The position numbers and the translations under genes were made by a program. The notes under the pieces were generated by a model that worked only from the letters and a program-made list of their open reading frames with translations, ran no database searches and had not been told where the DNA came from. A stretch of 59,320 nt of DNA, the filler included, from Sphacelaria rigidula (lineage: Eukaryota): NCBI GenBank assembly GCA_964200075.2. It is 5 parts of 5 records of this genome, joined end to end, with 100 filler letters (N's around TTAATTAATTAA, not from the genome) between each part and the next. Parts side by side here need not be neighbours in the genome. Positions count along the whole stretch, not along the records: positions 35,653 to 47,436 come from CAXNAA020004508.1; 4 more parts are not named here. The stretch is one strand, 5' to 3'. Of the stretch, positions 1 to 59,320 are shown piece after piece. The first letter of the stretch is position 1; each line of letters starts with the position of its first letter.

Positions 1-332
1 TCTGAGTGTGAACTATACAAGGAGGAACAGGACGTGCTAGGGGGGGAAATGCGGGACGTGAACGAAGGTGGCACGGATTGTTTGATGCATTATACAGTAG
101 CGAGAAAACGAGGACTAAACTAGGAGATGATCGCCACAGGCGGCGGAACAGGACGGAGATAAGACATGTACAAGGTTTTTGTGCAATGTATGGAAGAAAC
201 GTAATGAGCGCCGGAATGTTGGAGGTGTTTCTGTTAGGAGTAGAAACGGTGCTCCGTCTCGAAAGGGATGCGTTGTCAATGGTCAAACGACGAAGGCAAG
301 CAACAAATGAGTACGCCCTCCCCCTCCCCTCC
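1..332 (+). mobile_element. LINE 3'-end fragment (RTEX/RTE-like family)
   Basis: Bases 1-70 match 11640-11710, the end of the LINE ORF remnant; ~48-318 is the reverse complement of ~1240-1524. Confidence 0.75.
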
Positions 333-417
333 TCGTCCCGCGCCCCCGGAGCATACAACGCCGAACTCCAGAATGTGTCCCCACTACTTTCTTTTGTGCC
401 CTTGTGAACAAAAATAG

Positions 418-609
418 CAAAATATGCAGTTCGCGGCGGCCGCCCCTCCAACGGTCTTCGGGCTTCCTCCGGAGCAATGCGTAGCCGCGGTCGAGGCAGG
501 ATCCACTGCCGTTGTAGACATGCGACACGTTCCACCTCCGACAGTCATGTCTGCGTGGGGCGCGCCTGCCGCATCGCCTGGATACCCGACACAGGCTCCA
601 CCACAGCAG
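418..609 (+). CDS. Probable coding exon, Pro/Ala/Gln-rich (QNMQFAAAAPPTVFGLPPEQ...GYPTQAPPQQ); parent gene unknown
   Basis: Acceptor ...aaatAG at 416-417, donor CAG|GTATAT at 610, 192 nt in phase 0-0, open GC-rich frame. It could alternatively start at ATG 424. Confidence 0.5.
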
Positions 610-1164
610 GTATATGCTCTGTCAAGCGTTGGTCATGCTCTGGTTGTAGCAATCATGACACCTCTTTTGTCTTCCCATCCCGCTTGCACACGAACCTACA
701 CACACACTCTCCCCCGTACGCGAAGTGGAAACGATGTTGATAAAGACCACTTGACGAATGGAAAGCCAGTAGCCAGGCAAGGTTTTTTTTTTTTTTCTGT
801 CGTCTCTTTGATCGCCCTATCCCCCCTTCTACAGCAACACCGTCGATTCTCAGGAGATAAATGTGTGTAACGTCGTGCGTTTTTTTATGAGCCTTTGATT
901 GCGAAGGTGTCGGGATCGTTACTACTTGCAGAAGCATTCGTACATCGGCATCAAGTTATAAAGGTGTGTGTTTGATGAGTATTCATTTACACGCTGAAAC
1001 ATGGCTACTCCCGCAGCAGTCAAACGGTTTATTTTGCTGATCCCAAAATGAACCCTGTTTTTTTTCTCTCTCTTTTTCCTCATTTTTTTTCTTATTTCTT
1101 CTCCATTCGCTTCCTTCCCCTTTTCTGCTTAGTTCTGTCTTTGTTTTTCAAATTTAGTTCACTC

Positions 1165-1527
1165 CGTTTATGCGTTGCTTCATCCTGTGGTATCGCCAGT
1201 TGCAGAGACAGCCACGGCTTTTACACTGCCTCATGGGGGGGGGGGGGGCGTACTCAATTGTTGCATGCCTCGGTCGTTTGACCAGTGACCACGCATCCCT
1301 TTTGAGACGAAGCACCGTTCCAACTCCCAATAGAGACACCTCGAACATTCAGGTGCTCATTACGTTCCTTGAAAACAATTGCAACAAACCTTTTACATAT
1401 CTTATCCCCGTCCTGTTTCGCCGCCTGTGGCCACCATCCGTCTCCTGGTTCAACCATCGTGTTTTCGCTACTGCCTAATGCATCAAACGACTTCATGCCA
1501 CCTTCGTCCAAGTCCCGCATTTACCGT
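1165..1527 (-). mobile_element. LINE 3'-end fragment including 3' UTR, same family as 1-332
   Basis: Reverse-complement match to 48-318; its 3' UTR (gaggcagtgtaaaagccgtggctgtctctg) recurs at ~24055-24120. Confidence 0.75.
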
Positions 1528-3155
1528 ACCGGCGGGAGAGATGAGGCCGGTGCCTCGAGACCAAGTACTTGTCTCGAGGAGGGATGGCCGTTACAACGCC
1601 CGAAAGCGACCCGAAGAAACAATCAATAGGGTATCGAAAACCAGAGCCCTCAAAAAAAGCACTCGATCATCTGCAGCTCGGGTACTGCGGAGGCGGCGAA
1701 GTGAAGAAATGTTTGGTATTTGTAGCAACACAGTGTCTTGTCACCTGTACGTTGTACACCACCCCCATTTTCAAACACTCCCAGACAGCACTTCAGTCAG
1801 GCCGGAGGCGACTTGTGCGGCAACCACGAGATTGCCGCACATCACGCTGGCAGGCGTGGGCGTGTGCGGAAAAAATGCCCTCCCGCCACGGGCCCCCGGA
1901 GAGCCCCCGGAGGGACGAAAAAGCCGTTTCAATTTTTGTCGCCTTACGAGGAGCATATGGGGACTCGATTGTTTGTAGCCTTGAGCAAATTTCATCACGC
2001 CGTACTTTTGTTTTCGCCTCCGGCGAAAAAAATGCGCGCGACAAAACGGTAGGTGCGGCACGCGGAACATGCCACATTACACACCATGCGCTTTTACTCC
2101 TGTTTCAGCCCCAAATCTGCGCTAGCGCGCGGGCGCAACCCCTATCTGATTCACTCGCCCCCGACGATGGTCCTTCGGCATTTTTTGTTGCCACACCGGA
2201 TATATATTCCGCAGCACGTTACCAAGGATTCATGCTACGTTAGGGGTTGCATGTTTGGGCCCGGATCCTTATCATTCGGGTACACTCCCGAAGTCAGGAG
2301 CTACACAAGAAAAAGGGAAAAGACATTCCCGTTTACGAAATTCGTTCGGGTCGTCATCCCTAGCCCATTAAAATGCTAATTGTGGCGTGCTCTCACGTAC
2401 TTCTTCATTAGGTGTTTTTTTTCATGGGATAAAGGTTCCTTACAACTCCGATATCAGGATATATCTGTGCACCCCTACCGCAGTACTACTCAAAGGTATG
2501 TTACACACAATACACCATATCAAATCACCCTTGTTGGGCTGTATACAAGGAGGGGCAGGAGGGCGGGGATGCGGGTTTTCGCTTCACGTATCGGATTTTT
2601 CGATTTTACTATGGAAAGTGCCACGCGCTGACCATGCTGCGCAGGAACGCGGCGCATTGATTCTTGGCGCGCTCGTGCACACGGCATAGCTGGAGGATAG
2701 TCAAGGAGGGTAGCACCGGTGGAATTGGCGTTCACACACGATCAGACAGCGAGCAGCTGTGTGCTGTGTGCACCCGCTGTGCTGTATATTGTTGACGACC
2801 ACGACAAAAAATGTCGACAGGCCACTCCACCGCTGCAGACGCCAGTGCAGTGAACAATTTGTCCTTAGCAGGAGTGCTGTCAGTATCCGGGTGGACAATC
2901 GTACGGAAATGGGGCACAACCACGATCAAACGAATCAACGGCTCTGTCCATATAATTTTAAGGTACCAGTGATTGGACAGATTACTGAACAATGTGCCTT
3001 GTACGTTCGACCGCAACTCACTGTGGATTCAGTCGCTCAAAGATCGTGTGGTGTCGGCACCAGGAACGCGTCTGGCACGCGGGCGCGCACCCTTCGTAAG
3101 GCTTTTAGACATCAATCGCTGGCATCAACAGATGACTGTTATGGGTGCGCCTCGT

Positions 3156-5351
3156 CCCCCAAAAGGGGCAAAAAAAGTGTCACCGACCACAAACTTGAAG
3201 TGACCGCAGATCTTGTTTATCCCCTGATGATGCACGCCGTAAAATTACCGAAAGCACTCCGATCCGAGTGGGGTTTCCACTCCACGATTTCCATTTTTCT
3301 CTTCCCGAGCTACGAACCATGGCGTGTCACGGCTACTCACCAACGCGTATTTGTCGAACCTACAATCTGACATGGTTCTGTTCACCGCTCAAGTTACGGT
3401 GATTGAGAAAATCGCAAAAAAGAATGTTTTTCCCCCTGAGTTTGGTAAAAAAAAACTCGGATCCTGGTGAGATGAACAATTTTGTCGTGTCAAGTTGTAG
3501 CTGTCGTCTTGGCGCAGATGATGCAAAAAATCGTATCCCAATAGATGGGCTTGGAGATGAGTGTTTGAGGAAATGGCTTGGGCTATAAGCGCGAACAAGC
3601 GGCTGTAACCCTCGCCGGTTTCCACGATACGCGAAAACCTCATCCCTGTCCAATGGCCTCAAAATGAATTTCACCCATGAATGACTCTTGATAGTGCAGA
3701 TGCTTGGTACAACGGATGGGTGGAATGTTCGACAGGTGTGGAGTTTGAACCTTGGACCGACCCCCACAGGCTGTTTCTGCGAGACATACACCCCCGTCTG
3801 TGCATCGCTCGTGTAGGTGGCAAGAGTAGCGCTCGTTCTCCTGCAACCAGTGCAATCACCACGCCACCATCGATAGCGTAGCTTAGTATCTACTATTCCC
3901 TGGCGGCAAGTATGGGCATACTGAAGGAGAAACGAAAGCCACAGAGCAAGCTGGCGTTCAAGAAGAGGGAAGCAACACACTCCAACAGACGTCAATAATG
4001 AGTCGCACGAACGAAAGCAAGAAACTTCGCGACCTTGCAGCAGCGAAGCGAACAAATTATAACACCAAAAGTAATCCCCACCACAACGAAGGCGTACTGA
4101 GAACACTCGGGCAAGGGGGGTGCATAGTGTTTCCTAAGCGAAGTGTGCGTTACCAAACCTCAAATCAGCGCCCCAGGCGCCGATTTAGACAACAAAGCGT
4201 TCTGGGCGTGGTAGAGGCACGCTAGGAGCACAGCCCCGATTAAAAATTCGGATTTCGATGTCCACACTAATACCGAGATGGACCAACTTACCCTCTCGAA
4301 TGGTGATCAATACTGCGTCAAGACGGCACAAGAGACAACATAAAGTCGTCGGCCCACTTTCGTTGAAGCCACATGGCACCGAAGCGCCATTCATGTCTTC
4401 CAGTGGACCCACCCGTTTTAAGACAGGCGTCTGTTGTAATCGGCACTGGTGGGTGACGTACGACAGTCTGTTTTTGTTCTCTCTTGGAACACAAATATCT
4501 TTGAAGTCCGATGAATATCATGCTCATGTAATGAAAAGCCATGTCCACGGAATGACAAATATGCTTGGACCAAGCGAGTTATTAATCCGCCAAAAATTTC
4601 AAAACGATGGCATCTGATATATCGGACTCCTCAAAACATGATGAGTGGTCGACTTACATCCGCCCGGCCCACATCACACACCCTGCGACTGTTTGTACTC
4701 CAGTCATCTGTGTAAGAGACGTCCTCGTTGAAGTTCATCAGTACATATGGCTCTGTCACATGTTGAGCACATGACGTTGGCCCAGTTTCGATCCGTATCC
4801 CCCCCTTCAAAATGATTTAGCGTCCTGGTTTTGCGGACCCCTTGGGAGCGACTGCGCAAAGTTAGCGGCGTCGTCTGACATTTTCTAGTGTGACCAAAGC
4901 GATAGACGTCATTCGCCAACACCGAAGTAAAGTATCTCGCGTGCTACGTGCGCAACTGCGACCGCTGGGACGACGAGACATAGGCTACGACGCAAGACGG
5001 GGTTAATATCGTCCAAGTGTCCGCTGCCTTCCGTTTGCTTTTGATTCTTCGGCCCATTCATTTTTCCCTTGCACCATGATTTCCGTTGTTGTGCCTCGTA
5101 TATTGCATGCCACTGAGTCGTTTTTCGTTCGCGCTTGCGATACGCTGGAATGCCAGTGACAGCAACGATAGGGTTCTGATTTTAGAATTCAGTCCGCCTT
5201 TTCTCCATATTGAAGGTTGGATTCATGTCGTTCTCTTCCGATGACTCAAGGCACATTTTACCCCACGAGCTCGGATAAGCCGCAAAAGTCGGTCTGTTCG
5301 TGTCTGGTCGTGATTTTGGTCGGTGACACTTTTTTTTGCCCATTTTGGGGG
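3156..5351. mobile_element. Non-autonomous or decayed TIR DNA transposon, CMC/EnSpm-like
   Basis: TIR CCCCCAAAAGGGGCAAAAAAAGTGTCACCGACCA (3156-) is the inverse of TGGTCGGTGACACTTTTTTTTGCCCATTTTGGGGG (-5351); GT flanks both sides (3154-55, 5352-53), a possible 2-bp TSD. Confidence 0.6.
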
Positions 5352-5574
5352 GTCAAGCTCTCCCGTTACTGTACTGTGTGTATTCTCTAGCCTCTTATCC
5401 GTTCCTCTCCCTTCCGTTCGTCCTTGATTTTTTTTTCCCCTGTCTTGTCTTTGTTTCCTTTGTTTTTTCGTTGCTTTTTTTCTTGTTTGTTTCGGCTTTC
5501 ATTTCTCCCTTCACTCCTTCTGTTACATCCACCTTGTCATCACCGCTGGCTCCGTCGGGAATCACTCAAAGTGC

Positions 5575-5825
5575 GAAAAATCAATCAACCAATCAGTCTC
5601 TCAATCAACCGTTGTCTCAATCAACAAATCAACAAATCAATCACTCAATTTTTCAACTCGTTCACTCGCTCACTGAGTCAGACAACCAGTCAATCGTCTA
5701 ATCAATCAAGCAATTTCTCAACTCACTCACTCACTCACTCACTAAGTCAGACAACCAGTCAATCATCTAATCAATCAAGCAATTTCTCAACTCACTCACT
5801 CGCTCACTCAGCCAATCAATCAGCC
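5575..5825 (+). repeat. Degenerate TCAA/TCAC tetranucleotide array with an internal ~70-bp duplication
   Basis: Runs of tcaa/tcac; agtcagacaaccagtcaatc...caatttctcaactcactcac occurs twice. Confidence 0.85.
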
Positions 5826-6156
5826 TTGCAGTCTGACTTGATGAGAAGATATGTCGTTTGCATTGCCTTCAGCTGATGGACGATAGTAGGCTGCTGCTCC
5901 TATTTGAGCTGTTGTTGTTGTTGTTGCTGTTGTTGTGGTTGTCTTTGCCTTCACATGAGAAGCCGTTCGAGGAGTCTAATCCGATAAACCTAAGGCTACA
6001 GCTTCTTCTTTTTTTCACGACGTAGTTTGCGGTTGATTGATTAGTTTTGCGCGATCGAAACGTACAACACGCTTTTGATGACGGATTAGTCAGGATATTG
6101 AAATAAAACACACAACCGAAACACAAACAACACGGTTTTGATGACGTTTTTTCCAG

Positions 6157-6335
6157 GATATTGGAGGCGTGATTAGCGTTGGGGAGGGATCGGCGGCACA
6201 CGCCCCCAGCAGCGCAAACGTGTGTGGCCGGTGCGATATTGTTCGGCCGGAGGGTGCCATGCACTGCCACGTGTGCGGTGTCTGCGTTCAGAGATTGGAT
6301 CACCACTGCCCTTTCATGGGGCAGTGTGTGGGCAG
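6157..6335 (+). CDS. Internal exon of a DHHC-type palmitoyl acyltransferase (zf-DHHC Cys-rich domain)
   Basis: Translates CGRCDIVRPEGAMHCHVCGVCVQRLDHHCPFMGQCVG, the DHHC-CRD signature; acceptor ttttccAG (6155-56), donor AG|GTGCGT (6336). The next exon was not found in this segment. Confidence 0.93.
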
Positions 6336-7439
6336 GTGCGTTCTTGTTTTTTCTGTTGGTTTCGTTGCGAGAAGTGGATTGTTTCGGATATATTTGACAG
6401 GGCTGTCCTTGTGGTGAAAGCCGCACACGAATAAAACTGACTTCTGCCGTAAATCATGTGCGGCGTTGAAACCGTCGAGCAAACCATCCAATCATGACTG
6501 ACCACTACTTGTACGACGAAGGCACATTCCGCCAGGAGCAAGCATCCTGTTCGACTCTCAGTTTATTGTCGCGTGTTATTCATGTCTCTCATGTCGCGGT
6601 CAATTTTACAGGACAGCAATGCTTTGCGTTTCTAGTCGGTGTTCGCTTTCCGCGCAATAGGAATGTGGAGATGTCGTACTCCCACCTTGGAGCTTTGGAA
6701 TTTCGGTTCCGCCAATTTTTCGTCACAAGTCGAAGTTAAGGCCCGTGTCGTAACCTTTTGATGGCATTTGATGATGGTACTGAATTTGTGGATGCTTTTC
6801 GATTTTGATATGTGCGCAGCGAAAGTCAGAGAACAGCCCTTGATATTCATTGTTCTTCACCTTGATTTTGTGTTTATGTGCGACGTGTGGATTATCGTTG
6901 ACATACACATGTTGAATAAATGTTTGATTGAGTGATTATCTCGGGAGGGCTGGTGACGACTGTGCTGTGCTGTGAATAATCTTCATCTGGAGAGTGACAG
7001 CGAACGTCAACAAATGTGCGGTACTCGTCTGTAACGAAGATTCCAATGTCACAAAGTGAAGTTGGTTTCTGCTGCGGGTAAAAATTCGACTCGGAGGTTT
7101 TTGCGTCGTGGCTCTTGCGATATTTTTCTTGCGTCGTGGTTCGTGCGTTTTTTTTGCTAGATTTTTCCAGTCTAAAACCCTTGTCGATTTCGGTTTTTTG
7201 GGGATAACTTCGTCAAACGGACACCAAACGCATCCTGCTTCAAGGGGCACCTGGACACACAGAAGTTGCCGCTGCCTACCTAGTATGATCCTCCAAATCG
7301 AAGTCTTGAATGAGAACCCCCCGCATTTGGTGCCCATGTACAAGGATGATCTACATCGAGTATCGTGCTCCAAAACGTACGTGACAAGTGGGCAATACCC
7401 CCGTACAGAATGCTAGCGGATCCTATGTCCTGACAGTCT

Positions 7440-8100
7440 GTGACAGTCTGGCAGCCGGCAAGGTGGTTATGGTAGTGTCCTTCTAGCGATATCAGCCTAC
7501 AGTACACTGGAGCAGAGCTTGCAGGTGAATATTTCGGCGATTGCCTCACCTGCAATTCGCCCAGATGTTGCCCCTGCATTATATACGTAAAATGTACCCA
7601 ACCGTGGACAAAAGATTTCTACAGACAGTACGAGCACGATGTATGAGGAAGGTTTACTGCGCAACGTCGAGTGTGCTGTGTGTTGTCCCATAAATCTGGA
7701 CGCCGGTCTAAACCTTTCGGTATATATGGGCGCACCAGCCGCGGCTGTGTTACCATACAGCTTCGCCCAAGATACAGGCAGCCATTACAGCGGCGGAGGC
7801 GGCCTTACACTCCTGGGTGCGCCACTTGGGGCAAACGCACGCTGTAGCTGCAACAAGGACATCAATGAAAAATGTGATTTGGCAATATAGCGGTTGGCGA
7901 GGAGTTTACATCCCATCTACGTACACCTTGGCTGTGATACAACGGCTGCTCTCATGATGTGGCGAACTGCATAGGACAGCACGAAATCAATGCAGGACAG
8001 GGATAGACTAAGGATGCGACGTTCTGCGGTGTGCTCTGTCACTCTATACCCGGCCGCTGTGCAGTGAGCAGGTAGTACCATCCCAGGCGTCACGCCGCGG
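7440..8100 (+). repeat. Dispersed repeat shared with 13330-13790
   Basis: 7440-7570 aligns with 13330-13450 (ctggca.ccggcaaggtg...gaatattt.ggcgattgcc) and 7990-8100 with 13680-13790 (taaggatg...tgcggtgtgct.tgtcactcta...gtgcagtgagcaggt). Confidence 0.75.
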
Positions 8101-8309
8101 CCGATACACAGTATCAGCTCTACACCCGAAGGGTAAGGCGGTGTTTGAACGAAGCAAGGAACATGATCATTATTTCGTGATGGTGGTGAAGTGGCAACCA
8201 CTTCATTATCACGAGAAACCACGCGCTATTTTAATCGAGCAAGCTAGGATAGGGAACAGGTGATGAAGAGGCGGTGAAACAGCACGCGAACAGACCAGCG
8301 ACTTCAAGA

Positions 8310-9580
8310 AGGGCGGCAATCACGCGCAAGGGCGTATGGGTATTGTCGCAGATCGAAATGCGGACCGCCTTCCGCACGAGAAGCAACAGCAGCAGTATCA
8401 GCAGCATCTTTTTTGCCAGGATACGTACGCGGCTGGGTGTGGGTCTAAATAAGCCGGTGCCGATACTGCTGCTGCTGCTGCTGCCGTTCTTACTCATCGG
8501 AGAAACGGTCCGCGTTTCCATCGTGCTACTACTACAACGCCCATCACGCACCTTGCACGCGATAGCCACCGTGCTGGGAAGCGCTGGTCCGTACTACCCG
8601 TCGATGGGTCTATGCTTCCTCACTAGGCTAAGTGCTGGGAGATGTAGTTGCGCGCATCTCTCTGTGCGAGCTGTGCACGTCGGGTGTGTCTCGCACGCGT
8701 GGCTGCCGCTGGTGATGGGAATGAAGTCGGCGTCCAATACAGAGGGAAGCAAGAGATTTGTACTCGTACTGAAAATGCCACTGTATGGGAGTAACAACTC
8801 GCGAACATATCATAGTCGATTTTAAATAGGAGGGGGAAATAACGCGACAGGTGCATGGATATTGTCGCACGTCGAAACGCGGACCGCCTCCCGCACGAGA
8901 ATCAGCAGCAGCAGCAGGATGAGAAACCCGGAGAATTAAAATCTTCGTATCCATACCAAATCTTCGAAATACGGTTCAATTTCTTTACCTACCGAGAGTG
9001 ATTGACAACTGCTACACGCCATAGAGATTTGGATTTCGACCACCGAAATGCTGGGGTCTTAGATGAAAAACCACTTTCGGAACCATTTTGGCGTCAGTTC
9101 GGATACTCGGAATTCCCCCAAAAAATGTTTTTCACCTAAGACCCCAACATTTCGGTAATCGAAAGCGAAATTTCTACGACGTGTAGCAGTTGTCGATTGC
9201 TATCGGTAGGTGAAAAGATGGAACCACATTTCGAAGAATTGGTGTGGATACGGAGATTTTAATTCTCCGGGTTTCTCATCCTCAATAAAAAGGTCCATCC
9301 CCAATTTGTAAGATCCTGTGTTTGCTGCTGCTGCTGCTGCTGCTGCTCTTGATTGTAGACGGTCCGTGTTTCGACCGTGCGACAACACCCATGCACCTTG
9401 CGAGTGATCGCCACCGTGTTGGACAGCGCTAGTACGTTTTACCCGCCGATAGGTTTATGCTTACTCACTCGGCGAAGTTCTGGGAGATAAAGCTATGCGC
9501 ATCTCTCTGTGGGAACTGTGCACGTGGAGTGTGTCTCCCACACGTGGCCACTGCTCGTGATGGGATTGAAGCCAGCGTGG
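8310..9580. repeat. Two tandem copies of a palindromic CAG/CTG-containing unit; the second copy carries a MITE
   Basis: 8320-8410 matches 8840-8915 and 8465-8740 matches 9325-9580; each unit has inverted arms (gcggaccg/cggtccgc, CAG run/CTG run). Confidence 0.75.
8915..9282. mobile_element. Foldback MITE with ~165-bp inverted arms
   Basis: caggatgagaaacccggagaattaaaatc is the inverse of gattttaattctccgggtttctcatcct; pairing continues through ggggtcttag/ctaagacccc. Confidence 0.85.
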
Positions 9581-10759
9581 CTAATGCTGCTAGTGACGGG
9601 AAGTCAACCGGCTGTCCCATGAAGAGCCCAACAGGCCACGCCTTGCAATCATGTGACGTTGCTCTTCGCATTTTCACGCAAATGTCCATCCGCTCTCACG
9701 AAAACTAATTCCTAGAAGGTTATTTTTCGTGAGAGTGATTTTGGGGGAGGTGAAAACGTGGCATCAAATCACATCCAATCGAAATCATGAAAAAATAATG
9801 AAAATCCCCAACCGCCACAATCACGATCTATCACTATCACGTCGCGCTCCCACATTTTTGGACTTGATAACACGGGCCCACGACCTTATTTTTTTGTCGC
9901 ACTTTGAAGCCCTCCCCTTCCTCGGGGCGAGTCCGTGGTCTCAAGGAATCAAGCCATCTCCTGTTCACGTCCTCAAACTTTCGACGGCGGTTGGTACACA
10001 GTAGTATCGACTCCACACCCGTAGGGTAACCTCTGCATTGAAATTCAACAAAACGCACTGAATTAAATTACACGGGCGGAGCGCGTTATTTTCGAGCAGC
10101 ACGCGCGCTAGCGTTTCCATGTTGCCAACACCATGCTAGCGCGCTTGTGCACTACAGCGTTGTACTCTCCCGTGGCAGCCCGTCACGGTATTGCTCCCCA
10201 TGTTTCATAACGCTTTATTCGAAAGCACTCAGAAGAAATGCCAGCGAGTCCATCGTTGTTGCACTTGGAGATGTGGTGTACCAGTTTTTCGATCTAGTAC
10301 TGCCGCATGCTCCGTGCTGTACGAACTAGTATACCGTACCAGTTCAAAAACGGATATGCGTGAAATAAACGCTACCGACATGCTCTGGTTATCAAGAACT
10401 GTACTGTGTACGAGGCGCGGGGACCGTAGTTTTTGGCAGGGAATGCGAGGACGCAACCATATTGCAGTACAGGTAGTTTTTCATAACACGTGATTCGAAC
10501 GAGACACAAAACAAAGCATTTACATGATGGTACCTGGGCGTTTGGTACCGAAACGAGTCCACCAGTCCCTCCACTACCCAACGTAAGGAGATAAACACCA
10601 CGTCTAAATACAAAATAAGTTACGAGCACACCTTCATTTTAGAGTAGAGGGCCCAGCCGAGACCACTCCGGGTTCACCGCCGAAATCCGAGACGGCAACG
10701 TTCCAAACACCGAAATAAATTGAAATTGGAAGCGCGCTGGGCACAGGGCAATCTATGAG

Positions 10760-11720
10760 AAGAATCCGGTAGAGTTCAAATGGAAGTGGGGAGAAAAGGA
10801 CCTGCCGATCGTAGACCAGTTTAAATATCTTGGCGTAGAGATCTGAAAAAACTGTTCTTGGGATGCACATATTAATCAAGCAGTAGAAAAGGGCAAGACA
10901 CAGATAGGCAGAATAGACGTGATCCCCAGGGACCCGCACCTAGACATTAGGATTAAGAGATGTATCCTGATGGACGTGATCGTACCAAAGCTGGAATACA
11001 CAGGAGAAGTATTGGAGAGGAACGTGAACTTGGTGGAGAAGCTGGAAACAGTACAGATGGCAGCAGCTAAGAAAATACTTGGATGCTCGAAAACGACGAG
11101 TAATACAGTGTTGAGAGCAGAGTTGGGAATGTACTCACTTAAAACAGAGACACGAAGACATCGCGATGTCAATATAGCTTGAACATGCAGAGAAAGAGAT
11201 TGCCAGCTATAGTTGATGGGGCTGTATGGAAGAAGAGTACGAAAGGGCGTGCTGTAAGGTGGGATAGAGAAGTCGAGAAAGTGTGGAAGGAGGTAGGAGG
11301 AAAGCAAGACGAAATACCATCCATAGGTGAAGACGTGGGATACAAGGCAAAAGTAAGAGACATGATGGAAAATAAGGGGGAAAAGAGCGCTCAGACGCAA
11401 AGTAGATGAGGAAGAATACCTGGAGATATGCGGGTGGTTGAGAGAAAGGATCGGAATGAAAGCATATTTGCATGGCTCACTGGACGCCGCGAAAAATATG
11501 AACTTGCGATTTCGGGTGGAGGACCTGGACCAGCCAGAAAGAAGAAGAAGATATGCCAGTCGTCGTGTGGAGGAGGAAGTAGATGGACAGAGCTGCCTCT
11601 TTGGCAAAGGAATAGAGATCAGAAGTCATATAGGGGCAAAATGTGAACCATACAAGGAGGAACGGGACGGGCTAGAGGGGGGAAATCGAAACGTGAACGA
11701 AGGTGGCTAAAATCATTCAA
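10760..11720 (+). mobile_element. Degenerate LINE ORF 3' part (RT C-terminus plus decayed C-terminal CCHC), RTEX/RTE-like
   Basis: FKYLGVEI...WDAHINQAVEKG, IVPKLEYTGEV...LETVQMAAAKKILGCSKTTSNTVLRAELG, LRFRVEDLD...SHIGAKC; multiple frameshifts and stops. Confidence 0.85.
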
Positions 11721-11784
11721 GGGTCGGACAAATAATGATTCGTCTGAAAATTACTTGGTTTTAGTATAATTAGTCGACTCGTGA

Positions 11785-11884
11785 NNNNNNNNNNNNNNNN
11801 NNNNNNNNNNNNNNNNNNNNNNNNNNNNTTAATTAATTAANNNNNNNNNNNNNNNNNNNNNNNNNNNNNNNNNNNNNNNNNNNN
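11785..11884. other. Artificial linker N44-TTAATTAATTAA-N44
   Basis: Six-frame-stop spacer within Ns, recurring every 11,884 bp. Confidence 0.99.
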
Positions 11885-11889
11885 TTGGC

Positions 11890-12240
11890 CGCGCAACAAA
11901 AAGCTGCGCGTAAAAATCTGTGCCTGCCGCCCCCCGCCAGTTTGGCTGCAGAGTGTCCGAGACGTGTGTTGGCGATTTTCTCGGCTGAGGGGTCAAAAGG
12001 TGGGTCAAACGTCATGAAAGTGAACAATCCGTGGGTCAAGAATCTGTTTGCATGGCAACAGATTTTCGATCCCGGATCTTCAAAATTCGTGTGACACCCA
12101 TGTTATGGGTACAGATTTATAGAAATTTTGGGTGAAAAAATTCGTGGCCAAGATTCGGGGCCCGAGTCCCACAGATTTTTGGGCAAACTGACGTGGGTCG
12201 GCAAGCACAGATTTTTGCACACGGATTTTTGCGTTTTGGC
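11890..12240. repeat. Degenerate foldback (MITE-like)
   Basis: aaaaatctgtgcctgccgccccccgccagtttg (~11910-11945) is the inverse of caaactgacgtgggtcggcaagcacagattttt (~12184-12216). Confidence 0.6.
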
Positions 12241-12919
12241 CGGCAGACCGTCAAGATGGGGCCACGCCGCGTTTTTCTTGGATGTGCCGGCGTGCTGGCT
12301 GCGCCTTTGTGAGTGATCCTGTCGACAACAACCAACAACACACGAAGAAACCACACGCCGCAGCCAATGCGCCTTGGAGCCCGCTTCGCGCGTACGAGAT
12401 AAGAAACGACACGCCGTGTTTGTCGGTCTCCTGGTGAAAGCATTGCAAAGACGTTTACAGAGTAAACATGTGATGCGGGCTGTCGCTGTCTGGCGGGTAG
12501 TTCTGCGATCCTTCGATGAAGGACTCAACTCTAACGGCAACGAGGGGGGCATGGTCACTTACTTGCATGGTACTTGGGCATGGTCCCTTACTTCCGTGCT
12601 CGAAAAAACCGGCACTGGTGTTTGTGGGGTGGTGATGACCTCTCTGCGGTAGTGACGCTACATCACTAAAGCACGCCACAACACACAAAACACCTACGGG
12701 ACTGTGAGCTGTTGAAACACGCTAAACATGAAACTCGAAACCCTGGTGGAGGTTTACAAATCAGAACAGTATGGTTTGAATATCTGTGTGCTGCCATAAT
12801 ATCGTTCCCGAAACCAAATTGGCTGCGGATTTGTTTCACCAAAATTCAAAAATCTGTGGGCCAAAGGTCTGTTGCCATAACATCCGGCCGTAGACCCGCT
12901 TTTATGGCAACGAATCTCG

Positions 12920-13302
12920 ATTTGTATCAGTATGAGGATTTCAGCACGTCCACAGGCGATTTTATCCCGTGGATTAATTTTTCGGACCCCAGTCCGCCCA
13001 GAAATGTTTTTCGGCTAGCTGCGCGCAAACCACATCAATGCTCCTATTTTCTGGGCGTCAACTTTCGATACCTCACCTTTCTGCCGAAATCGGGACACTC
13101 CCGCATCTCTCCCCATTGAAAGAAAATGATCGGGGGACATGCGGGGGAGTGTTGCGATTTCAGAAAAATGTGGACCAAAAGTCGACTTCCAGAGAATCGG
13201 AGAACTGACCCAGTTTGCTCTCAGCTAGGCGTAAAACATTGCCAAACAGATTGGGGCCCGAAAAATCAATCCACGGGCTGAAATCCTAATATTTGTACAA
13301 AT
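12920..13302. mobile_element. Degenerate foldback MITE
   Basis: cccgtggattaatttttcggacccca is the inverse of tggggcccgaaaaatcaatccacggg; arms converge near 13120. Confidence 0.7.
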
Positions 13303-14071
13303 AGTAACAATACTCGTGTATCAAATTTGCTGTCAGCCTGGCAACCGGCAAGGTGACAGTGGTGTTATTTTAGCGATATCAACTCACAGTGCACTGGGGA
13401 GGTCTGTACGTGAATATTTTGGCGATTGCCCCACTTACATTTCGCCCACATCTTGCGGTTGCTTTCACAACATGTGGGAATGTACACCGCCCCGGGTAAT
13501 ATATTCTCTACATTCAGACGTGTACGATGCAAGTGTACTGCGCGTAGTATAGACTGTGTTCCCTGCTGTAATTTGCGCCATACTCGTACGTGTAGTCGGT
13601 AGCGGCACGCACTGCACTTTGGTCGCCGTACACGCGTCTGCGTCCATGCTGTTACGAACTGCATGAAACAGCGGGGGATCAAAACAGCACAGGAACATGC
13701 TAAGGATGTGGCATTGTGCGGTGTGCTATGTCACTCTACACCCTCCCGTTGTGCAGTGAGCAGGTGGTACCGCTCAAGGCGTCACTGCTGCAGTTGGTAT
13801 GCAGTGCCAAACACAGACGGCAAGCAGTATTTTCTATACATATGCAAGACCGATGCGCACACGGTGGGGCCCGCATTTAGAGAACCCTGCACACGTGCTG
13901 TGACGGGTCTCGTGCGTGATACGGCTTTTTCAACCGTGGCGAGGTGGTCATGAAGCCAATCGTTGATGCTGACAGTGCTCACCCCTTTCCCCGTGATGAT
14001 CTTCTCTCCGAGTACAAGACAAATCGAAACTGCGGAATATGACTTTCTACTTGAACGTACACCTTTCCCAG

Positions 14072-14246
14072 ACTTCTGCCTCCATATCACCGAAAAGGAA
14101 AAACACGGTATTATGGAGTTGATGAGAGGATAAGGTGTACGTCTGTTCTTACTCTTTCGTGCTGCAGTGTCGACCATGCCATACTCCAGCCATTCTGCAA
14201 CGGTCCGTCCTCGTGCACTTTTTTTAATATAACTACGGTATCAGTG
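14072..14246 (+). CDS. PH-MAPK exon: PH strands ([24 protein letters not shown]...[11 protein letters not shown])
   Basis: Acceptor ctttcccAG (14070-71), donor GTG|GTCAGC (14247); open frame fits PH beta3-beta6. The frame at the 5' edge is uncertain. Confidence 0.6.
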
Positions 14247-17200
14247 GTCAGCGTTGAAAGTCCTTGCGAGCTAGAAGGAGAGTGTGAGGGGCACACCCGA
14301 CGGTTACTGTGGCTTGTCGTTCGTGTCTTGAGAGCTACTTCGCTTCTTATCTTGATGTCGATCTGTGTTGTGATGGTCTCCTGTTTCCGTCGCCCATGTA
14401 TACACAAACTTCATTAAATGGGGGTGATCGTGCTCGGATGAAGGCGTTGACGGTGAACGCTTTGAGTGGAGATGATCGCGAGCGGTGGATGAGGGCAATT
14501 GCGGATAAGGTATGCATTTTATGACTCACGTTGATGATTATTATCACCACTCTTGCCTGTTACTTTCAACCAACTCTGTCTCTTCTGAAGGATGAATCCG
14601 TCGTGTCTTCGTGGTCAAGCCATTTCTCCCCTGGCACATACGTGGTGTTCCGGCATATCGTTGAATGGATCAGCACTCCCGCACTGCATCGACTTCGTAA
14701 AATATTCGTGTCTAACTACGGGAAGAAGATACTCCGCACAAAAAAACGCATTTGTCGGATTCGCATCCTCAACTTCATCCTACAATAATCGGTTGCACGA
14801 TCCACCATGTAGCCAAACTTTTTTTCATTGGTGAATTTGACGCAGCACAATACCCCTGTCCTCGATAATACCCTCGGGTATCGGTGCTATGTCCCCATCT
14901 CGGCTACCACAATGGGAAACATACAGGGTCCCAGTGTAGTGCGGTGAGTGCCCAGTGTGACCCCACGATAGCGATCAAGTGCTATTGCTCGATGTTAGCA
15001 TAGCGGATCGGACCCTGGACGAGTGAGTTTGACCGAACTGGGGTGGGACCATTACTTATTGTCCCCCCTCCCTGGGAAGGACACGGTAGTGATGTATATC
15101 GTGTCTCCCCCGCTGCCCCCATCGCCCGCAGCATCGAGCACTGTGTAGGATGCGTTCCGTGTGTGTAGCTAAAGTAGTAGCATTATCATTTGTGTCAAGC
15201 CGGTGACGAAATAGCTACGCGGGCGTTGTTTTCGGCGGGTGTTGATTTAAATGCTGTGCAGGCAACGACGACGATGAAACGTGACTGGGACGTTTTCATG
15301 CCCGAAAACAGCAACGCCTGCCCTCTGCACCTGGTCGTTTCAGCCTGCAACGCTCCCCGAGCTGACTGACCTTGATCGCCCATGTTTTTACTATCCTGCG
15401 TATCTTCTCATTCGTACGGCAAATTATCAGGTCCAAGAATTGAAAGATGCGCTCATCGTTTTGCCAAAACGAAAGGGGACTAGGTGGGTACTGCGGAAAG
15501 GCTTGTGTATGTGCTTGGCATATATTCCATGTCGTTAGTGCCTTGCTAACTTTGTGGGTGTGAACCCTTTATACGTGCGCTTGGTTCAATTAAGATTTCA
15601 TTTCGTGTATTTGACAGCGATTCAGGGTGCCCTTGTTGTGTTGTCTCGCATGCGTGGTGTGTAAGAGGCCCATGAGTTTCCCTCGTCAGGGTGTGTAAGC
15701 GGTACGGTGGTGCGCTAGACACATTGGTGGGTGACTGCAACAGTGACGTAACAGCTGTACGCTTGACTCTGCCGAGCGTTGTACGGTGAAGATTGCACAT
15801 GTACGTTCCTGGCTTTCTGAGTCTTTGGCACCAAATAATCGCTGGGTAGAAATGATCGTGGTGAGGAACCTTTTACGAACACGCTGACGTACCCAATGGA
15901 GCATTCCTCGTTTCTCGCTCTCTTGGCAAGGCACGACATCGTGAAAAATATTGCGCCGCCACGCCGGACGGACGTTCATTGTAACCATTTGTCGATGTCT
16001 CGTCACTCCCCCTCCTATGAACATGTCTGCATGCAGAATGATTTCGGCGTGGGATACCTTCTTCGAGGTAGACGAATATTACACGTACAAGAAGCCGGTG
16101 GGACACGGAGCGTACGGGGTGGTGATTTCCGCCCTGGACACAAGGGACAACAGTAAGGTGATTCATCACTCACTTCATTTCTCTTGTTTAATTTTCGTGA
16201 TGGACGCTGCTGAATATGGCGGTTGTGTGTATGTGTTCGTGGGTGTGAATATTCGGTTCGGCGCCATTTTATTCAAGGGCTGATGGGGCAGCCGAGAACT
16301 ACGGTAGGAACCATGACGTTATTTCGGGCATTTTAGGCATACGAGTTTTAGTGGGTCAACATCCATGTTGAGCGATTCTTCTGATATTATCGTGGTTGGA
16401 GATTCTTCCAAGAGTTTTCTTCACTTCCAACCGCTTATTATAGCGAAGGCTACCCACTACCAACTCTGACACTTTCGAGTGCTAGGAAGAATGTTGAGCA
16501 AAAAGATTCCATGAAAGTATCATGCGGAAATTGACAGGGTGTGTTACTGACCCCTATCTGGTAAAAAGGAGAATCACATGTTTTTGGCTTTAGTGCGAGA
16601 GTTGGTGAAGATCGAGATAGGATGGTCCTGTACAATTCTTGAAAGGAAAATCGCGATTGGTTCACTGCTCTGTACAAAGGGTAGACACATGTTAGTTTGA
16701 TAGTCCTTGTTCTGCAGTGTCCTGCGGAATCTTTTCACACATTACCTTCGTGCTTGAAAGTTCTAGAGTCGTTGGAGATGAGGGAAGAAGCAACCAGTGC
16801 CTCAGAGCATAATTCTCAACTTGTTGGGGCGATACGCACTCACGCGCCCCGTTCATCAGGGGTGTCATTGACCGTGCCTAATCCAAAAGCCACTGTCTGA
16901 GCGTAATGATGTGCATGTGTTTGTTAGAAATTGGTTCGATCGAGCGAAAATACCGTGGAGTCAAAATCTAGGGCTGTGTACTCAAGACCCCGAAAACCGG
17001 TGACCCGTAAGTCGCTCGACTTCGACTGCAGGTATGTTTTCCTGTTCAGAATGCGCGGGAGATACTAGTATCTCTAGTTCCTTCAACTTTTAATATCAAA
17101 CCTTCGCTGTGATGAAATACGTGAAGCGAACAAACTTTGTGAAATCGCCACCTGCAAGATTATTACATGAATTGCCCAACACAGAGTCTGACTACCGTAA

Positions 17201-20200
17201 CCGCCCGCTCATGAAAAGGTGAACATGAGACTCAACCTGAGTTTCTCTTCTGAGATCATGGCCTACTGAGTTGAAGCTAGTGTAGTGATCGCGGCTGACG
17301 CTGAACCGTCTTTTTCCTCCCATGTATCTCAGCCTGATCTCATCACTACTGACTGTACGGTACAGCCTTTCCTATGTACAAGCCGTGGTGCCTTGGGCTT
17401 TCTAATGAACAGCTGTGCTCGAGCACACTTGTCTTTCTTGATGATGGTGAACGAATCTCCACCTGAGGGCAGATCCCAAATTACGCCGGCAGAGCTCAGT
17501 TCTGGGTCTGCGGCGACGACCTGAGCCAAAACGAAAAAGGATCTGGATAATGATGACCCCGAAAAAACACGATTAACATGACAGCTGACTATGGTTGGCA
17601 TGACTTACCTTGTGATGTCGTCGATACTGAGTCTGCGCCTCATCACGTGAAAAATGCACGAACGTTCTGTTTAATCACAGCCGTTCGTCTTTTGCTATTT
17701 TTTACATGAGGTCAACTCTGGGAGGAAACAACTGACAGTAATGGTGGAGGCATACTAGGCCTAACCCTTAGCCCTGACCCTGACCCCGACTGAGGCATCT
17801 GGATATCCTCGGGAATTGGGGGCTGCAATGATGACTCTGGAAATGTCGTATGTTTGCAGAAGTCGATTCGGCACCGCAGGCGCCGATCTGGGAACAAGAA
17901 GTTTTGGGTAAGCTAGGAGTATGTGGGACTGTCAGCCCCTCTAAAGATCCACATATCGGTGTTTTCTCTTGGAGAAATAGTCGACCAAATCAACCGTGTT
18001 TCACGACTAATGCGTAGTCTGTACTGCTTCCACTCTATATTCACCGCATTGTTTATTGCGGGTGGGCCCATAAAGGTGGCGATCAAAAAGATCCCGTCGG
18101 CATTCGACGACGTGGTGGATGCGAAGAGGATCGTAAGAGAGGTACGCCTACTCCGCCGCCTGGACCACATGAACATTATCAAGATTGTCGACATCCTGCC
18201 GCCTCCTTCTCTAGCCGACTTCAACGATGTCTACATTGTGTCCGAGCTCATGGACACTGATCTGCACCGTGTCATCTACTCCAGCCAGGTATTTTGCTTA
18301 TCGCGTGTCTTGGCATATTTCTTTTCGATAGAAAAAGTGCGATGGATTTCGTTTCCGCGACTCTGATAGGTTAACGTCACCTACATGCTCGGCTGGATTA
18401 AACATTTTCATTATTCGCGTGCGGACGGAAGGCAAAATACACCAAAGCCAAGCCTTTTCGATCAAGAACAAGCGGCGGAAAGGCACGAAGGGGGCAGTTG
18501 ACTCCTGTGTTGCAGACCATCACGCCAGATACCACTCGTTTGTAGAAACATGGAAACCTCACACAATTCATTCCCAGCTACCACCGCGTCGAAGTGTTTT
18601 TGAACGAATCCGTGTATGCTCAGCTGCGGTCTGCCTTCCTTCACCTTGCCCCATCTCAGGGACCCTGACCATACTAGAACCACCTTTACCGAATTGGCAC
18701 ATGCAGTCATGTTCCACCCTTTCCTGATGGAAATCACATATACTGTTGTCACTTGCGTTGTTGTCCTCCGTTGCTCCCCCCCCCCCCCCGCCGCCGCATT
18801 GCCGTGTGTGGTGACTCTCCAGCGGCTGAGCGACCAACACGTGAAGTACTTCTTGTACCAGATCCTGTGCGGTGTGAAGTACATTCACTCTGCGTCCGTG
18901 TTGCACCGCGACTTGAAGCCCTCGAACATCTTGCTCAGCACGGTGAGAAGGGAAATTCATCGCCCTTTTTTCATTGTCTATTTTGTTACGAGGGTCCATC
19001 GGTCGCCCCGGGTAATCACTCCTTGTATCATTGCTTTTACCTCGAGGGAAGGAGGAAATCCCACCCAGCACTTACCACGTGAACGGGTTCGTGTGTCAAT
19101 GACCCGGAGCCTTGGCTAGACTATCGTGTGGTGCTCATGTGGGGGTAAGCGCCTCAAGCGTATGGAAGGCTCTGCTCATGGCAGTGTGGGGGTTGACACC
19201 GCTTAGACGGCCTGTCAACTTGGCGCAGTGCACCTGCTGCCCTACTCTTTGGAGCTTCAGCCGCAGTTCATATGTAAGGGTGTGCCAGGGCGCCTCCCGT
19301 TGCCCGCAACTGTGGACACGATCACGGCTTGGGCTGAGATTGGTTAGGTTTGAGTGTAAAGAAGAGATATATATATATATATATATATCTTTGAGTGGAT
19401 GCCTTGAGGCGTTACAGAAGTTGTGGCGACGAATGTGATGAGTACAACGAACAACCACGATTTCCGGCGGAATTCACTAGATGCTCTATTTAGTTTTTGT
19501 CCGGAGGATTCAATCCGTTATTCGTTGGTATTGTTCCGTTATGCACCCCGCGAACCATCCAGAATTGCGACCTGAAACTGTGCGACTTCGGGCTGTCTCG
19601 GGGAGTTAGCTCGCCGGATGAGGAGGAGACGGCAGAGCTGACGGAGTATGTGGTTACTCGCTGGTACAGATCTCCGGAAATCATGCTCGCGGCGGAGTAC
19701 GGTTATCCAATCGATATCTGGAGTGTGGGCTGCATTTTCGCGGAGATGTTGCTGCGCCACCCCCTGTTCCGCGGAGAGACGTATCTACAGGTGAGCATAA
19801 GTGGTTTGTACGAGAAGAGATGCCGTCTTTCCATTTGTCACTCCCTGCTCTCCTGTACCAATCTAATACAAGCACTAAGCTGCTGTGAGTCCTTCGTTGT
19901 GCCATTTTTTTTGTCATTTCGTCTTGCGAATCGTTTAGCGGCGGGGGGGTGTTCTGTTCATTTTTTGCAAACCCGGCGTCCGTCCTCGAGGTTGAGAATC
20001 AGGTCCTGCCGTTTTTCACTGTCCACTCAGAAATGAATTAGCCAATGACCCATGTAGGTGAGGTGACCAAAGTCGATGGTGCAACGCGGACCCGTGACGG
20101 AGATCCTCCTTGATGTGCGCCGCGATGATGATGAACACATGTAACCAACCTCTTTTCTGAGGGGCTATGTTTTTTCTTGGCTCTGACATTCTTTCGCGAT

Positions 20201-23200
20201 GGGTAATTTTTTTTGCTCGGTTTGTGTGCTCCTATTATAGAACTAGTTTCCTGTTGTATACCCTCCTATATAGACTGCTGGTTCTTGAGGCTAGGGTTGG
20301 GAACTTTAGGACGTCCTCGGGACAAATGAGATGACTACGTGTGATTCACCTGGACATTCATGGGGGATGACACGCTCACATACACATACGGGATGCAGAT
20401 GCGACTCAAGTGCTGGGTACCCGCAGTGTAGTCTTCACTTCCCTCGACGTTTAGCTGAACGTCCCCGTCCCTTTCTTTATCCCCGTGTGCCTCACTAAAG
20501 TTATTATTTTCGGTGTCACGGGTGCGCTTGTCCAGCCCTCGCTTCTTGTGCACAGGGTGCTACAGTCATCGCACAACGCAGCATCCAAGTATGCTGACCA
20601 GCTTCCGAAGTCTGTTGTCCTCAGCGCCGAAAATGTCTACCCTTATGTAGTGTACCGCGCCGTGTACGTAACCCAGCGAGATGACTAACCCAGAAATACG
20701 TGCTCTCTATACCTGCTTTCCGGAAGTGTCGCACCACCACATGTTTCGGTTGAGTCCTGTCCACGCCTCTCTGAAGATCCGGCATTCATCGCTGTTGACT
20801 ATCGTTTGCCGACTTACTGCGACAACAGATGCTAAAGTTGATCGTCAAGTTCGTAGGTAAGCCAAAGGACAGCTCCGAGCTGGCCTTCGTCACTAATCCT
20901 AAGGCCCAAAAATTCATGGAGGATCTCCCAGACTACCCCCCGGCCGATCTGAGGAGGCGTTTCCCGAATGCCGGCTCGGACGCGGTAAACCTGCTCGCGA
21001 AAATGTTGGTGCTGCGGCCGGACAGGCGTCTGTCTGTGGATGAGGCGCTGAGGCATCCTTACCTGAGGAGTCTCAGGGACAAAAAGGTGGGCTTGACTTC
21101 TCCAGTGGTGGTTTCTGAGATTTCCTTGCGACCGCGTTTGTGTCCTGAGGGAAACTGACACGCGTAGTTGGAGTTTTGCATGTATTGTTGTGCGACGAAA
21201 CGTCATTATAGGAAGCTGGTTTGTTTTAATTCCCTTCGAGAATCTGGTCACGATAAGGGGAACACGATTTCGTTTTGCACACGACAGGGAAACGGCAGAT
21301 TGGTTGTCTGGTGTGTGTGTTTGTGTAGTTTTGCACATCGAGCCCTTGGCCGCAGCCGAGAAACGATCATCATTTGCCAGAAAGCTCCGTACATTACCAG
21401 ACCTTCGCCGACAAGATGACCAAGGGTAGGTCGAGTAGAGTAAAGTCAATTGCGGGTTATTTCGACAGTCGTACTCGACATACACAAATTGGGGGTAGAA
21501 TTTCAGGAATCGCTTCACAGCTATTTTTTGCGTGCGACTCCTAACACTCTACCCTATATTGAGTACCCCAATTACGTCTTTCAAAATACCCCGCAATTGA
21601 GTATACTATACTCGACCTGCCCTTGAAGACGACCCTACTCCCGTCAAGTCCATTCAAGGTTTGTCGATGAAACGCACAGATAAAACGGGAGATCTTGCGC
21701 CAAGGCCCGGAAGCAGCCTTTAAACGCGAGTATTGGGATCCGAAAGCGACATGCTTTTTCTTCTGGTGCGCAACCTACCCATTCCTAATCGCCCTCATTA
21801 ATGGGGTTGAAAACATGTAACCCATGTGCGCACGCTCTTATTGCAAGGCATCCCTCTTGTTGATGTTCAGGATGGCATAGAACGTTCTGAATAGATGGGT
21901 GAACATTTTTTTCATTCTTCTTGAAGAAAGAAGGAAACCTCCCTCCACGTTCACGTCGGAAGGGTTCGGAATACCGGAGGATCGGCTAGACCTCCTCGCG
22001 GTATTCATGTGGGGGTGGGCGCCTCGAGGTAAGTGCGGGGGTCGCATCCACTGAATCCCACGGTCAACTTGGCGCAGTGCACGCGCCGCTCTACTCTCAT
22101 GAGCTTCGGCCGTAAATGGTTGACTGGATAGATTGTAAATACGGGCAAATCGCATGCTGCCTCCGACGAGTGTTGTAAATACGGGCAAATAACACTCGAA
22201 AAGTTGTCTCGTGCAGTATGCGATTTTTTGTGTATGTGTATTTTTTTGTTGCAATCTACACCCCTCCCCGAGAATATCGGCAAACAGACTATGAAGAAAA
22301 AACCCAACGCATCGGGAATCGAACCCACTTTCTCTCTTTCCTAATGGTGGGAGTCGAACACTACACGAGAGCGGTGGCTGTATACCCCGGGTATGGGTAT
22401 CACCCGTACCCAACAATTTCGTGAGATCTGTATGAAGGTTTTCACCTTGACCCGCGGTATGGGCATACTCCTGTAAAAACACCCGGGTTAGGGTGTCTTT
22501 GCAACCTCCCCCCGAACCCGATGGGTTTTGTGAGATCTGGATGGCTTCCACACCGGTACCCAAAAGTTGAGTAATTTCTGACCAATCTCATTACCTACCG
22601 ACCATACCTGTACCGTATAGAGCACCCTGAAAACTTTGATGCACACGTCGGGATTGGTAAGTAGTATCAACCGAACTCTGTCCCCCTGCCCCCGCTCAGG
22701 CGGAAACCGTCGCTGCTGAGCCTGTAGACTTTGCCGATGTGGAGCTAGCACCCCTCAACAAGGACAACTTACGTCGGCTCATGCACGAAGACGTGCTCGC
22801 CTACCGTCCGGAGCTGCGCAACCCTGCACTGGGCTCGGGCCTGCCTGAGCCCGTGTCACATGCCGGTGACCGCGATGCGTCACGCAATGGCGAATCTAGC
22901 AGCAAGCGCCACAGCTCCCGCCACTCATCGTCCCACAACAATAGCGGCGCTGTGCCCCCGCCGCCCCCCAACGGGGGCGTCGGGAGTGGAGGCTCCAACG
23001 GAGCAACTGGACCCGGCGAAGCGACGCACGGGTCTTCGAGGGTTGCAAATGGGGGCGGCGGAGGCGCGGCGTCCGCGGGGGTATCGGGAAGCAGCGGACA
23101 GCCTCGGGAGCGTTCCTCTCACCGTTCTGACCGGGAACGGGGCGGTACGTCAGGCGTGGGTGCTGGGCGATCAACGGGGGGTTCCGGGCGCATTCCGGAG

Positions 23201-23338
23201 CACCACCACCACCGTCCGGCGGAGAATGGCACATCGTCTTCGCATTCTGGCTCGCGTGGGGATATGCGACCACATGCGGGAGCGAGATCGCGCTCGGGAG
23301 CGCCAGTATCTCGACAACCGTTCCCCACGGAGGGGTAG
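14072..23338 (+). CDS. PH-domain-containing mitogen-activated protein kinase (TEY type), nine exons, 5'-incomplete, about 620 aa recovered
   Basis: Exons 14072-14246, 14444-14509, 15431-15483, 16037-16157, 18076-18288, 18823-18942, 19563-19790, 20829-21086, 22700-23338. All introns are GT-AG with compatible phases. Motifs [35 protein letters not shown]. Confidence 0.85.
14444..14509 (+). CDS. PH-MAPK exon: PH last strand and C-terminal helix ([22 protein letters not shown])
   Basis: Matches the PH pattern L.A.s..er..W..aI; donor AAG|GTATGC; weak GAAG acceptor. Confidence 0.75.
15431..15483 (+). CDS. PH-MAPK linker exon ([18 protein letters not shown])
   Basis: attatcAG acceptor, AG|GTGGGT donor; 53 nt, phase 0 to 2, exactly bridging the flanking exons. 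Confidence 0.75.
16037..16157 (+). CDS. MAPK exon, subdomain I ([40 protein letters not shown])
   Basis: catgcAG acceptor, Gly-rich loop, AAG|GTGATT donor. Confidence 0.93.
18076..18288 (+). CDS. MAPK exon, subdomains II-V
   Basis: [26 protein letters not shown]...[21 protein letters not shown]; donor CAG|GTATTT. Confidence 0.95.
18823..18942 (+). CDS. MAPK exon, subdomain VI
   Basis: [40 protein letters not shown]; ctccAG acceptor, GTGAGA donor. Confidence 0.96.
19563..19790 (+). CDS. MAPK exon, subdomains VII-IX with TEY activation loop
   Basis: [14 protein letters not shown]...[18 protein letters not shown]...[33 protein letters not shown] donor. Confidence 0.97.
20829..21086 (+). CDS. 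MAPK exon, subdomains X-XI
   Basis: [12 protein letters not shown]...[29 protein letters not shown]; acaacAG acceptor, GTGGGC donor. Confidence 0.95.
21421..21625. mobile_element. Intronic hAT-type MITE (205 bp)
   Basis: TIRs CAAGGGTAGGTCGAGTA / TACTCGACCTGCCCTTG; 8-bp TSD aagatgac (21413-20) / aagacgac (21626-33), one mismatch. Confidence 0.85.
22000..22378 (-). mobile_element. tRNA-derived SINE-like element
   Basis: Minus strand has a B-box GGTTCGATTCC (plus-strand 22315-22325) followed by cgatgc, as in the 25161 copy; body segment gtcaacttggcgcagtgcac is shared with ~19210-19265. Confidence 0.55.
22700..23338 (+). CDS. MAPK terminal exon: C-terminal helix plus Ser/Gly/His/Arg-rich disordered tail
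   Basis: cccgctcAG acceptor; [38 protein letters not shown] then low-complexity tail to TAG at 23338. Confidence 0.9.
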   Translation, partial: AETVAAEPVDFADVELAPLNKDNLRRLMHEDVLAYRPELRNPALGSGLPEPVSHAGDRDASRNGESSSKRHSSRHSSSHNNSGAVPPPPPNGGVGSGGSNGATGPGEATHGSSRVANGGGGGAASAGVSGSSGQPRERSSHRSDRERGGTSGVGAGRSTGGSGRIPEHHHHRPAENGTSSSHSGSRGDMRPHAGARSRSGAPVSRQPFPTEG

Positions 23339-23668
23339 CGAATGGCGTTTTGGAGTGAAGGCGCGGGGGAAGAGAGAGAGGATGAGGGGATGGGGGGATT
23401 AGGAGGGGCAGGAGTGTTTCGTAGGTAGACATTAATTAGTATGAATGCGGGGCCGAGAGAGGAGTCCCGACACAAAAGATATAGTGGTAAGACGCCAGTG
23501 GCAACGAACGGCGTACTCTATCGAGCGACAGTAATGACGTGTTGTTTTGTGTGTGCGTGCGTGCGTGCGTGTTTTTTTGTGTGCGTTTCTTCATCTTTTT
23601 CCTTTTTTTTACTCTTCACTTTTTCTTTATTTTTTTTCTTTCTTTCCATTTTTCGTACTGCATGTACG

Positions 23669-23768
23669 NNNNNNNNNNNNNNNNNNNNNNNNNNNNNNNN
23701 NNNNNNNNNNNNTTAATTAATTAANNNNNNNNNNNNNNNNNNNNNNNNNNNNNNNNNNNNNNNNNNNN
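23669..23768. other. Artificial linker N44-TTAATTAATTAA-N44
   Basis: Identical spacer. Confidence 0.99.
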
Positions 23769-23808
23769 TTTTTTTCCTTTTTGTGGGCAGCTGGGTGGGG
23801 GTGCGGGG

Positions 23809-23810
<2 letters not shown>

Positions 23811-23866
<56 letters not shown>
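23811..23866 (+). repeat. Poly-G tract (56 nt)
   Basis: Uninterrupted G run. Confidence 0.9.
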
Positions 23867-23868
<2 letters not shown>

Positions 23869-25160
23869 GAGACTGCGATTTGAACCCTGGGGGCGTTCAA
23901 CTACTGGGCATGTGTTCCTTCTCCCGCAGTATTTGTATCATAGATAGCTTCTGCTGGAAAAATGAATATCGACATCATTTCTGTAGAATGTAGATCAGGA
24001 ACCATCTGAAAATTATCGTTGCCCAATTGTTCACGTAATATATTTGTCACTACCCGTGAGGCAGGGTAAAGCTGTGGCTGTCTCTGAAAGCGGCAGTAAC
24101 ATAAAATAAAGCAACTCATTGTAGGCTGTGATCCAAATGCAAGATAATCAGTAGGCTCCGGGCCGAACACACCACAGCGCTTCGCGCTTGATGATTGAGT
24201 GCGAGCCTGGTCCGGTGAAAACCTGGCGTGCTCCGTCCCGGCTTTCCAGGGATTCTAGGTCAATGGTCTTATGACTATGGCATGCGACATCATGAGTACA
24301 CCCCCTCCCATATGTTATGCTTACATGTGGCCACCTATTGAGGTTGAGGGAACAGAAGAAATACCATTTCCGGCAATCTATGCTATGCCTTGCGTACATC
24401 ACGGCCTTGTAAAGAAACGCGGCATTTTCGAAAATGACTGCTACTCACTTGCCTGTTGCTATAAACGGTGACATGTTGATACAAGGGGGGAAAATCCCGC
24501 TTGGCCTCAAGTCACCGCTTCCAACAACAAAGCGTAGGCAGTAAGTAGCCTGGTCATAAGCCTCCCTAACGGCATAGCAACGGGAGGGAATCGAGAGCAC
24601 CTGCACAGGCCACAGTAGTATTGCTGACTTGGCAAGATGGTGCACAGGTAGCCGTACTGGTGCTTTGACCTTGCTCTGGTATTCGTTCTTGTTCTTGCGG
24701 ATTCCACGAGGGTGGGCATGCACTTTCGCTTTCTTGTGGTCGGGGCTGCGGCCCCCAGTACAAACGCGAGCATTTGAGTAGTCGCTGCTATTTAGGGCCG
24801 CGACTTGCGTTTGAGGGTAAATTCGGGTTATCCGATGGAAAACAAGACTGAAAAATAAATAAATCAAGCGGTGCTGCTGTGCCGTGAGTATCACGTGCAA
24901 AGGGACAAACAGCGAAGCATAGAGCGGCTTCAGACCCTTGACACTTTAACATCGGCCGCACGATACCCAGTACACCGGTGAAGTCTACTGTTGACAGCGG
25001 GTCCGAGTGCGGACGATGAGCCCGCGGGTCTGTGCAGTCGCTGACGCACTCTGAAGGTACTGATTGAATGCAGATGGTTCTGCGGAGAACCGTGAGTGAG
25101 TCGAGACAAACGGCTTCAGATATTTGAAGGCGCAAATCTGTTCCGAATTTTACACCATTA

Positions 25161-25250
25161 GTCGCGCCCTCGTGGTGATATGGTTCGAGTGCCACCAGTG
25201 GGGTGGAGAGAACGTGGGTTCGACTCCCGATGCAATGTTCTTTTTTTTTC
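25161..25250 (+). mobile_element. tRNA-derived SINE head or tRNA-like pseudogene
   Basis: A-box-like TGGTGATATGG, B-box GGTTCGACTCC (25217-27), downstream T-run; no convincing cloverleaf. Confidence 0.5.
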
Positions 25251-26924
25251 TCGCAACTATCTGATTTCCACAGTCGAAAGCGTGAGTAAGTGAATAAACA
25301 AGCAGTTGGCTAGGTTTAATAGACGACGGTTAATGCGGTGCGGAAGTGCTGACGACATCCGCGAGACTGAAATACAAGGCGTGTACCAGGAGAGACGGGT
25401 TGATTGATCCCTTGAGATCAAAGACACGTCCCGAGGAAAGAGAAGGGTTCGTAGTGCGACAAATACAGCATGATAATAAAACCTGCAAGTATTTTTTTGG
25501 AAGATTCTTTGCACAAGATCTGCCATGACTCCACCCATCAGCTCCCTCTCTTTTACGAGGTTACTATATTGTGTAAACCCTGGTTCGTTTCACGAATCGC
25601 ATTTAAGCAGTGAAGGGGAGAATGGATAATTTGCAAAAAAAAAAGAAGCCAACGCACGCACGTCCCCATGTATGGGTCCTGAGCCAAAAACACGGCTGCG
25701 ATACGAGTGGAGATTTGGATGGAATATTCAGAAGAAACGATGGGAACTCTGTTTCTTCAAGGGGATCGATGACACGGACGGTATTCGAAAGACAAGCCTA
25801 CGTCTGTGACCACGGGTTCGAGATATCGGACTAATGTGCGAGAAGAATCAAATAATAATAATAACGCGTTTTGCGAACCCCCGCTGACCTGTGCGCTACA
25901 AGACAAACGTGACAGTTCTTGGAAAACGGAAGACCCGGCACGCGTCTGCTGTCAATGGTAGGGCGGGCGGGCCAGTTCGAAAATTAGTAGTATACAGCAC
26001 AGTAACCCAGGAAAAGACACTTAGCTCCTCTCCTCTCTCTCGTGCCGCAAATTTCAGTCAACGGCCAGTACGACCTAATTGGGCACGGGTGCGGCCGCTT
26101 GATTTGCGGTGCAATGGGTTATGGTAGTCAATTGTGGGCACGTTTTGCAGTCGTTTTGGCACCCACGTAGTCGCAACACGCGGTACATGACGCGCTAAAG
26201 AGAAGGACAGTACACTTTGAGTAAGGCGTGGGTGCGGTTTCATCTCTGTGCAAAATCACAGGTCTGTCGCGCAATGCAACGGCGACCGCCATGTACATAC
26301 AGCATTATTCGCCCAGCAGAGCGCGGACGAAGAATTCCGCACTTGCTGGTTGTGCTTCTCCCGGCAACTGCAAGGGAGCGCGGGGGTTACTGAAGGGACA
26401 TGTACATTCCCTGGACGAGATGGTGGTCCGTGGAAATGGTGCAGCTGGGAACAGGTTGACGGGATAGACACACCAGTGACCAGTGCACAAGTGCACAAGA
26501 GGCATCTGGAATCAGTAGAGAGTATTCTACGTATACAGAACATTTGAGAACGTCGTAACATACACTACGTCCCCTCCCCTCAAATCGCGTCCTCTCCCAT
26601 CAAACGTCAAAACAGTTCCGTGCGTGTTCTTTCTTGAACTGCTCCACCTTCCTTGCCGGCAATACGAATTCTGCTATTGCTGCATGATCTGTCCTGACGA
26701 CTAAATGATGTACGTGGGTGGAAGAGGGCAAGTATTCGCTTATGCGTGAGGTGCGTCGAAGAATGTTCGGCTGGCTGGCCGAAGAGCACAATCCAAGTCG
26801 GGGGTAATTCAAACAAGACGCTGTCGGAGGAGTGAGAACTTATACCATCTATCATATAAAATGTCGCTCTCGGGCAGTTAGGTGTATACTACGAAATGTT
26901 AGAGCGATGTTTTTTATATCCCAC

Positions 26925-27350
26925 CTTGTACATACCACCACCACCGCCTGCGCCACGCTGTCCAGGCCTAGGGTCCACCGGCGTCAACACGTGAAACACG
27001 CCATCATAGGTACACCCTCCCACTGTCACGATCTCTGCCCTCTCTCCCATCATCCTTTTGGTCACGTTGATCCACCTATCCCGACAGGCAACTTTGTACC
27101 CATCCCCTGTTGCAGTCGCAGGCGGGAGGGCCGCAGGGGTGGTGTGGGCCGGCGGGGTGGAAAGAGCAATGCTCCGGTCATTTCTACCCCATGCATTCGG
27201 CGGGGGTGGTCCAGGGCCCCCACCGCGAGGGGCACCTGAACCCGAGTTTCCTGCGTCCCTGCTTCCAAAAGAGCCATGGCTACTCCGTCTGGGTGTAGTA
27301 GAACCTATACCCGAGCTGCCTAGACCCTTCCGTCGTGGAAGGGTTGCCAT
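26925..27350 (-). CDS. First exon of an Ataxin-2/PBP1-like protein (Sm-ATX/LSm domain)
   Basis: ATG at 27350, Gly/Pro/Ser-rich N-terminus, then DRWINVTKRMMGERAEIVTVGGCTYDGVFHV resembling the Ataxin-2 LSm fold; donor AAG|GTGGGA, 426 nt, phase 0. Confidence 0.75.
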
Positions 27351-27790
27351 GCTGCGCCGTCCAGACCTGAGGAGTGATGAGTCACGGAGGGAGGCGCGCG
27401 GCTAGGCTCTCGTCGTTGTCTACGACGGTACAGAATCGTCCGTGATATTGCCCCCCCTCCCCCCACCTTCCTAAAAGGTTTGGGGAGAGAGAATGAAGCA
27501 ACGGGGGGTATATTTCCCCGTTTTGATAGTAGGAAGCGGCGCACTGTGGCTGCCGTCCTCCTCTCTTCCAAGCTCCTTCCCCACGCCTGCTACCCCAGAC
27601 GCGCGATGCGTTGAGTTGGCCAGTGTTCACCTAAAAGCTGGAAACATAGCCGATTTCAACTGCGTTGATTTTCGTCATTTTCTAGCATACTTCCCACATT
27701 AGATTCGCTTTAGGTTCCCGTGCGTGTACCTGGATTTTTACATGCGACCCACCACGCAGGCGGTTACAAAAGTAGTAGCGTGAAGACAAG
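27351..27790. promoter_or_regulatory. Putative bidirectional promoter and 5' UTRs (440 bp)
   Basis: Lies between divergent ATGs at 27350 (-) and 27791 (+); no recognisable TE sequence. Confidence 0.5.
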
Positions 27791-28111
27791 ATGCAAGGCG
27801 TATTATTGCTCGTGACAGGCATTTTCACAAGCATCCAGTGCATATCCGCCCTAAGAACCGCCGTTGATGTGTCCCCAACACACCTGAGTGCTTCAAGATT
27901 CTCGTTGGATCGCCCACCAACATCACGACCGAACAGCGATCATGTGCTGTGTATGTCAGCCGTGGGAGAGGCAACGGATGACCCCTTCTCTAGAAAAGCT
28001 TTACTGGAGGGGGCCACTAAGGCCGCTGGAGTGATTGGGGCTGGCACGTTCCTCCAGAAGGGGTTCATCTCTGGAGTTCCGTACAACGGAAAACCGGACT
28101 TGTCCGGCAAG
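27791..28111 (+). CDS. First exon of a probable plastid-targeted protein, likely a short-chain dehydrogenase/reductase
   Basis: Hydrophobic signal peptide ending CISA|L, Ser/Thr/Arg-rich transit-like stretch, ends PDLSGK|GTTCGT (phase 0). DLSGK typically precedes the SDR TGxxxGxG motif, which was not found in this segment. Confidence 0.55.
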
Positions 28112-30119
28112 GTTCGTTTCATGAGTCATTTTTGTCGCTCACTGTCAAGAGTTGGTACCAGCACAAATCCGCTCTGCGTGTTCCACTTTCACCCAGCAAG
28201 TTTGCGGTACAGTACAGTACCGGAGAGGGTATAAGAAAAGGTAATGCCTAGTCGGGATATCGAATGTGAAGAGGTGGTGGTACATCCAGTGACATCAGAG
28301 ATCGGTCGTCGTGCGATTTCGTTGTCATGAAACCGGATTTCGAAGTGGACGGTTGACTGGACTTTTGTTGCGTTTCGTCGGGGTTTCGTGGTGTAACGGT
28401 ACAGTCAGAGGTCAACGCACACAGCTCAGCGGCATTCACCAGTATCCGTCGGTGGTTTGTCGCACTCGATGCAAATACATGCCTCACGACTGTGCTACAT
28501 AAGCCGTGGGTGACTTCCTTTGAACGGTGGGCATTCAATGCTTACCTAGGAGGGAGAAATTTCGGAGCATATTGAAATGGTAGATTAATCCTTTTGGAAC
28601 CCTCCCCTCCCGTCCCCGGGCCAGACGCCTCATTATGAGAAGCCCTGACAAAGAATAAAATATGGAAACAGAAAATACCAAAATACCGACGGCAGCCATT
28701 TTGTCTGTGGAACATAAAAAAAGACTCCAGATGCATACGTCATGGATGTACCGAAAATGAAACCCCGGAGCGGTCGGGTTGGATTTGTCCAATAATATCA
28801 CGCGACGGGCGAAGTGTGTCCATTTGTGTGCATCGACAAAACTCCCGCAAAACAGTACAAACTCCTCTATGTGTGATTTTTGTCAGTAGAACCTGTGAAA
28901 TACCTCCATTCGAGTTCGGTGCACGAATATGTCACAGTAGTATACTTGAACTTAGAGCGGCTTACAAGTATACTTGAAACTAGAGTAGTGCCCCGTTTGG
29001 TGAGCTGCATCAAGAGTTGGCGAGCGTATGAAGCCGCTCTATACGGCGACAATGATATGGCGGAACAGGTGGAAATCCCGTCGCCACATATGGAAGCGCT
29101 GAAGAGCGACCCATATGCATTTCACGTTCAGCTGGAAGAGGTGGCTGAGAAGTACGGCCACGAAGCTGCCAGGCGTTTCGCTGAAAAAGCTGCACGAGCG
29201 GTTGGGGCAGCCCATTGCCCCCCGGCGCACACCGCCCCCCCCCCGCTCGCTTACCGAACATCAGCACAATAACCGCAGAAAGAGAAAACGCTGCGAGGCA
29301 CACATAATTATGTGGGAGACATCAGGCGGACGTGATTGCCAGCGTCCAGACAGGCGACACACTGGCAAACGGTTGACAACCAATCTGGGCAGCCTTTCGC
29401 AACCAGCCTGACCCAACTATAACTACAGTCAGTGAACACACTTCACACTTCACTACAGTCCAGTATAACTGAATAACGATGTTACGATGTTCCATGCAGG
29501 AAGACAAAAGGTGTGTAATATCATTGCATGGAACCCCAACGCCGCCCACGAGGAGAGGCGGTCCGAACGCAATAGCGCAAGCCGGAGTGACAGACCTCAC
29601 GCAGCACACAGTGTGGTGCTGTAACGTTCAGGCATGATCAACCCGCAGTGTAGAGGTGGTGTCGTGGAAACGTACAGCACGAAGCGCAGGATAATATATG
29701 CGGTAAAATCACAGCCGACGGAGTGACAGCCTGTATCGGATATGCCAAAGTAAGGCCCCGCCTATGCTGCACCAGGAGTATGTATAACGGCGGGGTACAT
29801 GGCATCCTCGTCGACGTAATGTAATGATCAAGGTGCAGTGTGGTGCCGTAGTAATGCCGACGACGGAGCGCAGTAACGTGCAGGACGTGAGTTTACACTT
29901 GAGATAAGTTGAAAATATGATGATCACACGTAGTACGGAGAAGTAGGTGAACACATCCCCACAGGGCCTGACGGTAACTGTCTCCAAATACAGGCAGTAG
30001 ACGGGGGTATAACTGAGGTAAATGTGCCGTCGGCGTCGCCTTTGTTATTGCAGCTTAGGGGCAGGCTTTCCATGATGCGGCACGAAGCATCTACTACAGG
30101 TGCGGCGTGAAAATTGCTT

Positions 30120-30348
30120 CGTGCCCATGCACTCTGGCGGGGGTTAGAAAACACCGACGGGCCGAGCAATTCGTCATACCCGTAAAATAGAGAACCTTCT
30201 TTTCTTTCCCGTTCCATTTGCACGGGTCTGAAGAACACGCTGTGGGCGAATCGTTTGCTCAAAGGCTGAAAAAAACAACCATTTCTTGCCCAAAAAAACG
30301 TCAAATGTAAACCGTCAATTTTCCATCAACGGTTCCAAAAAGGTTGAT
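30120..30348 (+). repeat. Dispersed repeat shared with 47900-48135
   Basis: Near-identical tract ending aaacgtcaaatgtaaaccgtcaattttccatcaacggttccaaaa. Confidence 0.85.
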
Positions 30349-31142
30349 AATTGCAGAACTTTTCACGACAACAAAGGATATGACATGGCACCTGGTATCA
30401 AGTCAATCCTTCGCGCAGGACGAGGGGACGGGAGCGGACGGGGTGGAATACATAAGGAATTACTGGGACGGGACGGGACGGGACGGAAAGTGCGGACCCG
30501 GAAACTCGTCGAGACGGGACGGGTGCCTTTTCCGTTCTTTAAATCGACGAAGGGAGGGGGTTACCTGTCCTGTCCCGTCACTCGGGACCAGGGAACCTCG
30601 TCCCTTGAGATACCATCCTGCCCCAACGGCAAATACGAACCCTGTCCCCCGAGATCCCGTCTCCCATCCTCGCGGGGAAGTGTACATCAGCATTTCGAAA
30701 CAACGCTTTGAAACAAGAACTTGCTGAACAATTTCGGGGCGCACGAACAGAGCAACCAACATCCGTTTCAACATACTAGCGATGGCTTAGTTGAAATATG
30801 GCAAGAGCAACAGCAGAATTCAAACTAGCACCAAGGAATCCAATACTCCATCATGAACTCGGACGACCCTGGTTGAGCTTCTTGGTTACACCAAGCATTC
30901 GACTCGTATTCCTCATGATCGTGAACGTTCATGTCAGCACTGTACGGTACGGTACATGAGCACCGCAACCTACAAGCTCGGGATGCCTTCTGATTGATGA
31001 TCGATTGTCGCACCTTGACTGATGCCCCGGAGATCCACCCGTGGTCACATAATAAACGTACCCGAGATGAAAACAAAGTGGAAATACTCGCTGAAAAAAG
31101 GAAGAAAACATAAACGCAAAACAGACAAACAGAGTAGACTCA

Positions 31143-31618
31143 GACCGACTCTAACGGGAGCCGTTCAAAATTCCTTTTTAAAACGGCCCTTTGGGCCCTT
31201 CTCCGTCATTTTACGCCTGAAAAGAGGGCCAGGCGGATATTGACGCCTTGGAAGGACTTGCTCTCCTCATTGAGACCTTTCCAGGGCAACTTTGCATTTC
31301 CCGCTCGCGGCACTTTTATGTTTGGCCGAACACTGTTTTTCAATGAGAAACGGTCAAGCGATCAAAAAAAATACTGAGGAAGGTTTCGATCACCTGATCG
31401 ATTTTTACTGAAAATTCGTGTTTGGCCTGATTCGTTCAAAAACAAAAGTGCGGCCGACGGGAAATGTAGAATGGCCCTAGAACGGTCTCAACGAGTCGAG
31501 CAAGTCATTCCAAGGTGTCAATATCCGTCTAGCCCTCTTTTCAAGCGTAAATCGACGGAGAAGGGTCCAAGAGGCATTTTTCGACAGGAATTTTGAACGA
31601 CTCCCATTGGAGTTGGCC
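31143..31618. mobile_element. PIF/Harbinger (Tourist-like) foldback MITE
   Basis: ~230-bp inverted arms: gaccgactctaacgggagccgttcaaaattcc / ggaattttgaacgactcccattggagttggcc; flanked by TCA and TAA, resembling a 3-bp TWA TSD. Confidence 0.75.
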
Positions 31619-32089
31619 TAAGATAGGGAAGACAAAAGGAAAGAACAAAACAAAGACAGAAACAAATATATTCGTGGCCGCCCTCTGCAACATGGCTTCT
31701 GTGGAAAAGATTTTGCGCAAAATCCACACCCATCCTCAATCGCAAAAAATAAAGCGTCATGGGAACAGATTGCAGCTCATCTACTTCGACCTTACTATCT
31801 TGGATATGAAGCTCTCATCTCTGAACCCTACGGAAGCGAGGCATCGCACTGCTACTTGAATACACCAGGAGGGAAAGAACACACATGAAGAGAGATGGGG
31901 AGAGAACGAGAGAACAGAGGAGACTGCAGAAGTGATGAAACTCAAAGGACACAGTACAGTACAGTCGGTATAAACACACAAGCCAGGGAGCACCGCAGAA
32001 CCACCGACCGAGGACAAAGTCAATAACCTATGAGACAAGACAGGAGTACATCAGCTTCCGTGTTAGCCCAATTTATCGCGTTCATCCCT

Positions 32090-34760
32090 AGTCGGGTACA
32101 AGGCGGGCCATTCTCTCCGTTATTTTCACCTTGGATTCCTCGCGAGCTCTTGTTGTGCTAGCAAGGGCAGTTTCCCGATTGGCGACTCTCGACGCAGCAG
32201 ACTCTCGTTTGTGGCGGCGGTCGTTCCATTCTCGCTTCTCTTCGCGTCGCCACGTGTCCTCGAACTCTTCCGGCCCTTTCTCGACCCCAACATCCCATTT
32301 CCCCATCTACTTCGCCGCAGTGACCCGATTGTGTGTGTTGTGAGCCTTTACATGGCTGATGCACCATTTCCGGCGTACTTCTTTTCGTGGACATGCCTTC
32401 CAGGACACGTAGGTTCTCCTGGAGATTTTCCCTACACTGTTTGGGGGTGCCGTCAACCTCCGTTGCCCCCTGTGCGGCTAACCGTCCGTGCATGACGCGT
32501 TTGGGAAGGTGTGTTTCGTCCTGCCAGACAAGGGCCGCCGCAAAACCAGAGTTGACGCTTGTGGGTAAGTCGTTTCGATACGTCCGCAGATGGTCATCTC
32601 GAGCACGGCTCTGTACGAAAGAATCTTGTACGAGTTCGATCCTTCCTATGAAGTCCGACCACTCGCAGCAAAAACTCGTGATGGGCAGTGCGCGGATTGT
32701 CGAAATACTCAGAACATAACGTCCATGTGGCACATACCCGTACAACCGAGCTTCCACCACCTCCGCTCTAAGCAGCCGGACTTTCAAGCATAACTTGGCG
32801 TTGCATTGATTATCGAGCGGAGAACTATACTTTCGGGCATGTGCCCACGCCGCGCTGATGCGGGGATTGATTTCGGACATCCGCGCTGACAACACCAACA
32901 AGGTGGACGAACTTGGCCGTCTGCTCATACCATTGACCGACCACGCTTATATGCAGGGTGGTCTCTGAAGAGCTGGATGCTAGCAGCAGGAGGATGGACT
33001 CCGTCTTGTTCTCCGATACCGTCAACCCGAATTCCTGACAAGTCACCTCTACCACGACCGTCAGCCCAGCAAGGCCGTCGGGCGTCCTCGAGACTACAGT
33101 ATAATGGTGACAGTGCTATCGGTCGTTGCGCAATGCGTTCGATGACGGCTCGGTCGATGGTTGCCGATATGATGGTCAGTAATGTGAAGAAGTACCCGCC
33201 CCTTCTCTCATAGATTACACCTTTGTCACCCAATACGTCCCCGTCCTCGTCTCCGATGTACTGCTTGCTCTCAACTTGCCCTCCGGACTGTTTCCACTAT
33301 CCCGTGAGATGTCTGTACCATCCTCTCATGTCCCCCACTCGAATATACTCCAACATCTCCAGCACACACATTCAGGTACTTGTCCACACGATTTGGTTCC
33401 ACCTCTTCGCACGCTGCTGGCACTGCGGCCATGCGGGTTTTGTCTCTCGATAGCCCCAGTCGCACCTTTGGGCTCGCCCTCTCTCCCAATATTCCAGGCC
33501 TGTTCCAACTCCTTCGAATGCCGGTATTCTCGAACCACCCCGATATACATCGCTTTCGGGCCAGACGGGGTACCACCTTTTCAGCGGCACTCAGGAATAG
33601 GTCGGCAAAATTGTACTTTGTACTGACTGTATCGCCAGGTCTACCTTGTTTGAGCTCGCGGATTATGAGCTAGGTGAGTTGCTGGCATCTATCGGTGTCA
33701 GATATATTTGCCCGCCTATCGATCAGCTTGCGCTAAATTGGGATTTGCCTAGGTTCTGTTGTGTGCTAAGCGATCAAGGCGCTGCACTGAGGCGCATATG
33801 ATATTAGAGAATTTCGAAAAACGCTTTTTTTGTCATTTCAGAGTGCAAACATCTCAGGATCAGAGCGTAACGAAAAGTTGTATCCCCCTCCGTTAAATGT
33901 GGTATCCCCCCAACTGTTTTTCGATGAGTTTTTTTTCTTCATTCTGCACTCTGATCCTGAGATATTTGAACTCTGAAGTGACAAAAAAACGTTTTCTGAA
34001 ACTCTCCATTGTTGTCGGAGTCCGGCGAGTTGCGTGGTTGAAGGTGGACGGTGACGTTGCGAGCAAGCCGTCGGTGATCTTGCCGTCTGAGGATGCAGTC
34101 GACGCGTTTTTTGTCCGCGGGACGATTCGCGAGTTTAGTAAAGAGCTGTCGTAACTGTCGTTGGATCGGGAATCCCGGCCGTTTGCCTCAACCTTCTTGT
34201 ATTCCTCCTCGCCTGTTCGCGCCTCAGTCCCATCGCTAGCGTCCATTAAAGTAGACAGGTGGCGTTTGCTGGGGACTTGGTTCACACTACTGTCCAACTC
34301 AGTCCAGAACATATCGCTCTCTCCTCCTGACTTTGAGATGTGTTGTGGCATGGGCAACTAGAAACGTAGCAGCATTTTGATTTGCCCGCGAGGTTGAACG
34401 TCACCGACATGGGGCGTTCGCTGATGAGTGCCTGAGTCCACTGCGCCTTATCTATGGTCGACACCTTGACCGCCAACCCGATCCCATGCTGTTCAGCCCT
34501 TTCCTTGCCCCTCTCCGCACCGCAGCAGAAAACGCGATATCCCGCCGCGACGAACTCCGTGCGTTCCGCTCTTCTTGTCTCCTGTAGTCTGATGAAGCCA
34601 CATCCCAACGCTCGACACTTTTGCAGAAGCACGTCAGCATGGCCAACTCTGTTCTTTCCCGTGAAGGGCATTGTACGGACGTTATATAGATCCCCATCTT
34701 TAACCCCCTCGATACGCAATCTTGTTCTCACCTTCTCTACAATTTCACGTATTTCTCTTT
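32090..34760 (-). mobile_element. Degenerate, internally deleted RTE-clade LINE (APE endonuclease plus RT remnants)
   Basis: YNVRT...LQETRR...HGIGLAVK (APE); FWTELDS; FGLTVSENKTE; RISAAW...LKVRLLRAEVVEARLYG; LPKRVMHG; many stops and frameshifts. Confidence 0.9.
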
Positions 34761-35552
34761 GTTCTGCCCTCCTTTTCAGTCTGCCTCGCCGTCATACTTT
34801 ACGTGCGAGTTTTTGTCTCTGTTCCAATTTTACTTCAGCACGTCGGTCACGGTACTTGCCTTGCGCTTTGGGTTCTCGCGGGGAGAGCGTAGCTATCCCA
34901 GTCCGCGTCGGCCGCTAGCTTCAGTCCCCCGAATCTGGTACTTACTCCGACGAGTCTCATCTCCATCAAAGTGCTTTCCGTGACAGTGTCCCAACTCCGG
35001 GCAAAAAAGCGATCAATGTCAAAACGTGCCGCACATCTGGCACTAATCCGAGTTGCGCATGGAGCACATATTTTCGTTGAGATTTGTCCTGTTCACGGGA
35101 CTTCCCTTGGAGTATGACAGGAAAAGTCCAAGACGTCCCGTGGCAACGGAAAACGAGAAGAAGAAAGCGAGAAGGTGGTCGGGGTTGGACGTGCACTTCT
35201 CCCGTCGCCCGAAAAAACGATGGGCTAGGGCGGGTACTTTCCCGTTGCCTGCAAAAATGGCGGGGCGGGACGGGAAAATTGGCAATATGTTGCAACGGGA
35301 GAAGATGGGCCATCCCGTCTGGCCTCGGCGGATATCCGTTGAAATTCTCGTCCCGTGGACAACCCTGGTTATTTGTGCCGCCGCGTCTGGTGGTGTAGCT
35401 GGGCCAATAATGGGCAGTTAGAACGGAATGATATGGAGTTGAATTCTGACAGATGAAAGCATTTTTGAGCAGAACTTGGCTTTTGTCTCTAAGGCCGCGT
35501 CTAATATTAGACACAAATAAAAACCCGGAAAAATGTATTTTTGGAGCTTTTA

Positions 35553-35652
35553 NNNNNNNNNNNNNNNNNNNNNNNNNNNNNNNNNNNNNNNNNNNNTTAA
35601 TTAATTAANNNNNNNNNNNNNNNNNNNNNNNNNNNNNNNNNNNNNNNNNNNN
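35553..35652. other. Artificial linker N44-TTAATTAATTAA-N44
   Basis: Identical spacer. Confidence 0.99.
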
Positions 35653-36625
35653 CCAAAGAGCAGAGATCCTCCATCCAACGAACGTTCCTGGAACACTCTT
35701 CATTGTGCACATGATTATTCGATGTGCAGACATCAGCCATACTGTATCTCCCATCGACTATCCAGAACACATTGTATATCTGTGTCTTCCAACAAGCTGA
35801 CGAGCCACGGTAGCCGACCAAGAGTCATATCCAACGCTCAATTACTCCGACATCTGATGTACACAGCGCCACGGTACATTATCGACGCCAGTTCCTTCAA
35901 ATACCATAACAATAGCCCACTCTAAAAGGTGAGCATGGAAAAGCTCGAAGAGCTTCGAAGGCTCACGTTTTACCATCTCCCACACCACAGAAATAGTAAA
36001 AAAATTAATTCAAGGGCAAAGAACTCCGGCAGTATGACAATGGAGTTCCAGCCGCGGCGCAGGGTCGATGTGGTTGCGCGATCGGCCAGGCTCGGGTACG
36101 CACCGAGGAGGCGCATGGCCTGTCAACTACAACCTAAAAGACAAGCAGGTCACCCGGCCGGTCAAATTCAACCCATCAACATCAAATACAGAAAAGCTAT
36201 ACGCCGCCGATAGTAATTGCGCGTTAGGCGGATGGTCTAACGACCAACACTCTGGAAGCCCACTCAAGCCGGACTATTCCTCAGACAACGGGAACTGTTT
36301 TATCCTCAGTCGAACGAACATCAAGGAGGAGCGCAACACTAGCGATAGGATTTCACGTTCATCGGTCTCAAGGGGCCCGCCAAGGCATAACGATAAAGAA
36401 GACATCACTTTCAACTTTGAGATAGTGCATGCAAAAACTCACACCGGTGGAAAAGACCAACGAGAGAGCTCGCGGTATATAATCTCGGAGCGGCAGCAGT
36501 TGCCGGTTGAAGCTCCAGGACCGTGCAGCGATAATCGCCGCGTGGCGCGTACTGAGGAAGCCCGCGGGGAGTGTTCATTCGTTTTTGCACACGCCGACGA
36601 ACAAAAACCACCATCATACCCAAAA

Positions 36626-37110
36626 ACACGTGACAATCTGCTGAGGGAGCCCTTGGGGTCTCCGGAACACTTACTGACGAAGCCCTTGGGGTATCGGTCA
36701 TCCGTTTTCGCAAATGTTCGGTTGAAGAGAAGAGACGGGGTGTCTCGAGTAACGATTCACGAGGGAGTGAAAGTCGTGGAGACGCAGGAACAAAAAACAA
36801 GAAAATGAAATAAACGAGAGAGAAAAAAAAGTATAATGGACACCAACACATGACAATTTGCTGAGGAAGCCCTTGGGGTATCGGTCATTGGCACAGATGT
36901 CGAACACACGGCCGGTTATATAAAGGAACACTTACTGAGGAAGCCCTTGGGGTATCGGTCATCCGTTTTCGCAAATGTTCGGTTGAAGAGAAGAGACGGG
37001 GTGTCTCGGGTCCGACAGGCCACTACAACGGCTTGTGATTGTGGCTCCCGTGAGGTCGGAGAGACGCAGAAACAAAAACAAGAAAAACCGAAACGCTGAG
37101 CGAGGGAAAA
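36626..37110 (+). repeat. Imperfect direct repeats with a fourfold motif ctga(c/g)g(a/g)agcccttggggt
   Basis: 36626-36830 approximates 36846-37110; an ~85-bp core from ggaacacttactga to ggggtgtctcg is nearly identical. Confidence 0.8.
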
Positions 37111-37565
37111 AAGGTAGTTGAAGCTCTCACAGCTAGCAAGGAGCAAGTGCAAGGAGTGTCTCAACATAAAATGGACGACAGTGGAGGGAAAGACTACAAT
37201 CGTAGTCTCTGCTCTCCAGAACCGTCGAGCCAAACGAGGACGGAAGAGTGAAGTTGCGAGAGATTCGCAACTCACAACTCAATACGATGAACACACACAC
37301 GTCCTCAAGATATCACCAGGTCACCAATTTCAGGTGGGTTGATGGATGTGAAACCTCAATGAGGGGTCTTCACAAATACCATACGGCGGGCTATGACAGT
37401 GTATCGAGCCAACTGTCGAAACGGGGCAGAACAAATACGCTCGTGCCAACGCGCTTGTATCACCTTGTCTGGGGACACAAATGTGTTCGAAAAAGGGCAT
37501 CACAGTTCCAGAACCAGTTCAACCCGACCTACAACATGCGGCGGCTCCAGATTGACATAGAAACG

Positions 37566-38125
37566 TGACCAGGCCCGGGTACACACACATGCACATGCAC
37601 ATATCCATATACACCCAAATACACATACACGCATACACGCACATGGGTGTGCACATACACACACATACACAACACACAGCAACAAAAAAGGGGGGGGGGG
37701 AAGAAAAAAGAAAGAAAAACGGACAGAACGCATCAAGACTCGTCTTCTCTCCATGACTTGTCGGCATTCCGAAGTACGGCGTCGTCTATGTTGCCGTCGT
37801 CATGGCGCTGGAGACACCAGGACCCGCGGCGAGCGGACGGTGCTTGACCAGGCCCGGGTACACACACATGCACATGCACATATCCATATACACCCAAATA
37901 CACATACACGCATACACGCACATGGGTGTGCACATACACACACATACACAACACACAGCAACAAAAAAAAGGGGAGGGGGAAGAAAAAAAAGAGAAAAAC
38001 GGACAGAACGCATCAAGACTCGTCTTCTCTCCATGAATTGTCGGCATTCCGAAGTACGGCGTCGTCTATGTTGCCGTCGTCATGGCGCTGGAGACACCAG
38101 GACCCGCGGCGAGCGGACGGTGCTT
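37566..38125 (+). repeat. Tandem duplication, 2 x ~280 bp
   Basis: Units start at 37566 and 37845 (tgaccaggcccgggtacacacacatg); near-identical. Confidence 0.95.
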
Positions 38126-38682
38126 CAGTGTAGTAAGCGTCGTCCAAAAGAATCTTCACGGGGCCGGGGTCATTTAGGAAACGGATGTGGTAGGCGTTGT
38201 CGGAGTCGGGTGCTGATAAACGAATCTTGCCCAGCCACCAGAGAGAGTCCTGCCTGCGCCTTGTACCAGAAGTACGCGCCTTTTGGTAGACGTTTCCTGC
38301 GAAAAGAAAGCAAGCATTGCGCACGCAAAACAAGGCTATAGCCAGCCATGATGAACCGGGCCGAATGCTCCCGGGCCAGCTCCCGTGCCGCCGCTCCTTT
38401 CCGCACAGACCTGTATCTTCGGTTTAACACACGGTGTTGCGCAACATCGCCTACCCAGTACAACATAATTTGTCTACGGAAATGCTGCAAGTCGACTTCC
38501 CGTTCCCACGTGACCCGCATCAATCCTTTCCAGTGCGTTTGGTACATCACCGCTAGTTTACCACCACGACCGCGGACCAGTTGGTATCCGCTTATATGAT
38601 CGACTACCACGCGTTCCACAGGGGCTTGAACGTTTTCAGCCGTGACATGAAAAGGCGGCGACTTGGTGGCATGCCTCGTCAA
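38013..38682 (-). pseudogene. Pol C-terminus: chromodomain followed by a PWWP/Tudor-like domain (frameshift at ~38241-38247)
   Basis: VDHISGYQLVRGRGGKLAVMYQTHWKGLMRVTWERE (chromo-like); KGAYFWYKAQAGL/WWLGKIRLSAPDSDNAYHIRFLNDPG (PWWP-like). Confidence 0.65.
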
Positions 38683-38886
38683 GACGTACTAGCTGAGTCC
38701 TAACGGCAGTTGTTTGGGCATATCAGTGGTGTCGTGCGGGGCGGTGCAGGGTTTGCAGCGCCAGGCAGACACGCGGTTTTTCTGCGGAGGCCCAGCTTCA
38801 TCCGTGGGGAAATCGAGGTACAAGAGGTTTTCCCCGATGGGTCGATCATCCGGTGCGGTAGCACTTGGCCCAACACCCAAAATGTT

Positions 38887-41220
38887 CTACGGCCCAGTCC
38901 AATTGAGGGACAGCTTGGCCTTCAACACCTTATCCGGCGAATCCTTACTCGCGCTGGCGCCTTGGCGAATCGTCTGTACATCGTTGTACACCCACGCCCA
39001 TGCACCTACCTTCCACACTGGGCGCTTATACATCACCGCATCCAAGGTGGCATTGGCACTAACCGCTTTTGCCAAATTGATTAGGTTTTGCTCCCGCACC
39101 AAATCATACGTCAACCGCAGACGATGACTCAAAAGGTCATGATACTCCCTGATATTCCGGTCCAAACTCTGATGACCGCCCACGTTGCGGCGCTCGAAAA
39201 TGGTCAACGGCAGCCTCGGCATGCGACCAATTTGAATTTCATTTGGTGCAAGACCAGTGGCGGTGTGGACTGAGTTGTTGTAGTTCATCTGTACGAAGGG
39301 CAGGGGCAGATCCCAATCCGTTTGCCGTTCATTGGTGACGGCTGACAGCATTTGCGCCATCGTATGGTTGACACGTTCCCTTCCACCGTTCGTTTGGGGG
39401 TGATACGGACTTATAAAAATGCGGTTGGAACCCAGCCGTGCACTAACCGCAGCAGAAAATTTGCCAGAAAAGGGTTGGCCATAGTCGGACAATAGTTTCC
39501 GGGGGACACCCCATTGTGGCATGTAGTTGTACACCAGAAAATTGGCGGTGCCCTCTGCGGACTAGTTGGTTTCGGAGACGGCGTGCATGACGGCGTGGCG
39601 ACTGAAGCGATCAGTAACCAACAAAATGTAATTGTTACCACTCTCCGTGAGGAGGAACGGTACGAAATAGTCCCAAGATATAACTTCACCGGGCCCATTG
39701 GGGAGCGGCATGGACAGGACTGGCCAACGGACGGTCTGGCGTGACGTCTTGCGTGCCTGACATATCAAGCAACGCCGTACCCACCAACGGACACATTGGT
39801 CAATACGTACCCACCAATAGAATCGCTCGATGAACTGGGTTGTCCGAGTTGTACCCAGGTGGGTTGAAACGTTGGAGTGACACTCGTGTAGGACCCATGG
39901 TCGCATGAGCATGGGCACGTAGAGGCGAAGAGGTTCTTGACCGAGTAAGCGAGCATATCTACCGGTGGGGCGGTTTGGCTGAGGTGTCCGCGTGGGTTTG
40001 CGGACTAGAAGTACAGTACCATCATCATCCGTATGCAGTTTGCCTTTGTGGGCGAGCTCGATAACTTCATCCTGAGTGGGTGCCCGGCGCTGTCCAACGG
40101 GTTTGAGGATATTCGCGGACGGGAATGGAACGGGGCAATTTTGGGACAGGTGGAGTATAGCTGCGCGGCACACGGGCTCGTCCAATTGTTCTCGCGCCCA
40201 ATCTTGGCGGGAAAACAAGCTTATTTTTTCTTTTCGTTCACTCTCGACATCGGGGCCAAGGAGACAGTCGTAGGCATCGTTCACAGTGTTTGCTGGACTG
40301 TCACCCTCGGAAGGTAGGGTACAAGGGCAGGCAAGTTCCGACAATAGATCCGTACCTGCAGCGTCGACCTCTCCAAGAGATTCGTTGGGAGTGGAATGTT
40401 GTGGGAAAGCACAGACACTGGTACAGCAGAGGTCCACGATCGGAGCATCGTCCTCCGCGGATTCGTCGATCGTCGGCAGGCCAGCAGAGGGTGAGCCCAC
40501 CTTGGGCGTTGGCTTGTATCGACGCGGTTGGGGTGGGGCGAGGAAACCCGCCAGCACCGGAACCGGGGGAAGATCAGGTCCAGAAACAGCGGCGTGCGCG
40601 GCAGCCTCCGCTGCTCTGCGACCTCGCGTTCTACTAGAGATAAGATCGCGTACTTGTACAGGGAAAACAGATGGGGAGACGGTGAGTTCCGGGTCGGCGG
40701 CAGTATTGATACGGCGGCCCGTCACTCTGAAAAGGTCGTATCTGGATATGGTACTTGGGTTGGTGTTGGCACTTTTAGATACCGTAAGAAAAGATCTGGG
40801 GGGCAAGCCACCTAGCGCCGTTTTCGGGGCAGAAGGTGCCAGCCCACTTATGCTTAAACCCGTAGTCTCATTGGAGACAAGAGGCGTCCAGAGACCAAGA
40901 CGACCACGGCGACTGATCAAGTAGACGATATCCTCCGTAGGGTCTATTTTGCGTCCCGCGGGGGAGGAATCAATCGGTGTGGCAGGTGTCGGCAATCGCG
41001 AGAAGTCAGCGTTGGCGTTCTGCGAACCAGTCCGATACTTCAACTGAAAGTCGTAAGAAGATAAGATTTCAAACCAACGCTGCACTGTCGCATTGTGCTC
41101 CGCTATTTTCGCGAGGTTTTCCAACAACTTGTGGTCGATCAAAACGACGAAAGGAATACCATACGAAAAGTGACGGAGACGCCGAACACCCCAAACAACG
41201 GCCCCCGCTTCTTGCTCCAT
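38887..41220 (-). pseudogene. Gypsy RNase H C-terminal half and integrase (HHCC, DDE core, GPY/F-like)
   Basis: EQEAGAVVWGVRRLRHF...DHK; HECHS...HLG...CLICQ; ISWDYF...TDRFSR; LLSDYGQPF...SPYHPQTNG; NWTGP; interrupted by stops. Confidence 0.93.
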
Positions 41221-41267
41221 AACGCTCCAATTTTGTTCGTCAGGGAATGTTGTGCGGCTCAGATAGA

Positions 41268-42338
41268 CTATGGGGCGGATGGTATATCCGATTGCTCCTG
41301 CTCAAGTGTACGGCCGAAACCGATCTTGCAAGCGTCAGTGCGTAGGCGGAAAGGCCGTGAGCCGGCATCGGCGGCATCCCAATGAGGGTATACAAGGATC
41401 GGAGGGCTTGACCATTGGGCAAGGAGATCGTGGACTGTCTCTTCCATGGGTTTGGTGAACTCGAACTTCACCCCTCGCTTGAGAAGAGTGGTGAGGGGTT
41501 TCAATGTGCGCGCAAGATTCGGTAGATATTGGCGGTAATAGCTGAGGCCGCCGAGCAGCGAGCTCAAGTGAGGGACATCTTTGGGCACTGGCATCTTTGC
41601 AACAGCTGAAACTTTGTCGAAGGTGGGGTTGCGGCCCTCTGGGGTAATGCAATGCCCCAGATATGTGATAGTCGTGGCGCCAATCTGTGATTTCGATGGC
41701 GACAGTTTCAGATTATGCTGCTCGAATCGGCCAAAAAATATCGCTAATTGCTCTACGTGCCCCGCGGGGTTAAGATCCTGAATCACGGCATCGTCCAGGT
41801 ACATCTTGCAGTTGGGGAGCCCATTGGTGACGCGAAACATGACTCTTTGAAAAGCCCCGGGAGCACCAGAGGTACCTTGTGGTGTCACTAGCCACTTATA
41901 AAGTCCAGACGGGGTGCAAAACGCCGTCATCTCAATGGAGTCGGGGTCCATTACCAGTTGATGATATCCCGACTGCATATCAAATGTATAAAATATTTTA
42001 CCTCGTCCAAGGCAGTCGATGATTTCATCTATACGGAGGAGCGGAAGGCGGGGAACTGTCGTCACCGCGTTCAAGTGTTGATAATTGACAGTGAGGCGGA
42101 TCTTGCCATTTTTCTTTCGAACAACAACCAAGGGGGAGGCCCAAGGAGAGGTCGAATGACGAATGATCCCCGCCGCTAAGTAGCTATCTATGATTACTTG
42201 TACTTTATTAGCGAGCAGCGGGTTTGTGCGATAAGGGCGTGTGGCGATGGGGGTGCGTTCCTTTCGGCATATTGATTTTGAACGGAGCCGTCGTGCAGCG
42301 ACCCAAATCAAGAGGTGAGGTGGAGAATCGCGCGGCAT
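41268..42338 (-). pseudogene. Gypsy reverse transcriptase and RNase H N-terminus
   Basis: STSPWASPLVVVRKKNGKIRLTVNY, FDMQSGYHQ, TAFCTPSGLYKW, MYLDD, YLGHCI, TDACKIGFG. Confidence 0.96.
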
Positions 42339-43161
42339 GGCGAATCAGGACATCGCGCAGTTTGTCGATGATCGCTGTAGTCCAACCCTCACCGTCCAGA
42401 TTAAAGGTGATGCGACGAAGGTGTGGGGGAACGTCATCCTACAGTCGCAAGAAACTCGCCCGCTGCTCAGGCTGTAAGCAATCCAACAGTGTTTGGGAAA
42501 TTTACGGTTCCGCGTCTTCATCAGACGCGGTCACTACCATTGGGTCAATTGGTCCCGGTCCATCACAGTCAGCATGTGGCGCGAAGTCAGGCGGAGTAGC
42601 GGTACTGTTGTGGGGGCAAATATCCGACGTAGGCGCACGTAGTAGGGGAGCGGAGGCATACCCCAACAACTGATTGGGTACTAAATCATCGCACTCTGGA
42701 GACGCCAGGGGAAATTGCTGGCGTCCGTCCTCGACGAAAACATCCTCCTGTCCAAACATGCCATCTGTCGAACCATCACAGTGAAGGAAATCTACCAAGT
42801 ATTGTCCTGTGAGTGCTGGTAGACCATTGCGCCGCGCCAGATTCACCATCACGGGTTGGGGTTCATGCGATAGTGACGCTACTGCCTCCCCAACATAGAA
42901 CAACTTGAAAGCGGTTTGTGAGGCAGACGAGTCGCGCGTGAAAGCCTGGGCACCGGTTTGGCCGTCAAGATGGCCCGGCTGCAATTTTCCCTTCGTGGGT
43001 GAATGCGGTGACGGAGGTTCGGTGGTGTATGTTTGTGTCGAAAATCGCAACTAGCTATCTCTGCCTACCAGGACATCCAACGCCATGGCAATTTGTGAGA
43101 CAATCAAGGCCCAAACAGAAAGGTGTGCCGTGGGCTTCGCATCATTGAAGAACTGAACACT

Positions 43162-44409
43162 TCAACGCACGGCCTGGGTGGCACTCAAAGTAGGACCGGG
43201 CCCGAAGCCGCCGAAAGTGCGGGGTGGGACAGCGGACAGACATCTATCATCTGCCGCGCCGGTACGAATCATGTCCCGCCAGCAGCTGTCGGTAATGAAA
43301 GTCTGTGGGGAGCCTGAGTCCGGGAGTGCCAGGGCCATAAGTTGACGACTTGCACAAGACCCACTATGAAGTCCAACTCTAGTTGTAAAAGACGCATCGT
43401 CCAAGGTGACAACGCCACTCTTGAGATCTGGACCAAACTGTGGCAACGAATCGATATGTGTGCTACGCACCTTGTGGACTATGGTATTCAGATACACTCT
43501 GGAGTGGTCCTGTGGGGCCTGGGGATGGTGGTACTGGTCTTGGCTGGTCTCTAACGTTGGGGCATCAGGGCTACTTATCTCATAAACCGTTATGGGCGAG
43601 CGACTATTAGGGTTTGCCGTCGTGGTGAAGGCGCGGCCGGCTGTGATGTCGGCAGGGAGGGCATGCACTACCTGCTGAGTGGATGCTACAAGTGTAGGGT
43701 CAGCAGATATGTCAACCCTGCACTGCGAGGTGCCTGCCGAATCATCTACAGTAGTGGGCAAAGGGGGCGACGATTTATCGTCGTCGGACGCGGTTCCGGT
43801 GACCGCATCAGCGGAACTCACGTCAGATACAAAAACACATGCATTGTTCACAGACATGATTTCCACGGATTTATCGGGAGACACGTTGTCGGAGGCCAAC
43901 CTTGGCATTACAGGGAACGAATCGTCTGTGACCCGCCTGAGACTGTCGTGGTGTGGGGTCGCCAGTGGCGGACCCGCACGTGTACGCGTCAACGAATCGA
44001 CAGCAGGTAGGGTGGACTTGTGGCTCAACACGTTCCGCCGCGACCTCTTTGTTGGTGCTGGCTCAGGGGGCAAAGGGGGGACAGAGGGTGGTAGCGGCAC
44101 ATCCAATGCCCGAGGCGTACCATCGTGACCTGTCGCTGTTGAGAAGTTCGCGGGAGTGCTCCGTGACGGTGCGAGCTCTTGGCTTACCGACCGGATCACT
44201 GCCGGGGGTCCTTCTCCAACCCGTGGAGCAACGGAAAGCGAGGGTTCCCTGTGGTCATGATCCACAGTGGAATAACTATGCTCAACTACAATGGAGCCCG
44301 ACGCCACTTGGGTGTCTGGGCTAACATGTATCCTACGATGGATGGTCGCAGGGGCAGCAACACGAGGACCGGGAGACAGCTTCTCTCTCGGCACGTGGAT
44401 ACCTGTCAT
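43162..44409 (-). pseudogene. Gypsy aspartic protease preceded by a long Pro/Ser/Thr-rich region
   Basis: ALPDSGSPQTFI (DSG motif) near 43290-43335. Confidence 0.8.
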
Positions 44410-45446
44410 GGTACGATACTCACCACCTAGGTAGGAAGGTGCCAGCTAAGTGGGCACCTGGGCTAGCGGGCTCAAACACAATCATGAGTATCGAAGCTAT
44501 CGAGCTCGACTTTACCGAGTGCAGAGCCAGTCATGTTCGCAGCGTTGGGCTGCAGACGCGATGAGCCGCTCAGACGCCAGAACAACATATGTTGCATGAA
44601 GGTCAGGCTTACATTTGTGAAGACCAGAGAATCCTCTGAGATAGCAGTCCATGATGGCGTAGATACTCTTGTATTATTGGCGTACAGGCTAACTTGTGCT
44701 TTGCTACTTAAGATGCATAGTCCAAAACGCTGTGACACGTGAGGGCAGCCGGGTCAATCCAACCACAATGGAGTATGACCCATCAGGTACCAAGCATGAC
44801 AAAGTATGACACATGGGAACCTAATCGACTGGACAGTGACCAATAAATCTGTAACATACCTGCAGGACGTGGCCTCCCCCTTTGGTTTAACTGAGAGGAA
44901 GATAGCTGTTCACGGACTGAGCTATGAAGTGGTATACTAGAGTGATCATGTCCAGTGGTCGTACGACACAATTTTTCACCTGTGAGAGCTATAACCACGA
45001 GGGGTTTCGCGGGATCTTGCCTGAGTGGGACCCGTGACCCAGGACTGATCGAACCCATTGTACCCACACCACAAGCTTGAGTTAGCGCCGGCCGACGATA
45101 TCTCAGGTTCGGGGTGTGGGGGCATTGGCCGCGGAAAATTCACGGGGACCGCACCGTCTCGGTGTTCGGTCAATATATTAACGGGGACCGCACCGTCTTG
45201 GTGTTCGGTCATTAGACGTGTAAGACGGGGTTGCACTCGCGTGGAATGCTGTAGCACCGGAGACTGAGGGGAGATTTCGCCAGTCTTTGGTGTAGGCTCA
45301 TGCCTCGAGACACTATACGAATTACCAAGTACAGGGACTGATACCGAATTTTGCGGTGCAGTCATGGAAGGTGGCGTCCACCAAGCGGTACCCTCGCAGG
45401 GTTTACTCGATAGCGTCGAAGGGTACGCGGCGTATCGAGGAACCAG

Positions 45447-46800
45447 TCAGGTGGTACGCGTGGCGGGGTGCGCTGTGTTATTTAACTGAGTCTCTTGCGC
45501 TGGAGGGCCATGGGGGTCCGAGGGCGAGGCGCATCTAGCGTCTTGCGAAGGTTGTGTCGACGTCTGACTGTCCAGAGGTTGGCTGGGTGGGAGTGCTAGT
45601 TGATTGGCGTTGGGGGGTTGGGTATGAGCCTGCGACGCTTGGCCATGTGCTTGATTGGTCAATTGAGCAGCGTGTGGGTTGTAACCATACCCCTGAGTCT
45701 GGGGGCCGTATGAGTGGTGGTGACCTCGGTAGTTGTTGTAACGGGGTTGGTTTGTGCGAGGGTAGTGGTTGTGCGGAATACGCATGTTCTGTTAGCGACT
45801 ATCACGGTTGTCGCGGTACGAGCGCATGCAGGCCTGCCATATAGGCCAGCAGTGCGCGTACTCCGGCTCGAAAAACGCTCTGTTCAAGAGACCCGACGAA
45901 TTTGTGAAAGGCGCTTGACACTGGCGCACTGAAAACGCAGCAACTCTACAATCCGAAGTGCAGTCCGTTGGGAGATTAAAAATCAATCCGCAGTTTAAAA
46001 AACTATCCTTAAACCGGCGAATGAGATCCGACCGTGCGGAGGGATCTATGTCTGAGGCCCACAATGGCGGATCATTGTTGTGCATCGACATACTGACGTT
46101 GTATACATGTTGCCAGGTTTCATGAGACAAGGGCCAGCTAGGGAAACGGCTAGCGAAGGGTTCGCGGTAGTCAATTGAATTCACCATTACTTAACCGGTA
46201 GGCAACATGTTCTCCGGTATCCACGGGCTTTTCGCAGCTTTGGTGCATGAATCGTCCGTACGGGGTGCACGAGGATCAGGGTATGTGTGGGTGTCGATAT
46301 GTGGGCGGGATGCGACACTACTTGAAACACTGGGCGGTGCTGGGGCCTGCTCGTAGGTACCGGGGCTAGAGTCGTACGGCAAAGCGGGCGTGCGGTCTGG
46401 ACGTCGACTATCAAGTCTGCTCCACACAGTTTCAATGTCAGCAAACGGAACCGAAGCGGTGGCCGCCTCGTTGGCGAAAACGATTGGCATGAGGGCGGGA
46501 AATTGTCGACTCATGCTGGATCGAAATACACTCATGACCATATCCTGGGTGGGCGCAAGCTCTCTCCCTCCATCAACAGTCACTGTGACTAGCTCACGGA
46601 AACCGCGTAGATATTTGTTGAACGGGGTGCCTTCGGGTACGTGGTACATAAAAAAACAGCAAATTGTGCGAATTGAGGTTTAACTCCGAGATGAGGTTCA
46701 AGTGGGCAACCTGACTTGCGAACGTTTTGTAGCACAAGTACCGAGGACAAGCTCTTATTCGGAAGAAGTAACCTGTGGAGGTGGACCCGTGACGCGTCAT
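45447..46800 (-). pseudogene. Gypsy gag remnant
   Basis: Consecutive minus-strand ORFs upstream of pol (46191-46649, 45792-46187, 45447-45785) with a decayed knuckle-like LNCG...SVRQC and a Q/P/N-rich tail. Confidence 0.65.
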
Positions 46801-47436
46801 GTTCAGTACGTCGAAGATTGGAGAGAAGTAAGTCGGGTGAGCACTCTTGTTACTCTACGCCACAGGGGAAAGCAGTAGGAGCGCACGGATCCCATGTCCT
46901 GCGATAGCCCCCCCCCCTCGGGCTGCGCCAGCGCGAGGAACAAAACCTCGGTCATGCCCGACAGGGTGAAGGGGGGGGGGGGAGGGGGGGGGCGTCAGGC
47001 ACGACTAAGACGGGCACCGTTCGTGTCTTGGGATCGATCAGCTGCGGGTTTGTGTTTCCCCCCTCAATCAAAAGGTCGGTTTCAACGCAACATGGATAGG
47101 CCATTGCCCACAAGATTTCGCCACGGAAACGACTAGGATACTCCCCTTCGAACTCTTCCCTCTGGCGCAAAGAATGGTGCATTGTCTTCCATCGAATTCG
47201 AGAACACGAGCAGGTAGGTGTTCCACGCACGGTGCTACCACCGGTTGCGAACGACAAGCATTGACGCCGTCTATTCTCATCAACCGGGACCCTCGTGAAA
47301 CCACGCTCAACGCGACAGGACGATGAACCCCTCCACCCCCTCCCCCCCACGAACTCCCAAACTCCGTACCCCAACCCAACCCCAGGAATCTAGACCCTCG
47401 TTTTCAGAACCGAAGCCATATGTATTACATCCGTCA

Positions 47437-47536
47437 NNNNNNNNNNNNNNNNNNNNNNNNNNNNNNNNNNNNNNNNNNNNTTAATTAATTAANNNNNNNN
47501 NNNNNNNNNNNNNNNNNNNNNNNNNNNNNNNNNNNN
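47437..47536. other. Artificial linker N44-TTAATTAATTAA-N44
   Basis: Identical spacer. Confidence 0.99.
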
Positions 47537-48138
47537 CTCTCCACTGTTGAGCATGGCGTGAGAAAAGATTCCAGATCGCTCCGGGAATCGAACCCCCCAG
47601 TACTGGTTGAAGAAAAGTGTGTGTGGTTCAGGGCCCATGACTTCAAATTGATCAACCTGTATGACTTATGTAGGTCCCGCATTAATCCGAAGGTGGGACA
47701 TATATGGGCGCTCACGTCGAACTTGTCACACATGGCGTACATGTACAAGCCATTCACGCCTTGATTCATGAAGAAGGGTTGGCTGTGTGAATTACAAATG
47801 ATGTACAAACCGTATGATTTATTCGTTGAAATGATGACTCTGAGTTGACTCACGAGTTGATTTGTCCTAACCGTGGAAGATTGCTTCACGAAAGGTCAGC
47901 CGTGCACACTGGCCGGGGGTAGAAAACACCGAAGGGTTGAACAATTCGTCATACCCGTAAATTAGAGAAGCTTCGAACCTTCTTTCCTTCCACGTTCCAT
48001 TCGCACGGGCTCTGAAAAACACGTTTTGGCGAATCGTTTGCTCTAAGGCTGTAGAAAAACAACAATTTCTTGCCCGAGAAAACGTCAAATGTAAACCGTC
48101 AATTTTCCATCAACGGTTCCAAAAGGGTTGAGAATAAA

Positions 48139-48901
48139 TCCGCGGAGCAGATTATTACGGTGCGGTTTGACAAACCGCACCGCTCCTAGACATTTGTATG
48201 GGGTGGATATCCGCTCCGCTCCGCTTCGTACCATAATCAAGGCCGGATATCCGCTCCGCAATAATCCGTGAGTGATCCGATGTACGGATATCCGCTCCGC
48301 TTCGTACCATAATCAAGGCCGGATATCCGCTCCGCAACAATCCGTGAGTGATCCGATGTACGGATATCCGCTCCGTTCCGTCAGGACTGCAGCTGCGCGG
48401 TTGACATCGTGAAACGCGGTTTTTTCTACGGAGCGGTTCTACCCACTCCGTAGCTCATCCGTGTTGGTTGGCTCGTGCACCCGTAGAGAGTTCATCAGAT
48501 AGTTTGCATTGTAGCTAAAATAGCTGGGTTAGCTAGCTGGAGAGTGAGACAGTGTTCGAGCCAGGAACTCAGCTTCACCCAATCACGTCTACACGTATGT
48601 CCTACACGCCAAGAGCGGTGGAAAACCTTCACACGTCTACCCAATCAAAACACCACACCTCGAGTGCGTCACTACTCAATATCGTAAATCCCGTTCGTCG
48701 TAGATCATTCCGTGCGTTCTCCGTAGCATAACTTCCGAATCAAACCGCTGAAAAGCCACGGTTTCCCACGGATAAAGCTGTTCCGACTGCCGGACAACTT
48801 GGAATTCGAACTATATAAAATATTGTTTTGGGTAAGCAATTTACCGATGCGGTCCTGAAATTCTGCTGCGAATCATGCAAACCGCGGTTTGCACGACACA
48901 C

Positions 48902-48976
<75 letters not shown>

Positions 48977-49795
48977 TTCGCCTCAAACTGGAGAGCGTAA
49001 TACAAACACGGCGGCGGTGCGCGGACCTCGGATGGTTGATGCCATGGATTTCAATACCGAACGAAGTGCCGAGCGATCTCCCGCGTCAGAGGCTGAGGTG
49101 GAGGTGCATGTCCACCTCCACACCCGGTTCTGATCCTCCTCCTTCTTCTCTACGTGAGAACTCTTGCGATTCTACTATGCCCAGCCCCACACCTCCCGCT
49201 AAGACCGTAGAAAGCGTTCGACGCACGGTGGTCAACATGGCGGTGGACGCTGGTGCTAGGGTAATCTCAGGGGTGTGGCTATACTTTCATAAGTTCGACA
49301 AGGGACGCGACCTTATATGTGGAGCATTTTACCCGCCGTCCCCCCTGTCCAGCATCTTGAAGTCCCAGCAAAACGACTCCTTTCCTACTTCTTGGTATTA
49401 TTTATCTGCGGATATCCATACATTTTTTACGCGGATAACCTTGTCATTTGAACGGGTTATTGCGGTGCACCCTGGGGAAATGCCGTGGTTTGTGCGGTTT
49501 GTTCCACGGAGAGGAACAATAGGCTCCGTGAAAAAATCCGTGCGACGGACGTCCGCTCCGCAATGATCCGTGCTCACGTAGCGGGCGGATATCCGCCCCG
49601 TTACAATCCGTGATTTTTCTCACCATTATAGCGGATATCCGCTCCGTACCATATTCGAAAAATTCCTCCGCTCCGTGACATGATCAAGGCCAGATATCCG
49701 CTCCGCAATACTTCGTGACATTTTCAATGGCGAGTATCCGCTCCGCTCTGCTCCGTGAGGTTTGAGAAAATAAATCCGCTCTGCGGAGTGGACTA
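48139..49795 (+). mobile_element. Non-autonomous hAT-like deletion derivative
   Basis: Both ends are dense in ggatatccgctccg subterminal repeats (76-bp tandem at 48227/48303); inverted end motif tccgc.gagc.gatt; internal SGVWLYFHKF...C resembling the start of a BED finger (~49265-49320). Confidence 0.6.
48904..48969 (+). repeat. (AC)n microsatellite, about 33 units
   Basis: Direct reading. Confidence 0.97.
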
Positions 49796-50396
49796 TCCCC
49801 CGTACACATCCCTGGTATTCACGCAACATTTGTTTTGCCGTGCTCCCATCGGTATACAGATGGAAAATATGGCCTACAACACGACATGGTGAATTTTCAC
49901 ACCCTCCCAATATATATTTTTTTCTCCGGGCGGATTTTCCGAACATCTGGTCAGAGAGTAAACTCGGATATCGTCTTTTCTCCCGTATAGAGCGGAGACA
50001 AGCTTATTTCCGATCTCTTTTTTTAGGTGTAATGTAGGCTACAGAGCATGCTGAAGACCGACAATTTGGTGAAGAAACCAACGTCTTCCCTTTTGACCGA
50101 CAGCAAAATTACAGGGTGCCAAAATCGGCAACTTTGAAGCGAAAAAAACAACACAAAGAGAAACAAAGTGGATGAAAAAAAAAGTGTTTTTTTCGAAGAA
50201 AAACGGATGATTTCGGCGAGAATCGAACCCCCGCCCTGTTTCTTCATCGACAGGTTGACTTACTATGCATCTTGTCCGAACCGATCTTATATTTCCGAAC
50301 AGAGGGAGTATATATTCGAGTTTTTCTCGAGTACCAGTCTTCATTAGTACTTGAAAGAGCTAGCTTCGGTAGATTTAGAGGGAAACGTCGGCCGCG

Positions 50397-50830
50397 CTCA
50401 AACCGCAGTGCCCAAGTTGGTGTTATTGGGGTGATATGGACTAGATACCCCGTTTATCAGGAAGGTATTATTGACCGTTTTAGTCCAATGAAAACAGTTT
50501 CCGGCTTTTTTACAACGAAACGGTAAATGTTCGGAGGAACGAATATGTATACAATTCTTCAATATATCGATCGAGATCGTGTTTCCCCCCTATACTGCAC
50601 AGACCTCAGTCCAGCATTTTCCGTGGATGGCTTTTTTGCGGGGGGGTTTCGCGTACTATTCTCCATGAGCACTCGACAGTCCTAGCGTCGATATTTTTGG
50701 CAAAATAAGCAGATCGAGCTCAAATCACGGTGCCCAAGTTGGTGTTGTGGGGGCGATACGGAGGAAATAGCCCCTCTACCAGGAGGGTGTTATTGACCGC
50801 AAATGGTCCAAGAAACATGGTTTTCCGGCT
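50397..50830 (+). repeat. Imperfect ~110-bp direct repeat pair
   Basis: gtgcccaagttggtgtt...ttattgaccg...ttccggct at ~50397-50506 and ~50719-50830. Confidence 0.7.
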
Positions 50831-51769
50831 CTAGCACAGTGACTAGGTGGGGTTTGAAAGAAAAACATTGCTGAGTTTTCGTTCATGTGATAGGGATCGA
50901 GTCGGTCCACCGAAAATACCGAAAAGCCTGAACCTGGGGTTACACTCTCGCAGGACCCCCGAAGATCGGTCAAACCCGTAAGTCACTCAATATTCGTCGC
51001 ATATTTTGTTTTTTTCGATATTTCTCAAGAGGATTACAATATGTCCAGATCCCCATTTTTTGGCATCTAACATTCACCATGATTAGAGGTCGTAAGCGAA
51101 AATCTCCAATTACCCAAGAAATTACAAATTCCGCAGACTTCTGATGCTGACTACTTCACCTCGTACTGTATCACATGTATTGCAACAATTCGATGTTGGG
51201 CATCACGCGTTACGCGGGCGTACAGTCACGCAGGAAGGGAGGGTGGACGCACGTGAGATAGTCAATAATACGTTGAAAAACCATACTGTACTGTTGCGTG
51301 CGGGTTCTGGGTGATTGATAGCTGAAAAGGCGTCCCAAAGGCCACTGCCGCCCCCTTCTGCCATTCTGTCTGAGTGACGTACGCCAACGTTGGCAAAATA
51401 GTTGCGGCAACCGTGGGACCTGTGAAGGAACCTTTTTCGGCGCTCTCTAACCCCTAGGCTGCGAGCCTCGCCTCCGCACAGTTTCGCCGGCTCAAAGTCC
51501 AGGGACATCCAAGGGTTTCCGGCGGGCCGGGGGGCGGTGTTAACCCTTGGACAGTGAGTGTCGACTCGGAACAGTTTTACAGGCTGACAGTCCTGAGACA
51601 TCCGGGGGTCTCCAGTGCGCGGGCGGGGGTGGTTTTTGAGTAGGGGGTGGGTGGGTCTCTCCGCAAAGCACCAGAGAAGTTCACTAAGTCAATTTTGTGT
51701 GTTTGGAAGTTACCCGCGAACACATATAAGCCGTGCACGACGCCCGAAAAGCGTGGAATGACCATTCTT

Positions 51770-52148
51770 TAGTACTGTAATACTGTAGAAGCTACCTGCA
51801 ACACTCGACCACCAACTCGCGGTATATACTCACTGGGTGAACCCGTCGATCTTTGTTTGATCTGTGCTCTTTCCTTCAGTCCCACTACTACTTTTCTTCT
51901 TTGAAGCCTTGGCTTTATGTTCCTCTTCGTCGTCCACTGTCGGCGAGGCGTAGTGGGTAATAAGAATCGTGATGTTGCCCGACGGGGTGACACGTAGAGC
52001 CAAGCTTTCGGCTGCAAAGAAGAAAAGTAGCAGTAGAGCTGAAGGGAAAAGCGCACATCAAACAAAGATCGACGGGTTCACCCAGTCAGTATACTCCGCG
52101 AGTTGGTAGTCGAGTGTTGCGGGTAGCTTTTACAGTCCTACAGTACTA
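51770..52148. repeat. Hairpin made of inverted copies of hAT transposase sequence
   Basis: 51770-51991 is the reverse complement of ~52617-52840; 51998-52148 is a direct copy of ~52695-52840. Confidence 0.9.
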
Positions 52149-52165
52149 TACCACAATAATTCTAG

Positions 52166-55100
52166 TAGTGCTGGATATCGTACCGAAAGTTTCCATGTAT
52201 CGTATCGAAATATCGTTATCGTCATCGTATCGGAAATATTTCGATAAAACGATATCGTAACGATAACGATAACGATAACGATATGTTCGATACGATACGA
52301 CACGATACGATGAAAGCGGTGAAACGACACACCCCTACTGACCACGGGTTCGACAGATCGAGCTAATGTGACGGACAGCAGGAGCACAGAACGCAGAGCA
52401 CAGTGCTTTCATACTAGCTGACTTCGTATGGCTAACATGTTGGCGGAAGAGGTGGCCGACTCCCCAACCGTCGAAGATGTCGACTACGGCGAAGGGAAGG
52501 TCGACCTGAGCAAGCGCAGGCCCAAGCAGAAAGGGCGATCCTATGTGTGGACTGACGGGCTTTTTTTGTTGGATCCCAAGGGCCGTGCGGTTTGCACCAT
52601 ATGCTGCGAAGTGGTGGTCACCCCGTCAGGCAACACCACAAATCTTACCGCCCACTACGCCCCGCCGACAGTGGAGGATGAAGAGGAACAAAAAGCCAAG
52701 CTTTCGGCTGCAAAGAAGAAAAGTAGCAGCGGGACTGAAGAAGAGAGCACGCATCAAACAAAAATCGACGGGTTCACCCAGTGAGTATATGCCGCGAGTT
52801 GGTAGTCGAGTATTGCGGATAGCTTCTACAGTACTACAGTTTAGTGCGGCATTTAAAAAAAAAGGGGGGATAATGTCGTGAGACGTTGCAAGCGATGCTG
52901 GTAGCGACCAGCCCAGCTGCGACTACGGACATGGACGTCCACCTCAAGGGTGAGTAAAAGAGGGGAACATTCACGAACGACGCCGAGTTCGTCTCATTAC
53001 CCAGAGTTTCGACTGTTGAAATATCGGTGGGGTCCCGATTAATTCTTATGTATGAACGAAACAATCGATGCGACATACGGTCAAAACATTCGACATGTAG
53101 CGAGGATATGAAGAATTCATGGCGCAAGATGGTGCGGACTGCACATGCATACGACGCATTCGATTACAACAAAATGAATCTCTCATATCTGCGTGTTCTA
53201 TTCTTCTGCAATGTTACGCTCGATACATCAGGTGCCCTTCATCTCCCTGAGCCTGCACTGGATCGTTACATCAAACAGTGCATGGACTGCCCGGAACTGC
53301 ACGGTAGCCTGCGACGTTTTCATTGGATCCCATACGGGAGTGCGCATCGCCGCTAAGCTGATGAGCATGCCGAAGAAGCTGAATATCGACGAGAACGTTA
53401 CCTGCTTCACGGCCGAAACGGCTGCGAATCAGAGGAACGCTGTCGAGGTGCACATGCCCGACAGGATTGAATGGCTTGGATGTGGATGCCGCAAAGCGAG
53501 CTTACTGTCAACAAGGCCATCTCTACTCCCACTCTGAGGAAGACTCTCGCCGTCTTCTTTAAGCTTGCAGCGCACCTGCACAATTCTCCCCTTTTGCAGA
53601 GAGAGTTCGAAGACGCGCAGAAGGTTGGTTTGCGAGCTACTATTTCAAGTTAGCCAGTCGACAACTTCTCTGCTGCCTTCGCTTGCACCATGGATTTGTG
53701 ATGATTGGCTGATGCTGATGTCTTGAATTATTTGTGGACATACGTAACGTTTACTGTGCCGTCGCCCCCCCCCCCATACTGTCCGTTCCCTTTCCCACCA
53801 TTTCCCTACTGAAAGTCGATCCGCCGCAGAGGAGGTTCCCTAAAAAGAATCCAAGGAAGATCCCAACGGGCTGCATCACGCGCTGGTATCCGTGGTTCGG
53901 CATGATGTCTGCCACCCGGCAGCACAAAAGCAGTGTTGTGGCGATCACTAATGATTGCTTCAGCGTGGACATTGACATCACGGACAAGGACTGGAGTAAC
54001 GCGACCATCATGACGAGGATACTTCAGCCGTTCAAGGGCGCGGTCGAGGCTATGGAGGAGAACTACCTTGGCCTGGCGCAAGCCCCTTGCATCATGACCG
54101 TCTTGAACGCCCACATCGAGGCGGAGGCCACGGCGTTCGATGACGGTCCGTTCGCCGCTGCAGGTGACCGGATGCTCCTCGACCATCCTGACCGATGAGA
54201 CGAACTGCCCGACGTGATGAAGTTGGCGTCCGCTCTCAGTCCACGTACCAAAGGGCTCGAATGGATAGAGGAGACGGGAAAGAAGAAATGACGGGCGCTT
54301 CTTTTGGCCGACCTTAAGCTAATGTTCGCCAGGGACATCAGGGCCGAGGAAGCAGACCTGGGGGCAAAGTGTGACTGCGGGTCTGGTCGTGGTGGCTCGA
54401 GCGGTCATGGCTCGGGCTCGGGCGGCGGGTCCGGTGATACTGACTTGGGCGCAGCCCCGGCGAAGAATAAGCAGAAGAAGACGGGTTTTCTTTTGAGAGC
54501 CGCATCGACTGCGGAGGCCATGGGTTCAGGGGATGGGTCAGACGTCACTCGACACGAACAGAACTCAGGAAGAGCTAGTTCTGACCCTTCGAGGCTCTCA
54601 ATCACGGCAAGGATTCAGGCGGCCGAGGCCGAGCTTCGGCGCTTTGTTCTTCAAGAGGGGCTTTGCGATGACGACGGCTGCAAGTCAGATGACCATGACG
54701 TTGACACTCGGGTGCGCCGTCGAGAGGATGAGCCGCGCTGGTGGTGCCGGCATCAGCTTGTATTCCCGTCTCTGGCGAGGCTCGCAGTCAAGTACCTGGT
54801 GATACCTCCGTCGTTGGCTGCGTCTGAACGCATTTTCTCCATAGCCGGCAACATCGTCATTAAAAAGCGCCACGACTCGGAAATGATACAATCAATGCGC
54901 TTGTTTTCTTGTACGGTTCGCACGGGGTGGCTTGGGACAGCGGGATTTCGCAGCAAGCCCTCGGCCGGACCGAAAAATGATTTGAGTATTCGGTGGTTGT
55001 GCAGTCGTTTGTGGTTCTGGATTGCGGCGCTGTTGTGGTGGCGATCTGGCGTGTGCTACTGCTGCTGTTAGTGTCTTTTCGTAGCGTGTAACGCGATTTA

Positions 55101-55564
55101 TGACTCATGACGCATGACTCATGCTTCCCAGTAGAACATGGGATAGGGTAAAGCACAAAGGCCATTGAAGTTCATGTGTGCAGGTGGGGGTGCAAGAGAA
55201 GGGGCGAGCTAAATATACGGTGGTCGTTTCTAGTGTTGGTGTGTTTTGTACTGACAAGTGAGGCATTGTTCGGCATACTGCAGTTGCGGTGTGATGATTG
55301 GGTTTTGTCGAATCTGGGCACATGGGCTCGTAAGGCTGGGAGACCTTGATTAGGCTAATTTCGATGGGAAATGAAGCCATATATCTCAATGTTCTTACCT
55401 CCGGCGGCGCCTCCAGCGGGGGCCCCTCGCGTGCTGGGGGGGGCATTTGGGGCTCGCGCAGCGAGCGGACTCGCTGCGCTCGCCGCGGTCCATCAGTTGT
55501 CGTTATCGAACGCTATAAAAGTCGATATCGTATCGAAGTGCTAACGGTTCGATATCCTACACTA
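52166..55564 (+). mobile_element. Decayed full-length hAT DNA transposon
   Basis: TIRs TAGTGCTGGATATCGTACCG and (reverse complement) TAGTGTAGGATATCGAACCG, 17/20 identical; CGATA-rich subterminal repeats; no clear TSD. Confidence 0.9.
52428..54900 (+). pseudogene. hAT transposase pseudogene (BED finger, DDE core, hATC dimerisation domain), intron-containing
   Basis: SYVW...AVCTICC...NTTNLTAH; SHTG.RIA...TCFTAETAAN; ITRW; DW...ILQPF; WWCRHQLVFPSLARLAVKYLVIPPSLAASERIFSIAG; frameshifts and stops. Confidence 0.92.
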
Positions 55565-56862
55565 ATTTTGATTAATCACGGCCGTCAAAATGAGCACATT
55601 GTCATCCGTACAGGTGAACCATACGTGGACTAGTTTGCTACCCCCATAACTCATGTGGGTCATGACGAAGCAATCATGGATTACATGAAACAAGAGTATG
55701 TGTTTCGTCAAGTTTTCGTACTTCTTGAGTGCATACCAGCATCTGACATGAAACTAATGGCGCAACACGCGAGCCCCCAGCACAAGTATCCAGTGCACAT
55801 TGCGGTTGACGCCTACATTGCGGACCAGTTATTGGAAGTGTGCGTACACTTCCCACACCGCGCTCGAGAGTTCGATCACGACGCTGCAGCAGCTGACAGG
55901 GCGAGACGGTGCACACGCAATGGGCCACCACGGGGCTAGATGCTGGTGTGAAGGGCGACGCGCTCATAGAGGCGGCCGCGGTTCATGTTTGTCTATGTGG
56001 CCGCTACCAGGCGGACGTCATCGCGGCAGTCCACACGAGAGACGTGGTGACGAAGTGGGGTTCGACGTCTGCTAAGAAATACCGTGAGCAGGTGAGAAGA
56101 CTCTGCTGTATCTGTGGATGATGAGGTCGTGTGTGACCCGCCCAGCACGGGGTGTCGTCGCCATCGAACAAACTCGCGCTTAGAGGTTAGACCCGTGTTG
56201 GCACATGTCGGGGTAAACTATATATAGCACTCTACGGCTGCGTGACGGCGGTCTTACTGAGAGGTACCGCACTTGCTTTGCACAAAAGAGCTCTATCGCG
56301 TCAAACCGGCCGCATGTGCAGCAGATACGCACACTCTGAATATTTATGTATAAGATAAACATATATATATATATATATATATGGGAGTAGGGTTAGATTT
56401 TTTTTTGTACTATCTCTAAGTATCCTCTACAGTACAAGGGCCGCCACCGCTTGAAGCCGCGAAGGTAGGGAGCTGTGTCCTGCGGCCTATTTCACACTTA
56501 CTCGCGAGTGTGCGATGTCTGCGTCGATGACCTGTCGCTATTAGATGTTTTTCACGCAACACACTGCACACACGGGCGGCGCCTACGGTTACGCTCTAGC
56601 TACGGGCAGCTATTGGTACTCCATGATGTATGTGATCACACGACAGACTGTGTAGACCAAGAAAACATGCGGCACATTTTACAGCGACTGTTCGCATTGT
56701 GTGTGCAAGTGATTAGGTTGGACTGAACTGGGGCCAGTTATCGGCGAGTCGATACGATTAGAACACAATCCGGCCGTCACACGAACAGTCTAATATCAGT
56801 ACTGTTGATGAGGACATGCTTATGTGACAGGTGCTATTTGGAATCGGTCCGGGCGGTATCTG

Positions 56863-57544
56863 GCACAACGCCCATATATGGGAATAGATTTTCGCAGCGA
56901 ACAGTGAATTTCGACCAATCAGAGGCCCTTCAGTCGCGAATCGGCGGAATCTAACGCCAGTGAAATGCGGCCTTCGTAGTGAATTATGTACAACAAATGC
57001 TTGTGATTGGCTCGAACACTCGAGTCAGGCACAACGCCCACACATGGGGGTAGAGTTTTGCAGTGAACAGTAAATTTCAACCAATCAGAGACCCTTCAGT
57101 GAGAAATCGACGGAATCTAGCGCCAATGAAGTACGACCTCCGTGGTAAAATGTGTATAAAAAATGCTTGTGAGCGGCTCGCACACTCGAGTCACGCACAA
57201 CGCCCATGAATGGGGGTAGATTTTCGCAGTGAACAGTGAATCATTTCAACCAATCAGAGACCCTTCAGTGAGGAATCGGCGGAACCTAGCGCCAATGAAA
57301 TGCGACCTTCGTAGTGGACTATGTAGTGGAAAATGCTTGTGAGCGGCTCGCACACTCGAGTCATGCACATCGCCCATACATTGCCCATACATGGTAGATT
57401 TTTTGCAGTGAACAGTGAATAATTTCAACCAATCAGAGACCCTCCAGTGAGAAATCGGCGGAATCTAGCGCCAATGAAATGCGACCTTCGTAGTGGATTA
57501 TGTAGTGGGAAAATGCTTGTGAATGACTCGCACACTTGAGTCAC
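56863..57544 (+). repeat. Tandem array, four units of 166-180 bp
   Basis: Units start at 56863, 57029, 57195, 57365; conserved gaacagt.aa...ccaatcagag.ccct...ggaa.cta.cgcca.tgaa...aatgcttgtga. Confidence 0.93.
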
Positions 57545-58163
57545 CTAACAGTGATAGCTACAGCACATATGAGAGCGGACGTTAATGTGTTTGTACTGCA
57601 GTATAGTGAAACAGGACATGTCCGATGTTTTAGGTCTTCACCTCATTTTACGCAGTTCCTCAGTGTCGGATGCCGATCTTGAACGCTCAGCCATAATCGC
57701 GCTTTGCGGAAATATTTTTATTCATTGCACAATCATCCCCACGTATGGGTCCTGTGCCCGGTATCTATAAGAGGCTATTCACGTCGAGATCTGATGTTTT
57801 GCTGCTGGTACACACCATCAGCCTTCGCATACTCTGGCGCCAACTGCCGACGGGCAGGAATCCGTAAACCATACCCGATTGGTTCCCCTTCACCTTTCCA
57901 TACATGAGGCTAATTTCCCAGTGTAGACGAGCGCCTATTCCGTGGCAACATGAAGGGTGAACGCCGTTCCTTAGCGACGTTCCTGACGCAGTCAGTGCGT
58001 GTCGTATATATTTTTGTTGCTCGAGAAAGTGCGGTGGATGAAAACAAATGTCATCGCATATGTCCACCGCATTCCTGCTCCTAGTTGGCATCAACGATTT
58101 TTCATCATCACGGCGTGCCTTACAGGCTGGTTCACGGTGATCACCGAAAAAACACTCATCGGC

Positions 58164-58740
58164 AAAACCTCACGCCGTTTGAAGGGATTAGACCCTGAAA
58201 TTTTGCACAAATGTTCTATGGGTAATTACGCAACTTTCGATGACGAAGGCTTATTTACTTTTTTCACCGTTTTTCGGGGGTCCCAGTTTTGGGGGGAAAC
58301 CTCGACCCAATCGGACCCCCGTAAAACGATAACAAAAAAGAAAAAAACTTGTCCATCCAAAGTTGCGTAATGTCCCAAAGCATAGTTGTGCAAAATTTCA
58401 GGGTATAAGTCCTTACAACGGCGTGAGGTTTTTTACCTTTGTGCGATGAAGTTTGCCGTGCCGCGGTGAAACCGCAGAGTACTTGATTTTAGAACCAAAA
58501 CGGCATTTTTGGGCCTTGTTTGACGTGAACATGGAAATTCAAGCATCCGTTGCTCGAGTTTTGCGAGAAGATTATAAAAAATATCGTAGTGCCGTTTTTC
58601 TGGGGTCCCAAAATGGAGACCACTTCGAAAAACGGTGAAAAACTCGAGTACAAAATACATCGTCCGTACAAAGTTGCGTAATGGTACATAGCATGTTTAT
58701 GCGAAGTTTCAGGATCTAACTCCTAATGACAGCGTGAACG
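58164..58740. repeat. Foldback repeat (58164-58432) plus a third arm (58595-58740)
   Basis: aaaacctcacgccgtt...ccctgaaattttgcacaa...ttacgcaacttt is the inverse of aaagttgcgtaa...ttgtgcaaaatttcaggg...aacggcgtgaggtttt; the right arm repeats further on. Confidence 0.8.
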
Positions 58741-59320
58741 TTTGCGCGTTTGTGGAGGACGTGGGCTTGAAACGTTCAACTCCTAACTACTTGGTTTTAG
58801 TACAAAAACATCTTCTGGGGTGAACTTGACGTCAAGGCAAGAAAAACTGTATGAGGTTTTCGAGCTTCTCCACGAAACTTTGTACACGTGTTCCTTGGAC
58901 TCTCCCAGGACGCATCATTTCATGATTTCTCTTTTAGCGCATTGTGTACCGCCTTCCGGGGGTCTTCATGCTGGGACACCCGGAAGCCGGTAGAGACCGG
59001 AGAAAACATTACATATTATCAAGAATACAATTTTTCCATTTCGAGCATCAATACCTACGGAACTGCCGAGTTTGAGGGCGATCTGACCTTTTCTACAACA
59101 GATATGAGGAACACTGTCACGAGGCTCCCTGGGTCTTTCGTGGGTACCGTAAGTGGAAATTAGACGGCGCCGACACCCGACATCACCAAAACATCACGGT
59201 TTCCTGTATAATTAGACCCTCGTAATAACCGTTTTGAAAATATGATTTTCTCGTTAGAATCCCGTGTCGATGACGGTTACTACGATTTGAAGCATGTAGA
59301 GATTGGGTGAAAATTGGGCT

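Follow-up and report, generated by a model that had tools for sequence, protein, structure and literature searches.

A chromodomain and a Tudor-like barrel in tandem on the integrase of a brown-algal Ty3/gypsy family: a probable chromatin tether

Fusions of an integrase to a chromatin reader are the clearest natural examples of transposons choosing their landing sites, and to our knowledge nearly all of them carry one chromodomain. A decayed retrotransposon of Sphacelaria rigidula raised the question of whether the integrase of its family continues past the chromodomain into a second reader, and what such a tail would do. The window analyzed was a stretch of 59,320 nt, made of five parts of this genome joined end to end. 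The following features, all on the minus strand, were located in it.

38013..43467 (−): decayed Ty3/gypsy-type pol (tblastn with four full-length relatives, Pfam, stops)
41652..42122 (−): reverse transcriptase domain RVT_1 (Pfam PF00078, E 1.3e-21)
39745..39918 (−): integrase H2C2 zinc-binding domain (Pfam PF17921, Integrase_H2C2, E 8.4e-15)
38887..38904 (−): NWTGP, which we take to be the GPY/F-type motif of the integrase C-terminal domain (ORF list, alignment, stop position)
38449..38616 (−): divergent chromodomain, ERVVVDHI...YQTHWKGLMRVTWERE...LYWVG (Pfam sub-threshold, model, Foldseek)
38365..38424 (−): arginine-rich helix between the two domains, NRRYRSVRKGAAARELAREH (P0004 model)
38250..38257 (−): most likely frame break, GCAG twice in tandem (sequence and comparison with relatives)
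38082..38289 (−): predicted Tudor-like SH3-type beta-barrel (AF2 model, profile, Foldseek, VIA-align)
38013..38081 (−): poorly conserved C-terminal end and stop codon at 38013-38015 (sequence, alignment, model)

The pol copy and its reading frames

On the minus strand, pol follows the order reverse transcriptase (RT), RNase H, integrase and reader tail, and the Pfam matches to the first three stand in the order by which Ty3/gypsy elements are assigned. The RVT_1 match covered residues 75-231 of ORF 41268-42344, the Integrase_H2C2 match covered residues 462-519 of ORF 39562-41301, and RT_RNaseH was matched at E 7.3e-18. The top PDB match to the family profile was Ty3 Gag-Pol (7q5b, 3.5e-37). 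This pol is a single copy and it is dead, with at least three frame changes and several in-frame stops. In-frame stops were found at 39562-39564, 38887-38889 and 38689-38691, with further stops upstream, and additional frame changes were located near 42255 and 41285. An in-frame stop cuts NWTGP where intact copies carry an aromatic residue, which is F in the A2 majority line (...LSLNWTGPFKILAVGP...) and W in P0004 (...LSLNWTGPWKILGVGP...). Self-BLAST of positions 37000-47000 and of the whole window showed no flanking LTR pair around pol; a repeat pair at 30125-30351 and 47900-48135 (235 bp, 86% identical) was rejected as LTRs, being without TG..CA ends. The copy in the window is probably truncated, and the absence of LTRs says nothing about the family.

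Self-BLAST also detected a tandem duplication of 281 bp (97.9% identical) at 37566..38125, which takes in the final ~37 codons of pol together with ~170 nt of the sequence beyond it. A second, weak tblastn match at 37754-37858 lies within this duplication.

The 3′ end of pol, at 38013-38688, was split over two frames. In frame A (38170-38688), ...YQTHWKGLMRVTWERE...LPKGAYFWYKAQAGL gives way to nonsense, with a stop at 38170-38172 shortly past the break. Frame B reads ...QDSLWWLGKIRLSAPDSDNAYHIRFLNDPGPVKILL...GSWCLQRH...NADNSWREDES and runs to the stop at 38013-38015, the two frames being offset by 4 surplus nt (or, equivalently, by 1 nt). The read-through query P0003, in which both frames were joined with an X at the break (tail of 224 residues), retrieved 26 proteins at E ≤ 0.001, the best with E 1.3e-122 and 82% identity. 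At least 90% of the tail was covered in 23 of these 26 homologues, and all but one crossed the junction in a single frame, leaving the X column empty; the remaining homologue, P0029, ends at the junction. The continuation across the two frames is far beyond chance. The earlier note on this DNA had predicted that intact copies would carry the second segment in frame, and the read-through in 25 of the 26 homologues, together with the conservation of the segment, agrees with that prediction.

The contrary reading takes the second frame for 3′ UTR or for an open frame that arose by chance, with the protein ending soon after the chromodomain. The stop of frame A soon after the break in the window copy would fit it, but it is refuted by the homologues, 25 of which stay in a single frame over the entire segment, and by the profile of the terminal module alone, which retrieved 465 protein clusters (clustered at 50% identity) at E ≤ 1e-3 and 243 at E ≤ 1e-10. 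The C-terminus of the closest relative, moreover, falls only a few residues from this end, and the probability of a chance frame is practically negligible.

From 38252 downward, frame B has QDSLWWLGK, as does the closest intact relative (P0004, KAQDSLWWLGK), and the Asp of this motif is conserved in the family (79% of 131 sequences at its column). Because of this identity and of the GCAG tandem, the surplus most likely lies at 38250-38257. The frameshift with 4 surplus nt that had been proposed was confirmed, whereas its proposed site in the CT run (38241-38247) gives way to the likelier tandem a few bases upstream, and the peptide formerly given as AGLWWLG would be DSLWWLG.

The two domains of the integrase tail

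The chromodomain (~55 aa) is divergent. Pfam Chromo (PF00385) matched the window segment with E 0.06-0.08 (13.3-13.7 bits) and P0004 with 17.2 bits, and it was found at E ≤ 0.1 in 12 of 17 relatives (best 0.0016); neither the window segment nor any of the 17 relatives reached the gathering cutoff of 25.1 bits. In the P0004 model, a three-stranded antiparallel sheet (strands 229-239, 245-253 and 259-263) is followed by a C-terminal helix (264-279), with pLDDT of 73-90. The Foldseek matches, none of which reached E ≤ 0.001, included MPP8 (3svm_A; prob 1.0, TMt 0.64, rmsd 1.9, 33% identity), Swi6 (2rso) and cpSRP43. At the positions that we take to form the chromodomain cage, alignment to MPP8 showed one of three aromatics kept, the middle Trp of HWKG; the residue after KG is Leu, and the family alignment shows Val or Leu at the first-strand cage position. 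The arginine-rich helix corresponds to residues 290-307 of the P0004 model (pLDDT 82-90). Over residues 231-410 of the 423-aa model, 10-residue blocks scored 73-95, and the N-terminal half was poor.

The barrel (~70 aa) reads LPKGAYFWYKAQ before the break and DSLWWLGKIRL...AYHIRFLNDPGPVKILL...GSWCLQRH after it, being split over the two frames in the window copy, and in intact members it always stands at the protein end. The segment is a genuine conserved domain, its conservation being close to that of the integrase core: over 136 pairs from 17 sequences, pairwise identity averaged 0.57 in the barrel, 0.61 in the part of the integrase core and 0.67 in the chromodomain. Eighteen columns of the module were invariant among 22 sequences. 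The C-terminal end was less conserved than the barrel (0.40 vs. 0.57), and the last 8 residues had pLDDT < 50. The idea that the barrel arose by duplication of the chromodomain or the GPY/F domain within the protein was rejected (hhalign probability 0.1% and 0.6%, respectively).

AlphaFold (AF2) modeled the module alone with pLDDT 84 and pTM 0.77, predicting a five-stranded SH3-like barrel (strands 36-40, 46-54, 61-66, 72-76 and 93-98). The top PDB sequence match to the profile was the PHF19 Tudor (E 0.013, 18 bits). Foldseek ranks 1-21 were nearly all PHF1 or PHF19 Tudors, with MTF2 at ranks 29 and 39 (prob 0.99-1.0, TMt 0.6-0.67 for the three proteins), and no match reached E ≤ 0.001. The VIA-align rows were almost exclusively Royal-family readers with Z 4-6.4, of which the Tudors of Spindlin, PHF1, RDM15, TDRD3 and UHRF1 reached 5.0-6.4 (Spindlin1 6.0-6.4; PHF1 4hcz_A 5.2, rmsd 2.6, 58/58 residues aligned); the best Z was thus 6.4, values below 8 are common, and all fold and profile matches of the barrel are weak. 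In the VIA-wide comparison, the top row was the SH3-like domain of TraI (Z 6.0), which is no histone reader. The nearest named ESM Atlas clusters were PWWP, Spin/Ssty, Agenet and Tudor-knot, with a score of 0.80, a level that shuffled proteins often reach. Foldseek against BFVD gave no match at E ≤ 0.001, and its rows were small phage SH3-like proteins without evident relevance. Pfam Tudor or PWWP matched neither the read-through tail nor the 17 relatives, among which one Agenet match was obtained (E 0.027).

The proposal of a hidden second Royal-family-like barrel behind the chromodomain is borne out by the confident model, by the Tudor matches and by the blindness of Pfam to the barrel. The Pfam search that the earlier note suggested recognized neither PWWP nor Tudor, with sub-threshold Chromo and the one Agenet being all that was returned. 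Because the best matches were the PHF1/PHF19 Tudors and Spindlin, with PWWP lower, scores weak throughout and Pfam silent, the predicted barrel is called Tudor-like, of the Royal family, rather than PWWP.

What the barrel may bind

The earlier note had suggested that the last domain may be a PWWP that reads H3K36me2/3 and acts as a built-in tether, like LEDGF/p75, to transcribed gene bodies or introns. In PWWP domains, strand 2 opens with a P-W-W-P-type motif and the barrel is followed by a helical bundle. The strand pattern of the family, G.xFWYK...WWLGKI...Y.VRF, does resemble beta1-beta3 of PWWP and Tudor domains, and the fold comparisons did return PWWP structures (DNMT3A 3llr, ranked 38th by Foldseek with a weak E of 0.11; Shuguo PWWP in VIA-align with Z 5.1, rmsd 2.5 and 56 aligned residues, tied with many Tudor rows). 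Of the top three named clusters in the ESM Atlas, two were PWWP, at the score of 0.80 given above, and the best-matching Tudors, PHF1 and PHF19, are themselves H3K36me3 readers (PMC7492083). Against this, PF00855 was absent from the window tail (P0003) at E ≤ 10 and, at E ≤ 0.1, from the 17 relatives; in place of P-W-W-P the family has L-W-W-L (L 69%, W 86%, W 91%, L 85%); a 4-residue helix (103-106) is all that follows the barrel in the model, with no helical bundle; and both Foldseek and the sequence profile placed Tudor chains above PWWP chains. The PWWP label was accordingly abandoned.

The aromatic cage bears on the ligand. That of PHF1 consists of W41, Y47, F65 and F71, and W41A, Y47A and F65A abolish binding (PMC7492083). 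In the HMMER alignment to PHF19, a comparison at the level of sequence, the corresponding positions in the family were A/G/S (40, 23 and 17%, respectively), W (91%), F (81%) and P (82%), so that two of the four are kept, and the full cage is absent. The equivalent of W41 is a small residue, and the single window copy is silent on targeting. PWWP-type reading of H3K36me2/3 that steers insertion into gene bodies or introns is considered very unlikely. Since both reader cages are incomplete, H3K36me3 reading and gene-body targeting are unsupported; H3K36me3 might be read in the manner of PHF1 or LEDGF, as judged from the residues aligned, but this is not favored. Another pocket could be built from the conserved aromatics W38, Y39 and W46 (numbered along the module), or something other than a methyl-lysine may be bound.

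The incomplete cage is also compatible with a barrel that reads no mark at all, an SH3-like module for DNA or RNA, the unmodified nucleosome surface, a host protein or integrase multimerization. The SH3-like C-terminal domain of retroviral integrases is a precedent for such roles. Several structural matches point the same way, namely TraI at the top of the VIA-wide rows (Z 6.0), the KOW, Spt5 and PcrA Tudor rows, and the Shuguo PWWP structure, which is ssDNA-bound; an arginine-rich helix lies directly upstream, and MTF2, with its incomplete cage, binds methyl-lysine peptides weakly (PMC7492083). However, most matches, including all of the best at the sequence level, are methyl-lysine or methyl-arginine readers, and eight aromatic positions are conserved at 77-91% within ~65 residues. 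Furthermore, a GPY/F C-terminal domain is already present upstream, and the barrel is without profile similarity to it. We consider a non-reading barrel unlikely, although less so than the PWWP reading.

Known integrase-reader fusions and the proposed role

The five-stranded barrel predicted for the family is shared with the Tudors of PHF1, PHF19 and MTF2 (readers of H3K36me3 and H3tK27me3). The equivalents of Y47 (W in the family) and F65 (F), and the next acidic residue, align with them, at 25-27% identity over ~50 residues and with weak statistics, whereas the equivalents of W41 and F71 are A/G/S and P. Unlike these Tudors, the model has a long insert between beta4 and beta5 and, at the N-terminal side, one more strand and a helix; the protein context of the Tudors is unrelated to retrotransposon pol. 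LEDGF/p75, a host protein with a true PWWP that tethers lentiviral integrase in trans, shares the logic of a Royal-family barrel linking integrase to chromatin; the barrel described here would do so in cis, and it shows neither a PF00855 match nor the helical bundle of a PWWP.

Chromoviruses and other fusions (MAGGY, Tf1, plant Tekay/CRM and ECR-1 of Ectocarpus) likewise carry the reader on the integrase C-terminus, and a presumed role in targeting a chromatin state is common to them and to this family. They have one reader, whereas the family has two. ECR-1 keeps all three cage aromatics according to PMC11541908, and the family keeps the middle Trp only. The closest parallels are the chromodomain-bearing Gypsy lineages of Ectocarpus, including one with NADAR (Gypsy-12_Ec32), which were described in PMC12477816 as having a "putative C-terminal chromodomain" on the integrase and as not being chromoviruses phylogenetically. 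The host group (brown algae), the pol order and the integrase-fused chromodomain are shared, but the accessible text mentions a chromodomain alone, to which the family adds a second barrel behind. The same text reports a separate lineage, Gypsy-10_Ec32, with a Tudor instead of the chromodomain, the first Tudor-bearing element having been reported only in 2025 (PMC12477816). Its integrase, like that of the family, is a brown-algal Gypsy integrase ending in a Tudor-type reader; compared by description only, it has a Tudor alone, whereas here chromodomain and barrel stand in tandem and the barrel is invisible to standard Pfam models. The suggestion that the architecture had not been described therefore needs narrowing: integrase-reader fusions, including a Tudor-bearing Gypsy, are in print, and the tandem of chromodomain and Tudor is not described in the accessible text of that paper.

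We consider it likely that this brown-algal Ty3/gypsy family encodes an integrase whose tail of chromodomain and Tudor-like barrel acts as a chromatin tether. The intact integrase is extended past the catalytic core and the GPY/F domain by a two-part tail, in the order divergent chromodomain (~55 aa), arginine-rich helix and predicted Tudor/Royal barrel (~70 aa). By docking the integration complex on nucleosomes, this built-in tether would bias the landing sites of new copies in the way that chromodomains act in chromoviruses, and by that analogy the choice of insertion site is probably aided by the two-reader tail. A precedent for reader-guided integration (Gao et al. 2008) is cited in PMC11541908 and in bioRxiv 10.1101/2021.11.30.470311.

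A more specific version, which we put forward tentatively and rate as rather unlikely, is that chromodomain, basic helix and Tudor-like barrel form a self-contained module that reads a combination of features of the brown-algal nucleosome and directs integration without a host tethering factor. Candidate marks would be H3K36me3, H3K79me2 or H4K20me3, read through noncanonical pockets. Ectocarpus was reported to be without H3K9me and H3K27me3 (PMC12477816), so the classical ligands may be missing from these hosts, a point against the tether reading. In this widespread family, a tandem of two different Royal-family domains with noncanonical cages, set against the reported lack of the classical repressive marks in its hosts, may represent an unexplored mode of chromatin recognition. 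The tandem would also offer a compact natural module for studying how combinations of readers set integration preference. Annotation at the Pfam level misses a domain that is conserved in these elements.

All relatives with a species name were from brown algae, the named sources being Ectocarpus sp. CCAP 1310/34 (4 matches), Sphacelaria rigidula (1) and Nemacystus decipiens. Precomputed Pfam domains were available on 39 of 119 profile matches, and 37 of these 39 were RT or integrase families. Among the 150 matches listed, P0172 (1249 aa, 9 stretches) was rejected as a false positive, a bacterial surface-repeat protein in which only Y.VRFLD.DG matched. A NADAR domain was absent from the upstream ORFs in the window, from the window copy and from several full-length relatives (P0008, P0012). 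One relative from Ectocarpus sp. CCAP 1310/34, P0028, combines an N-terminal NADAR (E 1.9e-40) with the same tail.

The element copy and its frame break

A single Ty3/gypsy-type pol copy was found on the minus strand of the window, with the Pfam order RVT_1 (E 1.3e-21), RT_RNaseH (7.3e-18) and Integrase_H2C2 (8.4e-15). Its alignment to full-length relatives spanned approximately 43467 down to 38034 (minus strand), with frame changes near 42255, 41285 and 38250; stops fell within the integrase frame at 39562-39564, 38887-38889 and 38689-38691, with more upstream. Thus, the copy is dead. The stop at 38887-38889 occupied the aromatic position of the NWTGP stretch, which we take to be the GPY/F-type motif of the integrase C-terminal domain (window, NWTGP-stop; majority line of alignment A2, NWTGPF; closest intact relative P0004, NWTGPW). 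No LTR pair flanking pol was found within the window. Direct repeats of approximately 235 bp (86% identical, 30125-30351 and 47900-48135) bracket the element, ~18 kb apart; they showed no TG..CA ends and are thus probably a dispersed repeat, not LTRs.

Features at the end of pol
38170-38688, minus strand: frame A, reading ...YQTHWKGLMRVTWERE...LPKGAYFWYKAQAGL, then nonsense to a stop
Stop at 38013-38015, minus strand: frame B, reading ...QDSLWWLGKIRLSAPDSDNAYHIRFLNDPGPVKILL...GSWCLQRH...EDES
38250-38257: GCAG twice in tandem
37566-38125: 281-bp unit in tandem duplicate (97.9% identical), comprising the last ~37 codons of pol and ~170 nt of TG/CA-rich downstream sequence; the protein end (…GSWCLQRHDDGNIDDAVLRNAD.SWREDES) is therefore encoded twice

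The tail, read through the break with an X (P0003), was searched against a 5.8-billion-protein collection for longer proteins. At E ≤ 0.001, 26 proteins matched (best 1.3e-122, 82% identity), and 23 of these covered at least 90% of the tail. All but one of the 26 aligned proteins crossed the junction in one frame with no residue facing the X; the sole exception, P0029, ends at the junction. This homology indicates that the second-frame continuation is the family's true reading and that the window copy has 4 surplus bases, and it agrees with the earlier note, in which the frame shifted after a chromodomain-like segment, ran to the stop at 38013 and was to be sought uninterrupted in intact relatives. 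The note had placed the shift inside the CT run (38241-38247). Frame B has QDSLWWLGK as early as 38252 (running downward), identical to KAQDSLWWLGK of P0004, and keeps its Asp (the same column is Asp in 79% of 131 family sequences); because GCAG is also doubled there, the surplus most likely sits in the GCAG tandem and not in the CT run.

Layout and predicted fold of the tail

Pfam Chromo matches were sub-threshold (13-17 bits vs. a cutoff of 25.1) and reached E ≤ 0.1 in 12 of 17 relatives. A model of P0004 (423 residues) was poor in its first half and confident at residues 231-410 (10-residue blocks, 73-95). Three strands and one helix span 229-279 in it, the barrel comes last, and between them lies a long helix rich in arginine (290-307). 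Chromodomains (MPP8 3svm_A, prob 1.0, TM 0.64, rmsd 1.9, 33% identity; Swi6; cpSRP43) appeared alongside PHF1/PHF19 Tudors among the Foldseek matches of this model. No profile similarity was found among the chromodomain, the barrel and the element's GPY/F C-terminal domain (hhalign 0.1-0.6%), which rules out the barrel as a recent internal duplicate.

Alignment A1 comprised the C-terminal ~120 residues from 22 relatives; AlphaFold2 was run on it with the corresponding part of P0004 as target. The model (mean pLDDT 84, pTM 0.77) opened with a short strand and a helix, followed by strands at 36-40, 46-54, 61-66, 72-76 and 93-98. The A1 profile against PDB sequences placed the PHF19 Tudor domain at the top (E 0.013, 18 bits), followed by ASAP1 SH3 and Drosophila Pcl Tudor. 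Foldseek against PDB gave no match at E ≤ 0.001; ranks 1-21 were nearly all PHF1/PHF19 Tudor chains, with MTF2 at 29 and 39 (PHF1/PHF19/MTF2: E 0.012-0.12, prob 0.97-1.0, TM on target 0.6-0.67, 20-27% identity, ~50 columns) and, behind the PHF-type Tudors, TDRD3, Spindlin and DNMT3A PWWP (rank 38). VIA-align against 48,161 representatives gave eight chains at Z ≥ 5 and none at Z ≥ 8, and over Foldseek's 997 chains Spindlin1 repeats led (Z 6.0-6.4, 64-69 aligned), with PHF1 at Z 5.2 (58/58 residues aligned); by the tool's own account Z values of this size are common, and each match is weak alone.

VIA-align Z of the module model
TraI SH3-like: 6.0
Spindlin-4: 5.5
UHRF1 tandem Tudor: 5.2
RDM15 Tudor: 5.2
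Shuguo PWWP: 5.1
PHF19: 5.0

Because the profile search on sequence and, independently of it, both structure methods agreed on Royal-family barrels, the terminal domain was filed as a predicted Tudor-like Royal barrel. The hidden second domain of the earlier note, called PWWP/Tudor-like, is thus a predicted SH3-like/Royal barrel of the Tudor type; the PWWP label was not adopted because the motif is LWWL, PF00855 was unmatched and no helical bundle follows the barrel in the model. Pfam matched neither PWWP nor Tudor in the window tail and 17 relatives, and Agenet in 1 of 17 members (E 0.027). ESM Atlas scores were only 0.80, to PWWP, Spin/Ssty, Agenet and Tudor-knot clusters.

Conservation, spread and lineages

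A1 had 18 invariant columns, including W38, W47, R65, D68, G71, P72 and the block S-W-C-L-Q-x-H. Its profile, scored with HMMER against 1.84 billion cluster representatives, matched 465 proteins at E ≤ 1e-3, of which 243 reached E ≤ 1e-10 and 25 reached E ≤ 1e-30; they were mainly short fragments with the module at the C-terminal end. Among the matches listed, P0172, a bacterial repeat protein with only the Y.VRFLD.DG motif in common, was a false positive. Relatives with a species name were all brown algae: Ectocarpus (4), Sphacelaria rigidula (1) and Nemacystus decipiens. Precomputed Pfam domains were present on 39 of 119 longer-protein matches; 37 of the 39 carried RT or integrase families and none carried Chromo, Tudor or PWWP. 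The EukProt gene model P0032, in which the module stands together with TIMP and WSC domains, is most likely a chimeric prediction that runs across a TE fragment.

Mean pairwise identity by region (17 relatives, 136 pairs)
Chromodomain: 0.67
Integrase core part: 0.61
Barrel: 0.57
Very end of protein: 0.40

Since barrel identity was close to that of the integrase core, the terminal segment is constrained to a degree similar to the enzyme.

Four Gypsy lineages are described in Ectocarpus in the accessible text of PMC12477816 (Genome Biology 2025): three with 'putative C-terminal chromodomains', among them centromeric ECR-1 and one with an N-terminal NADAR domain (example Gypsy-12_Ec32), and a fourth, Gypsy-10_Ec32, with a C-terminal Tudor domain, described there as the first report of a Tudor-bearing TE. 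NADAR (PF08719) occurred with the tail in three relatives, P0214, P0229 and P0028 (Ectocarpus sp. CCAP 1310/34; NADAR E 1.9e-40, chromodomain/barrel tail). Therefore, judged from sequence, the NADAR lineage at least carries the barrel behind its chromodomain, of which no mention was found in that accessible text. The full-length P0008 and P0012 and the window copy were without NADAR, which is thus variable among elements with a common tail. The accessible part of a survey of TE-reader fusions lists mainly Chromo and PHD (bioRxiv 10.1101/2021.11.30.470311), and a full-text literature search (Tudor/PWWP with integrase/retrotransposon) returned nothing that describes an integrase tail of the chromo+Tudor type.

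Aromatic cages and possible ligands

The PHF1 methyl-lysine cage is formed by W41, Y47, F65 and F71; W41A, Y47A and F65A abolish binding, F71A weakens it approximately threefold, and binding is weak in MTF2, whose fourth cage residue is Ser (accessible text of PMC7492083). Equivalents were taken from the HMMER alignment to PHF19.

PHF1 cage positions in the element family
W41: A/G/S (40/23/17%)
Y47: W (91%)
F65: F (81%)
F71: P (82%)

The acidic residue behind the Phe block was retained (D, 85%). Aligned to MPP8, at what we presume to be the cage positions, the chromodomain retained the middle Trp alone. With both cages incomplete, neither domain looks like a canonical trimethyl-lysine reader. 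ECR-1 is unlike this family, since it retains all three cage aromatics (PMC11541908, accessible text). Conserved aromatics adjoin the missing barrel position (W38, 87%; Y39, 77%; W46, 86%) and might form a different pocket.

The architecture, conservation and fold class of the tail are results of these comparisons; by analogy with integrase chromodomains, whose targeting role is established (Gao et al. 2008, as cited in accessible parts of PMC11541908 and bioRxiv 10.1101/2021.11.30.470311), the tail would tether the integration complex to chromatin. The PWWP-type proposal, that it reads H3K36me2/3 and directs insertion to gene bodies, is possible because the nearest Tudors (PHF1/PHF19) read this mark, but the key Trp (PHF1 W41 equivalent) is absent. 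In a competing view, the barrel would have DNA, a host protein or the unmodified surface of the nucleosome as its ligand. Ectocarpus is reported to be without H3K9me and H3K27me3, its repeats being marked by H3K79me2 and H4K20me3 (PMC12477816, accessible text).

Elsewhere in the window, an open frame at 19494-20036 (plus strand) encodes a protein kinase fragment (Pfam Pkinase, E 6.3e-20), probably a host-gene exon, ~18 kb from the element in window coordinates. Another, at 54292-55071 (plus strand), encodes a hAT-family dimerisation domain (E 5.2e-08), a DNA transposon remnant. Paired 44-N runs at 11785-11884, 23669-23768, 35553-35652 and 47437-47536 (spacing 11,884 nt) look like masked stretches and not like biology.
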